Part shown: piece after piece, positions 1 to 64,000 of the stretch
How the letters are laid out: every line of letters starts with the position of its first letter
Numbering within the stretch: position 1 is the stretch's first letter
Position numbers and translations under genes: made by a program
The notes under the pieces: generated by a model
The model's input: the letters and a program-made list of their open reading frames with translations, nothing else
What the model was told of the DNA's origin: nothing
Databases searched by the model: none
DNA from: Waterburya sp.
Lineage (GTDB): Bacteria > Cyanobacteriota > Cyanobacteriia > Cyanobacteriales > Xenococcaceae
NCBI GenBank assembly: GCA_965217895.1
Contig: CBDCJV010000002.1
Coordinates: 4,096,001-4,160,000 of the forward strand
Direction: 5' to 3'
Length of the DNA: 64,000 nucleotides

Positions 1-177
1 GGCTGTAAACTCTCCTTCTAGTAAATAGATTTGTTCAGAATGGCGGGTGTGACGGTGAAGGGGAGTCTGTGTACCAGCAGGGAAGTAGCCTTCAATGAGA
101 TCGTATTGACCACCCGTTGCCCTATGGTCGGCAATGATGCGGAAGTAGGCATCCAGAAACCAAAGTGATTGTGTCAT
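1..177 (-). CDS. Cupin-domain protein (quercetin dioxygenase-like), 3' end runs off the window
   Basis: Hand translation from ATG at 177: MTQSLWFLDAYFRIIADHRATGGQYDLIEGYFPAGTQTPLHRHTRHSEQIYLLEGEFTA, with the cupin motif PxHxH...E.IY.LEG. AGGAG lies upstream. Not in the ORF track. Confidence 0.85.
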   Translation of the reverse strand, partial: MTQSLWFLDAYFRIIADHRATGGQYDLIEGYFPAGTQTPLHRHTRHSEQIYLLEGEFTA

Positions 178-213
178 GAGATTGCTCCTAAGTTGTTTTG
201 TTTGTTGCAATGC

Positions 214-990
214 TTACGCTCCCTGTGCCTCTGCCCGCATAAATCCCCCATCCATAACGTAAGTAGAACCCGTCACATAGTCCGAGTCAGACGAGGCTAA
301 GAACAATGCTAGTTTGGCAACTTCTTCGGGCTGGGCTGCACGCTTCATGGGAATACTTTGCTCCATTGTTTGGCGCAGCTTAGGATCGTCAATAGCCTTC
401 TGGTTGATGGGCGTTAGGGTCATACCTGGAGCTAGATTGTTGACGTTGATTCCGTCTTCGGCTAGTTCTAAAGCCAGCGTCCAGCTAAGACTGCGTAAGC
501 CACCCTTGGACGCGCAGTAGTCAGCCGTATTAGGCGTGACCACTTCCTCATGAATAGAGGTTACGTTGATAATTTTTCCCTGACCGCCTTGTTCTTGGCG
601 ATGACGGGCAAAAAGGCGACACAGGTAGAACGGGCCAAATAGGTTGGTACGGATCGTCCTTTCAAACTCTTCGACTGGCATTTCCACAACAGATTTATGA
701 GCGCCGTTCGTACCAGCATTGTTGACCAAAATATCTAGCGTCTTAAACTCAGCTTGTGCCTGCTCGAACAACGCTTCTACCTGGTTAGAGTCACTTACAT
801 CAGCTTGAACGACAAAGGCTCGCTGACCAGCAGCTTCGACCTTCGTGCGCGTTTCTTCTGCGCCTTCTTTGTCGGTATGGTAAACAATAATAATGTCTGC
901 TCCTTCTTGGGCAAACTGACAGGCGATCGCCTGTCCGATACCTGAATCTGAGCCAGTAACCAGAGCAGTTTTATGGGTAAGTTTTTTCAT
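214..990 (-). CDS. SDR family oxidoreductase (glucose 1-dehydrogenase-like)
   Basis: TGSDSGIG, LVNNAG, YCASKGG, VTGSTYVMDGG motifs. Confidence 0.9.
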   Translation of the reverse strand: MKKLTHKTALVTGSDSGIGQAIACQFAQEGADIIIVYHTDKEGAEETRTKVEAAGQRAFVVQADVSDSNQVEALFEQAQAEFKTLDILVNNAGTNGAHKSVVEMPVEEFERTIRTNLFGPFYLCRLFARHRQEQGGQGKIINVTSIHEEVVTPNTADYCASKGGLRSLSWTLALELAEDGINVNNLAPGMTLTPINQKAIDDPKLRQTMEQSIPMKRAAQPEEVAKLALFLASSDSDYVTGSTYVMDGGFMRAEAQGA

Positions 991-1026
991 AGTAATATTT
1001 ACGAGATGATTTCAAACAAAATCTTT

Positions 1027-1160
1027 TTAAGAATCCAATTGCTAGAAAAATTACAATGCAGATCTCAGATAAGGAAATGTTAACGAGCTATATGAAATTA
1101 GCTTAAACCAAGTAGACTGAGCATTTCTTCCTCGTTCTTGCCTAAACTTGTCAAATCTTG
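1027..1160. repeat. Promoter-like block, copy 1 (diverged copy at 9496-9644)
   Basis: Shared colinear segments: TTAAGAATC, AGAAAAATTACAAT, AGATCTC, GCTTAAACCAA, GCATTTCTTCC, TTCTTGCC..ACTTG...AATCTTG. Confidence 0.75.
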
Positions 1161-1180
1161 TCTAAAGGAGTTATATTTTT

Positions 1181-2083
1181 ATGCCCTCTATTAAAAACGA
1201 CCAATATCTCTTTGAGTTTGAAACTGTACAGGTTAATGAACAGGGTCAGATTATCGAACGAAAGCAGAGTCAAGCATTTGCCTTTAGTGAACTCTTGGCA
1301 GATGAAATTGAACTAGAAATGGTAGCAATACCCAACGGTAAATTTATGATGGGTTCGTCAGAGTCTGAATATGATCGCTCGGAAGAGGAAAAGCCTCAAC
1401 ATCCAGTCACCATGCAACCGTTTTTTATGGGAAAGTATCCAGTCACCCAAGTGCAATGGCAGACGATCGCCAAGACTTTACCAGTAGAGCGAGAACTAGA
1501 CCCCGACCCATCTGCATTTGAAGGCGATAATCTACCCATAGAAGCTATTTATTGGGATGAAGCCATTGAATTTTGTCACCGCTTATCACGAGAGACAGGA
1601 CGAAGTTATCGACTACCGACGGAAGCAGAATGGGAATATGCTTGTCGGGCTGGAACTAAAACCCCTTTTAATTTTGGTCAGACAATTACTTCTGATTTAG
1701 CCAATTATCGAGGTACTGATGTTACAGATCCGAAATTGTCATTATCAGGTTTTTACGATCGAGGTCCAAAAGGTATTTACCGTCAAGAAACGACTCCAGT
1801 AGATACTTTTTTGCCGAATGCCTTTGGCTTATATGATATGCATGGAAATGTGTCGGAATGGTGCTTAGATCGTTGGCATGGTGATTATAAAGGCGCACCC
1901 GCTGACGGAAGTAGTTGGATATCTGATGGTGATGATAATGTAGTTATGCGGGGTGGTTCTTGGGATGCCTTTCCGCGTCTTTGCCGTTCTGCAAGTCGCC
2001 AACTCCAGTCTCCAGAAAGATACATCAGCCGACTTTGCACTATTGGTTTTCGAGTTGTCTGTGAGATTCCCAGAACTCCGTAA
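1181..2083 (+). CDS. Stand-alone formylglycine-generating enzyme (FGE-sulfatase/SUMF1) domain protein
   Basis: FMMGS, RLPTEAEWEYACRAG, NAFGLYDMHGNVSEW, RGGSW, GFRVV; AAGGAG RBS. Confidence 0.92.
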   Translation: MPSIKNDQYLFEFETVQVNEQGQIIERKQSQAFAFSELLADEIELEMVAIPNGKFMMGSSESEYDRSEEEKPQHPVTMQPFFMGKYPVTQVQWQTIAKTLPVERELDPDPSAFEGDNLPIEAIYWDEAIEFCHRLSRETGRSYRLPTEAEWEYACRAGTKTPFNFGQTITSDLANYRGTDVTDPKLSLSGFYDRGPKGIYRQETTPVDTFLPNAFGLYDMHGNVSEWCLDRWHGDYKGAPADGSSWISDGDDNVVMRGGSWDAFPRLCRSASRQLQSPERYISRLCTIGFRVVCEIPRTP

Positions 2084-2148
2084 TTCTTTAGACCCAATTA
2101 TTCGGTACCGAGGGCGGTTTTACGGGCAAGTTTTTTTATATAGATGCT

Positions 2149-2862
2149 TTAGTTGGATCGTCGGGTTTCAGATATTTTTAGCTGATAAAATGCTAGTAAT
2201 AGCAACAGCAAAGCAACTGCCGTTATTGTCAAGTTTTTCAAGTAAAGTACCATACCAGCTCCACCTCCTGCGCCGAGGATGAAAGCCAGCCAGAGCGAAC
2301 CAATAAGAGGGGAAGTGGGATCGCCTCGCCTCTGGCGGTCAGTAGCCGAAGCTGGCGTTGAAGCAAGATGGTGATGCCTTCGATCAAACTCATGCTTAAT
2401 TAGCTTAGTAACCATGCCAGTAACATAAGTGGTATGTACGCTAACGCCATTTGCTTTTTGTAAAGCACCGTTCTGTAGTCCGAGAGCCAGACACATAAAA
2501 CTAATGAACAGTTCTCGATTATATGACTGATGAAGATTTCTACTAAAACCAGCAGCTATGAAAACTATAGTGGCTTCTAAAAAAAGCGCAGTGGTCAAGG
2601 AAAATCTCGAGAATTTGCGTTTTGCTAAGTGTTCCGTAGTCAAACTCAATAGAAGACCGAGCCAGAAAACAGCGATCGCCAAAAAACGATCCATAGCCAC
2701 CGACCATTCACGATTGACGAGACTGACGGCAGCCAAAATAGAATTTCCCGTGATATGTCCAGTAAAGGTTTGAGCCAGAAGATAGCTAGACGCATCGACA
2801 TAGCCGCCAACAAACGCTAGTCCTAAAGAGATCCAAGTTTCCCGATTTTTGACTATACTCAT
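2149..2862 (-). CDS. YoaK/DUF1275 family membrane protein
   Basis: LAFVGGYVDA..FTGHITGN and LGLQN...TTYVTG motifs; multiple hydrophobic helices. Confidence 0.85.
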   Translation of the reverse strand: MSIVKNRETWISLGLAFVGGYVDASSYLLAQTFTGHITGNSILAAVSLVNREWSVAMDRFLAIAVFWLGLLLSLTTEHLAKRKFSRFSLTTALFLEATIVFIAAGFSRNLHQSYNRELFISFMCLALGLQNGALQKANGVSVHTTYVTGMVTKLIKHEFDRRHHHLASTPASATDRQRRGDPTSPLIGSLWLAFILGAGGGAGMVLYLKNLTITAVALLLLLLAFYQLKISETRRSN

Positions 2863-2936
2863 TCTTGGTTCTCTTACAGCCGAAAGTGTCTTTATTTAAA
2901 AAGCTCTTAGCTCTTAGCTATTAGCTTTTAGCTATA

Positions 2937-4580
2937 TTATGCGAGTTTTTTGTACTCTGGTTTGTAGACCTGCTGGCGAATGAATGTCTCAAGATCATTA
3001 GGGCGACCGACGCGGGCTAAATCGCTATCAAACACCAGCTTTGCCACCCGAATCGCCGTTTTGATTTCGATTTCGAGAATGTCGGACTGCAACGGATAAA
3101 TTAGCCCTTGTTTCATCTGGTCTTCTGGCACTTGGTCGGCAACGGCGTAAGCAGCCTCGATGAACATCTCATCAGAGACACGCTTGGCTTGCGTTGCATA
3201 GATAGCTAAACCAACTGCTGGAAAAATATAGAAATTGTTGGCTTGCCCAGGTAAAAAGGTCTTGCCGTCTAAATGAACGGGAGAAAACTGTACGCCAGCA
3301 GCGTAGATTGCCTTCCCCTTTGACCATTTATATGCCTGTTGGGCAGTACATTCGGCGTGTTCTGTCGGATTTGAAAGTGCTAGAATGACAGGGCGATCGT
3401 TTAGCTGCGACATCGTTTCGACCACCTCTTGAGAGAAAGCGCCGCCAACGGTGCTGACCCCAATAATTGTAGTAGGCTTAAGGCTCTTAATCGCTTCTAT
3501 AAAGTCTTTGGTGGGGTCATGCTTATGAGCGTAGGGCTTCTGGAAGTCTACGAGATCTGTACGAGTAGTTTCTAATAGTCCGTTGATATCAAACATCGAC
3601 ACCCGTGACTGAGCGTCTTTAAGCTCCATGCCCTGCTGCACGAGAGCGGTACAGAGCAAGTTAGCCAGACCAATTGCTGCTGAGCCTGCCCCCAAGAACA
3701 GATACTTCTCGTCTTTTAGTTCTGTGCCTTTAAGTTTGGTCGCGTTAATCATCCCTGCTAAGGTAATGCCTGCTGTACCCTGTACATCGTCGTTGTAGCA
3801 AGATACTTTGTCTCGATAGCGTTCTAGCAAATGAACCGCATCTACCCCCGTCCAGTCTTCAAAGTGGATGCAGCATTTGGGAAACACTTCCTGCACAGCA
3901 TCGACAAATTCATCTACAAAAGAATAAAGGTCTTCAGTGGAAGGACGGGGCTTTTGCAAGCCTAAATACAGCGGATCGTTTAAGTACTGCTCGTTATTTG
4001 TGCCAGCATCGAGATAGATAGGCAATAAGCCTTCTGGAGGAACACCCGCAGCAGCCGTGTAAAGCTGTAGCTTGCCTATGGGAATGCCCATACCGTTAGC
4101 ACCAAGATCGCCCAATCCTAGAATGCGTCCGCCATTGGTAACACAGATAACTCTGACATCTTTAACAGACCAGTTACGCAGAATCTCTTTTACCTGTCCT
4201 CGACGCTCGATTGAGATATACATACCTCTTGGGCTGCGGAAAATATGTCCAAACTTGAGACAAGCTTCACCAATGGTAGGGTCATAGACAATAGGTAGAA
4301 ACCGCGTTGGATCGGACATAATAGTTCGATAGAACAAGGTTTCATCATGATCTAGTAGATTCATTAGATAGATATATCGGTCGAGGTCGGTATTCTTGTT
4401 GCCAAGTTGCTGCATCACGCGCTTAAGCTGTAGATCTTCAGACTCAATTTTGTCGGGGATTAGCCCGATCAAACCGAGTGACTTTTTTTCATCTTCTGTG
4501 TAGGCGGTGGACTTATTCAATGCTGGGTCAAGTAGTAATTCAACGCCATGCTTGTTTGTCTTGTTCGTTTCAGTAGTCAT
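2937..4580 (-). CDS. maeA: Malic enzyme (MaeA/SfcA type)
   Basis: RILGLGDLG..GMGIPIGKL, FEDW, NDDVQGT, GAGSAAIG, LSNPT, GQANN. Confidence 0.9.
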   Translation of the reverse strand: MTTETNKTNKHGVELLLDPALNKSTAYTEDEKKSLGLIGLIPDKIESEDLQLKRVMQQLGNKNTDLDRYIYLMNLLDHDETLFYRTIMSDPTRFLPIVYDPTIGEACLKFGHIFRSPRGMYISIERRGQVKEILRNWSVKDVRVICVTNGGRILGLGDLGANGMGIPIGKLQLYTAAAGVPPEGLLPIYLDAGTNNEQYLNDPLYLGLQKPRPSTEDLYSFVDEFVDAVQEVFPKCCIHFEDWTGVDAVHLLERYRDKVSCYNDDVQGTAGITLAGMINATKLKGTELKDEKYLFLGAGSAAIGLANLLCTALVQQGMELKDAQSRVSMFDINGLLETTRTDLVDFQKPYAHKHDPTKDFIEAIKSLKPTTIIGVSTVGGAFSQEVVETMSQLNDRPVILALSNPTEHAECTAQQAYKWSKGKAIYAAGVQFSPVHLDGKTFLPGQANNFYIFPAVGLAIYATQAKRVSDEMFIEAAYAVADQVPEDQMKQGLIYPLQSDILEIEIKTAIRVAKLVFDSDLARVGRPNDLETFIRQQVYKPEYKKLA

Positions 4581-4648
4581 GTTTTTTGTCCTAATTATTG
4601 AGAGTTATTAATGAAAATTAATTTGGTCAGATGTACAAGCAAAAGCCT

Positions 4649-6055
4649 CTACGACTTCTTCAGATCCTGGGGACGAACCATCTTGGCGGGAGCGACTACT
4701 TTGTCAAACTCATCAGCAGAAATATATTCCAACTTTAGAGCAGCTTCTTTAAGCGTCATATCGTGGTCAAGCGCATAGTGCGCTACCTTTGAAGACTTAT
4801 CGTAGCCAATCACGGGACTAAGAGCCGTTACTAGCATGAGAGACTGCTTAACAAAGGCATCAATCTGTTTGTGATTGGGTTCTGTGCCAACCACCAAAAA
4901 CTTACTAAAGTTGTGGCAGCTATCGCTCATAATCCGAATCGAGTGCATCACGTTATGAATGATTAGTGGTTTGTAAACGTTCATTTCTAGATAACCACTG
5001 GCACTCCCAAACGTTACCGCCACATCATTGGCTATTACCTGCACTGCCACCATCGCCAAGGCTTCACACTGGGTTGGATTTACCTTTCCTGGCATGATTG
5101 ACGAACCAGGCTCGTTGGCTGGAATATTTAGCTCGTTAATTCCACAGCGCGGTCCACAGCTCAACAGACGAATATCATTGGCAATTTTGTATAGAGAGCT
5201 TGCCAGGGTTTTCAGCGCACCACTGAGCATTACCAGTGCGTCGTGGCTACCCTGCACCGTAAACTTGTTGGGCGCGCTCACAAAGGGCAGTTTAGTAAGA
5301 TTAGCAATCTCTTTGGCAACTGCATCGGCAAATTCAGGCGTTGAATTAATGCCCGTGCCAACTGCCGTACCACCCAGGGCGAGGCGATACACTCCTTTCA
5401 AGCTATCGCTTAGGTGTTCTAAGTCATCATCCAACAATCCTACATAGCCTGAAAACTCCTGTCCTAGTGTCAGCGGTGTTGCATCCTGTAAGTGAGTGCG
5501 ACCAATCTTGACTATATCTTTCCAGATTTCTGCTTTGGCATTGAAAGCATTACGCAGTGCTTTAACCGAGGGCATCAGGTTTTGAGTTACCCCCTTAGCA
5601 GCCGTCATGTACATCGCCGAGGGAAACGAGTCGTTAGACGACTGGGACATATTCACATGATCGTTGGGATGCACAGGCTTTTTGCTGCCCAGCGGATTTC
5701 CCGCTAGCTGACAACAGCGATTAGAAATTACTTCGTTGACATTCATGTTGAACTGAGTGCCACTACCCGTCATCCACACGTACAAGGGAAACTGATCTAA
5801 ATGCTGCCCTGCTAAAATCTCATCGCATACTTGAACAATCAGATCGTGCTGTTCATCTTCTAACTCCCCAGATTGATGATTGACGATCGCGGCTGCTTTT
5901 TTGAGTTCTGCATATGCCCGAATCATCTCGCGGGGAATTAAATCATCCCCAATACTAAAGTGTTCTAGCGATCGCTGGGTCTGCGCTCCCCAAAGCTTGC
6001 CAGCAGGTACTTTTACTTCCCCAAGGCTGTCGGTTTCAACCCGAAAATCAGTCAT
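4649..6055 (-). CDS. fumC: Class II fumarate hydratase
   Basis: [43 protein letters not shown]. Confidence 0.93.
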
Positions 6056-6237
6056 ATGAATGTTCCTATATCTATTTCTTAAATGCTTTACTAGACCGAC
6101 AACTGTCGCTCTATGGAATGATTGCTACATCGAGTAATAAAGCTGGAAAAAAATATTGCTGCGATGGATCTACAACACTAAAGTTGTAAAAATCGGTTTT
6201 TGTCAATTATATATTTGACATAATATACTTTATGATT

Positions 6238-6450
6238 CAATAAGATCGTGTTGCTCGTTACCTAGCTCTTCAAATTGACGCTCGCAGCCGCTTTTCCGAG
6301 TTCTGCGTATGCTCGAATCATCTCTCGTGGGATTAAGTCATTTCCAATGCTGAAGTGTTCTAGCGATCGCTGGCTCTGCGCGCCTCAAAGCTTGTCAGCA
6401 GATACTTTAACTTCACCGAGGCTATCGGTTTCCAGCCGAAACTCAGCCAG
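6238..6450 (-). pseudogene. fumC: fumC 5' fragment
   Basis: Translates [61 protein letters not shown] replaces ATG, TGG>TGA at 6385-6387, then a deletion and truncation. Confidence 0.88.
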
Positions 6451-6580
6451 ATAGCCACTCTTATAACTAAGTGATGTTTAAAACCTTATACGTCCTGAGT
6501 TGTGGTTCTTAGAGGTATGGTATAGAAAGAACTCTCTTGCTCGAGCGCTCATTTTTTCAAGCAAAATAATTGCTGCTGTT

Positions 6581-7486
6581 TTAGGAAGATCCTTGGCTGA
6601 GAAATTGTTTAATTGTCATGGGTTTGATGTCAGGATAGCGATCGTTTTGAATGCGATCTAGTTTGCCCTTGCCCGATACCATCGCGTAAATGTACTGGTC
6701 GTAAACATATTCTTCGATTGAACTGGCTGACGCTTTTTTGTCAGCAATCCAGGCTTTCATCTCAGAGATACTACCCAATGATTTTTCGGTTAGTTTGTTG
6801 CCTGTCGCTGCTTCATAAGTAGACTTCAACTGTTTTGGGGTCATAGTGTCACCTGCGACTTCCAGCGCGGTGTTTGCTAGGTCTGGGTCGCTCACCGCTT
6901 CGGCTGTGTACTTGGCAGTATCATCAGTAGTCGTAAAATTCATCGGCATTTCACCATCGCCCCAATATTGAAATGCCTGATGTTCTAGGTCAAACAGTGG
7001 CATATAGGTGATGTACTCCATAAACATCCCGTTCAAAACTAGGGTGTATTCCAAACCGCTTTGCTGAAGATGCTCAAACACTTCCTTGCGCATATCTAAA
7101 TTGTGATTGTCGCCATAATCGAGCTGGCGATAGTCAGCAGAATAATCTGAGGGAATGAACCGCTTCACCCCTTGCTGTTTGGCAGCATCAATCAAGTTTT
7201 TCTGTCCTGGCACAGTCACTTCACTATTCCCAATCGCCGAGACGACAACATCGACCCCTGCGCAGGCTGGCAGTAACGTCTCAGGCTGCATTACATCGGC
7301 TTCGACGAGGGTTGCGCCCTTGGCTTTCATTGCGTCTATCTTTTGACGATTTTCTGGCTTGGGATCGTTACTTTGTCGCACCATTGCGCGAACATTAAGA
7401 TTACCTTTGTCGAGTAGAGCAAGAACAATCTTAGAACCTAGCATTCCAGTAGAGCCAGCGACTAAAACCGTTAATTTTGTAGCCAT
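6581..7486 (-). CDS. NmrA/isoflavone reductase-like NAD(P)-binding protein
   Basis: VAGSTGMLG, GVKRFIPSDY. Confidence 0.85.
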   Translation of the reverse strand: MATKLTVLVAGSTGMLGSKIVLALLDKGNLNVRAMVRQSNDPKPENRQKIDAMKAKGATLVEADVMQPETLLPACAGVDVVVSAIGNSEVTVPGQKNLIDAAKQQGVKRFIPSDYSADYRQLDYGDNHNLDMRKEVFEHLQQSGLEYTLVLNGMFMEYITYMPLFDLEHQAFQYWGDGEMPMNFTTTDDTAKYTAEAVSDPDLANTALEVAGDTMTPKQLKSTYEAATGNKLTEKSLGSISEMKAWIADKKASASSIEEYVYDQYIYAMVSGKGKLDRIQNDRYPDIKPMTIKQFLSQGSS

Positions 7487-7627
7487 GATTGATTTTCCTC
7501 TTAAAGTTTACAGAAATTGTTCTTTGTTGCTATTTCTCAATGAGACAGGCTTATTACCTAAAAAGTAATTGCACAAAAAGCGATCGAGTTGTTGGAGCTA
7601 AACTCGAAGCGTCCAGTGTCGGGGAAT

Positions 7628-8137
7628 TTAGTCTGTAAAACCTTCTAAGTAAATAGTTTTAGCAGCAGGATATTTTTCAACAACTGACTCAAGCACTTTG
7701 TTTGCTTCTTCTTGAGTCGGAAAAGACACTGAAGGGGGTAAAGTACGTGCTTCTGCGGGTACAGTCGTTGCCATAATCACATATTCAAACCCTGCGGGCA
7801 CATAAGTATTGATGAGTCGTACTGTTTCTGAGTCGATTTGAAAGGCGTGTTTTGTGCCTGGTGGAATTGCCACAAACGAGCCAGCGGTTCCTTTAATTGG
7901 CTTATCTTCAACAAAGAAGGTGGCTTCGCCTTCGAGGATGTAGAAGGTTTCCTGTGCTACCTCATGGATATGCGGTCCTGCTGATGGACCTTGCGGTATT
8001 AACTGCTCTATACAGGAGTAGGCTCCATTCGTATCTTCGGCAGTCGCCAGCATAGTCCAGAGAATACCCAAACCCCAGTAAGCAGGAGCCTCAGTATTGC
8101 TGGCTTCAAAAGCTTGTAGCTTATTTTGTGCATTCAT
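7628..8137 (-). CDS. Cupin-domain protein (QdoI-like)
   Basis: GPHIHEVAQETFYILEG...PPGTKHAF; start moved to the ATG at 8137, which follows AAGGA. Confidence 0.85.
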   Translation of the reverse strand: MNAQNKLQAFEASNTEAPAYWGLGILWTMLATAEDTNGAYSCIEQLIPQGPSAGPHIHEVAQETFYILEGEATFFVEDKPIKGTAGSFVAIPPGTKHAFQIDSETVRLINTYVPAGFEYVIMATTVPAEARTLPPSVSFPTQEEANKVLESVVEKYPAAKTIYLEGFTD

Positions 8138-8315
8138 ATATAAATCCTTTAATTTGATAGGTGATGACAGCGATCGCCGACTTTTCATCTTGATCGGGTT
8201 CAAATTGAGTTTAGTGCGAACCCAATCTATTGTTTAACGATTCCAATTTTCTCAAGTCTTCACCGCTATAGCTTGCAACCTTAATTTAGTGCCATTTATA
8301 CATAGCTTAATAAGT

Positions 8316-9251
8316 TTAAGCATCGAAATCTATCATGTTCTTGCTGTCTTGAATGTATTGCCTTGGAGTAACACAAACAAGCCGCTTGAAGTGCGATCCA
8401 AAGTGGCTTTGACTCGCAAATCCAGTTTCAGCAGCGACTTTCTCGATCAGCCACTCTTTTCTCAGCAGCCGTTTTGCCTGCAAAATTCGCACTTGAATTT
8501 GATAAGCGTGCGGTGGCAGTCCAAACGTTTTGCGAAACTCTCGATTGAGATGAAAGGAACTCAAGCTTGCAACCCGTGCTAATTGCTCTAACGAGATTTC
8601 TCGATCATAATTTTCTTCTATATATGCCCGAACGCGACCGACAGGCTGACGTTCTTCCCCTAACTTGGCAAGACAAGGTGAATTTTTAGCACAGCGTAGA
8701 ATCAATTTGGCTAACAAATCTAGTATTAATGTCTGTTGTTCGAGTTGAGAACTAGATTGTGATAAAACTTGATGAACTCGAACGATTTGCTTATTCAGGT
8801 CGCGGTCATGGACTAGAGGCATCGGAAAAAATGGCAGATCCGTTTTGCGCCCTGCAACTTCTGTTGCAACTTGTTGAAGCAAATCTGTACCTATCCGTAG
8901 CCCTCGAAAAACACGGTCTCGATCGCTTTTAGACTCAGCATAATGTGCTTCTCCAGGTTGTATTACTACCAGGGTATCTGATGGAACGCTATGTATCACA
9001 CCTCGGTAATTAAACCGCCAGCCGTCACCCTGCCTGATGCCAAGCTCCAGTTCTTCATGGAAATGGCGCGGCAATGAATGGCTTTTAGAAACACCATGCA
9101 CTAACTCGATCGATTGCAAGTGCTGAGGTCGCCAAACTTTAGTGCGTGATAGATTTACTTTTGGCGATCGCTGGGTCTGCGCTCCCCAAAGCTTGTCAGC
9201 GGGTACTTTTACTTCCCCAAGGCTGTCGGCTTCAACTCGAAAATCAGTCAT
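8316..9251 (-). CDS. AraC family regulator whose first 29 aa derive from FumC
   Basis: PRHFHEE AraC-binding domain, C-terminal double HTH (GFASQSHF..HFKR..TPRQY). N-terminus [29 protein letters not shown] is near-identical to FumC at 4649-6055. Confidence 0.88.
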   Translation of the reverse strand: MTDFRVEADSLGEVKVPADKLWGAQTQRSPKVNLSRTKVWRPQHLQSIELVHGVSKSHSLPRHFHEELELGIRQGDGWRFNYRGVIHSVPSDTLVVIQPGEAHYAESKSDRDRVFRGLRIGTDLLQQVATEVAGRKTDLPFFPMPLVHDRDLNKQIVRVHQVLSQSSSQLEQQTLILDLLAKLILRCAKNSPCLAKLGEERQPVGRVRAYIEENYDREISLEQLARVASLSSFHLNREFRKTFGLPPHAYQIQVRILQAKRLLRKEWLIEKVAAETGFASQSHFGSHFKRLVCVTPRQYIQDSKNMIDFDA

Positions 9252-9359
9252 AATTACTTTATCAGTTAATATAGGTATTTTTTGTTTCTTCTTTGAGCTG
9301 TAATAGTTTGTTTGTCTAATTAGCCGTTAGGGCGATCGCAGCGGGTAAAACTACAATCA

Positions 9360-9494
9360 TCATCTTTGGTCGAGCAGAACCAGATTGTAGTCACCAGGAA
9401 CTGTAAAATAGTGTTCTAACCCAACGGTTTCGAGAAGTTCGGTAAGATAAGTGCCGATATTATGTTGAATACTCGGATTGTTTGGTTTATTCAT
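9360..9494 (-). pseudogene. Truncated pyruvate/2-oxoacid decarboxylase (TPP enzyme) N-terminus
   Basis: Hand translation MNKPNNPSIQHNIGTYLTELLETVGLEHYFTVPGDYNLVLLDQR**; GTYL...G..H.F.VPGDYNLVLLD matches the PDC/IPDC N-terminal signature. Confidence 0.8.
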
Positions 9495-9495
9495 A

Positions 9496-9644
9496 TTAAG
9501 AATCTAACGATCAGAAAAATTACAATCGAGATCTCTGTGCAATAAAGAAATGCTTAAATATTATTGATGAATCATTAATAATGAGCTTAAACCAAATAGA
9601 GCGGGCATTTCTTCCATTTTCTTGCCCAGACTTGCCTAATCTTG
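9496..9644. repeat. Promoter-like block, copy 2 (see 1027-1160)
   Basis: Colinear similarity to 1027-1160. Confidence 0.75.
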
Positions 9645-9662
9645 CGCTACCAGACAGACAAA

Positions 9663-9866
9663 ATGAAATTTGAAACGGAAAGATTGAGGATTAGGGAAAT
9701 CCTGGACAGTGATTTTGATGGTTTTTACGATCTTCATAGAAATAAAAATGTAATGGGTATGATTCCAACAAAAACCTTAGATTTTGAGCAAACCCAGCAA
9801 GAATTTCAAAAAATTATTCGAGAAACTGAAATAGGTGACTTCCGAACCAGTTTTACCACCAATTAA
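9663..9866 (+). pseudogene. RimJ/RimL-type GNAT acetyltransferase N-terminal fragment
   Basis: MKFETERLRIREILDSDFDGFYDLH..KNVM; ends after about 67 aa. Confidence 0.7.
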
Positions 9867-9988
9867 CCTACTACCAATCGCAGCACCAGCTACACCGCCA
9901 CTTACCGCGCCAAATCCTGTTTTTATGGCGTTATGCTTCTGTTGCTGAGTAAATTCTTGTTTTCTTCGTTCATCTTAGGCTATTTTCT

Positions 9989-10120
9989 CTTACTTTTTAC
10001 TGTCTTGGTGCGCGTTCCCAAGCCAGTCCGTTAGGCGGGTTTCCCGACTTAAAACAAAGGACTTGTCCGCATGTACTGCTGAATCCTTCAGGGGGTCGCA
10101 CTGCTTTTTACTTCTTACTT
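9989..10120 (-). repeat. Composite small dispersed repeat (shell shared with 14672-14808)
   Basis: Reverse complement reads AAGTAAAAAGCAGTGCGACCCC...GGGAACGCGCACCAAGACAGTAAAAAGTAA. Confidence 0.75.
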
Positions 10121-11721
10121 CATACTTCCCCCAACCCAGCAAACTCAGGCACTCCCATCCGTTCTTTTAAATGCTCTGCTACTCTAATGGCATTGGCAAT
10201 AATAGTTAAAGTGGGATTTACGCCAGAATGGGAAGGAAAGAAACTACCATCAACTACATATAGATTGTCTACATCATGAGTACGGCAGTTGAGGTCTAAA
10301 ACAGAAGTTTGAGGATCTACGCCAAAGCGACAAGTACCGCACTGATGAGCTACCGCAGACAGTGGTAAATAGTTGCGGGGATAGATGCCAAAGGGAATAA
10401 CGTGCTTGGTGCTGCGATCGACTGCTTTCAGAATTGAAGTCCAGCGATAAATCAATCGATCTCTGGCTTCGGTATTGTTGGGCGTATAGTCTAAATGCAG
10501 CTTACCATTTATCCACTGCACGCGATTATTAGGAACGGGTAAATCTTCGGTTTGCAACCACCAGCCTGTAGTATGCTTTGCCATTACTTCTAATGCATTT
10601 TCTGGTGTCAACTTAACGTAAGGAGCAAGAAGTGGTGGCGAATCGGCAGGCATCATACCTGCTTTGACGTTGCCCGTATTCTGTACCATACCCATAGGAT
10701 AGGGAAAATCAGGTTCACCCCAGTAATAATCATTTAAACCAATAGTTTTTTGATGTACCGACTCGTTCGGCTCATCTTGCAGAGATACCATTGCTGTTGC
10801 CAAGTGTTTCATAAAGTTACGTCCTACTTGGTCGGAACTATTGGCTATTCCGTGGGGATGGGAATCGTTAGCCGAACGGAGTAATAAGGCAGCAGAGTTA
10901 ATTGCACCGCAGGAAACGACTACCAAATCGGCAGAAAATAAATGTTTTTGCTCGCCGATTTCGGTTTCTACTGCCGTAATTTCCTGTCCAGACTCGCTCG
11001 TATGTAACTTGACTACTTTAGCTCCTGTCATTAAGGTTAAATTAGAATAAGCCTGGGCTGGACGCACACAGTTAACATCAGCATCTCCTTTAGCGTGAAC
11101 CAAACAAGGAAAACCATCGCAGGTATCACAACGAATACATTCAGATAAAGTTTTATCTACTTCATTAAGTTTAATTGCTACTGGTAAATGAAAAGGATAA
11201 AATCCCAACTGACTCAGTTTGTCTACTATCCTCTGCATAAAAGGTTCTTGACTGACTGGAGGATAGGGATAGTCTCTTTCTGCTGGCGGTTCGGTGGGGT
11301 CTTCTTTCCTTTTGCCGTGAACGTTGAAAAGTTTTTCAGCTTTGGTATAGTAAGGAGCAAAATCTTGAAACTTAAGGGGCCAAGCTGGAGAAATACCGCC
11401 TTTATGCTGTACCTGTTCAAAATCGCGCTCTCTTAAAGGTAACAGTGCTGCGCCATAAACTTTAGTATTGCCACCTACCCAATAGCAAGTTTGGGGTTTA
11501 AAGGTTTTCCCTTCTTTGTTGCACCACTCCTCATCGGTAAAGTAGCGTTGTTTTTGATAGACTTCGGTAGGATTCCAATTATCTTTTTCACGGGGTAAAA
11601 ACTCGCCTCGCTCTAGTAGCAAGATTTTTTTTCCAGTAGGGGCGAGTTCGTGAGCGACAGTACCTCCTCCTGCGCCCGTACCGATAATAATGATGTCGTA
11701 GTGTCGATCTTTAACGCTCAT
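10120..11721 (-). CDS. GMC family oxidoreductase
   Basis: IIGTGAGGG FAD motif, CIRCDTCDGFPC, HQCGTCRFG, GVNPTLTIIAN. Confidence 0.92.
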   Translation of the reverse strand: MSVKDRHYDIIIIGTGAGGGTVAHELAPTGKKILLLERGEFLPREKDNWNPTEVYQKQRYFTDEEWCNKEGKTFKPQTCYWVGGNTKVYGAALLPLRERDFEQVQHKGGISPAWPLKFQDFAPYYTKAEKLFNVHGKRKEDPTEPPAERDYPYPPVSQEPFMQRIVDKLSQLGFYPFHLPVAIKLNEVDKTLSECIRCDTCDGFPCLVHAKGDADVNCVRPAQAYSNLTLMTGAKVVKLHTSESGQEITAVETEIGEQKHLFSADLVVVSCGAINSAALLLRSANDSHPHGIANSSDQVGRNFMKHLATAMVSLQDEPNESVHQKTIGLNDYYWGEPDFPYPMGMVQNTGNVKAGMMPADSPPLLAPYVKLTPENALEVMAKHTTGWWLQTEDLPVPNNRVQWINGKLHLDYTPNNTEARDRLIYRWTSILKAVDRSTKHVIPFGIYPRNYLPLSAVAHQCGTCRFGVDPQTSVLDLNCRTHDVDNLYVVDGSFFPSHSGVNPTLTIIANAIRVAEHLKERMGVPEFAGLGEV

Positions 11722-12228
11722 TTTTAATCTTTGTCAAATTAGTTTGCTTATTGTTGGGCTGAATATAAATTTCTTTTAGAGATTGCTAGGAGGTCGAACT
11801 ACGAATTAATACTCGAATCACTAATAAGGCAACAGACAGTAATAAGGCATCAATCAAATAGGTTTCCATTAGCCAGTAAATCCATCTCATTGCTAATTTC
11901 CTTGTTTTTATTTAAAGATGATTTACTTATTACCTTAAAGCGATCGCATCTCAAAGTTGTGTCATTGCTATTACATTTGGTGAAATTGTTATTTATTAAA
12001 GTTATAGCAGTTCTCATTTAAATGAGGTAAGTTAATAACCTTGGTTTTTGTTAATCGTTAATTGTTAATCAGGTGTACCCTTATTACCTATTACCTCGGC
12101 TTCATAGATTGAGAGCGTGCGTAACATCAGTTCTTTAAAAAGTTTGTTGGTTTCTCTTTCTGGTCGAATAGTCGAATAGTATTGTATCTTGAGTTTTGGG
12201 ACAAGATCTGGAAATATCTGTAGGAAAG

Positions 12229-13629
12229 ATGACAAACAACTATCGCACCGAAGAAGACTCTATGGGGTCAAAGGAAATACCCTCTAACGTATATTATGGT
12301 ATTCAGACTTTAAGAGCTACAGAGAATTTTCCGATTAGCGGTATCAAACCTTTGGCAACTTATGTAGATGCCTGTATCCTGATTAAAAAAGCTACAGCGA
12401 TCGCCAATGGAGAATTAGGCTGTATAGACTCAGAAATTAGTCAGGCAATTGTCAAAGCTGCGGATGAAATTCTAGAGGGAAGTCTGCGAGATCAGTTTGT
12501 GGTCGATGTCTATCAAGCTGGGGCAGGAACATCTCATCACATGAACGTGAACGAGGTTTTGGCTAATCGAGCTTTAGAGATATTAGGAGATGAAAAAGGT
12601 AACTATAAGAAAGTTAGTCCTAACGATCACGTTAATTATGGTCAGTCTACCAATGATGTAATTCCTACGGCGATAAGGGTAGGAGCATTGTTAGCTTTAG
12701 ATAAAACTCTTTATCCTGCTTTAGATAGTGCGATCGCCTCAGTTGAGCAAAAGGCGATAGAATTCCAAGATATTGTTAAATCTGGTCGCACCCATATGCA
12801 GGATGCTGTACCTGTGCGTTTAGGGGCAGGATTTCAAGCCTGGGGACAAATTTTACAAGACCATAAGGGCAGAATTGAAGCTGCTGCTGGCGATCTTTAC
12901 AGTTTAGGTTTAGGCGGTAGTGCTACAGGCACAGGACTAAATACCCATCCCCAATATCGTCATCGTGCAGCCGAATTGCTAGGAGAATTTATTGACAAAC
13001 CGCTACAGCCTGCCCCGCACCTAATGGCAGCTATGCAAAGCATGAGTCCTTTTGTAAACGTCTCAGGGAGCTTACGTAACCTAGCACAAGATTTAGTCAA
13101 GATTTCCCATGATTTGCGTCTGCTGGATTCAGGTCCACAAACAGGATTTAAAGAAATTCAGTTACCCGCAGTGCAGCCAGGCTCATCAATTATGCCAGGA
13201 AAATATAACCCTGTAATGGCGGAAATGACCTCAATGGTATGTTTTCAAGTGATGGGCTACGATACGGCGATCGCTTTTGCAGCACAGGCAGGACAGTTAG
13301 AATTAAACGTGATGATGCCTCTGATCGCCTATGATTTAATTCACAGCATCGAAATCTTAGGCAATACTATTGATAGCTTGAGTAAGCGTTGTTTGCTAGG
13401 CATTACTGCCCGTCGCGATCGCTGTTTGGCCTATGCTGAAGGTAGTTTAGCTTTAGTTACGGCTCTTAATACTCATATTGGTTATCTAAAAGCAGCAGAT
13501 GTAGCCAAGAAGTCTTTAGCTACTGGAAAATCTATTAGAGCGATCGTTTTAGAAGCAGGTTTAATGGACGAAAATCAATTAGCAGCAGTCTTAGATTTAG
13601 GTAAAATGAGTAATTTGCCCGAATCTTGA
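12229..13629 (+). CDS. Fumarase class II/aspartase superfamily enzyme (typical cyanobacterial housekeeping type)
   Basis: [37 protein letters not shown]; start taken at ATG 12229. Confidence 0.88.
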   Translation: MTNNYRTEEDSMGSKEIPSNVYYGIQTLRATENFPISGIKPLATYVDACILIKKATAIANGELGCIDSEISQAIVKAADEILEGSLRDQFVVDVYQAGAGTSHHMNVNEVLANRALEILGDEKGNYKKVSPNDHVNYGQSTNDVIPTAIRVGALLALDKTLYPALDSAIASVEQKAIEFQDIVKSGRTHMQDAVPVRLGAGFQAWGQILQDHKGRIEAAAGDLYSLGLGGSATGTGLNTHPQYRHRAAELLGEFIDKPLQPAPHLMAAMQSMSPFVNVSGSLRNLAQDLVKISHDLRLLDSGPQTGFKEIQLPAVQPGSSIMPGKYNPVMAEMTSMVCFQVMGYDTAIAFAAQAGQLELNVMMPLIAYDLIHSIEILGNTIDSLSKRCLLGITARRDRCLAYAEGSLALVTALNTHIGYLKAADVAKKSLATGKSIRAIVLEAGLMDENQLAAVLDLGKMSNLPES

Positions 13630-13871
13630 CAACACTTTAAAATAAAATTTATCTAGCACTATTCAACAAAGTAAGTAGCAAGTAGTAAGTAGCAAGTAGG
13701 AAATAAAATCTTGCTTATTCGGTTTTATATTTAATTCTGCCTACTTACTTATAGTTGCTATATTAATTGAGTCCTATTGCCTAAAGTTTATGAATATCGG
13801 TTTTTGGTTAATAGTTTCTATTACTCGTGCTTCAATTTTTAATTAGTTACAGCTATACAAATTATAAAATA

Positions 13872-14090
13872 ATGTCAAAATCGACTATTTGGGTAAACGA
13901 ACAGATCGATCCAGGTGGGCTAATCCATGCTTGTATTGCCTGTCAAAATAAAGATGCAGCAGAAAATTGTCATCAAAATTGGCAAAATGATCTGACTGAA
14001 GAACAAAAGCAAAACGGCTGGATTGCTAGTCTGCGTACAGTTGATTCTTGGGATGATGTTCCTGTAAATGCTTTGAAATTGAGCTTTTAG
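13872..14090 (+). CDS. Small conserved cyanobacterial protein
   Basis: IWVNEQIDP.G.IHACIAC...WDDVPVNALKL resembles a small cyanobacterial family; function unknown. Confidence 0.7.
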   Translation: MSKSTIWVNEQIDPGGLIHACIACQNKDAAENCHQNWQNDLTEEQKQNGWIASLRTVDSWDDVPVNALKLSF

Positions 14091-14188
14091 TATAGGGCGT
14101 GTCATTAATTTTTCTATCTTGTTATAGATTGCGCGATCGCCTGTTGTTTTGAGAGAATGATTCTAATCACTTTATCAGCTCCAATAAA

Positions 14189-14623
14189 TTGCCTCAAACT
14201 TCTTTTGCGCCGCTAGATTGGCTACATATTTCATTACGCTTAGGTGTTGCTTTACTAGTAGGTGCAATTATTGGTTTGGAAAGAGAAACTAAAAGTAAAC
14301 CAGCAGGATTAAGAACAAATATGTTGGTTAGTTTTGGCTCGGCATTGATGGTACTTGTTCCCATTCAGATAGGTGCAGCAGAGCAAAATTTAGATGTTTT
14401 AGGCAGAGCTATCTCAGGCGTAATTAGTGGTGTTGGCTTTATTGGTGGAGGAACTATTTTACGAGAGTCTAAAGTTAAAGGTTTAACTTCGGCGGCGGCA
14501 ATTTGGGTTTCGGCTGCTCTTGGTATTACTGTAGGCTGTGGCTTGTGGCTTCTAGGATTGATAGGAGCTTTAATTACCTGGATAATTCTCCGACTATTTG
14601 ATGAGTGGGAAAAATATATTTAG
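14189..14623 (+). CDS. MgtC/SapB family membrane protein
   Basis: IGLERE..KPAGLRT, GVGFIGGG, GLTSAAAIW. Confidence 0.92.
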   Translation: MPQTSFAPLDWLHISLRLGVALLVGAIIGLERETKSKPAGLRTNMLVSFGSALMVLVPIQIGAAEQNLDVLGRAISGVISGVGFIGGGTILRESKVKGLTSAAAIWVSAALGITVGCGLWLLGLIGALITWIILRLFDEWEKYI

Positions 14624-14671
14624 TATCTGATGTTATGCACTCATCGATCCGTGAGGCTTGGGGACTTTGGG

Positions 14672-14808
14672 AAGTAAAAAGTAAAAAGCGGTGCGACCCC
14701 GCGTCGCCGTCAGGCGCGCCCTCGGCAGTCACTCTATGAGGGAAACCCTCAAGACCGTGCTGCCTCGCAAGGGAACGCGCACCAAGACAGTAAAAAGTAA
14801 GAAGTAAC
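14672..14808 (+). repeat. Composite small dispersed repeat (shell shared with 9989-10120)
   Basis: AAGTAAAAAGCGGTGCGACCCC-[70 nt]-GGGAACGCGCACCAAGACAGTAAAAAGTAA. Confidence 0.75.
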
Positions 14809-14837
14809 ACTGCTCCTCGTCACCTCGTCACAGCAGT

Positions 14838-14954
14838 TATAGTCATTCCAATTAATTTCCTTATGGTAGTTTTGTATTGATTGTTAGGTTGAATATTATT
14901 TGCTACTTGCTACTTTTTTCAGAGATAATCTGGTTGCTATTTAAAATGACTATA
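14838..14954. mobile_element. MITE-like element with TATAGTCATT terminal inverted repeats
   Basis: TATAGTCATT...AATGACTATA; same TIR type at 37452-37568. Confidence 0.6.
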
Positions 14955-15103
14955 GATTAAATGCGCCCCAGGTCAGTTATCAAATTAAGTTTTCGCCTAT
15001 GTCTGAAATCGTACAGAGACGATAGGAAAAACCAACCAGAATTGAAGTTAGTAGGTTATCGACTATTACCGAGCGAGATGTTAATATAGCTACTAAAAAG
15101 CTT

Positions 15104-15487
15104 TTGCTTATTGACGATAATGAAGACAACAGAATATTAGTTAAGTTGGCTTTAGAGATGAATCCAGACTGGGAAGTTTTAACGGCGATCGATGGCATAG
15201 AAGGCATAACTAAGGCAGAATCGATACGTCCCGATGTGATTCTTTTAGATTTAATCATGCCAGGCTTAGACGGACTAACTGTCTATGAAATTTTAAAGTC
15301 TAATTTATTTACCTGTTCGATTCCGATCGTTTTTATGACAGCTTTGACCCAAGAAAAGATGCTTTCTCAATTAAAAACTACTTTAGCTGAAGGAATAATT
15401 ATTAAGCCTTTTGATGTTATTAATCTAGATTCCCAAATAGCCAAGATTTGTGACTGGGAATTAGTTAGCCAGTCAAAGATTACTTAG
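15104..15487 (+). CDS. Single-domain response regulator (true start uncertain)
   Basis: LIDD, PDVILLDLIMPGLDG, FMTA, KPF. Confidence 0.88.
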   Translation: MLIDDNEDNRILVKLALEMNPDWEVLTAIDGIEGITKAESIRPDVILLDLIMPGLDGLTVYEILKSNLFTCSIPIVFMTALTQEKMLSQLKTTLAEGIIIKPFDVINLDSQIAKICDWELVSQSKIT

Positions 15488-15520
15488 AAAAGCCTGAAAA
15501 GTAAGCTTTATTTTTTTTGC

Positions 15521-15551
15521 GATCGTAACTCAACGAAGTTGAGTTACGATC
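15521..15551. terminator. Perfect 14-bp hairpin downstream of the response regulator
   Basis: GATCGTAACTCAAC-GAA-GTTGAGTTACGATC followed by TTTAT. Confidence 0.55.
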
Positions 15552-15652
15552 TTTATGCTTATAAAATTTGGCGACATAGGAATTTAAACTTGTTTTCCTT
15601 TTTGTGCCGTTAGCTTTTTTAGCAGCAGCACAATTAATAAAGAGGTTTTCCT

Positions 15653-16351
15653 TTGTCTCAAGACCATTCGCATTCAGCTAATCGTCTTCTGGCTGCCTTG
15701 CCAGAAATTGAATACCAGCGTCTAAAGCCTTACTTAACTTCTGCTTCTCTGACTTTGGGAACTGTTTTATACGAAGCTTCAGAAAAGATCGAAACTGTTT
15801 ACTTCCCCAATACCGCGTTGATTTCTGTGGTTAACATTCTCAGCGACGGTCTGACTACTGAAATTGGTATAATCGGCGGGACGGGAATTGTTGGTCTTCC
15901 AGTTATTCTCAGCAATGGTTATAGTGCCAACCGTGCCATAGTTCAAGTACCAGATCATGCTCTGAAGATTTCTGCTATCGTTTTAAAAAGGGAGTTTGAC
16001 CGAGGAGAAGAGTTGCAAAGGGTGTTGCTTAACTACACCCAGACTAGACTAAATGAGACTGCCCAAATAGCAGTTTGTAACCGTCATCATACAATAGAAG
16101 AGCGTCTGGCTCGTTGGCTGCTGACGGTTCAGGATTTAACTCAATCTAATGAATTGCCTCTGACTCAGGAATTTATTAGTAGTATGCTAGGGGTTCGTCG
16201 TTCGGGCGTAACCATAGCCGCAGGTATTCTTCAATCAGCAGGATTGATTCGTTATGCTCGTGGCAAAATTACTATTTTAACTCGGTCTGCTTTAGAAAAT
16301 TCTGCTTGCGAATGCTATGGGCTGTTTCGTGATAACTTCTATCGGGATTAA
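15653..16351 (+). CDS. Crp/Fnr family regulator
   Basis: NRLLAALP, CNRHHTIEERLARWLL, LTQEFISSMLGVRRSGVT, ACECY. Confidence 0.92.
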   Translation: MSQDHSHSANRLLAALPEIEYQRLKPYLTSASLTLGTVLYEASEKIETVYFPNTALISVVNILSDGLTTEIGIIGGTGIVGLPVILSNGYSANRAIVQVPDHALKISAIVLKREFDRGEELQRVLLNYTQTRLNETAQIAVCNRHHTIEERLARWLLTVQDLTQSNELPLTQEFISSMLGVRRSGVTIAAGILQSAGLIRYARGKITILTRSALENSACECYGLFRDNFYRD

Positions 16352-16974
16352 GTTTGTTGTTTAATTTCATGAGCAGTATTATTGTTGATTGATTTTTGGT
16401 TCATTGAGGAATAAGAAACTATACTAAAAAATAAGATAGTTCCCGATATTAAAGCTGTACCTATGGCTAAATTTTTTGAATATTTGTAGTTAGCTATTTT
16501 CTGCCATAAACTCTGAGAGCGGAAGTTTTTATGGGATGGGATATTATCATGGTGTGAGTTTTGCTCTTTTCTTGCAAGCAATCTATAAATACGTTCTGGG
16601 GTAAAGCCACCAATTCTTTCTTCTTGTACGGCTTCCAGCCTTTCTTTTAAAACAATTATATTTTTGAGCTTAGATTCAAAAGTAGTTAGGTAAACAAATA
16701 TTCCTTCCAAATCATCCACTAAGAAATCTAATTTAGAATCTGTTTCTTTAATTGGCGATGGCAAAACAGAATTCTGTGAATCAGAGAAGTTTGTTTGAGA
16801 TGATTGTAGTTTTAAAAACTCCAATTGTTGCTTTAAACTATCTAGTTCGGTAGGAAGTGCGCTTAACTTATGTTTGCTTTTATCAATCTCTTCTATTAAA
16901 GGAATGTACATTTCAACAATAGAAATCAAATTGGTTATTTGACATTGAAGATTTTGGTGACTAATTTTTTTCAT
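16348..16974 (-). CDS. Hypothetical coiled-coil protein with C-terminal TM helix
   Basis: 208-aa ORF, heptad-like N-terminal half, hydrophobic LAIGTALISGTILFFSIVSY. Confidence 0.65.
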   Translation of the reverse strand: MKKISHQNLQCQITNLISIVEMYIPLIEEIDKSKHKLSALPTELDSLKQQLEFLKLQSSQTNFSDSQNSVLPSPIKETDSKLDFLVDDLEGIFVYLTTFESKLKNIIVLKERLEAVQEERIGGFTPERIYRLLARKEQNSHHDNIPSHKNFRSQSLWQKIANYKYSKNLAIGTALISGTILFFSIVSYSSMNQKSINNNTAHEIKQQT

Positions 16975-17372
16975 TGAATTGTTATTTAAAATTTAAAACT
17001 AAATAAATAATTGTTGGCGAGAAGACTAAAGTTGTGTTTTGCGATCGCAAAATAAATAAAAGAGACATTAAGTGGCGTACGATTAGTTGAAATGTCTCCC
17101 TGAAGCTGAATCATTAGAAAATGCTTGGTATACGATCTTTCTTGATAAACATGACCGTTAGTAGTGCCAGCTTGTGAACTACGCGACTTTCATAATCAAT
17201 TACTAATCTATGCCTTTACTAGCTTATTTAAAAGTAGAAAATTATTTCATCAGTCTAGAGTAATAGATGCTCATTATTTACCATTTAGTAATGGGTTTAA
17301 AGTCCCGCATCTTAGGGCGATTAAGCTATCAGCTATCAGCTTCAAGCCCCTGCATAGCTAATGTAAACCGAC

Positions 17373-17486
17373 TATAGCGTTTCTCAGTTTACTGAAGTAC
17401 ATCTAACTTCTGCCTAGCTGCGGCGAACAAGCCTTTCTGCCTTAAAGCGATTTACTTTGTACCTGACTAATTTGAAAATCGCTATA
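17373..17486. mobile_element. MITE-like element with TATAGCG terminal inverted repeats
   Basis: TATAGCGTTTCTCA...GTACA ... TGTAC...TGAAAATCGCTATA. Confidence 0.5.
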
Positions 17487-17509
17487 TTTGCGAGGAAAAT
17501 CGTTTTCAC

Positions 17510-17696
17510 AAGTAGCAAGTACCGCGCTTTGCGCTCAAGTAGCAAGTAGCAAGTTTTACCTCTCGTTAAAACAAGAGGATTCAACAATTGAAATATAATT
17601 TCATATTTTCCTCATTCATGAGGAGGCTTTATACCATCTTCGGAGCTATTTACTTGCTACTTGCTACTTGCTACTTGTTACTTTTGCTCCAAAGGA
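17510..17696. repeat. MITE-like repeat with (AAGTAGC)n/(GCTACTT)n ends, copy 1
   Basis: Core TTTTACCTCTCGTTAAAACAAGAGGATT and GCTTTATACCA.CTTCGGAG also occur at 20072-20306. Confidence 0.75.
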
Positions 17697-18066
17697 GCTT
17701 GGTAAAGGGTTCTCTCCGCTGAGGTACCTGCGGGGAGTACCCCTCTTGGTTGCCGAGGATGCGCTTTACTTTAGGCTATTAATTGAATATTGAATGTTTT
17801 AAATTAATACTTATGTTTGAAATCGTACAGAAACATTTGAACAATAACCATAGTACTTAAATCCGTTTTAACTTCTTTATTTTTAAATAATTTAGGATTG
17901 CTATATCTATCCAAAGAAAGAAGAATAATTTGCAAACTATAATTAAATTTATAAAGCAAAGTATCTCTGACTTAAGTTTATTAAAACACAATAAATATAG
18001 TCTATCTAGAGACTGAATATATATAGTTTCAGTCATTTTTAAAGTTGAAAAAATAGGAGAAAAATA

Positions 18067-18807
18067 ATGCCCCAAGGTTGGACAGAAATTTGGCTATGGG
18101 TAGCTTTTATCGGCATGGTAATTGGGTTCGTAATTTTAGGCATAAGAGCGATCTCTCACCGTCACAGAGAAGGCATGGAGTTTAGCATGATAAGCTTCTT
18201 TATTTGTCTTTGGGCTGCCTGTATGTATCTCTCAATGGCTCTCGGTCACACCATCACCCTAGCAGGTGGTCAAGAGGTATACTGGGGACGCTATCTAGAC
18301 TGGATTGTAACTACACCACTGCTGCTTCTCGATCTAGGAATTTTAGCAGGCGCGCGACCAAAATTGATCGGCGCAGTTATTGGTGCAGATATTTTTATGA
18401 TCGTCACGGGGGTTATTGCCTCGCTGACAACTCCTCCAGAGGATTTTATTTGGTATGTAATTAGTTGCGGGGCTTTTGTGGCTCTTCTGTGGGCTTTGTT
18501 TAGCGAATATAGTGCTACGGCTCGCCGTCGTGACGACAAAGTAAGCAAGCTGTTTTCTACTATGCGTAATCTGCTGGTTGTATTGTGGATTTGCTACCCA
18601 ATTGTCTGGATCTTAGGAGCGCAGGGAATTACAATTATTGGCACAGCATGGGAGGCGTTTTTCTATGCAGTGCTAGATGTGACAGCTAAAGTAATCTTTG
18701 GTTTAATTCTGACTTCTGCTAGTGCAACAACATTAGCAAAAGCAAGCAATTCCGACAGAATGATGAAGACAGCCGAGTCATACATACAAGGATATCAAGG
18801 AGAGTGA
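18067..18807 (+). CDS. Microbial rhodopsin with DTD motif (cyanorhodopsin-like proton pump)
   Basis: 7 TM helices. Helix C RYLDWIVTTPLLLLDL gives the BR R82/D85/T89/D96 equivalents; helix G LDVTAK carries the retinal Lys. AGGAGA RBS. Confidence 0.93.
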   Translation: MPQGWTEIWLWVAFIGMVIGFVILGIRAISHRHREGMEFSMISFFICLWAACMYLSMALGHTITLAGGQEVYWGRYLDWIVTTPLLLLDLGILAGARPKLIGAVIGADIFMIVTGVIASLTTPPEDFIWYVISCGAFVALLWALFSEYSATARRRDDKVSKLFSTMRNLLVVLWICYPIVWILGAQGITIIGTAWEAFFYAVLDVTAKVIFGLILTSASATTLAKASNSDRMMKTAESYIQGYQGE

Positions 18808-19042
18808 TCGAGGCTTCGCCCCTAAAAGATGAATTATGAGGACGAAGGAAAGAAGTTGCTTTTTATCCTCAATTCTCATCCCTCATATTTTAATAATGTT
18901 CGGTTAAGCCCCCTTGCCTTCAACTTTGGGGAAGCTAGATTCAGAGAAGTCCCCCAGACTTGAGCGACTAACCGAACAGTATTGCATCATATCTTATTTG
19001 ACTTATCAAACGTATTGTTTCAAGAAAACGGATTTAACATTT

Positions 19043-19996
19043 ATGAAAGCAGCAATCATCGATCGCTATGGATCTACTGAAGTTTTACAGATTAAAGAGA
19101 TTGCCAAACCTCAGATCGAACCAGACCAAATGCTAGTTAAGGTTCATGCTAGCAGTATTAACCCCATTGACTGGAAAATTAGAAAAGGTCTGCTGAAAAA
19201 TCGTTCGGGCAGTGAATTTCCCATGTTATTAGGATACGATGTTTCGGGTGAAGTTATTGAAGTAGGCGATCGCATTAAAGAGTTTCAACCAGGCGTGCAG
19301 ATTTATGCTCGTTTAGATCAGTCAACGGGTGGTGCTTATGCCGAATATGCTGCGGTTTCTGAGAGAATTGCTGCTGCCAAACCGAACAATATGTCTTATG
19401 AAGAGGCAGCAACAGTACCTCTTGCAGCGATGACTGCACTACAGGCTCTAAGAGACAAAGGCAACATAGCAGCGGGACAAAAGGTATTAATTAACGGTGC
19501 TTCGGGAGGAGTCGGTATTTTTGCCGTTCAAATTGCTAAAGCATTAAAGGCAGAGGTTACGGGAGTTTGCAGCAGTAGCAATGTCGAAATGGTAAGAAGC
19601 TTGGGTGCCGATCGCCTTATTGACTACAAGCAGCAAGATTTCACCGAAGATAACGTCGAATACGACATTGTTTTTGATGTGGTTGGCAATCGTACGCCAC
19701 CTGAATGTAAGTCTGTCTTGAAACCCGATGGAGTCTATATTACGACTCAGCCAACCCCCGATGACAAGTTAGCAGAATGGGAACAGAATCTCATGCCCAA
19801 CCAAAAAGCAGAAGTAATTATGCTTCAATCCAATACAGAGGATCTTGTTTATCTTGCAAGACAAATTGAAGCAGGTAAAATTAAAACCATCATCGATCGC
19901 ACCTATCCGCTCTCAGAAATTGCTGATGCTCATGCCTATAGCGAAACAGAACACGCAGCGGGCAAAATTGCGATCGCTATTTTGCCGAAACACTGA
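19043..19996 (+). CDS. MDR family NADP-dependent oxidoreductase (quinone reductase-like)
   Basis: SINPIDWKIRKG, LINGASGGVG, IDRTYPL..AH.YSE...A.GK. Confidence 0.88.
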   Translation: MKAAIIDRYGSTEVLQIKEIAKPQIEPDQMLVKVHASSINPIDWKIRKGLLKNRSGSEFPMLLGYDVSGEVIEVGDRIKEFQPGVQIYARLDQSTGGAYAEYAAVSERIAAAKPNNMSYEEAATVPLAAMTALQALRDKGNIAAGQKVLINGASGGVGIFAVQIAKALKAEVTGVCSSSNVEMVRSLGADRLIDYKQQDFTEDNVEYDIVFDVVGNRTPPECKSVLKPDGVYITTQPTPDDKLAEWEQNLMPNQKAEVIMLQSNTEDLVYLARQIEAGKIKTIIDRTYPLSEIADAHAYSETEHAAGKIAIAILPKH

Positions 19997-20071
19997 GCAG
20001 TGAAATAGTATTAAGCTCTAAAATAGTAACCTAGTAACCAAACACTTCAAACTTTTAGATATATATTTCAA

Positions 20072-20306
20072 AAGTAGCAGATAGCAAGGAGCAAGTAGCA
20101 ATTTTACCTCTCGTTAAAACAAGAGGATTGAAACAAAGAAATGTGTTTTATTTTTTTTCGTCTTTAAAGAGCGCAACGCGCAAGCGTTGCCAGTCGTCTT
20201 CGACGACGATCTGAGCCTTTCAGGCTCTGCGCTTTATACCAACTTCGGAGTTTTCTTAATTGCTATCTGCGCGAACTCCACGCGGCTGCTACTTAACTCC
20301 GAAGGA
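20072..20306. repeat. MITE-like repeat, copy 2 (with internal GC-rich insertions)
   Basis: Same core as 17510-17696, plus extra hairpin-rich sequence at about 20170-20230. Confidence 0.75.
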
Positions 20307-20336
20307 ATTAGGTAATTAATTACATTCAAATAGGTT

Positions 20337-20933
20337 ATGTTGATAAATGCCAAGCTTCCCTTAGATAGCGATCGTCTTCAAAGACAAGACCAAACTTTGA
20401 GTTTGGCAGGAATGACTTGGATAGATTACGAAAAATTTAATTCCCAAGAGTACCCAGGCTACAGAGTTTCTTATTTTGATGGAGTAATTACTTTAGTGTC
20501 TCCTAGCAAGAATCACGAGAGAATTGCCCAAACCATTGCTATTTTGGTGTTTACTTACTGTAGAAAGTACAATTTATCCTATTTTCCCTTGGGTTCAACT
20601 CGATTACAAAATAAACCATTAGCGGGAAAAGAGCCAGACGTTAGTTTTGCTTTTGATACTGACAAAGATATTCCTGACTTGGCGGTTGAAGTTATATTTT
20701 CTAGTGGTAGCTTTGACGATCTCGATAAATATCAAGCCATAGGCGTTAACGAAGTTTGGTTCTGGAAAAATCATCAAATTACTTTTTATCAACTGCAAAC
20801 TCAAGGATACATAGAAATTTCTACCAGTAAATTTTTACCTAACTTGTCATCTAAAATATTGGAAAACTTTGTTAACCAAGGACTTACCAAAAGTTTAGTC
20901 ACCATTGAAGCCAATTTTTTACAACAAATTTAA
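20337..20933 (+). CDS. Uma2/DUF820 family endonuclease-like protein
   Basis: PSKNHE, KEPD.SF, PDLAVEV, KY..IGV.EVWFW. Confidence 0.9.
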   Translation: MLINAKLPLDSDRLQRQDQTLSLAGMTWIDYEKFNSQEYPGYRVSYFDGVITLVSPSKNHERIAQTIAILVFTYCRKYNLSYFPLGSTRLQNKPLAGKEPDVSFAFDTDKDIPDLAVEVIFSSGSFDDLDKYQAIGVNEVWFWKNHQITFYQLQTQGYIEISTSKFLPNLSSKILENFVNQGLTKSLVTIEANFLQQI

Positions 20934-20955
20934 CAGTGAACATTGTTCACTGTTA

Positions 20956-21018
20956 AATGCTCGCCCTCGACAATAACCTCAACGGGGGAAACCCCCGCAA
21001 CGGTTTTGTCTCGCAATG
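20956..21018 (+). repeat. ~60-bp dispersed hairpin element (inverted copy at 33137-33199)
   Basis: CCCTCGACAATAACCTCAACGGGGGAAACCCCCGCAACGGTTTTGTCTCGCAATG. Confidence 0.8.
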
Positions 21019-21022
21019 ATAA

Positions 21023-21994
21023 ATGTTTATGAATACTCGACCGACAGTGCTAGTTACCCGCAAGTTACCCGCTGCTGTAGAAACACGTTTAGAAAAAGAT
21101 TATCTGCCCTGTTTGAATCAAGACGATCATCCTTATTCTATAGAAGAGTTATTGCTAGGTAGCCAAGAAGCAGATGCTTTAATCATCACTGGACAAAACT
21201 CTCTTGATGCAGAAGCGATCGCTCAATTACCAGCATCAATTAAGGCGATCGCTACTTTCTGCGTGGGTTACGACCACATCGATCTCGAAGCAGCCAAAAA
21301 GCGTGACATTTACGTAATTAATACTCCCGATGTGCTAACTGACGCTACAGCAGATTTAACCTGGTTATTACTGTTATGTGCTGCCCGTCGCGCCCATGAG
21401 GGAGAACAGTTAATACGTCAGGACAAATGGAGAGATCCTCATCCTACTCAACTACTCGGTACGCAAGTTACGGGGAAACGTCTGGGTATCTTGGGAATGG
21501 GACGAATTGGCAGGGCAGTTGCTCGACGAGCTAAAGCGTTTAAAATGGAAGTTCATTACAGTAATCGTCATCGGCTTTCGCCAGAACAAGAAGGAGGAGC
21601 AATTTTTCACGACGATCCAGAAGAATTATTAAGAGTAAGCGATTTCTTTTCGTTTCACTGTCCTGCCACTCCCGAAACCGAACATTTCCTTAATGCTCGA
21701 CGAATTGAATTATTACCCGATGGGGCGATTATCGTTAATGCAGCCCGTGGTAGTTTGATAGTGGATGAAGATTTAATTGCAGCATTGCGATCGCGCAAAA
21801 TTCAAGCTGCTGGTTTAGATGTATTTGAGGGAGAGCCTGAAATCAATTCTGCTTATCAAACTTTACCCAATGTATTTCTCTTACCGCATATTGGCAGTGC
21901 TACGTTAGAAACTCGCACCCAAATGGGTTTTTTGCTGCTAGATAATTTAGATGCTGTCTTTGCTGGTAAACAACCCCCAAATTCGCTTACCTGA
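21023..21994 (+). CDS. D-2-hydroxyacid dehydrogenase (glyoxylate/hydroxypyruvate reductase, GhrB-like)
   Basis: VGYDHID, NTPDVLTDATAD, GMGRIG, NAARG, AGLDVFEGEP, LPHIGSAT. Confidence 0.9.
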   Translation: MFMNTRPTVLVTRKLPAAVETRLEKDYLPCLNQDDHPYSIEELLLGSQEADALIITGQNSLDAEAIAQLPASIKAIATFCVGYDHIDLEAAKKRDIYVINTPDVLTDATADLTWLLLLCAARRAHEGEQLIRQDKWRDPHPTQLLGTQVTGKRLGILGMGRIGRAVARRAKAFKMEVHYSNRHRLSPEQEGGAIFHDDPEELLRVSDFFSFHCPATPETEHFLNARRIELLPDGAIIVNAARGSLIVDEDLIAALRSRKIQAAGLDVFEGEPEINSAYQTLPNVFLLPHIGSATLETRTQMGFLLLDNLDAVFAGKQPPNSLT

Positions 21995-22038
21995 CCTATA
22001 AAACATTGATAAATCTGAGGTATTTTGCTCTTCCTAGA

Positions 22039-22063
22039 GTGTATGATGTGCATATACATACAC
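22039..22063. promoter_or_regulatory. Palindrome upstream of vapB, probable autoregulatory operator
   Basis: GTGTATG-N11-CATACAC just 5' of the vapB ATG. Confidence 0.5.
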
Positions 22064-22075
22064 ATTGTTGCGGTT

Positions 22076-22273
22076 ATGAGAACTAATATTGAAATTGATG
22101 ATGAATTAATGCAAGAAGCCTTTAGTCTAACTAATGTGAGAACTAAAAAAGAACTGGTTCATTTGGCTCTACAAGAATTTATCAAAGCCAAAAAGAAAAA
22201 AGACCTGCTTGAGTTAAGTGGAAAAATTCAATTTCATGAAGGTTATGATTACAAGTCTTTAAGAGGCAATTAA
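22076..22273 (+). CDS. vapB: VapB antitoxin (DUF2191-type)
   Basis: MRTNIEIDDELM..A....TKKELVHLAL; directly upstream of the PIN toxin. Confidence 0.88.
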   Translation: MRTNIEIDDELMQEAFSLTNVRTKKELVHLALQEFIKAKKKKDLLELSGKIQFHEGYDYKSLRGN

Positions 22274-22275
22274 CC

Positions 22276-22671
22276 ATGTTGTTAATTGATACTTCGGTTT
22301 GGATTAAATTATTTCGTGAGGAGAACAACGATTTTAAGCAGACTTTAACGGAGATTATTGACGGCAGAGATTATTATTTATCTCGATTTACCCAAACTGA
22401 GTTATTGCAAGGTTGTAGAAACGAACAAGAATGGTCGCAGCTAAATAGTTACCTGGAAACTCAAAACTATATTAATCCTAGCCTCCAATCATGGACTCAA
22501 GCAGCTCGTCTTTATTTTGAGCTTCGTCGTCAGGGAATTACGGTTCGTAATACTATTGATTGCCTAATTGCAGCTTTGACTATTGAGCATAAATTGCTGC
22601 TGATACATATCGATCGCGATTTTGAAGCGATCGCTCAGGGCGTAGCTCTCAATCAAATTCGACTTGATTAG
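22276..22671 (+). CDS. vapC: VapC PIN-domain toxin
   Basis: LIDTSVWI, ELLQG, IDCLIA, DRDF. Confidence 0.9.
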   Translation: MLLIDTSVWIKLFREENNDFKQTLTEIIDGRDYYLSRFTQTELLQGCRNEQEWSQLNSYLETQNYINPSLQSWTQAARLYFELRRQGITVRNTIDCLIAALTIEHKLLLIHIDRDFEAIAQGVALNQIRLD

Positions 22672-22683
22672 CGATCCTCACAC

Positions 22684-23259
22684 TCACTTTAAAGCTTTTA
22701 GCATCATATTTTTAGCTTTTGAGGTTGCCTGGGTAAAAACATTTGTATCATCAGTAGCTTGTGCCATTACAAGTCCACCTTGAATTGCCACCATCGAACA
22801 CTGTGCTAAGTGTCGGCTTTCTTTTTCTGACAAGCCTTGGTTCTGTAAATAAGTAGTAATAGCCTCAATCCATCGTTTAAAATAGCTTTTAATCTCAGAT
22901 GAAAACGGTTCTCTAGCTTCATAAAGAGCAAAAGCTCCAAATAAACAGATTCTTTGTCCACTATCAAAATATGTATCGACTGCTGTAAACATCTTACCTA
23001 AGACTTTTTCTGGGACATCATTTGTATCTAAGGGAGCAAATATATTTTCTTCAAACCAGCAGTCAATCTGTTTCAATACGGCTTTGGCAATATCTTCTTT
23101 TCCTGCTGGAAAATAATTATAAAGACTTCCTTTTCCTAAACCAGAAGCCTTCATAATTTGAGCGTAGGATGTGCCATGATAACCTTGTTCCCTAAATAAC
23201 TCAGCTATAGCTGCAATAGCTCGCGCTTTGTCAATTTTGGGTGCAGGCATAATTTTCAA
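22684..23259 (-). CDS. TetR/AcrR family regulator
   Basis: LFREQGYHGTS...SGLGKGSLYNYF..GKE HTH. Confidence 0.9.
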   Translation of the reverse strand: MKIMPAPKIDKARAIAAIAELFREQGYHGTSYAQIMKASGLGKGSLYNYFPAGKEDIAKAVLKQIDCWFEENIFAPLDTNDVPEKVLGKMFTAVDTYFDSGQRICLFGAFALYEAREPFSSEIKSYFKRWIEAITTYLQNQGLSEKESRHLAQCSMVAIQGGLVMAQATDDTNVFTQATSKAKNMMLKALK

Positions 23260-23266
23260 GACCTAA

Positions 23267-23731
23267 TTACGTTAAACCTGGGTGGTCTTCTGGTCTTATA
23301 TTTCCCGACCAAAAGAATTTACGTTTCTCTACTTTAATTTTAACGTCATTAATACTCGCTTCTCGACGAGACATCAAGCCATTTTCATCAAATTCCCATA
23401 ATTCATTTCCATGAGCGCGATAGCATTGCTCTGAATCATCATGCCATTCATACTGAAAACGTACTGCTATTTTGTTGTCGTCAAATGCCCACAACTCTTT
23501 TATAAGCCGATAATCTAGTTCTTTATGCCATTTTCGTGTCAAGAATTCTACTATCTTATCGCGACCTTGAAAAAATTCGTCACGATTACGCCATACACTA
23601 TCAAATGTATAAGCTAATGCTACTTGTTGAGGATTGCGAGTATTCCAGGCATTCTCTGCCATTCGCACTTTTTGAATTGCTGTGTCTCGATTGAAAGGGG
23701 GAAGTGGTAAGCGTTGTTCTATTTCATTCAT
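23267..23731 (-). CDS. DUF1348 (NTF2/SnoaL-like) protein
   Basis: PLPPF...[47 protein letters not shown]. Confidence 0.9.
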
Positions 23732-23746
23732 TTTCTATTAAACCTT

Positions 23747-23784
23747 TTGGTACAATGTCAATTGTATTGTACCAATTAGTAAAA
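23747..23784. promoter_or_regulatory. Inverted repeat, probable TetR operator of the DUF1348-tetR operon
   Basis: TTGGTACAAT-N9-ATTGTACCAA just upstream of the DUF1348 start. Confidence 0.5.
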
Positions 23785-23873
23785 TAATTTAAAAACCTTT
23801 TTCAACTTTAACTGTGTCCGCTACAGATTGATTGTAGGGGCGAACGGCTGTTCGCAATCTGTCTTTTTTATTA

Positions 23874-24746
23874 TTAAGACAGTTCTTCGTCGATTCGTTT
23901 TACTTCTTCAGTAGAGAGTTCCAAATCTACTGCTTTAACCGAATCTTCGATACTAGAAATATGGCTCGCACCAGGAATCGGCACGATACAGTCATATTTG
24001 GCTCGCAACCATGCTAAAACTATTTGATAAACCGAAACCTCTCTATCTTTAGCCAACTCGGCAATAACTTGAATATTCTGCAAACGACTAACGCGACTGC
24101 TTCCTCCTAGAGGACTCCAGGGAAAGAAAATTAATCCTTCTTTTGCACAATAATCTAACACCCCATCAAATTCGGGTTGACGATGCCAGGGATTGTATTG
24201 ATTCTGTACAGAGACAATATCTACTACTTGACGAGCCTGTTTAATTTGTTCGACAGTAAAGTTAGAAACGCCAACGTAGCGTATCAATCCTTGTTCTACA
24301 GCTTCTTTTGCTGGAGTTAGGGCTTCTTCAATTGTATAGTTGGTATCTGGTGCATGATATTGCCAAAGATCGATAGGTTCAGAACCCTTCAGAATTACAT
24401 GGCTTTCGCGAATGGTTTTCTGTAAGCGATCTGGATTGCCGTCTTGAGTCCATCTGCCTTCAGGACGCAACAAACCCCCTTTGGTGGCAACCGTAACCAA
24501 ACTTGTATCTCCTGAATACTGTTGCAGTGCTTTAGCAATCAGGCTTTCATTATGATGTTTGTCGGATTCATCTCGGCAATAAGCGTCAGACGTATCGATT
24601 AAAGTCACGCCAAGATCGAGAGCTTTATGGATAACGGAAATTGCCTCTGATTCTGGCGGACGACCTGATATTGATAGCGGCATTGCACCTAAACCGATCG
24701 CACTTATCTGGCGATCTCTACCTAGCTGTTTATATTTCACGAGCAA
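23874..24746 (-). CDS. Aldo/keto reductase
   Basis: IGLGAM, IDTSDAY, ATKGG, GVSNF, SVQNQY, PWSPLGG, PIPG. Confidence 0.92.
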   Translation of the reverse strand: MLVKYKQLGRDRQISAIGLGAMPLSISGRPPESEAISVIHKALDLGVTLIDTSDAYCRDESDKHHNESLIAKALQQYSGDTSLVTVATKGGLLRPEGRWTQDGNPDRLQKTIRESHVILKGSEPIDLWQYHAPDTNYTIEEALTPAKEAVEQGLIRYVGVSNFTVEQIKQARQVVDIVSVQNQYNPWHRQPEFDGVLDYCAKEGLIFFPWSPLGGSSRVSRLQNIQVIAELAKDREVSVYQIVLAWLRAKYDCIVPIPGASHISSIEDSVKAVDLELSTEEVKRIDEELS

Positions 24747-25066
24747 TCTTTAATTTTCAATTGAATTATTTCTATTTACTCTTAGGGCAACTAGAAATTT
24801 ATCTATCCTAAGTATTAACATTGGCTGAGGCAAAGATTTGTGCTGCTGTTAGATTCAGTTCTTTAAACTGTGGCGATTGATCGCACTAGCTCTTCACGCC
24901 TTTGTGCGAGACAATATTGTCTTTATGAGCGCAACTTAGTATAAGACCCGTCCCGTTAAAAGAACTGTCGAGTATGACATGAAACTAGATTCTAAACACC
25001 TGATTGAATTGATGGAAATATTACAGGTAGAGGAAATAGAGAAGCTTACAAGCTACTTTCTGCTTC

Positions 25067-26209
25067 CTACTCCCTACTCAAAACATAGTTCGGCGCGTCA
25101 GAATGAATTGGTGCAATACGGTTTTTAAGAAATCCACCCTGGCGATTTTGGCTAACGGCTTGAATTTCGGCAATGATCGAAAGGGCAATTTCTTCGGGAT
25201 TATCTGCACCTATGTCTAATCCTACAGGACTATATAATTGCTTAGGCCGATCGATAAGTCCCTCATACTTCAAATCTTGTAGTAATCTATTAGTTCTTTT
25301 TTTAGGGCCGAGAATACCAAGATATTTTAAGTCAATAGTATTTATAGCCTGCAAGAATTCTAGATCGTAGAGATAATTATGGCTCATTACCACGGCTACG
25401 GTTTGGTCATTAAAATCAACACGGGAGTGGGAAATGGCTTCATCGGCAGTTCCCAGGATAACGCGATCGCATTCTTGAAAACGTTCTTTTGTCTGAGGGC
25501 GTGCTTGAGGATCGATGACAGTGACGTACCAGCCTAATTCTTTGGCGAAATGAACTACGGGTAGCGTATCAAAACCCGCACCAAAAATAATTAAATTAAT
25601 TGGTGGAATAATTACTTCTAGAAAAACTTCTGCTGTCTCCTCGGTTAGTATATAAGCTCGCGATCTAGACTTTTTTTGTTGTAATACCAATTGAAGATCT
25701 TGTTTGGAGATCGCTTCTAATTCTGAATTATTAATATTAGAAACGATACTGCCATCTGGATAAAGTAAAACGCGGTTAATATTCTTTTTTACTTCAGTCG
25801 TCTCTACGTTGAATACAGTTGCTACCGCACCTGCTTGTCTAGTCGATAAACACCGTTCTATGACGCTTAAAGCATTTAGTTGTTCTGCATTCAATCGCTC
25901 AATGAGAATATAGGCTACACCTTGACAGCCCAAGCCCAAACCCCAGATTAGGTCATCTTCGTCAGTAGTGTCATATTTAACCAGGCTAGGTATGCCAGTT
26001 TTGAGAACGACCTGCGATCGCTTTACAACATCGCTTTCTAAACAGCCACCGCTAATCGTTCCTACCTGTTGACCATCGGAGGTTATCAACATTCTCGCTC
26101 CAGGACGACGATATGCTGAACCTTCTACCTTAACTAAAGTTGCTAAAGCTGCTGTTTGTCTCTCTTGAAGCTGTTTCCAAACTATAACAATATCTTGTAA
26201 TTCTTTCAT
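25067..26209 (-). CDS. XdhC/CoxI family Moco-insertion chaperone
   Basis: GSAYRRPGARM, ISGGCLE, GLGC.G, YLGILGP, PVGLDIGADNPEEIALSIIAEI; start taken at the internal Met (MKELQ). Confidence 0.9.
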   Translation of the reverse strand: MKELQDIVIVWKQLQERQTAALATLVKVEGSAYRRPGARMLITSDGQQVGTISGGCLESDVVKRSQVVLKTGIPSLVKYDTTDEDDLIWGLGLGCQGVAYILIERLNAEQLNALSVIERCLSTRQAGAVATVFNVETTEVKKNINRVLLYPDGSIVSNINNSELEAISKQDLQLVLQQKKSRSRAYILTEETAEVFLEVIIPPINLIIFGAGFDTLPVVHFAKELGWYVTVIDPQARPQTKERFQECDRVILGTADEAISHSRVDFNDQTVAVVMSHNYLYDLEFLQAINTIDLKYLGILGPKKRTNRLLQDLKYEGLIDRPKQLYSPVGLDIGADNPEEIALSIIAEIQAVSQNRQGGFLKNRIAPIHSDAPNYVLSRE

Positions 26210-26310
26210 AAGCTTTAACGTCGATAGTTTAGCGATTGGACATGGAGTCTTTGACCTAAGTTTTGTATACAAGTCATTCATTTGTCGCCAAACTGTTTTT
26301 TTGCCTAATC

Positions 26311-26595
26311 TTAACTTCGAGGATTATGAGCTTCCATATACGCTCGTAGTAACTTATTAATTTGAGTCTGATAGCCTTTACCTTGAGATTTGAACCAATT
26401 TAAAACATCGCGATCGATTCGCAAAGTAACTTGAGACTTCTTTCGATCTTGAGGTAAACCCTTTCTGACTAATGCTTTGGCAAATTGCTCTGGCGTAATC
26501 TCAGGACAATCGGATAGATCGATCTCTTCGTCAGTCATAAGATCGAGCCTGTTCCAGTCTGTTTTAGATTTGCTCGAAGTAGGTTCTTTGTTCAT
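26311..26595 (-). CDS. brnA: BrnA antitoxin
   Basis: SKTDW.RL, VTLRIDRDVLNWFK..GKGYQT.IN.LLR. Confidence 0.9.
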   Translation of the reverse strand: MNKEPTSSKSKTDWNRLDLMTDEEIDLSDCPEITPEQFAKALVRKGLPQDRKKSQVTLRIDRDVLNWFKSQGKGYQTQINKLLRAYMEAHNPRS

Positions 26596-26833
26596 ATTTA
26601 GTTGCTTTTCTGAGTGAAATGATGCGGATGAGATCTTCACTTTCTGTATGAACAATGGCAACAACGCGCCCTTGAAGCAAACCAAAAGTTACGAATCTTT
26701 CTTCTCCATAATCAAATCGGTCGTTTTCAATAGTTAGGATCGCTCCGTTAAAAACTGGCGGAACATCTAGAAAATCTATACCGTGCTTACAGAGATTAGA
26801 AATTCGTTTTGATTTATCCTATTCAAATTGCAT
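26564..26833 (-). pseudogene. brnT: BrnT toxin with premature amber stop at codon 5
   Basis: MQFE*DKSKRISNLCKHGIDF...DRFDYGEERFVTFG...RIISLRKATKYE; TAG at 26819-26821 where the family has Trp (FEWD). Confidence 0.88.
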
Positions 26834-26838
26834 ATTCT

Positions 26839-26869
26839 ATATTGTAACTACAAATTGTCGTTACAATAT
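26839..26869. promoter_or_regulatory. Palindromic brnTA operator candidate
   Basis: ATATTGTAAC-N11-GTTACAATAT immediately upstream of the brnT ATG. Confidence 0.55.
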
Positions 26870-27205
26870 TATGAATCTAATTAATTTTATAGTTTTTCAA
26901 TGAACTGCTTTTGTTTATTTATAGTTTGACTACCACTTAATTATGCTGCGTTTAGCAAACTAAGAAACTCACTGTTTTTCTAAGTCAGTGGGAGACTCCG
27001 CAACAAAAATGCGTCCTTGTTCGGTAGTAAACTGGTAGTCATGCCACAGGGTTCTGCATGATCGCCGACTGCTACCTCGCTATTACTTCTCGCCTCTTTA
27101 TTAATATTTAACTTCACTGCGATCGCTTTAACTAAGCGCGTTAATAATATAGTTACATTGAACATCAATCGCTAAAACCATGATTTAAACTAGCCGAAAA
27201 TGGCA

Positions 27206-30200
27206 CTATCTGCGTGCTAACAAGGCTGCTACTGTATCAATTAATTCTTGTGGCTGAACGGGTTTTCCCAGATAGTCTGTTGCACCTAATCGTTTAGCTT
27301 CTTGCTTATGGCGATCGCCTGTACGCGAAGTTGCCATAATTACTGGCGTATTTTTAAAAGCGGGCTGGGCGCGGACTTTTGCTAATAGTTCAAAGCCATT
27401 GAGTCGAGGCATTTCCACATCGGAAACAATCAAATCGATTCTGCCTGTATATTGTTCTGTTTGCTCTAACGCTTCTTGTCCATCACGGCATACAATTACT
27501 TTGTAACCAACAGCAGTTAATATTTTATCCAACATTTTTCTCGTAGCAATAGAATCCTCGGCAATTAAGATAGTAGAGGTGTTGCTGGCTTGAGTAACGG
27601 ATTTTGCTTTGAGTGAACCTGTGGTAACAGCACTTTGCTCCAAGCCTTGAGGCAGAATTACGGGAATTACTTCTCCTGAGCCTAGTACAGTACAGCCTAC
27701 CATATAAGCTGGTACGGGAATAGTTTCATCAAAAGGTTTAATAATCAATTTTTCTTCTTTGACAATGGCATCTACCACAATTGTCACAGGTTCAAAGGCT
27801 GTTTCTAAAACGATCGCAACTTTCTCTAAGCTCAGTTGAAAAGGTTCTCTGGGACAGGGAAACAGATTAGAGGCAGAAGTTAAGGTAACAACTCGATTGT
27901 GCCAATTGATATATTGTTTCCGCTCATCGGTAAAGTCCAATTCCCGATAGGGCAGTATTTCTAAAACGCTAGTGTGAGGAAAAGCTATAATTTGATTCTG
28001 TAGCTGAACCAGTAACAAAGACTGTAGGCTGAGGTTTAAAGGTAAGGTGATTGTAAACGTCGTGCCTAAACCAGCATCAGTTTGGATCTGTAATTGACCT
28101 TTCAATTGACGAATTAAATTGAGGACAATATCTAGCCCCATACCTCGACCAGAAATATCACTAACTTTGGCTGCGGTAGAAAAATCAGGCTCAAAAATCC
28201 AGTTTAAAATTTCTCCTGGCTGAAAGTCTTTAATTGATTTTTCGGGAGGACAAATTCCTCTCTCTACTGCACGATTGTAGACTTTTTCAATACTAATTCC
28301 TCCTCCATCATCTTTGATCGTAATTACTAAGCTATTTCTTTGTAGCTTGGAAGTTAACTGTATAATTGCCGTTTCTGGTTTCTTAGCAGCAAGACGCTCG
28401 TATTTGGACTCGATACCATGATCGAAAGCGTTATTGAGCAGATGAGTTAAGGGAGTTTGTAGCTGTTCGAGTAATATTTGATCGACAGGAGTATTTTTTC
28501 CTTCAATTTTTAAATCAACTAGCTTATCAAATCGTTGACTTAAGCCAATAATTTGGGGAACAAACCTTTTAGCTAACAAATCAAAAGGAACTAGTCGTGA
28601 ATCAGTAACTTCAGAATATAGGTTGTCTAGATTATTGCGAGTTTGTTCAATATCTTCAGCAAACTCTCGCTCGACAAAATCAATGTCAGTGCGAGTTTCT
28701 TGGATCTGGAGCATTAATTCTTGAAACAATTGCAGGCTACTGTGTAAATCTGTGTAGCGATCCATTTCCAAAGAATCGAAGCCTTCGTTAGCTTTTTGAG
28801 CATTACCTATGGTTGGGGATACATCACCAGAACCAATTGCCAGGCGATCGTATAAATTCTGAATTTGCTCTCGAATCGGTTCAAACTGACGGGTCAGCGA
28901 TCGCAAGCGACGATTTGCTTGGTTTAACTGTTGTTGTTGGCGACCAAAACGAGAGTAGGTCAAAATCAACTCCTCTACGTTGTTGGTCATGTCCTGTAGT
29001 CTTTCTAAGGGAATTTTTAGCTGATTAGCAGCAGGCTTTTTAGATTCTTCTGCTACTTTGGTAATCATTTTAGCTGCGGACACCTCAGCAGGGGCAAACA
29101 TTACGGTAGCTGGTGCGGCCTCATCCTCTTCATCTTCAGAGCCAAAAAATCCTGCTTCATCTAGTTCCTCATTTTCGTCTAATTCCTGCTCTACATCTTC
29201 GCTATATAATTCTTCTGCATCTTCTTCACTATCAATCAATGCCTGCTCATTAACCCCTGTCAAATTCTCTAAATAAGAATCGCGCCGTTGACGAATCTGC
29301 TGGGCTAATTCCTGTACTGTTAATAAAGCTTCTAGAGGATCGGCTTCAGCTATCAGCGTGCCGATTTCTGATACCGCTTCAATTAACCAAGGCAAGGATA
29401 AAGTTTCCCCAAAAAAAGTACATTCATCCCCAAAGCCAGTCACCGCCTCATTGATAACTTCTTCTGGCGTATCTAAAGCTAAGTCTAAGATCCCTTGGCA
29501 TAAGTCTTCTAAATCCTGATTAAGAGTGTTGGCGACAAATTCATAGTTATTTGCTGTTTCTGGTTCAGACTCTTGATTAACATCAATATTGCTGAGATAA
29601 TCTGCAATCTCAGTTCTTAGCTGGGTAATAATTTCTTTGGTTAGTAACAATGCTTCAACCGCATCCGATTCTTGTAGAGTCTCGGTAATTGGTGCAGCAA
29701 CTTCTCCTAACCAGGATAAATCCAGAGTTTCTGCCAAGAACGTACATTCATCAGCAAATCCTGACAAAAGAGACTCAATAACTTCTTCGGGGGTATCTAG
29801 CTCTAATTCTTCAATAACCACAAAGCTATTTTCTAAGTCTACGGTCAAGGTACTGTAAACCAGGGCATCTTGGCTACTATTGTCGTCACTTTCCCCAGTA
29901 GAATATTCAGAATATTCCTGGGTATCTGAACTAAAGCCGACCAAAGACTCTAGAGCCGTAATTAATTCAGGATTGGCGATCGCATTATCTACCGTGCGAG
30001 CCTGACTTAAAATATAGCCTACTTCGTCAATACTTTTTTCTACTAACGCCCAAGCCAAATCTAGTTCGGCAATTTTTCCTTCCTGAATCCCTAGCATCAC
30101 GTCTTCTAATTTATGAGCTAAGTTTTGCAGGCTAGTCAAACAAGCTAAACCTGCTCCCCCTTTAAGAGAATGGGCAGCCCGCAATAAATCAGTAAAATTA

Positions 30201-30328
30201 GGATCGGCACGATCTTGTAAACCTTGTTCGAGCATCTGAAGATATTCGGGAGCATCTTCATCTAAAAAGCACTGGCGGGCTTCGGCGGTAATAGCGGCGA
30301 GAATTTCAGGGTCTAACTGGGAACTCAT
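27206..30328 (-). CDS. cheA: CheA-like hybrid kinase (Hpt-HATPase-CheW-REC)
   Basis: RAAHSLKG, HLLNNAFDHG, DDGGGI, SGRGMGLD, C-terminal receiver. Confidence 0.93.
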   Translation of the reverse strand: MSSQLDPEILAAITAEARQCFLDEDAPEYLQMLEQGLQDRADPNFTDLLRAAHSLKGGAGLACLTSLQNLAHKLEDVMLGIQEGKIAELDLAWALVEKSIDEVGYILSQARTVDNAIANPELITALESLVGFSSDTQEYSEYSTGESDDNSSQDALVYSTLTVDLENSFVVIEELELDTPEEVIESLLSGFADECTFLAETLDLSWLGEVAAPITETLQESDAVEALLLTKEIITQLRTEIADYLSNIDVNQESEPETANNYEFVANTLNQDLEDLCQGILDLALDTPEEVINEAVTGFGDECTFFGETLSLPWLIEAVSEIGTLIAEADPLEALLTVQELAQQIRQRRDSYLENLTGVNEQALIDSEEDAEELYSEDVEQELDENEELDEAGFFGSEDEEDEAAPATVMFAPAEVSAAKMITKVAEESKKPAANQLKIPLERLQDMTNNVEELILTYSRFGRQQQQLNQANRRLRSLTRQFEPIREQIQNLYDRLAIGSGDVSPTIGNAQKANEGFDSLEMDRYTDLHSSLQLFQELMLQIQETRTDIDFVEREFAEDIEQTRNNLDNLYSEVTDSRLVPFDLLAKRFVPQIIGLSQRFDKLVDLKIEGKNTPVDQILLEQLQTPLTHLLNNAFDHGIESKYERLAAKKPETAIIQLTSKLQRNSLVITIKDDGGGISIEKVYNRAVERGICPPEKSIKDFQPGEILNWIFEPDFSTAAKVSDISGRGMGLDIVLNLIRQLKGQLQIQTDAGLGTTFTITLPLNLSLQSLLLVQLQNQIIAFPHTSVLEILPYRELDFTDERKQYINWHNRVVTLTSASNLFPCPREPFQLSLEKVAIVLETAFEPVTIVVDAIVKEEKLIIKPFDETIPVPAYMVGCTVLGSGEVIPVILPQGLEQSAVTTGSLKAKSVTQASNTSTILIAEDSIATRKMLDKILTAVGYKVIVCRDGQEALEQTEQYTGRIDLIVSDVEMPRLNGFELLAKVRAQPAFKNTPVIMATSRTGDRHKQEAKRLGATDYLGKPVQPQELIDTVAALLARR

Positions 30329-30405
30329 GTTGGATAAGACTGCGCCTTGGTAAGATTAGTTAGGTAATAAAAAGTTTGTTTAAAGCTATGAAGCTTTTCT
30401 TAAGC

Positions 30406-32076
30406 TTAAAGTTTAAATTGCGATATCGACGATTGGAGAGTTTCTGCTTCTTGAACCAGAGTTTTCAGTGATTTCACCACGTTTTGGGCTTCAGTGGAAT
30501 TAGTTTTTGCTACTAGAGCAATACCATTAATTTTTTCATTGACCTGCTTGGAATTATCAGTTTGCTTTGTGGTGTTGGTAGAAATTGATTTTAAATAATC
30601 ATCAATTTGTTGACTAGTGTTCGCCAAACTTTGAAGGTTAAGTTTGGTCATGCGTACTAGTTCACTACCGTTTACTACTTCTGAGGTGCTAGTTTCCATC
30701 CCTTGCAGTACCGAAGTGGTATCTTGCTGAATTGCCGTCACTAGTTGTTGAATATCCTTGGTTGATTCGGTAATTCGATCTGCCAGACGACGGACTTCTT
30801 CGGCAACAATTCTAAATCCTTCTCCGTGTTCCCCTGCCCGCGCTGCCTCAACTGAAGCGTTAAAAGCCAGTAAGTTTGTTTTCTCAGAAATACCTGAAAT
30901 AATTTCTACAATTTGGGCAATTTCTTGAGAAGATTCTGCAAGCTGCTTTACTTTTTTCGAGGTATTGGCAACGGTAGTCCGAATTTTTTCGATACTGTGA
31001 ACCGTTGCGTCCATCGCTAAATCCCCTTCTTTAGCTTGAATTGAACCATTACGGGCAATTTTAGCAGCCTCTTGAGCATAGTCAGCAATTGTTTTTACCG
31101 ATTGATTAATTTCGTCGATACTGCTTAACGCCTGCTCGATTTCTGCTGCTTGAATCAGGGCAGATTCTGAAAGCTGTCGTACCGAACCTTCCCCAGCTAG
31201 AGACAATTGACCGACATCGGCAGATACAGTTTGAACTTTTTGCAGTAATCCCTGTAATTTTTTGAGAGTCGAGTTAAAGGCATCAGCAATTGAGCCGACT
31301 GCACCATCACTCATAGCTGCTCTAACGGTTAAATCTCCTCTTTGCGCTCCCTCTACGTCCATCAGCAGACTCATTACCCCTTGTTGTAGAGTTTCTCTTT
31401 GTTGCTGCTGATTTTTAGCTTCTCGCTCTTGAGTATAAAGCAAATCTTGAATCTGTCCTGCCATTTTGTTGATGTTAGAGCTTAAATTAGCTAATTCATC
31501 CTGTCCAGTAATAGGTATACGAACATCAAATTTCCCTTTGCCTATTTCGTCAATGGCATCACTAGCTTCTAGAAGAGGTTTAGTGATTTTGGTTGCGAGG
31601 GCTGAGGCGACTAAACCGACTAAAGCTATCAAGACAGCACTACTTAGTCCCAAAGTTAAGCCTAAGTTTTTTTGAACTGTGGACTTTTCCTCTTGTGTCA
31701 TTTTTTCTGGCAATGCCTGATTAACATAGTAATAGGCTGTTGAACCAATGGTAACAGTTGGTATGATACTCAGGAAAAATACCATTAACGGGACTTTGAG
31801 TTTTAAACTTAGATTCTGCCCAAACCAACCTTGAGAATCGGTTGGAATAACATGAAATTCTTTTGTCAGCAAAGATGGTTTGGATTTTTGCAAATTAGCC
31901 AACGCTTCCCTGGCGACATTACCGTAATTACCATTGGGATCTAGGACGGCAATTTCTTGGTAAATAGCGATCGCTTTTTCTATTTCTCCCGTACTTTCCA
32001 AGGTATTAGCCTCAACAATTTTACCGACAATATCATCGCTAATATTTTCAAAGGGTTTTAATTCCGAATCAGACAT
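30406..32076 (-). CDS. Methyl-accepting chemotaxis protein (2 TM, HAMP)
   Basis: TNLLAFNASVEAARAGEHGEGFRIVAEEVRRLA; HAMP motif GQDELANLS. Confidence 0.93.
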   Translation of the reverse strand: MSDSELKPFENISDDIVGKIVEANTLESTGEIEKAIAIYQEIAVLDPNGNYGNVAREALANLQKSKPSLLTKEFHVIPTDSQGWFGQNLSLKLKVPLMVFFLSIIPTVTIGSTAYYYVNQALPEKMTQEEKSTVQKNLGLTLGLSSAVLIALVGLVASALATKITKPLLEASDAIDEIGKGKFDVRIPITGQDELANLSSNINKMAGQIQDLLYTQEREAKNQQQQRETLQQGVMSLLMDVEGAQRGDLTVRAAMSDGAVGSIADAFNSTLKKLQGLLQKVQTVSADVGQLSLAGEGSVRQLSESALIQAAEIEQALSSIDEINQSVKTIADYAQEAAKIARNGSIQAKEGDLAMDATVHSIEKIRTTVANTSKKVKQLAESSQEIAQIVEIISGISEKTNLLAFNASVEAARAGEHGEGFRIVAEEVRRLADRITESTKDIQQLVTAIQQDTTSVLQGMETSTSEVVNGSELVRMTKLNLQSLANTSQQIDDYLKSISTNTTKQTDNSKQVNEKINGIALVAKTNSTEAQNVVKSLKTLVQEAETLQSSISQFKL

Positions 32077-32135
32077 AGTATTTTTCCTAGTAATTAAAAT
32101 ATATAGTTCGACCAACGTTTACAGCTTTACTGTAA

Positions 32136-32615
32136 TTAGGCAGACACCAAACTTGATTGTTGATGTAGCTGCTGCAATAGATTGGCAGGGTTTAAAATAT
32201 AAGTGTTTTTAGTTTCTGTAATGACACTGGCAGAACAACAGCTTTTTAAGTTAGATGATATGTTCTCGGAGATTTCTTCATGTTGAGCCTTTAAAGAGGT
32301 AATGCCGATTAGCTGCTGCGTTACTAATGCTATCTGTCTTGAGCTTTTGGCTGGATCGTGCTTGAGAACTACAGCCGTTAGCTTTCTGGTCAACTTGTCT
32401 TGCTTATTAGCTAAATGAAAATAGCGATCGCTATCTAAAACCCAAAGCAAAGAACCTTTAAAATTTACTACCCCATACCAAAAAGCAGCTACCCCTGGAA
32501 CTGGGCAGATATTATTTACTTCTAACTGTATTACCGCGCCCATATTTGCTAAGGGAATTCCTAGGTTTATTTTTGGGGCTAACTGAACGCTAAAATATTC
32601 TTGATTCATCAACAC
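32136..32615 (-). CDS. cheW: CheW-like adaptor
   Basis: ICPVPGV...GVVNFKGSLLWVLD; operon position. Confidence 0.85.
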   Translation of the reverse strand: MLMNQEYFSVQLAPKINLGIPLANMGAVIQLEVNNICPVPGVAAFWYGVVNFKGSLLWVLDSDRYFHLANKQDKLTRKLTAVVLKHDPAKSSRQIALVTQQLIGITSLKAQHEEISENISSNLKSCCSASVITETKNTYILNPANLLQQLHQQSSLVSA

Positions 32616-32665
32616 AAAGTAAATTTAAATCTACCTACACACACACAAAGTAAAACAAGTCTGCT

Positions 32666-33031
32666 TTAGCTAGCAAACTGATTCACTTTATCAACTAAAT
32701 TTTGGGGAATATAAGGTTTGGTAATATATTCATTTCCACCTTGACGCATTGCCCAAAAGCGATCAAATTCTTCAGCTTTAGAGCTACAAAATAAGATGGG
32801 AATCTCTTTCCATTCATCACGTTCTCTAATTTTGCGACAAAGATCTAAGCCACTTTCGCCTGGCATAACAATGTCCAACAGAATCAAATTAGGACTAGAA
32901 TTATTGTTGAGCCATTCCCAAGCTGCTTCTGCACTCGCGGCAACAGCAACGTTAAAACCAGCATGAGACAACAAAGCAGAACTCATTTGTCTTTCAGCGT
33001 GGGTATCTTCAACAATTAATATGGTTTTCAT
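32666..33031 (-). CDS. CheY-like response regulator
   Basis: LIVED, LLDIVMPG, FDRFWAMRQG..YITKP. Confidence 0.92.
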   Translation of the reverse strand: MKTILIVEDTHAERQMSSALLSHAGFNVAVAASAEAAWEWLNNNSSPNLILLDIVMPGESGLDLCRKIRERDEWKEIPILFCSSKAEEFDRFWAMRQGGNEYITKPYIPQNLVDKVNQFAS

Positions 33032-33136
33032 AATATTTAGGTGATTTTTTGCAGGTTATGTAAAAGATTGGTAATTGGGCTGATATTATAATTCCCAAAA
33101 TAATGCTTGAAATATCATTGAACATTGAACATTGAA

Positions 33137-33199
33137 CATTGCGAGACAAAACCGTTGCGAGGGTTCCCCCCGTTGAGATTATTGTCGAGGGTGAACATT
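33137..33199 (-). repeat. ~60-bp dispersed hairpin element within a CATTGAA heptamer run
   Basis: Reverse complement nearly identical to 20956-21018. Confidence 0.8.
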
Positions 33200-33265
33200 A
33201 AACATTTCATTAGAAGTAGGCAGTTAAGACAATTTTCTTTAACTACTAACTACTAACTACTAACT

Positions 33266-34477
33266 TCATTGAACGACAGGCACAACGGATTTTTCTAAAG
33301 CTTTAGCTAACTGAATTAATTTGTTGGGGTCACAAGGCTTGGTTAAATAATCGGTTGCTCCAGCTAACTTAGCTCTAACCCGATCGATCATTCCGTCTCT
33401 ACCAGTTAGCATAACGATGGGAATTTCCTTGAATTTTTGTGATTTTCTCAGGAGACTACATAAGTCATAGCCATTCATATTTGGCATATTGATATCCATA
33501 AAAATTACCGCAGGTTGATGAGGAGATAATTCTTTTAAGGCGGTAGTTGGATCGTGGATACTAATAACTCGATAATTAGCTGCTTCTAAAGTCATTTTCA
33601 CCTGTCTTTGTACTGTTTTACTGTCATCAATACAGACAATTAAAGTTTGAGCAGCATTACTATCAGCAGGGGATGATTGATTAATATTATCTTGTTGGCT
33701 AGCAGTTTGCTTTTGTATTTCATTAACAGCAGCTTCATCAAAAGGTAACAAATCAACAATTTTTTCTTCAATCGATTCTTCAAGATTTTTAGCTAAGAAA
33801 TAAGTATCGACTTTGGCTTTTGTTGCTATTTCATATAGATTGCTTTTGGCAACGAATAAGCTGACAAAAGAAGAAAGTTTTTGAGAGTTTGCCAAAATCT
33901 CAAATTCAGGTTTGGTGAACAGCACTTTCCATATTTTGTAGAACCTCAAGGCGTTTTTCTGATCTAGATATAGCCTGCTAATAGGAGAATGAAAATATTT
34001 TCTTACCTGTTGCCAAGCTTGTATCTGCTCTTTTACCTGCTCGTGAAAGTAGAGCTTTTTCAGTTCAAAACTAATAATTGATTTATTGATCCGTTTAGCT
34101 GGCTTTAATTCAATACTGGTGTTTTCGATGCTTAAAACATTAATCAACCCCTCTTTAACAAACATAAAAAGCAGCTTTTTGATATCTGCTTCTGACAATT
34201 GTTTATCAATTAGGTGTTGACACAACAAAGAATACTCGGAAACTTTTTGTCTCGATAAATCAGGAAAGCTAGAACCAAGCTTTAACTTTTGCCACAGATA
34301 ATTTAAGCGAGTTTGCTGTTCGACATTGGTACTTATATATTGAATTTTTCCCTGTAGCAGATATATATGCCAGCAAACAGAAGCATCCTTTGGTTCAGTT
34401 ACTTCAATACAACCAGACCAAGTTTCTTTTGATTTGGCATTGATAACTTGTAGAGGACTTTGAAGATGGTTGTTCAT
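33266..34477 (-). CDS. PatA-family response regulator (PATAN-like N-terminus plus REC)
   Basis: C-terminal CIDDS..MDINMP..LTGRDGMIDRVRAKLAGATDYLTKP; first gene of the chemosensory operon. Confidence 0.88.
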   Translation of the reverse strand: MNNHLQSPLQVINAKSKETWSGCIEVTEPKDASVCWHIYLLQGKIQYISTNVEQQTRLNYLWQKLKLGSSFPDLSRQKVSEYSLLCQHLIDKQLSEADIKKLLFMFVKEGLINVLSIENTSIELKPAKRINKSIISFELKKLYFHEQVKEQIQAWQQVRKYFHSPISRLYLDQKNALRFYKIWKVLFTKPEFEILANSQKLSSFVSLFVAKSNLYEIATKAKVDTYFLAKNLEESIEEKIVDLLPFDEAAVNEIQKQTASQQDNINQSSPADSNAAQTLIVCIDDSKTVQRQVKMTLEAANYRVISIHDPTTALKELSPHQPAVIFMDINMPNMNGYDLCSLLRKSQKFKEIPIVMLTGRDGMIDRVRAKLAGATDYLTKPCDPNKLIQLAKALEKSVVPVVQ

Positions 34478-34623
34478 AATCTTGCTAAAAATTAACTGTT
34501 AAGGGAAGCTAGCTAAAAAGAAATTAAAATTAGATGGTCTGGCTGTACTTTTTTTATAGTTCCCAAAAACTTTAGGAAAATTCATGTTTTAATGATTCGA
34601 ATTTGGGATCGAGATAAAACTAC

Positions 34624-36000
34624 ATGGCTTTAATTATTGCTGGCGATCGCTCTGGAGTAGGCAAAACTACTGTAACCCTTGCCATACTTGCCTTTCTTAC
34701 CCAACAGGGAAATAGAGTTCAGTCATTTAAGGTAGGGCCAGATTATATAGATCCGATGTTTCACTTCTCGGCTACAGGGATACCCTGTCGTAACTTAGAT
34801 CCTGTTTTGACTTCCCCTAAGTATGTTCAAGATTGTTTTAAGCGTCATACCCAAAATGCTAATTGTGTAGTGATAGAAGGGGTGATGGGGTTATTTGATG
34901 GTATCCGTAACCTGGATGGTACTGATTTCTTAAATGACTATGGTAGTACCGCTCATGTTGCTAGAATACTCAATCTGCCTGTAGCCTTGGTTTTAGACTG
35001 TTCTCGCTTATCTAGTTCGATCGCGGCGATCGCTTTTGGCTATGCTAACCTTGACCCAAAAGTAACTATTGCAGGAGTAATTCTCAATAAGGTAGCAAGC
35101 GATCGCCATTTAGAGCTACTAGAAACAGCACTAAAAACAATTGAGATGCCAATTTTAGGAGTCATTAGACGTAATGCGGAAATTACCCTTGGCGATCGAC
35201 ATTTGGGTCTTATTCCCTCCTCAGAAATACCTAATCTTAAAAGCGTTTTCTCTCAATTAGCTGAACTAGCCAAAACTTTAGACTGGGATAAACTATTCCC
35301 CTTACTCAAGTCGCCACCTCGCCACCTTGTCACCTCGCCATCTTGCCATCTCGCCACCTCGCAAAGTCCTGTAAGAATTGCGATCGCCAAAGATAAAGCC
35401 TTCAATTTTTATTACCAAGACAACTTAGATCTTCTAAAAGAACTAGGTGCAGAATTAACCTTTTGGAGTCCTTTAGAAGATCGCCACATTCCTAGTAACG
35501 TTCAAGGATTATACTTTGGCGGTGGATTTCCAGAGATTTTTGCTCAGCAGCTTGCAGAAAATAAGACAGTAAGACAAGAGTTAAAACAGATAATTCAAGC
35601 TGGCATACCTACCTACGCTGAGTGTGGCGGTTTAATGTATCTTTGCCAACAGTTAATCGATTTAAATGAAAAAGCTTGGTCAATGGTAGGCGTAATACCT
35701 AGTTGTGTCACCATGAAGGCAAAATTGACTTTGGGCTATCGGCAGGCAACGGCGTTACAAAATAGTTCTATTGCAACCAGCCAGCAAGTAGTTCGAGGAC
35801 ATGAGTTTCATCATTCTCAACTTACTGCTGTTTCCCCTACTCCTCAGTGGCAGTTAAAAGGTTTTCACAACTCTAGCCCTCAGCTTACAGAAGGTTGGAA
35901 CATTCAGCAGTTACACGCTTCTTATCTACATCTTCATTGGGGTGAATACAAATTTTTGGCGCAAAGATTTAGCCAACGTTGCCGAAATTATAAAATTTAG
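34624..36000 (+). CDS. cobB: Cobyrinate a,c-diamide synthase
   Basis: SGVGKTT, FKVGPDYIDP, IEGVMGLFDG, AFNFYY, YAECGGLMYL, GHEFH, SYLHLH. Confidence 0.93.
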   Translation: MALIIAGDRSGVGKTTVTLAILAFLTQQGNRVQSFKVGPDYIDPMFHFSATGIPCRNLDPVLTSPKYVQDCFKRHTQNANCVVIEGVMGLFDGIRNLDGTDFLNDYGSTAHVARILNLPVALVLDCSRLSSSIAAIAFGYANLDPKVTIAGVILNKVASDRHLELLETALKTIEMPILGVIRRNAEITLGDRHLGLIPSSEIPNLKSVFSQLAELAKTLDWDKLFPLLKSPPRHLVTSPSCHLATSQSPVRIAIAKDKAFNFYYQDNLDLLKELGAELTFWSPLEDRHIPSNVQGLYFGGGFPEIFAQQLAENKTVRQELKQIIQAGIPTYAECGGLMYLCQQLIDLNEKAWSMVGVIPSCVTMKAKLTLGYRQATALQNSSIATSQQVVRGHEFHHSQLTAVSPTPQWQLKGFHNSSPQLTEGWNIQQLHASYLHLHWGEYKFLAQRFSQRCRNYKI

Positions 36001-36049
36001 CTATATTAATTTGAGATACGAAATTTATTAATAACCATTTAGGGATACA

Positions 36050-36300
36050 GGAGGTGATGCCCATGACAGAACACAGTAGTAACATGGGTCTCCTAGTTGA
36101 TGATAGCCAGCTGCGCGCTGGGGCTGTTCTCTAAACAGTCGCATCTTTAGTTTCTGCGGAAACAGCTAGGTAGACATTGTTGGAGTTCCTTCCAGCAGTT
36201 AGGTTTCGACTAAGAGACCCTCTAGACCGCCCCTACAGGTAAGTAGCCATAGCAACGTTTGTTGTTAACCGTTATCGACCTGTGGGGGCGGATAGTTTTT
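36050..36300 (+). ncRNA. Candidate structured RNA containing a 23-aa ORF (36063-36134)
   Basis: GGAGGTGA RBS, ORF MTEHSSNMGLLVDDSQLRAGAVL, and a series of consecutive hairpins with G-U pairs on the + strand. Confidence 0.5.
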
Positions 36301-36414
36301 GGATAGATTTTTATTCAAACCGACTCGGATGTTTATGTTATGAACTTGCTCGCAAGTTGCTACAGTTGCTACATTAGATAGAGAGGAATTAGGTGTGTTT
36401 GAGGAGTTAAAGTA

Positions 36415-37431
36415 ATGGCAATTCAGCTACAACAGGCAATGACGGTCGGAAAGTATTTAGTTACCCAACGTCTTAGGGGACGTAAACATTTTCCTCTGGT
36501 ATTAATGCTAGAGCCTTTATTTCGCTGTAATTTGGCTTGCTCAGGCTGTGGCAAGATTCAGCATCCTACGGAAATATTGAAGCAGAATCTAACTCCAGAA
36601 CAATGTTTTGCTGCGGTAGCAGAATGTGGCGCGCCAGTAGTTTCCATTCCTGGAGGAGAGCCTTTACTGCACCCTCAAATTGATGAGATTGTCAGCGGGT
36701 TGGTACGGCGTAAGAAATTTGTTTATCTCTGTACCAATGGTATTTTGCTAGAGAAAAGCTTGAGCAAGTTTAAGCCTTCGCCTTACCTGACTTTTAGCGT
36801 GCATTTAGATGGGTTAGAAGAACAACATGACAAGTGTGTCGATCGCCAGGGAGTATTTGCTAAAGCGATCGCTGCTATTAAAGCTGCTAAACAACAAGGC
36901 TTTAGAGTCACTACCAACACCACAGTATTTGAAGGTGCCGATCCACAAGAGATGCAGGAGTTTTTTGATTATCTTGATACTCTTAATCTCGATGGGATGA
37001 TGGTTTCTCCTGGCTATAGCTATGAGTGGGCTCCCGATCAGGAAGGTTTCCTACAGCGAGAGCAAACTAAAGCCTTATTTAAAGAAATCTTATCTCCCTG
37101 GAAATCTGGCAAAAAGAAATGGAATTTCAATCATAATCCTTTGTTTTTAGAGTTTTTGATGGGCGACCAAGACTTTGACTGTACTCCTTGGGGTAGTCCT
37201 AGCTACAGCGTTTTGGGCTGGCAAAAACCCTGTTACCTTTTGAATGAAGGTCATTTTTCCAGCTATAAAGAGCTAATTGAACAGACTCAGTGGAGTAATT
37301 ACGGCAAAAAAAGCGGTAATCCTCAATGTCAAGACTGTATGGTGCATTGTGGCTATGAACCAACCGCAGCTACAGCAGCTATGCAGCCTGAAAATATGGG
37401 CAAAGCGATCGGCGCATTGTTTGGAGGTTAG
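36415..37431 (+). CDS. hpnH: Adenosyl-hopene transferase, radical SAM
   Basis: [47 protein letters not shown]. Confidence 0.95.
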
Positions 37432-37451
37432 TTTCTACTGCCTTTAACAAC

Positions 37452-37568
37452 TATAGTCATTTCAAATAAAAACCATACAATTATGTAAGGGCGAACGATC
37501 GTTCGCCCTCACGATAAAATTGCTTTGCGCAATACCTAAATACGCGGAAGCTAATTGAAATGACTATA
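37452..37568. mobile_element. MITE-like element with 14-bp TIRs containing a REP-like hairpin
   Basis: TATAGTCATTTCAA...TTGAAATGACTATA; internal AGGGCGAACGATCGTTCGCCCT palindrome. Confidence 0.7.
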
Positions 37569-37820
37569 AAATATAGATTATGCTTCTTTGGCAAGCTTTC
37601 TAGTTACTAATCTTTCAACAGCGATCGCTGAAATACTTATCCAATCTAACTACTCATAATGTTTCGAGCTACTAGGTCTTTCCCTTCTAGATTTTTCAGC
37701 GCAAAAATAACTTCTTTTGGCTATTGGATAAGTTTTTTTTGTACTTCTTTTTTGATCGGTTTTTTCCTGTTCTAGCTTTTCTGTTAGTCCAATACCACAG
37801 TCAGGTTAAATAATAAGAAA

Positions 37821-38792
37821 TCATTTTATTAATCCTATTTCTCGCAGACGCTCAGTTAAAAATTCGCCAGCAGTAATGTCTGCAAATCGTTTAGGGTTGT
37901 GTTCATCAATGCAGTCAGTCAGGCAGGTAAGATCCATCTCCGAAATTGGGTGCATAAAAAAAGGAATGGAGTAACGGGGAGTATGCAATAGTTCTTTTGG
38001 CGGATTAACTACCCGATGAACAGTTGATTTTAATTTGTTGTTGGTAAGTCGTTCTAACATATCGCCAACGTTTACCACTATTTGATCGGGTAAAGCCGTT
38101 ACCCAAATCCATTTGCCATCTTTGCGCAATATTTGCAAACCTTCTGCACTTGCGCCCATCAAGAGAGTAATTAGATTAATATCACCGTGGGCTGCTGCAC
38201 GAACTGCGCCATCTGGAACTTCTTGGGGATTGGCTATAGGAAAGTAATGAATAGCACGGAGAATGCTATTACCCAATCTTACTCGATCGTCAAAATAAAA
38301 CTCATTTAATTTTAGATAAATTGCGATCGCTCTAAGAATCTTCAACCCTGCTGTTTCTAAAGTTCGGTAGGCTTCTACGGTCGCTGTGGCAAATTCAGGT
38401 ACTTCTTGGGGAAATATATTAGCAGGATAACCTAAGCTAGATCTATCTGCTGCGGCAATTTCTTGTCCTACGTGGTAAAACTCTTTCAAGTCTCCAACAT
38501 TTCTACCTTTGGCGTGTTCTTTGCCTTTAGCGGTATATCCTCGTTGCCCTCCCAATCCTTTGATTTGATAATTTAATTTAATCGTTTCTGGTAAAGCAAA
38601 AAACTGTTCGACTGCACTATATAAGCTGGCTGTTAACTCTTCAGATAAGCCATGGTTCTTTACCGCCACAAAGCCAATATTTTGGTAAGCTTCACCCAAG
38701 GTTTGAACAAACTTTTGTTTGCGTTCAGGATTATTAGCAGTAAAGTCGTTTAGATCTATAGAAGGTACTTCATCGTATAAAATTTCGCTCAT
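37821..38792 (-). CDS. 2-oxoglutarate/Fe(II) dioxygenase, isopenicillin N synthase family
   Basis: HGDINLITLL (HxD), NVGDMLERLTN, STVHRV, RYSIPFF. Confidence 0.92.
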   Translation of the reverse strand: MSEILYDEVPSIDLNDFTANNPERKQKFVQTLGEAYQNIGFVAVKNHGLSEELTASLYSAVEQFFALPETIKLNYQIKGLGGQRGYTAKGKEHAKGRNVGDLKEFYHVGQEIAAADRSSLGYPANIFPQEVPEFATATVEAYRTLETAGLKILRAIAIYLKLNEFYFDDRVRLGNSILRAIHYFPIANPQEVPDGAVRAAAHGDINLITLLMGASAEGLQILRKDGKWIWVTALPDQIVVNVGDMLERLTNNKLKSTVHRVVNPPKELLHTPRYSIPFFMHPISEMDLTCLTDCIDEHNPKRFADITAGEFLTERLREIGLIK

Positions 38793-38830
38793 AGGTTTTT
38801 TAATTCATACTAGACGTATATCCTCATCCT

Positions 38831-40363
38831 TTAATTAACGCTTCTAATTGCCTCTAATAACCCCCTGGCTTTATTTAAAGTTTCTTGATATTCAGTTTCA
38901 GGCACGGAGTCAGCTACCATTCCTGCCCCTGATTGTACCGAAACCATACACTGATTTTCTTTGTAGGGACGAACAATCATGGTGCGGATAGTAATAGCAG
39001 TATTTAGCTGTCCTTCAAAATCATAGTAACCATAAACTCCAGAATAGGGTCCGCGTCTTTCGGATTCAAGTTCATTGATAATTTCCATAGCGCGAATCTT
39101 GGGCGCGCCACTCACTGTACCTGCAGGAAAACAGGCTTTTAATAAGTCCCAGGCTGTTTTATCAGGTTCTAGTTCACCAATAACATTGCTGACAATGTGC
39201 ATTACATGAGAATAACGTTCGATTACCATTAGTTCATTAACGGTAATGCTGCCTTTAACACAGACACGACCAAGATCGTTTCTGCCTAAGTCTACTAGCA
39301 TGATGTGTTCGGCGACTTCTTTGGGATCTTCTAAAAGATCCTTAGCATAAGCTTCATCTTGGGCTTTGGTTTTGCCACGGGGGCGAGTTCCGGCAATGGG
39401 TCTAAGGGTAGCTTCAATTTTGCCATCGCTTCTAACATCTGCCTTAACCATTACTTCTGGAGATGAACCAATTAGCTGCCAATCGCCAAACTGATAGTAA
39501 CCCATGTAGGGAGAAGGATTAATTAGGCGCAGAGAGCGATACAAGTTGAAAGGATGACCTTTATAAACGGTGGAAAGCTTTTGAGATAAGACAACTTGAA
39601 AAATATCTCCTTTGTAGATATAGTCTTTGGCTTTGGAGACGTTTTCACAGAAAGCTTGCTTATCGGTATTGCTACAGTACACCAGCCCAGAATCAGGACT
39701 ACTGCGACTATCTAAAGATTTCCATTCGAGAGATTTTGCTTCTATAGGCAGAGGTAGCTGTAGCTTGAGCATTAATTTTGTAACGCGATCGCTCGCATTC
39801 TGATATGCTTCTTCTAGGCTAACATCGGCATCTCGTAAGTCCGCATAGGAGATTGCCCAAATCTTGCGTTTTACCTGGTCAAAAATAATTAGATTATCTA
39901 CCTGCATCCAAACTCCATCAGGTAAATCATCCTCTTGGGGGGAATTGACGGGTACACGTGGTTCAATCCAATTGATCAATTCATAGCCCCACACGCCAAA
40001 TAAACCGCCAATACCAGGGGGAAGTTGTGGCAACTTAACTGGTTTGATCGAGGTTAAACAGCGATCGCTAATTTCAAAGGGATTACCTGTATACTCTTTA
40101 ACCGAATTATCTCGATGAGTCTGGATAGTTTTGTTGCCTCTAGCTTCTAGTACCCACATAGGATCGCAGCCCAAAAAGCTATAGCGACCTATTTTTTCTT
40201 CTCCTTCTACAGACTCTAAAAGAAAATTATAGGGTTGACCTGCACATACTTTGTACCAAGCGGACACGGGAGTCTCTAAGTCAGCAACTAATTCTTGATA
40301 TACAGGTATAAAATTACCTTGCTGTGCTAGTTCGGTAAATTGAGCGAAGTTGGGAAAGATCAT
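38831..40363 (-). CDS. trpE: Anthranilate synthase component I
   Basis: LLESVEG, GDIFQVVLSQ, SSPE, PIAGTRPRG, EHIMLVDLGRNDLGRV, PAGTVSGAPK. Confidence 0.95.
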   Translation of the reverse strand: MIFPNFAQFTELAQQGNFIPVYQELVADLETPVSAWYKVCAGQPYNFLLESVEGEEKIGRYSFLGCDPMWVLEARGNKTIQTHRDNSVKEYTGNPFEISDRCLTSIKPVKLPQLPPGIGGLFGVWGYELINWIEPRVPVNSPQEDDLPDGVWMQVDNLIIFDQVKRKIWAISYADLRDADVSLEEAYQNASDRVTKLMLKLQLPLPIEAKSLEWKSLDSRSSPDSGLVYCSNTDKQAFCENVSKAKDYIYKGDIFQVVLSQKLSTVYKGHPFNLYRSLRLINPSPYMGYYQFGDWQLIGSSPEVMVKADVRSDGKIEATLRPIAGTRPRGKTKAQDEAYAKDLLEDPKEVAEHIMLVDLGRNDLGRVCVKGSITVNELMVIERYSHVMHIVSNVIGELEPDKTAWDLLKACFPAGTVSGAPKIRAMEIINELESERRGPYSGVYGYYDFEGQLNTAITIRTMIVRPYKENQCMVSVQSGAGMVADSVPETEYQETLNKARGLLEAIRSVN

Positions 40364-40525
40364 GTTTTTGAAGGATGAGGAATGAGGGATGAAGGATGAG
40401 GAAACAGCTATTTAATCCTTCCTTTAAAAATTTCTCCATAGAAACTAATAACCTCCAAAAAAAAGGAGGACAAGTTTAGAAATATAAATCTATACTTTGC
40501 CCTTCCTAATTTTATCTGCTTTTTT

Positions 40526-40957
40526 TTAAACTTCGTAGGTTGCTTTCCCAGAGAATTTAATAGTAGCTGGTTGAGGATTTTGACCGATTGTACGGTCTTT
40601 TATGCCGTTATATTCTCGACCTTCATTTACTTTTTCGGGGAACACGCCATCTGCGGGGTGCAGATATTGAATTTCACCACTAGGGAAAACGCGATAAATT
40701 TTATAGTCTTGAATTCTCGGCTTAAAAGTCCGTAGCTGCGCGCCCAATGCTAAACACTGTTCTTTGCGCGCTAAATAAAGTAGGTTTTCACCTTCGTTCA
40801 TTATTGCTGCGCCACCAGTAGGCATTTCAAATACTTGTTCCTTGCTACTTGTCCAAGTAATAGCGTACTTTTCTTCTACTTCTGCTTTGGTTAATAAACC
40901 ACCTGTGCTGCCGCCAAACTTGGGGGTTTTACCTGAAAGCTTTATATCTTCTGCCAT
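40526..40957 (-). CDS. psaD: Photosystem I subunit II
   Basis: [41 protein letters not shown]. Confidence 0.97.
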
Positions 40958-41026
40958 GTTAAAAAAAATCCTCAATTTAAAGGTATTTACGGCATCCTAT
41001 CATTCTGTTCAAGACAATATTGTGAG

Positions 41027-41044
41027 TATGTCAAAAACTGTAAC
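41027..41044 (-). promoter_or_regulatory. HLR1-like (RpaB) site upstream of psaD
   Basis: Minus strand GTTACAGT-TT-TTGACATA resembles the HLR1 direct repeat known from PSI gene promoters. Confidence 0.5.
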
Positions 41045-41148
41045 AGTTTTTAGCAACGCTAACTCGCAGCGCGAAGAAGCGTTACGGAGTTATGCCCCCT
41101 TGAGCTGACTAAGTAAGCAGCACTCTGTCCCATTTTTGAGTGTTTAAG

Positions 41149-43203
41149 TTAGTTCTTTTGTTTTTTGTTATTTTTTTTGCTGCTAGCTGTAGGTTTAGCT
41201 GTTTTTTGCGTTGGCTTTTCTGAGTTGTTGCGGGTGGCTTTGATGGGAATCGTAAAATAAAATTTGCTACCCTTGTCTTTTCCTGGTGATTCTGCCCAAA
41301 TTTCGCCTCCCCAATTTTTGACAATTTGTCGGCAGATAGCCAAACCTAAACCCGTGCCTCCTGCACTACGTCTTAGGGACTCTTCTTCTTGATAAAAACG
41401 GTCAAACACAGTTTCTAAACTGCTAGTCTCTATGCCTCTGCCCGTGTCAGCAATCATGATTTCCAGGGTATTGCCTCCGTTTGTTTTTACAGCGATCGCA
41501 ATTTTGCCGTCAGCTTGGGTAAATTTGCAGGCATTATCTAATAGCTTCACTAGTACTTCTACCAGCCATTCTCCATCTATCTGTATCAGGGGCAAATCTT
41601 TAGGGGTAGTTAGGTTTTTAATTTGAGGCAGCTTTGAGCCATGATTACGCGCCTTGACATTACTAACTGCTAAATCAATACATTCGTTGATAGAAAGAGT
41701 TTCTAGATTCCACTCTATCCCACCACCTTCTAAACGCGAAAGAGTAAGAAAATCTTGAACTAAATTACGCATTCTTTCTGCATCACTAAGGGCAGTATCG
41801 AGCATAATCTGACTCAACTCTAAAGGCATATCAGGTTCACTTGCCAAACTTTCAAGACATATCTGAATAGTTGACAGAGGGGTACGGAGTTCGTGACCCA
41901 CAATTGCCACCAAATTAGAACGGGTACGGTCTAAAGCCTCCAATTGTTCATTGAGATCTTCCAAATCGGCATAAGCTTCTGCTTGAATTAAAGCTACTCC
42001 CACCTGAGTTGCGATCGCATCTACTAGAGCAATGTCATCGGCTTTCCAGGCGATAGGCTTAGTTTCACAGTGATGTAATTCCATTACTCCCAGCAGTTTA
42101 TCTTGATAAAGAATTGGCACTAATAGCCAAGATAAAATAGAGTAATTTTGAATTAAATTTTGAAAAAACTCTCCCGTCCCTTTGTCCTCGGCTATTTTAT
42201 GTAAACGCTCGTCTTCTAGGGTATTGTCAACGCTAATAGTTTCTTTGGTGGCGATCGCTTCTTCAAACAAGGGATTATTAGCTAGCTGCCATTTATGCCC
42301 TCTAACCGACTTTATTCCTGGACTAGTAAATTCTCGATCTACCGTTGCTGTGGCATCCTCTTCGTGACAACGGTAAACAATACAGCGACATACGCCAATG
42401 CCTTCTCCTAGCTTTTGCACTGCAACCTGTAAAATTTGTTTAGTATGAAGCGATCGCCTTACAGCATCGCTGACAGAATTTAATAATATTTCCTTTTGTT
42501 GTTTGGCTGCTAAAGATTTATTGGCTTTTAATAACTTATATTGACTAGCCTGAAGATAAGTAACCAGTCTTTGCACAAAAGGATCTGGATTGGTTAAAGG
42601 TGAATCTATGTCTCTTTTTTTCTTGCTTACTTTTTTGGGAGATAAATATAGCTTACGAGCCAGAGCAATTTTAGCAGCTAATTCTGGGCGATAAATACCA
42701 ATGCGATCGAGCATGAGCTTGGCTGCTTCTATGGTTACGTTGCGATCAAAGGTCCATATTCCCTCAAAACGACGATTAGCATCGATTGGTGCGCCATAAT
42801 TACGCTCCTTTTCTTTAGATGAAAAGCTTTTTTCGCGGCAAACTAGACAACTTGCATAGTGCTGACCAACAATTACTAAATGCCACTCTTTAGCTAAAGC
42901 ATCAGTTGGTTCAAAGGCAATAGTTTCGTACTTTTCTGGGCGATCGCCAAACTCTGTTTCTGGAGCTGCTAAAACATATACCTGATCGCTTTTATCAGCA
43001 ATACGTTTATAACGATGAGATTCTTGACGATAAAAACGCTCCCGTTGAAAACTAGCAATCACTAAAGGCGTATCCGAATCATTTAAGACCAGATCCTCCA
43101 TAGCGTGAGATAACGCCGTCAAAGAAGCCTTAAAATACATTTGTGGTCGCCAACTCGTGCAGGTTTCCAGCAACTGTCGTACAACAGAATTAGAAATGCT
43201 CAT
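41149..43203 (-). CDS. DICT-GAF histidine kinase (Hik2/CSK-like)
   Basis: DICT-like N-terminus (ALSHAMED..FQRERFYRQE), GAF, HELRTPL, DNACKFT, GGTGLGL. Confidence 0.88.
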   Translation of the reverse strand: MSISNSVVRQLLETCTSWRPQMYFKASLTALSHAMEDLVLNDSDTPLVIASFQRERFYRQESHRYKRIADKSDQVYVLAAPETEFGDRPEKYETIAFEPTDALAKEWHLVIVGQHYASCLVCREKSFSSKEKERNYGAPIDANRRFEGIWTFDRNVTIEAAKLMLDRIGIYRPELAAKIALARKLYLSPKKVSKKKRDIDSPLTNPDPFVQRLVTYLQASQYKLLKANKSLAAKQQKEILLNSVSDAVRRSLHTKQILQVAVQKLGEGIGVCRCIVYRCHEEDATATVDREFTSPGIKSVRGHKWQLANNPLFEEAIATKETISVDNTLEDERLHKIAEDKGTGEFFQNLIQNYSILSWLLVPILYQDKLLGVMELHHCETKPIAWKADDIALVDAIATQVGVALIQAEAYADLEDLNEQLEALDRTRSNLVAIVGHELRTPLSTIQICLESLASEPDMPLELSQIMLDTALSDAERMRNLVQDFLTLSRLEGGGIEWNLETLSINECIDLAVSNVKARNHGSKLPQIKNLTTPKDLPLIQIDGEWLVEVLVKLLDNACKFTQADGKIAIAVKTNGGNTLEIMIADTGRGIETSSLETVFDRFYQEEESLRRSAGGTGLGLAICRQIVKNWGGEIWAESPGKDKGSKFYFTIPIKATRNNSEKPTQKTAKPTASSKKNNKKQKN

Positions 43204-43578
43204 CTATAAAGTTTTTTTAGAAAGAATTATCCCAGCCAGGATATTTGGTTATCTCGGATTGTCTTCAAGGCAGAATTCAACTGAACTATTAAATGTAAAT
43301 GTAAATGATCGCTTAAAAATTGGTTCAATATTAATATCCTACAAAACCCTCGTGACCTTTCGGCAGTCCATCATCATAATTTGCAATAATTAAGCTCATT
43401 TAAGGCAATTAGGATCCTGTAGGGTGGGCAAATTCCTACAATTAAGCAGTAATATTTAATTAGATAATTTTTGCCCACCGATTTTAAGGCTCAGACTAAA
43501 TACTTTAGAGTGGTGGTTGATCAAAAGCTAGAATACACTGTGAGATACTGTTTACCTGTAAATAGCATCTCCAGTAAT

Positions 43579-44457
43579 ATGCGCGTAACCAAGTCATGCC
43601 GTCAGGCTTATCGCTTTCAACCAAACCTATCACTTATCACCACAGTTTTATGCTTGGCAATTCCCCTGCCTGCAAAAGCTTTAGAAGTCCAGGTATCTCC
43701 TAAAACACCCCAGCAGGGAGATACTATTTCCGTTCTCGTAACCCCTGACGATCCTGGTAGTCCTCCAAGTATTACTGTAGATCAAAAAGATTATCCTGTA
43801 TTTCCTCTTCAAGGCAAATATCGTGCTTTGATCCCAACTTCTCCTTTAAATTCTCCAGGCAAAATGACTCTTCACGTCAAAGAAAATGAGCAAACCAGCA
43901 ATCTTGGAGTCTGGCTAAAAAGTCGCACCTTTCCCATACAGCGTATTACCCTTAGTGGTAAAGCGGGTCTTCCAGCAACTCAACTAGAACTAGACAGAGT
44001 AACGGCGTTTAAAAAATTAGTTACTCCGCAGAAATATTGGCAGGGAGCGTTTATACGTCCCAACGCTGGGACGATTTCCAGTGTATTTGGCGTCCGTCGT
44101 TATTATAATGGCGTATTTGCTAATGATTACTACCATAAAGGAGTAGACTACGCAGGTGGCTATGGCTCATCTGTGGTTGCCCCCGCAGCAGGGAAAATCA
44201 GACTAGTAGGCAGAGAAAAAGACGGTTTTCAGGTTCATGGCAATATTGTCGGCATCGATCACGGACAAGGAGTGCTAAGCATCTTTATGCACTTACAAGA
44301 CATTGATGTGACAGAAGGCGAAATGGTCAAAGCTGGTCAGCAAATTGGCACGATTGGCTCAACTGGGGCTTCCACAGGACCTCATCTGCATTGGGGTTTA
44401 TATGTTGATGGGGTAGCAGTAGATCCTGTACCTTGGCGGTTTGGTGTCATTGAATGA
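43579..44457 (+). CDS. M23 family peptidase
   Basis: HKGVDYA, IDHGQG, GASTGPHLHW; signal-like N-terminus. Confidence 0.9.
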   Translation: MRVTKSCRQAYRFQPNLSLITTVLCLAIPLPAKALEVQVSPKTPQQGDTISVLVTPDDPGSPPSITVDQKDYPVFPLQGKYRALIPTSPLNSPGKMTLHVKENEQTSNLGVWLKSRTFPIQRITLSGKAGLPATQLELDRVTAFKKLVTPQKYWQGAFIRPNAGTISSVFGVRRYYNGVFANDYYHKGVDYAGGYGSSVVAPAAGKIRLVGREKDGFQVHGNIVGIDHGQGVLSIFMHLQDIDVTEGEMVKAGQQIGTIGSTGASTGPHLHWGLYVDGVAVDPVPWRFGVIE

Positions 44458-44579
44458 ACTATATATTTGGCAAATCCGCGCATTTTAAGCTAAATATCTT
44501 TTCGATTTCTAGTTATAGATACTAAGATAGTGCGGGAGATTGGCTTAATTTACCTTTATTTATCATCATTTACTTAATT

Positions 44580-45128
44580 ATGGGAATCAATTCGATTGTC
44601 GAACAAGCAATGCAAGACGGCTATCTTACTCCCAGTATGGAAGCTGAAGTAGGCAGAATTTGCGACACGGCAGCAGAACTATCCGTAGAAGAGTATGTAG
44701 CTTTAGATCAGCTTATGGGCGCGCTGCTGACGGGAGAAGTAGTAGCCGTCCCGCGCAAACAGTTTATTAATGTAATGGAGGAATTAGTTTTGAGCGATGC
44801 GATTACTCGCGTTGCTGAGATTGAACAAACTAGTGATACTTCTTTAGATGTAGGCGATATTGCCGCCTATGCTCTAAACCGTTTACCACCCCTGTATGCA
44901 ACCACTGAAGAAGGAGCGAATTACCAACGTCAACGGGCAAGACAAGAATTGCAAACATTAATTCAAGAGCAGGTAAAAGAAGCAATTAATCGCTATTTAG
45001 ACCGACCAGAATTTTTCCCAGAAAGACAGGCTATCAATCCTAAAAACAATTCTAATATGGCAAATCAACTCAGCAGCTTATTAAAAGATTATGCCCCTGG
45101 CTATGAAAAAGACAGTAATTTTTCTTAA
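44580..45128 (+). CDS. ComFB-domain protein (CdgR-like cyclic dinucleotide receptor)
   Basis: FINVMEELV, DIAAYALNRLPPLYATTEEG; position upstream of sigG. Confidence 0.85.
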   Translation: MGINSIVEQAMQDGYLTPSMEAEVGRICDTAAELSVEEYVALDQLMGALLTGEVVAVPRKQFINVMEELVLSDAITRVAEIEQTSDTSLDVGDIAAYALNRLPPLYATTEEGANYQRQRARQELQTLIQEQVKEAINRYLDRPEFFPERQAINPKNNSNMANQLSSLLKDYAPGYEKDSNFS

Positions 45129-45224
45129 ACTAGTTAATTGGCTGAGAAAATATTAGGACAAGCTTTGTCTAAGACCATTGTTGCGGGAAAGAAACCAAGA
45201 AAAAGCTCAGTCAAAAATTGCCTT

Positions 45225-45250
45225 GGAACTTTTGTGATTTATTTTCAGTC
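45225..45250 (+). promoter_or_regulatory. ECF-type promoter upstream of sigG (probably autoregulatory)
   Basis: GGAACT-N17-GTC. Confidence 0.6.
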
Positions 45251-45296
45251 TTTGAGAAAGATATACCAAAGCTCTATACTGAGGTTAATTAAGTTC

Positions 45297-45956
45297 ATGA
45301 GTCTATCTCTTCCTGTATCTTGGTCTGAGACTGAGGTGAATGAAACTAAATGCTTAGTGTCTCCTGAAAAACTCTCTAATTACGACCTGATTGTTTACTG
45401 TCAAGCAAATGCCCAGCCCGATAAAGCTGCATTTGCTGAATTGCTACACAGATATCAATCTCATTTGAACCGTCTTTTCTATCACTTAGCTCCAGATTGG
45501 CAGGAACGAGCAGATATGGCTCAAGAAGTGTGGATTAGAGTCTATCGCAATGTTCATCGGCTTCAAGATCCAGCTAAGTTTCGTGGTTGGCTTAGTCGTA
45601 TTGCTACCAACCTTTTTTATGACGAGCTACGCAAGCGTAAGCGTGTTAGTCAGCCTCTTTCCTTGGATGCTCCCCATTATGTCGAAGACGGCGAAATGAG
45701 TTGGGAATTGCCTGATGATGCTCCAAGTCCCAGTGATGATTTGGCTACTAGAGAGTTTTATGAGCATTTGCAAACAGCGATCGCTGCCTTACCTGAAACT
45801 TTTCGTACTACCATTGTCCTACGAGAAATTGAAGGATTAGCCTATGAAGAAATTGCTGAAATTACAGGAGTGTCTTTAGGCACGGTGAAATCTAGAATCG
45901 CCAGAGCCAGACTTAAACTTCAGTCAGTGTTGCAAAACTATCTAGATGAAGAGTAA
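45297..45956 (+). CDS. sigG: ECF sigma factor SigG
   Basis: DMAQEVWIRVY, FRGWLSRIATNLFYDELRKR, YEEIAEITGVSLGTVKSRIARAR. Confidence 0.88.
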   Translation: MSLSLPVSWSETEVNETKCLVSPEKLSNYDLIVYCQANAQPDKAAFAELLHRYQSHLNRLFYHLAPDWQERADMAQEVWIRVYRNVHRLQDPAKFRGWLSRIATNLFYDELRKRKRVSQPLSLDAPHYVEDGEMSWELPDDAPSPSDDLATREFYEHLQTAIAALPETFRTTIVLREIEGLAYEEIAEITGVSLGTVKSRIARARLKLQSVLQNYLDEE

Positions 45957-46075
45957 ATTGGTATATAAACCAGCTTTAATAATTGATATTTAGGAGAGAT
46001 TAGTTTTGCTGGCTCTTTGGCACATAGATTGTTCCTCACTTTAATTCCTAAAAATATTGTATTGGTAATGCTAAA

Positions 46076-46600
46076 ATGACATCTAATTTTGAAGGTTTAG
46101 AGTCGGATATTAAGCAAACCGACTCTAAAACCGAAGACTCAGCCCTAGATTATTTTGAATTGCTTAGTGCTTATGTTGATGGAGAGCTATCTACTCCCCA
46201 AAAGAATCAGGTGCAGGCTTTGCTCGACCGAGATCCTCAAGTCAAGCAGGTTTATACTCAGCTACTAGCCTTGCAGAGTCAAATGCAGCAATCTATTGCT
46301 CCACCCTGCGAAAAGTCTGTAGATGAAATTACCAAAGGAGTTTTTCGACTGGTAGATCGTCGTCATTCTTACAAACGCAAATTAGTTTGGGGAGGAGGTG
46401 CGATCGCAGCTTCTTTATTTGCTATTATTTCAGGCGTGATTCCAGGAGTCAGCCCAGGTTTAAAAATGGCAAAATTAGATGCTCCTGCTGTGGTTAATTC
46501 TTCAGCAGTAATGTTAGCAGTGGCGGTTAATAAACCTGCAATCAATATTCCTAAGTCTGCTACTGGCTATTCTTTAAAAATGAACTCGACTCGATATTAG
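46076..46600 (+). CDS. Anti-sigma factor (SapG-like)
   Basis: FELLSAYVDGEL, one TM helix; directly downstream of sigG. Confidence 0.85.
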   Translation: MTSNFEGLESDIKQTDSKTEDSALDYFELLSAYVDGELSTPQKNQVQALLDRDPQVKQVYTQLLALQSQMQQSIAPPCEKSVDEITKGVFRLVDRRHSYKRKLVWGGGAIAASLFAIISGVIPGVSPGLKMAKLDAPAVVNSSAVMLAVAVNKPAINIPKSATGYSLKMNSTRY

Positions 46601-46603
46601 AGT

Positions 46604-47476
46604 TTACTGTTTTTCTGCAACTGGTTGCACACAAGCTCCTTTAATGGTTTCGCTCATAGTAGCAATGTTGAGATTGACAACCCTTCCTTCTTTGGTTTCA
46701 ATTAAAGCTTTTTTGGAAACATCGCCATTGTAAAAAAAGTTATAATCATTGTTAACAGTATACTGATTGGCAGTATCGGCTGATTGACCAACGCCCAGAG
46801 CCGACTCTGCCCTTAACGGACGGAGTAATCTCTGACCAATTAGTTTTTGCCAGCTATCAAGATCGCGATTCAAATCAAAACTTCTGGTGCAGATTAATGA
46901 TTTCTCTGTAATACCTTGATTATTTAATTCCAAATTTGCCTTGTTATCTTGTTCTAAATTATTGACTTTAATGCCAACATCAGACACAGTAGGTTCAATA
47001 ATACTTACTGATATGGGTGGCTCAAGTTCTGGCTCAAAAACTATTTCACTGTTATTCTGCATCACGGTAGAATAATAGCGATCGCCGTCTTTGCCGACAA
47101 AGTAAACTGTTTTGCCATATTTAGCTTGAAAAACATCTCTGCTTAAAACAGCTTGGGCAGGAGCTAAAATAGTCTCATCTTGGTCTGACTTTGATTGACG
47201 GTGATAATAAAAGCTGTCTTCTAATTGACAAATATCAATATAGTAATCTTCGGTTTCAAAACTGTACACTTCTTTATATCTAGAATCTATTGATGCGCAA
47301 GTTTCGACTTTTTGCGCTACAGGAATATTCATCTTCCGATTGCTTTTAGTAAAATAACTACTAGAAGAATTAGAAATAACTTTGGCTTTTGATGTCGCCA
47401 AAAGCGAATTATGTCCCCAGAAAAAAGAACCAATTAATATTATGAATAAATATATTTGTTTGTACCAATTAATCAT
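46604..47476 (-). CDS. Hypothetical exported protein
   Basis: Signal-like N-terminus; C...FETEDYYIDICQ module. Confidence 0.7.
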   Translation of the reverse strand: MINWYKQIYLFIILIGSFFWGHNSLLATSKAKVISNSSSSYFTKSNRKMNIPVAQKVETCASIDSRYKEVYSFETEDYYIDICQLEDSFYYHRQSKSDQDETILAPAQAVLSRDVFQAKYGKTVYFVGKDGDRYYSTVMQNNSEIVFEPELEPPISVSIIEPTVSDVGIKVNNLEQDNKANLELNNQGITEKSLICTRSFDLNRDLDSWQKLIGQRLLRPLRAESALGVGQSADTANQYTVNNDYNFFYNGDVSKKALIETKEGRVVNLNIATMSETIKGACVQPVAEKQ

Positions 47477-47982
47477 GGCAAAATAGGGCTTTTTAAAAGA
47501 TTTAAAAACATATTTGGATTAATAAAATGAATTTGTAAAGAACTTGCAAACTTGCTGCTCGTAATCGGTAAAGCATCAAGCTGTTTGTTTATATTTTCTA
47601 ATTCTAAGCTTAAAGAGTAAAGAGTTGGACAATGACCAAATCTTTTCTTGTTTCAGCTTTTTTTAAGATTTAAATAGCGTTAATTAATAGTTTTTTCGCT
47701 ACTGCTAATAAAAGAGGTTTATCAAAGAGTTTGTAGTAACGCGCGTTGCTGGCTCCACAAACGCAATTGGGTCTAAACCCCCATTTTATTGACTACTAAC
47801 TATCAACGACGAACTTTTTTATATTCTATACTTTTTAGATAATGGTTAAAAATCTAAAATACTGCTCAACCCAAGAATTAATCTGGGTTTTAAGAATTTT
47901 TGTTAATTTAAACTTAATATATATGAATATAAAGTTAGCTAACGAGTTAAATTTGTAGAATATCTTTGAATCAATTTGATTA

Positions 47983-48405
47983 ATGGCTTCTTTACCGCAT
48001 CACAGACCGAAAAAGTTATCTCTTGGACCTCTTGAAGCCGAAATCCTAGGAATAGTCTGGAAATTAAAGATAGTTACGGTCAAAAACGTACATGACTTCA
48101 TTTTGCAAGATCCTGAACGCGAACTAGCTTATACTTCGGTGACTACGGTGCTTAGACGTTTGACTCAAAAAGGCTGGCTCAAATGTAGTAAAAAAGGACG
48201 TGCTTTTTCCTGGCAAGCTTTAGTTTCTTATGAACAGGCACAGGCAATTCAATCTTATGAAAAGCTAAATCATTTTCTCGCTATAAGTAACCCCGACGTA
48301 GTGGCTTCTTTTGCTGACAGTTTAGATACTGCCAGCTTAGAACAGCTAGAAGCGATCGCATCCCGCCTTCAAACCATTCGCAGTCAAAGAGAGGAACAAA
48401 CATAA
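47983..48405 (+). CDS. BlaI/MecI/CopY family regulator
   Basis: LGPLEAEIL..VW, LAYTSVTTVLRRL..KG. Confidence 0.9.
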   Translation: MASLPHHRPKKLSLGPLEAEILGIVWKLKIVTVKNVHDFILQDPERELAYTSVTTVLRRLTQKGWLKCSKKGRAFSWQALVSYEQAQAIQSYEKLNHFLAISNPDVVASFADSLDTASLEQLEAIASRLQTIRSQREEQT

Positions 48406-49244
48406 TGCACCTGTTCGCCGTATTAATTATTATCGTTCTAGCTTGGATCGTGCGCCATAGTCCAATTGGAACAGGAACATGGGCTAAACGCTGGCATCAA
48501 GCTTTGTTTGTTTTGGTATTTCCTGCACTATTACTATTGAGTACAGCGATCGCAGTATTATATATGGGTTGTCATGGTGCAATGCTTGGCATACAGGTTG
48601 GCTCATGGGGATGTGCTGTATCAGCTTCTTTACTGATCTTTGCTTTAGGGTGCTTGGGCAAATTAGCTTACCAGGGCAATCAAGCGATAGATCAACTAAC
48701 TAACTATGAGCAACAATCAATAGAAGGGAATACCGCGAGAATCATTGAGCTTGATTTGCCCTATAGCGCGCAGATTGGCTTTTGGCGGTCTGAATTAGTG
48801 GTTAGTCGTGGTTTGCTGATTACTTTAGACCAAGAACATCTAAAGGCAGTTTTAGCCCATGAACAGGCTCATGTATATTATCGCGATACCTTTTGGTTTT
48901 TCTGGCTTGGCTGGTTGCGATCTTTTACCTGCTGGCTACCTAATACAGAAACTTTATGGCAAGAACTAATGTTGCTTCGAGAACTAAGAGCAGATCGTCA
49001 TGCTGCTCAAGAAGTTGACTTTTTGCTGTTGGCAGAATCTTTGTTAACCGTTGCCAAAACACCTTTAGAATCCTCTCCTATTTTGTGTGCCAATTTTAAC
49101 GACTATACAGTAGGCGATCGCCTTAATGAAAGAATAAATTCTTTGCTAGAGGAAACCAAGGCAGTTGATTCAGTTCAGTGGCAGTACTGGAGTTGGGTAT
49201 GTTTACTATTTTTACCTTTGTTAACTATTCCTTTGCATTATTAA
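48405..49244 (+). CDS. M56 (BlaR1-like) metallopeptidase
   Basis: VLAHEQAH, ELRAD; translationally coupled to the blaI-like gene. Confidence 0.9.
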   Translation: MHLFAVLIIIVLAWIVRHSPIGTGTWAKRWHQALFVLVFPALLLLSTAIAVLYMGCHGAMLGIQVGSWGCAVSASLLIFALGCLGKLAYQGNQAIDQLTNYEQQSIEGNTARIIELDLPYSAQIGFWRSELVVSRGLLITLDQEHLKAVLAHEQAHVYYRDTFWFFWLGWLRSFTCWLPNTETLWQELMLLRELRADRHAAQEVDFLLLAESLLTVAKTPLESSPILCANFNDYTVGDRLNERINSLLEETKAVDSVQWQYWSWVCLLFLPLLTIPLHY

Positions 49245-49425
49245 CTAGGAATTTAGAATGTCTAGTAGACCAGTCGGGAAAATAGAGAAAGTTTAGTGAT
49301 TTTATGAACAAAACCACTAAACTCTCTCGCTGTCGCTCAATTGACGTTAAATAGCGATTAATTAGACTTTTACTCTAGGCTTATGATGAGGACTGTAAGA
49401 CAAAATTTACTGCACTACGCAAGTT

Positions 49426-51651
49426 CTAAACTATTTCACTGCCATTTAGCCGACGAATTGCTACAACTCCAGGTAAAGGTGGTTGATTGGCTTTGCTACT
49501 GGGCCAATTTGAACCAAGAGGTACTTGGCGTTGTTGTTTAAAAGCTGTCCCGTCTGTAGCTAATAGTTCAAAATCTCTTGCTTCTGCTGCCATATCTTGA
49601 CGCATACCGTTATTTTCCCCTGGATGCTGGATCGAAAGAAATAAACTGCTGTTATCGTTATTAAAAGTTATTCCAGTACATTCGCACTCCATAGGACCGA
49701 GTGCAAAAGGATAAGACTTTCCTGCATTCTCCCCTGATAAAGGAATATACCACATGGAGTTATTCCCAAATGCTCCAGTTAGGTCTTTACCAGTTAATTT
49801 TGCTCCATCTTTTACTCTCGTGGGAATTGCTTCATTCTGAACACTAGTAGACATATCAGTCACAACCCAAAGATTACCCTTTTTATCTAAGGTCAAGTTA
49901 TCAGGATTAGAGAAACCAGCACCACCGTTGGCAACTTCGCCGCCTGTAGCCAGCATACTCCAGGTAAAGCTGAGAGAAGCAGGATCGCTTTGGTCTTCTT
50001 GCAGCCTCATGATCCAGCCATATTCGTAATCTGTTTCACCGTTGAGACCGACAAAAACCGCTTTATCAGGACCTCCTTCGTCATCAGCAGAGCCAGAGGT
50101 AAAAGCAATAAATAAAGTGCCGTTGTTGTCAATTTCGGTGTCTTCAGGGCGAGCTGTGCAGGTGACTCCTGCTGCTGATGCTGCAAAGTGAGCATCAATT
50201 AAAATTGCTCCTTGGGTTTCTTCGGGACTATTACCCTGATATAAATCTCCCAAAGTTTTAAATTGAGATAAGGGCTGCAATTGTTCCTCTGATGATACCT
50301 CCATTATTCCGCCTGCGGTGCGATCGCTGTTGGGCATCATCACCAATCCACCGACAACCTGATTAGGAGATACGGGATTAACCTCAGTATCAGCATTGAG
50401 AGGAATCCATTCCCCTACTCCATCGGCAGAGAATTTTGCCCCATAAAGCATTCCCGCTTCAAAAAGACGAGAGTTGTTTTTATCTTGGGGATCTTGGATT
50501 TTTGACTGGCTGATAAATTTATATAAATGTCCGCCACGGCGATCGCATCCTGAATATACCGCTAAGTTTTTCCCTGCCACAGCGCGAACACCAAAGGCTT
50601 CATGGCGATAACGTCCTAGCCAAGTGTGTTTTGTGCCGTAATCATCTGGATTGGCAGGATCTAGTTCCACCATCCAGCCATACTTATTCCCCGCCAAACC
50701 AAATACATTAGCTCTACCGTCCAAGTCGTCGTCGGTAATTAAAAATGGCTTTTCACTAGGGTTTAAGGATGAACCATCTGCCATAACTGGCTCTGGTACT
50801 TGATCTTGAAAGTTTTCTTCCGCGCTTAAGACTGTTCCCCAAGGAGTTGTTCCCCCTGCACAGTTTTGAAATGTACCAATAATGCGATCGCCCAAGTTAT
50901 CCTCATAACCAAGTTTATTCGGCTTAGTAAATATCGCCACCGCAGCCCCTGTAGCTTTTAGAGCCTGATCGGGGTTATCTAAGCCAGAAATACCTGTTAC
51001 TCGGCGATCTGCTGTGGAGTAAGTTCTCTCCCACTTGCCATCAGCATTACGTTTGACAGAAATGACTCCCAATCCCTGATCGATTAAGCCTTCTCTAGAA
51101 ACCTCTTGGATTTTTGCTTTTAAATCATTATCTTCAAGACTAAAAGCGTCTATTTCTCCTTCAGTAGCTTCAGCCATAGCAATTAATTCAGCAAAAGGAA
51201 GCTGTTTGCCAATCACCAATGGATAGGTTTGCATCCATGTCCCGCCGCTGATATATTCAAAATTAACTGCCAAATAGCCTTCATTGGGTGCAGTCTCAAT
51301 CAAAGACAGATAATCATTGTTGTAGCCAAAACGAGAATCCCCCACGCGATCGCCCCAAGCAGCAATTAAATCATAAGTAAAACCTTCAGGTAGAACCAAA
51401 TCATCTGCAACTTCATAGCTTTGATATGTTTCTAGCTGTTGAGCAATAGGAAATATATCTGTGTTTAAAGGAAGAGGAACTTTGACGGGTTGAAAGTTCA
51501 GGCTCGTTGTCGTTGTTCCAAATTTAGCATTAGTTTCAGCCATAACTGAGGAACTATTAGGCATAATCTTTTTCTGAGACCATGAACCTGTAGCGAGCGA
51601 TCCAGCAGCAGCACCAAAAAAAAGCAGAAAATGACGGCGATTTACGTTCAT
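49426..51651 (-). CDS. phoX: PhoX alkaline phosphatase with Tat signal
   Basis: NRRHFL Tat motif, FGYNNDY, NCAGGTTPWGT.LSAEEN, GRYRHE, RPED, NPDN, SIQHPGE. Confidence 0.92.
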   Translation of the reverse strand: MNVNRRHFLLFFGAAAGSLATGSWSQKKIMPNSSSVMAETNAKFGTTTTSLNFQPVKVPLPLNTDIFPIAQQLETYQSYEVADDLVLPEGFTYDLIAAWGDRVGDSRFGYNNDYLSLIETAPNEGYLAVNFEYISGGTWMQTYPLVIGKQLPFAELIAMAEATEGEIDAFSLEDNDLKAKIQEVSREGLIDQGLGVISVKRNADGKWERTYSTADRRVTGISGLDNPDQALKATGAAVAIFTKPNKLGYEDNLGDRIIGTFQNCAGGTTPWGTVLSAEENFQDQVPEPVMADGSSLNPSEKPFLITDDDLDGRANVFGLAGNKYGWMVELDPANPDDYGTKHTWLGRYRHEAFGVRAVAGKNLAVYSGCDRRGGHLYKFISQSKIQDPQDKNNSRLFEAGMLYGAKFSADGVGEWIPLNADTEVNPVSPNQVVGGLVMMPNSDRTAGGIMEVSSEEQLQPLSQFKTLGDLYQGNSPEETQGAILIDAHFAASAAGVTCTARPEDTEIDNNGTLFIAFTSGSADDEGGPDKAVFVGLNGETDYEYGWIMRLQEDQSDPASLSFTWSMLATGGEVANGGAGFSNPDNLTLDKKGNLWVVTDMSTSVQNEAIPTRVKDGAKLTGKDLTGAFGNNSMWYIPLSGENAGKSYPFALGPMECECTGITFNNDNSSLFLSIQHPGENNGMRQDMAAEARDFELLATDGTAFKQQRQVPLGSNWPSSKANQPPLPGVVAIRRLNGSEIV

Positions 51652-51690
51652 ATTGATTGTATTCGGGAAATAAAATAAAATAATGTTTTG

Positions 51691-51831
51691 AGCGTGGGGG
51701 ATGCTGGTGTTTCGCAACTCTTATCCAACCACGCTGTTGAGCGTGAGATAGGGCGAGGAGACCTCTTCCTGTCTTGTCAACCCCTTAAAGGATGCTAGTG
51801 TTTTGCCAGCTAATCCAATCGGGCTGTTGAG
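51691..51831 (-). promoter_or_regulatory. Tandem structured motif in the phoX 5' region (riboswitch-like candidate)
   Basis: Two ~43-nt related units (51699-51741, 51790-51831), each with a GGAT/ATCC stem inside a different outer stem. Confidence 0.45.
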
Positions 51832-51979
51832 AAATTATTATTCTTAAGTTAAACTCCGAGTGTTAACAACTTATTAACTTTTAGTTTCTATTCGATAATT
51901 TTTTTATTTGTAATCAGACAATTCCCAATGTCATATCTGCTCAAAAGCTTATTTAGAGCAGCTATTTACGTAATATCTT

Positions 51980-52666
51980 ATGGTTTTTTGGCAAGAATGG
52001 CTTTTTCATACAAATAACTGGCTTAGTTCTCTTGGTTACTTAGCTTATCCTGCATTTGTTGGTATATATCTATTGGCAACCTTAGTCGGATTGCCTGCAA
52101 TTTTTCTTTTTTTAGCTGCTGGTAGTTTATTTGGCTTTATTCCTGGATTTGTTATGGTGTCGTTTGCCGATACCCTTAGCGTTGCTACTTGTTATCTACT
52201 AGGCAGGACTGTCGCTCGTAAAACAGTTAGTAAATGGCTAAATAAGCGCCCACACTGGGGAAAATTTGACCGCGCAGTTGCAGAGAAAGGATGGAAAATA
52301 GTATTTTTAACTCGTCTTTCACCAATTGTTCCGTCCAACGTCCTCAACTATGGCTTTAGCTTAACTAAAATCAATTTTTGGCTATATCTGTTTGTATCTT
52401 GGCTGGGTATGCTGCCTGTGATCGCCCTATACGTTTATTTGGCTTCTGTCGGCATTAATTTACTTTCAGGTAACAACGACGATCCAAAACAAATTGTGGC
52501 TTCAGTTATTGGCTTGGTTACAGCTTTGATGGCGATCGCCTACACTACAAAATTAGTCCACGGCACTTTATTCGATAAATCTCAAGAACAAGTTCAATCA
52601 AAATCACCTAGACAGCCACAACCTCAAAAAACCCAAAATATAGATAGAGAAGAAGCTAGACGCTGA
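51980..52666 (+). CDS. TVP38/TMEM64 (DedA/SNARE-associated) membrane protein
   Basis: LAAGSLFG, GWKIVFLTRLSPIVP.NVLNY. Confidence 0.9.
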   Translation: MVFWQEWLFHTNNWLSSLGYLAYPAFVGIYLLATLVGLPAIFLFLAAGSLFGFIPGFVMVSFADTLSVATCYLLGRTVARKTVSKWLNKRPHWGKFDRAVAEKGWKIVFLTRLSPIVPSNVLNYGFSLTKINFWLYLFVSWLGMLPVIALYVYLASVGINLLSGNNDDPKQIVASVIGLVTALMAIAYTTKLVHGTLFDKSQEQVQSKSPRQPQPQKTQNIDREEARR

Positions 52667-52957
52667 ATTAAGGGATGAGGGATGAGGAAAAAGGAACTGT
52701 TAATTGTTTGAATCCCTAGCAGCTAATTTGATATATTTAAAATGAGCATATTGCCGATAAGCTTCTACAGATAGTGATGCAACTTCGCCAAACTCTTGAG
52801 TTATGGCATTTCTAATAATCAGATCCATAATAAATTAATTAGTTTTTATTGTTCTATGACAAGTCGCTTCACTGCCCTAACTGTTGTTACTTGTTTTAAT
52901 TAATATTAAACTTACAATTACAGTAGTACCAAATAGCAAATTAGAATCAATTAAGGA

Positions 52958-53494
52958 GTGAGCTTTATGGCTTATCAAGCAACTCTCAACGGTACTCAAC
53001 GAATAATAATCGCCAATCAGGGTAGGCAAACTCAAATTACTCTTGTGGCTAGTAGTCCAGGACAACAACAGAGTCAGAGTAGTAGCTTTACTACAGGAAC
53101 GTGGGTTAATCCACCGCAGTTATTTAACACCGCCCAAGGCTTCATTTTGCAAATTAACGCCGAGCAAGGTAAGCATTTTATTCAGATTCAAGCTAACGGT
53201 ATTAGCACCATCGAAGGCATCCCATCCCTACAAAACGCCACCTCCATTGAACTAGAAACCTTTGGGGATCTTCTTGGTCAAGCCGATATAAAGTTTGAGC
53301 CAATGCAGCCAATGAAAATGGGCAATATGTCTATGGATATTAATTCCATGTCTATGCAAATGGGTGATATGTCTCTCAATCTGGGGAATAGAGCAAAAAC
53401 TACCGTCTCTAAGACTTTTTGTTCTCAGTGTGGCACAGAAGCTAGAAAGGGCGATCGCTTTTGTCGTAGCTGTGGTCATAACTTGAGCCAGTGA
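52958..53494 (+). CDS. Zinc-ribbon domain protein with Met-rich segment
   Basis: C-terminal FCSQCG....DRFCRSCGH; PMQPMKMGNMSM; start may be ATG 52967. Confidence 0.8.
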   Translation: MSFMAYQATLNGTQRIIIANQGRQTQITLVASSPGQQQSQSSSFTTGTWVNPPQLFNTAQGFILQINAEQGKHFIQIQANGISTIEGIPSLQNATSIELETFGDLLGQADIKFEPMQPMKMGNMSMDINSMSMQMGDMSLNLGNRAKTTVSKTFCSQCGTEARKGDRFCRSCGHNLSQ

Positions 53495-53575
53495 ACAGTT
53501 TTAAGGCAGAAATGTTTAGCAATTTTATTTCTTAACTACCCAGATAGTTAAAAGTTATCTGCTATATCTTTTTAT

Positions 53576-54703
53576 TCACCCTATTCCTGGGATAAACTTC
53601 AATTTTTGAGTGGCTTTGTCAGCAATTTGAGAATAGCTTAATTCGCCACAGAGAATCTTACCCATAAGTTGACCAGCAGCAGGACGTTTAACCCCTAGCT
53701 TATAGGCAATCTTAGGAGCTTTATAAAACAAATTAGCTAAGAAGTCTGCTTTGGCTAAATTTGCTCCCCATTCCTGGTTAATTGTTTCTGTATAGTTGGC
53801 TAAAGCATTAGCATCACCTTGAAGCGCATTGCTAACTGCTGCTGCTGCTTGGACTCCTGTAAACATTGCAGGACGAATACCTTCGCCTATGAGCGGATCG
53901 ACCATTCCTGCTGCTTCGCCTACGAGTAAAGCACGATCGCTGTGTAAAGACCGATCTTTCTGCCATAAGTTTAGAGAGTGTTCTTTGTATTCTCCCTGAC
54001 TAGCATCTAAATCAAACAGTTGAGCATATTTAGTTAGCTGTTTTTTTAGTTCGTCTGGCTTACCTTGAGGATTACGCACATAAGCAGCACTAATTGAATA
54101 ACCATCGGCTTTAGGGAAGCACCACATAAAGCCGTTTTTTAGCGAACCAAAATCAAAAAATGCCGTCATTTTACGGCGATCGCTAACTGATCCAGAAACT
54201 TGTAAACTAGCTGCTGCTATCTTCTGAGTATCAGCAAAACCAAGTAATTTTGCCACAGTACTATTAGCACCATCAGCGGCGATTAAATATTTGCTTTCAA
54301 ATACACCATTATTAGTTTCAACTTGCCATGTATCTCCCTGCAAAATAACTCCTGTTACTTCTGTATCAGCTTTAAACTCAACTCCTTGACCTATGGCTTG
54401 CTCCATCAAAAAGTTATCAAAGCGATCCCTTTGTACCATCCACATTGGAGTAACGTTTTTTAGCTCAACCTCAGCAGGATCGCTCATCTTAAAAGTATAT
54501 TTGACCTGAGAAACATGATTTTGGACTACAGGAGCAAAGTCAAAATCAAACCATTGAGCGATCGCAGGAGATACGCCACCACCGCAAGACTTGGTGCGGG
54601 GAAAAGAAAGTTTTTCTAGCACTAAAACTGAATGTCTCTTAGCTAGATGATAAGCAGCACTAGCTCCAGCAGGGCCAGCACCCACAATAATACAGTCAAA
54701 CAT
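53576..54703 (-). CDS. Geranylgeranyl reductase family flavoprotein
   Basis: IVGAGPAG, K.CGGG, IAADGANS, GEAAG.VDP..GEGIRPA. Confidence 0.88.
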   Translation of the reverse strand: MFDCIIVGAGPAGASAAYHLAKRHSVLVLEKLSFPRTKSCGGGVSPAIAQWFDFDFAPVVQNHVSQVKYTFKMSDPAEVELKNVTPMWMVQRDRFDNFLMEQAIGQGVEFKADTEVTGVILQGDTWQVETNNGVFESKYLIAADGANSTVAKLLGFADTQKIAAASLQVSGSVSDRRKMTAFFDFGSLKNGFMWCFPKADGYSISAAYVRNPQGKPDELKKQLTKYAQLFDLDASQGEYKEHSLNLWQKDRSLHSDRALLVGEAAGMVDPLIGEGIRPAMFTGVQAAAAVSNALQGDANALANYTETINQEWGANLAKADFLANLFYKAPKIAYKLGVKRPAAGQLMGKILCGELSYSQIADKATQKLKFIPGIG

Positions 54704-54853
54704 ACAAAACTACCTTGTTATCTAAAAATATTGTTTTAAAACCTTTAATACCTTAAAGGAAGGAAAACAAATACGCAACAAAGAAGTTATCAGTTAAGTA
54801 GACAGAAATAAATTAAACAAGATCGCTAATTTACACCATAAGTCTCCCAAGAA

Positions 54854-55216
54854 TTAATGAGTTTCGAGATAACTCAATAGCCAATTAGCTGTGGTTGCTC
54901 TACGGGTTTCTCTAGGACCAAATTCCCCCAGCTTGTAACCTTTAAAACCTAACTTTTCTTTGAGTAGCTGCTTATTTTCTTGGGGAATTGAACGAGTTAG
55001 CTTTACCGTTGGTGGTCGATTAGTAATAAAATCTGGTGGTTCGGGATATTTTTCGCCCCAATCATCTACGACTTGACTAATATCCCAAGCTTGTTTTGTT
55101 TCATCATAAATGTAGCCTAAGCAACTCCAAACTAGCCGATTGACCACTTCGTCGCTGATTTTATCTTGAAGGATTGCCCAAATTGTATCCGTATTTATGG
55201 TTGGTAAGTTTGACAT
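54854..55216 (-). CDS. DUF1823 family protein
   Basis: YPEPPDFI..RP.TVKLTRSIP.ENKQLLKE.LGFKGY. Confidence 0.85.
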   Translation of the reverse strand: MSNLPTINTDTIWAILQDKISDEVVNRLVWSCLGYIYDETKQAWDISQVVDDWGEKYPEPPDFITNRPPTVKLTRSIPQENKQLLKEKLGFKGYKLGEFGPRETRRATTANWLLSYLETH

Positions 55217-55269
55217 GAATTAAAATAAGGTCTAATTGTTCAATTTACATATTTATATTATTAAAGTTT

Positions 55270-55428
55270 ATGAAATATATTTGCTCGGCTTGTAATTACG
55301 AATACGATCCAGAAATAGGCGATCCAGATAGTGATATTGAGCCTGGAACAGCCTTTGAGGATATACCAGAAGATTGGGTATGCCCAGTTTGCGGGGTAGC
55401 TAAATCAGACTTTGAACCAGCTAAATAA
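55270..55428 (+). CDS. Rubredoxin (52 aa, below the ORF-track cutoff)
   Basis: [52 protein letters not shown]; two CxxC motifs. Confidence 0.95.
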
Positions 55429-55586
55429 CGTTAATCTTAGACCAACAGTTAAAACAGTTCTACAGTTAGTAGTGCAACAACTTCGTTAAGCCTGGCAAAC
55501 GCATTTTCATCATTTTCGATAACATAAATAAGATTAGTCAAAAAGTTTTTTGCTAATCGCTCCATAAAGTATGAGGATTTAGAAAA

Positions 55587-56369
55587 TTGGACGCAAATAT
55601 CCGACTATATGCTTATTTATGCCTTGCTTTAATCACTGGTATAACTGCCTTGCATAGTCTTTCCCGTCTAGGTAAATTAGGTAAAGATATTGCTGATTTT
55701 TGCTGTCATGCTCCAGGTATTGATTTAATATTGGCGTATTTTATGCTGCTGCCAATAGCTATTGGCTCTTTAGTATTAGGTTGGACTGGTGCAGGAGTTG
55801 CTTTTATAGCTGAATTGAGTGTTTTATGGGCTTGGATTATTGCTCACGAATTTGCTCATCGAGATGTAAAGCAAAAAGGTCAGATTTTTCGTACTTTGAG
55901 CAGCATTGTGGGCAGATGGCGCAATCATCTGGCGGTTTGGATTACTGCTTTAGCAATCCCCGTATTTTGGATTGTTCGTTTTGCAGAATTAATTGTTTAT
56001 CCTCCTTTAACCAAGCTGATTGGCTTGCCAAAATATGAAGCTAAAGAGTGGGTTAATGTCTCTCGACACAAGTTTGAGGGCTTAATTGGCTATGATTTGA
56101 TTTGGTGTTTATATTGCGATTGGATGACTGGAGTGTGGTCTTTAGGCACAGAAATGCTGCGTAACGTCGAGTCATTTTGGTGTCCAATTCGCTTTTATGA
56201 CAACAAAAAATGTGCCAATTGCCAAATAGATTTTCCTGATATTGACGGCGGTTGGGTTGCTGCTGATGGCACGATGGAAGATGTAGCTAAGGTGCTGCAA
56301 GAAAAATATGACGGCAAGAAAGACTCTAGCTGGTTTGGTCATCCCTGTCGTCAAAAAGATAAAGGATGA
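55587..56369 (+). CDS. Hypothetical membrane protein with Cys-rich C-terminus
   Basis: About 4 TM segments; WCLYCDW...FWCPI..KKCANC. Confidence 0.8.
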   Translation: MDANIRLYAYLCLALITGITALHSLSRLGKLGKDIADFCCHAPGIDLILAYFMLLPIAIGSLVLGWTGAGVAFIAELSVLWAWIIAHEFAHRDVKQKGQIFRTLSSIVGRWRNHLAVWITALAIPVFWIVRFAELIVYPPLTKLIGLPKYEAKEWVNVSRHKFEGLIGYDLIWCLYCDWMTGVWSLGTEMLRNVESFWCPIRFYDNKKCANCQIDFPDIDGGWVAADGTMEDVAKVLQEKYDGKKDSSWFGHPCRQKDKG

Positions 56370-56395
56370 GGAAAATTTGCTTAAAAAGCCTAGAA

Positions 56396-57190
56396 CTATT
56401 TCTTGCTCATAATCAATCCTCGTCTACCCGAAGAGCTTGATTGCTGTACGAAATTTTGTAGATGTCGAATATGTTTATTGTCTGATAGCCGATCTAGTTG
56501 CGCGATCGCCTCTGTTAGAGAAATAGGCTGAAGATACAAGATGCGAAAAGCTTTTTTTAGTTCGCGAACTTCGTTCTGGTCAAAGCCACGTCTTTTTAAT
56601 CCTGTTAGGTTAAGCGATCGCACCTTAGCAGGATTACCCTCAACCATCATGTAAGGAGGGACATCGCGACTAATACGGCTCATTCCTCCCACCATTGCCA
56701 TCGTACCGATATGAACGAACTGATGAATACCTAAAACACCGCTAATGATTGCCATTGATTCGATGTGAACATGACCTGCGATCGCTACACTGTTGGCAAT
56801 AACTGCTTCATTGCCAATTACGCAATTATGTCCTACATGACTATATGCCATCAGTAGGTTGTCATCGCCAATAACTGTCGCCTCCCCTTCATTCGTAGCG
56901 CGGTTGATGGTCACATACTCACGGATACGATTGCGATCGCCAATTGTTACCTGACTATTTGCGCCTTTGTATTTTAGATCTTGAGGTTCTAAGCCAATAG
57001 CTGCACCAGGAAAAATTTGATTATTTTTACCAATTGTGGTTAGTCCATCGATGATGGCATGACTACCCACCACTGTATTTGCACCAATAGTAACTTGGCT
57101 ACCAATTACCGCATAGGGGTCAACACGAACCGTTGGATGTATTTGAGCCTGGCCATCAATAACAGCAGTCGGATGAATTAAAGTTCTCAA
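56396..57190 (-). CDS. lpxA: UDP-N-acetylglucosamine acyltransferase
   Basis: IHPTAVID, PQDLKY, REYVTINRAT, hexapeptide repeats. Confidence 0.95.
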   Translation of the reverse strand: MRTLIHPTAVIDGQAQIHPTVRVDPYAVIGSQVTIGANTVVGSHAIIDGLTTIGKNNQIFPGAAIGLEPQDLKYKGANSQVTIGDRNRIREYVTINRATNEGEATVIGDDNLLMAYSHVGHNCVIGNEAVIANSVAIAGHVHIESMAIISGVLGIHQFVHIGTMAMVGGMSRISRDVPPYMMVEGNPAKVRSLNLTGLKRRGFDQNEVRELKKAFRILYLQPISLTEAIAQLDRLSDNKHIRHLQNFVQQSSSSGRRGLIMSKK

Positions 57191-57357
57191 GATCGATTCC
57201 CTCAGGGGCTATAGCTTGTCTTAGTTGGGCAAAATTTAAGTTGCCATATAGAAGCATAGAAGCAATAGACGTTCAACAACATAACTAAAATAACCTCTGG
57301 TTATTCGTTTGATGGTAATTATAGATATTTTTCTTTATTTTGACCTGAATACTTATT

Positions 57358-57843
57358 CTACTGGTCAATCAAAGAGAACATCATTTCTCCTTTAACTGCA
57401 AGCTCTCCATCCACTTCGGCTTTGCCCTGCATTTTGGCAATACGGTTTTGTTTTAAGGTTAAAAGTTCGACGGTCATGGTAAGGCGATCGCCAGGAACTA
57501 CGGGACGACGAAAACGCACCTTATCTATTCCAGCAAAAGCAAAGAACTTGCCAGTCATTCCTGGTAACTGCACTAGTACAATTCCTCCTACCTGTGCCAT
57601 TGCTTCTACCATTAACACTCCAGGCATTAGAGGAAAATCAGGAATATGCCCTGGAAAAAATGGCTCATTAAAGGTCACATTTTTGATGCCGATGGCCTTT
57701 TTTCCAGGTACATAGTCAATAATGCGGTCTACTAGGGAGAAAGGATAGCGATGGGGTAATAGCTGATGTATTTCTTGAATATTAAAAGTTGTTTTAATAT
57801 TTTGAGTAGCAGTTTGTAAAATAGAATTTTCTACAGTTGACAT
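57358..57843 (-). CDS. fabZ: 3-hydroxyacyl-ACP dehydratase
   Basis: [37 protein letters not shown]. Confidence 0.95.
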
Positions 57844-57921
57844 TATGATGATTACTAATTGCTTTTTGTGGGCAATAGAAGTTTATTATATATGGCGCAC
57901 AAAATTATTTTTATTGCTCAC

Positions 57922-58752
57922 CTACAGGTGATTGCTGAGAGTAGACAATTTAGCTGCTAATTGAATATGTAGCTTGTGACTGGCCTTATAAGCAATCAAA
58001 TGAGCAGTGGGAAACTGACCCAACAAACTAATATCCCCTACTAAATCTAATAGTTTATGACGGGCTGGTTCATTGGTAAATCTCAGAGGTGGATTAATCC
58101 AGCCTGTATCGCTACAAACTAAGGCATTATCCAAACTTCCTCCTTGAATTAAGCCAGCCTTTTGCAACTGTTCTATTTGTTCGGCAAAACCAAAAGTACG
58201 AGCAGGAGCAATGTCATTAGCAAAACTTTCTTGAGCAGGATTCCAACTGTGCCACTGATTGCCGATCGCTTTGTAGGCAAAATCTATGCCACAGGTAAAA
58301 CGAGTTTGGGATGCGGGCAAAGCAGCCACAAAAGCATCTTGTTCTCTAATCCAGATTGGTTCTATGGGAGTGATAGAAGAGTGGGTAACAGAATTATCCG
58401 TAACTCCTATTTTGGCGATCGCTTCACACCAGTTTTTAGCCGAACCATCTAATAGAGGAACTTCTTCGCCATCTATTTCAATGCGAGCATCATCCACACC
58501 ATTTGCTATCAAAGAAGCTAATAAATGTTCTACCGTTCTTACTGTGGCATTTTCTGCTGCTAATTCTGTAGACAAGGTAGTTTGTCCTACTGCATCAACT
58601 TGAGCAGGAATTATCGGTTTTTCGGGCAAATCTATTCGCACAAAATAACGCCCCTCTCCAGGTTTGGCAGGTAAAACTTTTACAGTAGTATCTACCCCAA
58701 AGTGCAATCCCACCCCTGATAATTCAAATTTTTGCTTTACCGTATTGCCCAT
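57922..58752 (-). CDS. lpxC: UDP-3-O-acyl-GlcNAc deacetylase
   Basis: [37 protein letters not shown]. Confidence 0.95.
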
Positions 58753-58796
58753 CTCAATTATTAATTGATAAATGTTTAATGTTTAATGGTCGATGA

Positions 58797-60911
58797 TTAA
58801 AATTTCTCACCGATACCAAATTGAATCTCATTACCTCCATTGTTGTTAATGCCATAATCAACCCGAATTGGTCCTAAGGGAGACTGTATCCTAACTCCTC
58901 CACCATAACCATAACCACTGCCAGGTAGTCCTCTGGCAATTGATGGTGAGCCAGGAACCTCAGTTTCTGAGCCTAATAGTGTGCCGTAATCAAAAAAGAG
59001 TGCGCCACCGACAATCTTGAAAATAGGGAAGCGATATTCAGCAGTAGCTTGGAAATAGCTTTTGCCACTGCCAACTTCACCGTCACCATAACCCCTAACA
59101 GAATTACTACCGCCTAAAATAAAGGCTTCATAGGGTGGTAAGTCACCTAAAATTGTTCCTGCTTGAAAATTAAAAGCCAATGTTTCTGGTCCATCGTTGA
59201 AGCGAACTATATTAATGGGAAAATAACGACTATAGTTAGCTCTAACCCGATTAAATAAGATATTGCCTGAACCAATGGGGATGGTTTGCTCTGTTCCCAA
59301 TCTTAGTACTGAACCTTTGGTGGGTTGTAAAGCATTGTTACGGCGATCGCGAGTTGCTCCAAAACTTAAGCTAAACAAATCATCTGTTCCACTACTACTA
59401 AAGGCAAGAGGGATGTCATTAATTCCGTTTATAGTGCCTAAAGGGGCAGAATCCCCATTACTATTTTTTGTCTGCACGTGCTGATATTCAAAACCAGTAG
59501 ATAAAGTCCATTCTCGCCGTGCAAAAGGATCGGCGGGTAAAGGACGAGCAAAGTTGATACCGCCTCCTGTACGGACTATACGCGGAGAATCGTTGCCGTT
59601 CAGGGTGTTAATATCGTCATTTCCATTAAACACTAGGGAAATCGAACGACGACGAAAAGCATTAACGGTATAAGAAGTACGGCTTTTGCTAGTAGCAATC
59701 CAAGGGTCAGTAAAGCTGAGATCGAAAAGTAAATTGCTTTGACCGATTTGCACTTCTGTTCCTAAAGTCTGATTGTTACCGCCTAGGTTTTTCTGCTGAT
59801 AGCTGACTGTACCAAATAAACCGCTAGAAGAGCTATATCCAGCCCCCGCTGCAATTGAACCACTGCTTCCTTCGACAACATCAATATTGACCACTACCTT
59901 ACTAGGATCTTTACCAGGACTAAAAGAAAAACGAGCATCTTCAAAGATTCCCAAGCCAAAAACGCGCTGAAGATCTCGTTGAGCCGTATCCCGTTTAAAC
60001 ACATCTCCTGGCTTTAGCTCTACTTCTCGCGTCACAATAAATTCACGAGTTTTGCCTTTGGCTGGTTTATCATCTTCATCAAGATATCTAACCTTGATGT
60101 CTTCAATTACTCCTTCTGCTACAACCAAAGTAACTTCTCCGTTCGGACTAACTTGAGGCGAACCAACAACCTGAGCTAGTTCGTAGCCATTTTTGCTATA
60201 CCACTCATTGACTTTGATGATACCTTGCTGTAATTTTCTTAGATTAAGAATTTGACCATAGTTCCCGCCAAAGAACTCCTGGACTTTTTCTGGAGGCAAA
60301 ACCCCTGGTTCTCCTTGAGGAACAGTTTGCACCGTTACCTTGTTAAGGACTGGATTGGGTTGAACTGCAAAAGTAATTTTTACGCCTAAAGGGGTGTCTC
60401 CTGGAGTTACCTCCACATTTTGAAAATAGCCAGTTGCATAAATAGCGTTGACATCTTGTTGAAGTTGAGTTCTGGTAGTGGTTCTACCAGGCTCGGTATT
60501 AATAGTTGCATAAACGATATCTTGAAGTTCTTTGTTTGCCCCTTCAACTGCTACTTCTGCTACTAGCACACGAGGTTCTTGTGGCGATGGCTTACTAGGT
60601 GACTGTGGTGGTTGTCCTTCTGGTGAGGGTGGTTGAAATTTAGGTAGCTTAATATTTGGGTCTACTTGGGTATCAGAATTAGGTTGAGATGGTGATGAGG
60701 CTGGGCGATTGGGAGCCTGAGCTATTTTAGTCGAATTAATATTTTTGAGTAGGGTTGCACCATTGGTAACGATGACCCGATCTGAAAGTCGATTGAAATT
60801 TTTGGTTTCTGCTCTAGTAGGTAAAGATATACCTAGAGCTAGGGTTGTAGCCAAAACTGTAATTAGAGTAGGAGATAGACGCACGTTTTTTAATCCTGTT
60901 AACACTTCCAC
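58797..60911 (-). CDS. bamA: Omp85/BamA outer membrane protein
   Basis: Pro-rich N-terminus, POTRA repeats, GGSNSVRGY, SPLGPIRVDYG, FGIGEKF. Confidence 0.92.
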   Translation of the reverse strand: MEVLTGLKNVRLSPTLITVLATTLALGISLPTRAETKNFNRLSDRVIVTNGATLLKNINSTKIAQAPNRPASSPSQPNSDTQVDPNIKLPKFQPPSPEGQPPQSPSKPSPQEPRVLVAEVAVEGANKELQDIVYATINTEPGRTTTRTQLQQDVNAIYATGYFQNVEVTPGDTPLGVKITFAVQPNPVLNKVTVQTVPQGEPGVLPPEKVQEFFGGNYGQILNLRKLQQGIIKVNEWYSKNGYELAQVVGSPQVSPNGEVTLVVAEGVIEDIKVRYLDEDDKPAKGKTREFIVTREVELKPGDVFKRDTAQRDLQRVFGLGIFEDARFSFSPGKDPSKVVVNIDVVEGSSGSIAAGAGYSSSSGLFGTVSYQQKNLGGNNQTLGTEVQIGQSNLLFDLSFTDPWIATSKSRTSYTVNAFRRRSISLVFNGNDDINTLNGNDSPRIVRTGGGINFARPLPADPFARREWTLSTGFEYQHVQTKNSNGDSAPLGTINGINDIPLAFSSSGTDDLFSLSFGATRDRRNNALQPTKGSVLRLGTEQTIPIGSGNILFNRVRANYSRYFPINIVRFNDGPETLAFNFQAGTILGDLPPYEAFILGGSNSVRGYGDGEVGSGKSYFQATAEYRFPIFKIVGGALFFDYGTLLGSETEVPGSPSIARGLPGSGYGYGGGVRIQSPLGPIRVDYGINNNGGNEIQFGIGEKF

Positions 60912-61176
60912 ACACCAAACAGAGCATTCAACAAGTTAACCATTTTATTTAGTTGTTGTCTCGCCTCTGATTTGTAAAATTGATATTTAATCAATCTTGG
61001 CTGATTTTGCTGAAGACTAATTGTCTTTAACCTGATAGTTAAATATCGGATAAATATGACCACTTATTTTACTCTATGTTCCCATTTTTTATTAATTGGC
61101 TATTTTTATTAGAGTGGAGCATTAAAGTTAAATAGTTGGTAAAAGCAATTAATAAAGGTAAGGTACTAAGGTACAC

Positions 61177-61911
61177 CTAACTATTTTTTATTTGCGTTAA
61201 AACTCGCTGTTGGACTTGCTGATAAGCAGCTTCTACCCGTCCTAGATCTTTACGAAAGCGGTCTTTGTCCATGACTCTTGATTGAGGATCGGCATCGTTT
61301 TTATCCCAAAGACGACAGGTGTCGGGGCTAATTTCATCTGCTAAAAGCAAATTTTGTTGGGCATCAAGACCAAATTCTAATTTGAAATCTACTAAAGTAA
61401 TATTGCATTTATCAAAAAAGCTTTGGAGGTTTTTATTAATTTTACGAGCCATATTCTCTATTTCTTTAAGTCTTTGAGGCGTTGTTATATCCATCAGAAA
61501 TAGGCGATCGCGTGTTAATAGTGGATCGCTGAGTTCATCACTTTTGTAGTAATACTCTACTAATGCAGAAGGCAAGACTTTTCCTTCTGGTAAACCTGTT
61601 TGGCGACATAGACTCCCTGCGGCAATGTTTCTGACCACAACTTCAATGGGTATAATCGTCACGGCTTTGACTCTCATCTGATTTGGTTGTGGGGTATCTA
61701 TATAGTGAGTCGGTATATCCCTTGAACCCAACCAGGCAAATAAGGCTGCGGTAATCTGACAGTTTATTTGTCCTTTTCCTTTTATCTGTCCTCGTTTTTG
61801 AGCATTAAAAGCCGTAGCGTCATCTTTATAGACTGTAAGCAGTATCTCTGGATTATCAGTAGCATAAAGGATTTTTGCTTTGCCTTCATACAGTTTCTCT
61901 GGCTGGGACAT
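61177..61911 (-). CDS. purC: SAICAR synthase
   Basis: LYEGKAK, KDDATAFN, LVDFKLEFG, LADEISPDTCRLWD, DKDRFR. Confidence 0.96.
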   Translation of the reverse strand: MSQPEKLYEGKAKILYATDNPEILLTVYKDDATAFNAQKRGQIKGKGQINCQITAALFAWLGSRDIPTHYIDTPQPNQMRVKAVTIIPIEVVVRNIAAGSLCRQTGLPEGKVLPSALVEYYYKSDELSDPLLTRDRLFLMDITTPQRLKEIENMARKINKNLQSFFDKCNITLVDFKLEFGLDAQQNLLLADEISPDTCRLWDKNDADPQSRVMDKDRFRKDLGRVEAAYQQVQQRVLTQIKNS

Positions 61912-62155
61912 CTCTAATAAATTGTCTAAAATATAGGTTAATAAAAAATTGGATTAAAAACTTAGGTTAAGGCTAGGTTAACAAAGCCTAAATATTTTGT
62001 TAACATCTAAAATAAAGCCCTGTTTATAGTAGCGTCATCAAGTAACTTTTGTGTTTGTATCTCGTCAAAAAAAATAATTGTTACAAATTGCTACGATCAA
62101 ACTAGGTTACATCTGAAATTGCTACAAATTAGTTTACACATCTCTAGTAGGTTCC

Positions 62156-62410
62156 ATGACATCTAATAAAAAAACAAACGATTTTATCTATCCTCGCCAT
62201 CCGTATCATGGCAAGGTTAAACCTGAAAATTTGGTTTTTAATTCTAATTTGCAAGAGTTTGCGCAAAAAATTAGTTATGTTTGCAACTTGGAAACAGGAG
62301 GTAAACTACCGCCTGAACAAGCTTATAAGAGAATCAAATCTTTGTGGAAAGAATTAAAAAAGAGTAAGAAAGAGTTAGGTATTGGACAAAACGGCTACGA
62401 CAAGCAGTAA
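62156..62410 (+). CDS. Small conserved cyanobacterial protein
   Basis: F.YP...Y.G...PENLVFNSNLQEFAQKISYVCNLETGGK....AY..IK.LW. Confidence 0.8.
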   Translation: MTSNKKTNDFIYPRHPYHGKVKPENLVFNSNLQEFAQKISYVCNLETGGKLPPEQAYKRIKSLWKELKKSKKELGIGQNGYDKQ

Positions 62411-62495
62411 GCGCACATAAAAGGCAATAGTATTTTCAATCAAGAGAGCGACTGCTATAACTAGTAAGACTATAAACTATAGCTATAGCTAAATA

Positions 62496-63521
62496 ATGTC
62501 TCGCTCCAAAGCTCTGCAATCATATATCCTAGTTCGTTTGCTTCTTGCCCCATTAATGTTGTTGACTATCGCTACTGTGGTGTTTTTACTTCTTAGGGCA
62601 ACCCCTGGAGATCCTGCCGATGCGATTTTAGGTACTCGCGCCCCAGAAGCAGCCAAAGCAGCATTGCGATCGCAATTGGGTTTAACAGATCCTCTCTGGC
62701 AACAGTATTTTGACTATCTCAAAAATTTACTCAGTTTTGATTTAGGAAGCTCTCTTTCCAGTCGTGGGTTATCAGTTTGGTCAGTAATTAAAGACTATTT
62801 TCCTGCCACCGTCGAACTTTCTTTTTGCAGCATGATTATTGCTCTATTGGTGGGGGTTTTAGTGGGTATGGTTTCTGCTTCCTCAGATCGTAAGTTTCTG
62901 GATGCGGGAGGTCGTTTGTTTGGAATTATTACCTATTCACTGCCTTTGTTTTGGGTAGGCATGGTCTTACAGCTAATCTTCGCGGTGAATTTAGGCTGGT
63001 TTCCCCTGGGTACTCGCTTTCCAATTAGTTCTCCCACTCCGCCTCAGGTAACGGGACTGTATTTAATTGACAGTTTGCTAGCAGGAGATATGGGGATGTT
63101 ACTCCACACCATACATTATTTAGCATTACCTAGTTTGACTTTGGGTTTATTGTTGAGCGGTATTTTTGAGCGTATTGTTAGGGTCAACCTTAAGCAAACT
63201 TTACAAGCCGATTATGTTGAGGCAGCAAGAGCTAGAGGTATTCCTGAAGGCACTATCTTGATTTCCCATGCAATGAAAAATGCCCTAATTCCTGTAATTA
63301 CAGTACTGGGGTTAACCTTTGCAGCATTACTAGGTGGTGCTGTATTGACTGAAGTAACCTTTTCTTGGCCAGGTTTAGGCAATCGACTATACGAGGCTAT
63401 TTCTCTGCGGGATTACCCTACTGTGCAAGGGGTAATGGTATTTTTTGGCGTTATTGTGGTGATTGCCAGTATTGCGATCGATATTATCAATGCCTATATT
63501 GACCCCAGAATTAGGTATTAG
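62496..63521 (+). CDS. Peptide/nickel ABC transporter permease (DppB/OppB family)
   Basis: PGDPA, DLG.S, YVEAARARG, TEVTFSWPGLG, RDYPTVQG, DPRIRY. Confidence 0.92.
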   Translation: MSRSKALQSYILVRLLLAPLMLLTIATVVFLLLRATPGDPADAILGTRAPEAAKAALRSQLGLTDPLWQQYFDYLKNLLSFDLGSSLSSRGLSVWSVIKDYFPATVELSFCSMIIALLVGVLVGMVSASSDRKFLDAGGRLFGIITYSLPLFWVGMVLQLIFAVNLGWFPLGTRFPISSPTPPQVTGLYLIDSLLAGDMGMLLHTIHYLALPSLTLGLLLSGIFERIVRVNLKQTLQADYVEAARARGIPEGTILISHAMKNALIPVITVLGLTFAALLGGAVLTEVTFSWPGLGNRLYEAISLRDYPTVQGVMVFFGVIVVIASIAIDIINAYIDPRIRY

Positions 63522-63784
63522 AAACTGTTTGTAAAGTCAATGTCAAGGGGATAGAAAAGTGGTGAAGATGATGGAGGTAGGGAAGAAAGGCGTAAAAACT
63601 TCACTACTTCAAACGCCCCAATCGCCTCAAACACCTCACTACCCCAAATACCCCAGATACCCCAAATACGACCCTACTCAACAGCAGGAAAATTTGATTT
63701 TCTTTTTACAAACAGTCTCTTTAACTTGAGAAAAAATTTGCCAATTCAAGTTAGCATATAGCCTGGGCATTCTACGAAATATTT

Positions 63785-64000
63785 ATGCAAGATCATCTAG
63801 AAAAAGCTATTCAACTCAAGCAGACGGTAGTAGATTTCGTTTATGATGCAGAAGGCGAAATGGCGATCGCCCTAGAAACCTACGCAGCACAAAAAGCTAA
63901 AAAGAATAGCTATGGTATTAAACAGCAAAATTTAACCGTTGATTTATTTCTGAGCGAGGGAAAAATACAGGCTCAAACTCCTTTGGATCTATTTTTAGTA
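63785..64000 (+). CDS. Hypothetical protein, runs off the window
   Basis: Open frame from ATG 63785: MQDHLEKAIQLKQTVVDFVYDAEGEMAIALETYAA... Confidence 0.7.
   Translation, partial: MQDHLEKAIQLKQTVVDFVYDAEGEMAIALETYAAQKAKKNSYGIKQQNLTVDLFLSEGKIQAQTPLDLFLV

Follow-up and report, generated by a model that had tools for sequence, protein, structure and literature searches.

Two descriptions of cyanobacterial RNAs come closest to the element reported here. Tan et al. (2018, PMC6091082) treated Sye_sRNA1 of S. elongatus UTEX 2973, TU475 of Synechocystis 6803 and TU2045 of PCC 6714 as one RNA and placed the transcription start site (TSS) of Sye_sRNA1 at a G located 337 nt before dcoH; the passages of that paper on the RNA do not mention a Shine-Dalgarno sequence (SD), an ORF or ribosome binding. 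For TU2045 a length of 251 nt was reported, its read count reaching 467,744 and an alternative start lying 28 nt further in (PMC5386190). The second description is that of ncl0160 (Mitschke 2011), which according to Brenes-Alvarez et al. (2016, PMC4734099) is widely conserved and has a ribosome binding site and an ORF of 23-25 aa in 83 homologues, starting with ATG or sometimes GTG and ending with TAA (47), TAG (34) or TGA (2). These authors took the RNA for a peptide gene. Their survey left out marine picocyanobacteria, in which a short form was found in the present study.

No functional study of Sye_sRNA1, TU475 or TU2045 was found in the literature searched, although one may exist under the name ncl0160; this name did not occur in the main text of the related papers checked. 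Searches on sll1501/alr4548, a cobyrinic acid sRNA, an RNA downstream of psbD, an anti-SD decoy and psbD2/somB did not reveal a functional study either, and searches with peptide and nucleotide motifs returned irrelevant papers only.

Identity and neighbourhood of the locus

The element lies in the window, i.e. the whole 64,000-nt stretch of Waterburya sp. DNA that was analysed. Judged by sequence it is this genome's copy of the Sye_sRNA1/TU475 family and not new: a stand-alone RNA gene of about 270 nt, the copy itself being ordinary. The initial annotation had considered the RNA undescribed, but it has been published as Sye_sRNA1/TU475/TU2045 (PMC6091082) and, probably, as ncl0160 (PMC4734099), so that both the RNA (Tan et al.) and its ORF (Brenes-Alvarez et al.) were already in print. 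The features of the element, in window coordinates, are as follows.

35979..36007, + strand: candidate sigma70-type promoter TTGCCG-17-TATATT, overlapping the end of cobB (1 found against about 1.2 expected by chance, and thus weak alone)
36034..36045, + strand: semi-conserved 5' leader motif ACCATTTAGGGA (consensus ACCGTTTAGG), from alignments
36049..36058, + strand: maximal SD AGGAGGTGAT, a 10-bp complement of the 16S 3' end
36063..36134, + strand: 23-codon ORF MTEHSSNMGLLVDDSQLRAGAVL plus stop codon; conservation covers the start, frame and stop and does not extend to the amino acids
36066..36085, + strand: unpaired linker, codons 2-8, with nucleotide motif AGUAGUA; its length shifts in steps of 3 only
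36086..36131, + strand: 5' arm of the rod (conserved fold), running from the final base of codon 8 through codon 23
36135..36182, + strand: variable apical domain of the rod with a GTTTC/GAAAC hairpin; its size in homologues ranges from next to nothing to over 150 nt
36183..36220, + strand: 3' arm of the rod, GAGTTCCTTCCAGCAG...GACCC, pairing with the ORF
36222..36300, + strand: terminator-like hairpin CTA-GA-CCGC...GCGG-A-TAG followed by a T-run; base conserved, top variable

Transcription presumably starts near 36014, and similar -10 words occur upstream of the homologues within the genus. A long stem before T-runs had been noticed earlier and was recovered (36227-36240 paired with 36278-36291, then T5); a simple terminator scan missed this hairpin.

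The link to Sye_sRNA1 was made through a homologue, L112, which a covariance model built from the window homologues matched over its full length (104.8 bits). The four published Sye_sRNA1 probe primers recur in L112 letter for letter, and the published TSS is found 7 nt downstream of TAGGAT, with GGAGG following after 21 nt and an ATG after exactly 337 nt; the agreement of primers and TSS establishes the family identity. Position downstream of psbD or cobB is given for Sye_sRNA1/TU475, and cobB precedes the element here. Common to both are the psbD/cobB synteny, a length of about 240-270 nt and a conserved structure, whereas the window copy, between cobB and hpnH, has a 23-codon ORF and the S. 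elongatus-type copy one of 17 codons. The link to ncl0160 is by description alone, and every feature stated for it in the text consulted fits (an ORF of 23-25 aa, the ribosome binding site, ATG or GTG starts and three stop codons). Among 117 complete ORFs compared here the stops were TAA in 60, TAG in 56 and TGA in 1.

Both neighbours, cobB and hpnH, had been named correctly in the initial annotation. hpnH is encoded on the same strand, 115 nt downstream, and a terminator separates the two. In 110 loci with long flanks, some of which end at contig ends, the upstream neighbour was cobB in 35 and psbD in 32, and on the downstream side lay dcoH (32 loci), cysK (24), a porin (23) and hpnH (5). The suggestion of a leader for hopanoid synthesis does not survive this comparison, in which the five hpnH-adjacent loci all belong to the element's own genus: the element is a free-standing gene and not an hpnH leader.

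That the RNA matches no known Rfam family was borne out by searches at gathering and E-value thresholds, which gave nothing real. The 6S RNA model (RF00013) has no match in the element, and the 6S gene of this genome sits at a different locus. PmgR1/Ncr0700, which is alike in size and abundance class and which we had presumed, wrongly, to be a neighbour of cobB, was rejected since its published sequence is without the SD, the ORF and the rod motifs. In the Synechocystis sRNA sequences of a published supplement (PMC6596454) no look-alike was seen by eye in the first part and no motif match in the whole file.

Two other features of the window were observed. The cobB gene contains, at 35310-35365, an in-frame low-complexity repeat of TCGCCAC-like units (peptide SPPRHLVTSPSCHLATS) in an inter-domain region, and the length of the protein varies from about 454 to 498 aa within the genus. 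On the - strand, 27206-34477 holds an ordinary-looking chemotaxis-type cluster, whose translations we take to be PatA-like and CheY-like regulators, CheW, MCP and CheA.

Distribution among cyanobacteria

The element is single-copy in its own genome, and sequence matches were found in 58 of 61 relatives across the order. With the core covariance model 123 of the 151 genomes of the class were matched, each with one copy except for one genome (G369) with two, L100 and L157, whose ORFs have 23 and 24 codons. In 21 genomes of non-photosynthetic classes this type of search gave no match below E = 0.001; weak matches in two of them (E above 0.003) were without the family architecture and were rejected. 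A pattern scan of the species collection found at least 119 loci, with no named non-cyanobacterium among the 80 matches listed; the short pattern GGAGGTGATGNNNATG alone gave chance matches inside genes and was discarded. Phages, plasmids and viral contigs yielded no match.

One family of small genomes (f36), presumably the picocyanobacteria, gave 0 of 11 with the first covariance model. Two weak matches in it proved to be a short form of the RNA, so that the absence was an artefact of the model. A DNA search with the short form detected it in 94 of 121 genomes of this family, one of them marginally, the misses being mainly genomes of 1.6-1.9 Mb. The short form has GGAGG 13 nt before GTG or ATG, a 17-codon frame and the GGGUC/GACCC helix, and psbD lies upstream in 14 of the 28 loci parsed. 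At the short-form loci L196:1480-1680 and L321-L350 the SD is spelled GGAGGAGGTG.

Near-complete genomes without a model match include G125 (closed, 3.8 Mb), G098 and G332. One genus (g77) gave 0 of 7 with the core model, and the smallest f36 genomes were also without a match. It is possible that these genomes represent true losses or further divergent forms.

The conserved fold

The initial annotation favoured the + strand, and so does the comparison with shuffled sequences (z of -6.15, against -2.54 for the - strand). It also proposed consecutive hairpins (CTGTT/AACAG, TGTTGGAG/TTCCAGCA and GGTTTC/GAGACC); these do occur in the element's own minimum free energy fold, which favours them over the rod by about 4 kcal/mol, but their conservation was not supported, as they were 64.7% paired over 100 homologues compared with 63.4% in shuffles. 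The conserved fold is instead a long-range rod of 30 pairs, formed by codons 8-23 with the 3' half of the RNA. With RNAalifold, 26 homologues gave the rod and the terminal stem, both sides changing in 18 of 48 pairs. Over 100 model-aligned homologues the rod was 97.2% paired, with 291 double-sided cells and double-sided changes in 25 of the 33 model pairs, far above shuffled and slid controls, in an alignment that was fitted to the rod structure and so favours it.

Shine-Dalgarno sequence and accessibility of the start

The SD had been called very strong and rare, which is correct: GGAGGTGA at 36050-36057 occurs nowhere else in the window, whichever strand is read. A 10-bp duplex of -17.7 kcal/mol forms between the SD and the 16S 3' end of this genome; pairing this strong occurs at 1 of 3458 long-ORF starts, where the genome median is -1.9 kcal/mol. 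GGAGG together with a start codon was found in 168 of 170 loci, with an offset of 13 nt in 159, and the two remaining loci still hold a 23-codon frame when inspected by eye. Individual deviations are L167, with a degenerate SD, L170, with a -1 frameshift giving 16 codons, and L131 and L168, in which the spacer from SD to start is 3 nt shorter.

Pairing of the SD and start with the ORF itself, as described in the initial annotation, is possible in most homologues (87% paired), but covariation does not back it, with 2 double-sided changes and no more than in shuffles. This helix and the base of the rod are in competition (0.59 versus 0.38 in the window copy), with the outcome favouring the rod in 102 of 150 homologues; a switch between the two may exist. 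Across homologues the SD is without a fixed partner. The description of the mRNA as translationally locked was not supported, because opening the SD costs a median of 4.6 kcal/mol (1.4 here) against the -17.7 gained with 16S. Net pairing of the SD with 16S was favourable in all 75 homologues scored (every second locus).

Selection on the reading frame

The small ORF at 36063-36134, encoding MTEHSSNMGLLVDDSQLRAGAVL, is present as predicted and conserved among homologues. Its length was 23 codons in 119 loci, 24 in 29, 17 in 13 and otherwise 16-27. In all but 2 of the 158 loci scored (8 were not scored) the ATG and codon 17 are 48, 51 or 54 nt apart, which keeps the frame; the paired 3' arm, unlike the in-frame ORF, varies in length by single bases. 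No stop codon occurred in codons 2-16 of 128 distinct indel-free ORF regions, which include kin and are not independent, while about 20 were expected from the column frequencies. A tree-based permutation pointed in the same direction, with 10-11 stops reconstructed, a count inflated by parsimony artefacts, compared with about 20 expected. TAA and TAG were exchanged about 21 times, and the start swaps between ATG and GTG.

The encoded amino acids behave differently along the peptide. The dN/dS ratio was about 1.0 across codons 2-17, 1.2 for the codons left unpaired, about 0.3 in codon 18 and about 0.5 in codons 19-23, the wobble-rich core helix; the pairwise value was 0.85 overall. Codon 18, which lies in an internal loop, became a stop in several lineages with the fold kept. 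The low values in codons 18-23 could reflect selection on the C-terminal xAGAVL rather than wobble pairing. The peptide belongs to no Pfam or NCBIfam family, and an exact-sequence search of the protein collection found none of 3 peptides. These comparisons indicate that the SD, start, frame and stop, and with them ribosome loading and passage, are selected and that the peptide sequence mostly is not. The dual-function sRNA of the initial annotation may still be the right reading, though codons 2-17 show no purifying selection.

Ribosome association and RNA ends

Published Grad-seq data for Synechocystis (PMC8136920) contain a row for sll1501, which falls in cluster 16 together with two rRNA rows and Sll1097, Sll1816 and Slr0469; 50S components are in cluster 17, fraction 18. 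In the rows compared, the sll1501 profile correlates with 16S at r = 0.89 and with 23S at r = 0.25, when the two cluster-16 rRNA rows are taken as 16S. Fractions 14-18 hold 57.6% of the sll1501 signal and about 2-10% of that of the other mRNA and sRNA rows compared; the neighbours of sll1501 and the other RNAs compared sediment light. By a rough fit about a quarter of the sll1501 signal sediments like free sRNA. The row is that of a gene and not of the sRNA itself, but in 6803 the sRNA copy overlaps at its 5' end with the sll1501 CDS, from which we infer that the row reports the sRNA and that the sRNA co-sediments with 30S. Sll1097, Sll1816 and Slr0469 are, we assume, 30S proteins. The subunits look dissociated in the gradient, and a perfect SD could therefore have annealed to 16S after lysis.

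Two sequencing runs of one sample (X1 and X2) gave a 250-letter contig whose ends overlap, closing to a 220-nt unit. This unit is identical to L063:1304-1523; it begins 7 nt ahead of GGAGG, ends at the terminator base and had no flanking cover. It may be a natural circle or an artefact of end-to-end ligation in the library. In three further studies, contigs of related sequence end 2-10 nt ahead of the SD, and others (X3, X7 and X14) extend further 5'; all these contigs are unstranded, and the -7 end comes from one sample. If the locus geometry of PCC 6714 equals that of L063, its alternative start would also lie near -7. In Bacilli, RNAs are stabilised by a strong SD even when no start codon is present (PMC3997798), and a bound 30S subunit would protect a 5' end lying immediately in front of such an SD.

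Discussion

We propose, with a probability of about one half, that the RNA from this free-standing Sye_sRNA1/TU475 gene has a ribosome-loading role and that its peptide is probably incidental, and we favour this model over a stabilised rod that binds protein or RNA and over an mRNA for a microprotein. The prediction is that the 10-bp SD captures 30S subunits, with the start region lying open. The footprint of the 30S subunit reaches about +16. The rod starts 24 nt downstream of the AUG, slightly past this footprint, so that 30S could bind without melting it. Elongation would need to unwind about 30 pairs, so that the RNA might stay mostly in a 30S-bound, 5'-protected state, the rod being opened only once initiation goes through. 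Such an RNA would buffer free 30S subunits or report initiation capacity.

The evidence also has to be read with other functions in mind. The SD and short ORF may be a stability device only, with the function residing in a rod or AGUAGUA linker that binds a protein or RNA; we consider this rather improbable, although it ranks next. The spacing of the 5' end relative to the SD is a known property of STAB-SD elements, and here a 5' end lies 7 nt before the SD in one sample. The effect of strong SDs in Bacilli (PMC3997798), rod nucleotides that are invariant beyond the needs of pairing, and the free-sRNA-like quarter of the Grad-seq signal, by the rough fit given above, would all suit a stabiliser. 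A pure stabiliser, however, has no need for conservation of the frame along the rod or of the stop at its tip, and the analysis identified no protein partner or target. That the RNA is the mRNA of a functional microprotein of 17-25 aa, with the rod tuning or stabilising it, is the reading of Brenes-Alvarez et al. (2016), and it follows in rank as an unlikely explanation. It agrees with the conserved start, frame and stop, with the nearly invariant G9, L17 and AGAVL and with the dN/dS of about 0.5 in codons 19-23, but not with a ratio of about 1 over codons 2-17, nor with radical swaps at paired positions (L/H/R, Q/L/R, D/E/G) and Ser codons that are almost always AGT. Moreover, the AGAVL tail is lost in several lineages, the picocyanobacteria-type short form has another C-terminus, and the peptide, besides lacking a Pfam or NCBIfam match, is unnamed in the main text of the small-protein papers searched.

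Much less probable are two readings in which the ORF would serve a toxin or a neighbouring gene. Type I toxin mRNAs combine a short ORF, a strong SD, long-range pairing and their own terminator, and the RNA resembles a structurally repressed mRNA of such a toxin-antitoxin locus in all four respects. We regard this as very unlikely, since the peptide does not qualify as a transmembrane helix (its best 17-residue stretch has a hydropathy of 0.53 here; the median is 0.80 for 133 peptides, 6 of which reach 1.6), the gene is single-copy, near-universal and chromosomal with an accessible SD, and plasmids, phages and viral contigs gave no match. A leader-peptide attenuator of hpnH in hopanoid synthesis is largely refuted and has hardly any probability left: it would suit the same-strand position 115 nt upstream, with a terminator between, but homologues occur as discrete RNAs of about 200-250 nt, the S. 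elongatus homologue having its own mapped TSS, and no conserved regulatory codon run is present.

In model cyanobacteria this family ranks with the most abundant RNAs other than rRNA, yet it is missing from Rfam. The question of its function is now testable, as selection appears to act on ribosome loading and the rod, not the peptide, and the gradient data point to 30S. mRNAs of photosynthetic bacteria have mostly weak SDs, judging by the median pairing of -1.9 kcal/mol in this genome. If it is true that the RNA holds or meters small subunits, it would represent a new translation control in these bacteria.

Two known systems serve as working analogies for the ribosome-loading model. STAB-SD leaders of the cryIIIA type likewise have a strong SD shielding the 5' end, but they are cis elements without an ORF. 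6S RNA is likewise an abundant, rod-shaped RNA that holds a core machine, but it binds RNA polymerase. It is conceivable, though we put this forward only tentatively and think it rather unlikely, that the family is a '6S RNA for the ribosome', a dedicated 30S-holding RNA kept back to the deepest oxygenic cyanobacterial branches. The RNA would then occupy the anti-Shine-Dalgarno tail of free 30S subunits and store or protect them, and it would be released by translation of a throw-away peptide that unzips its own rod.
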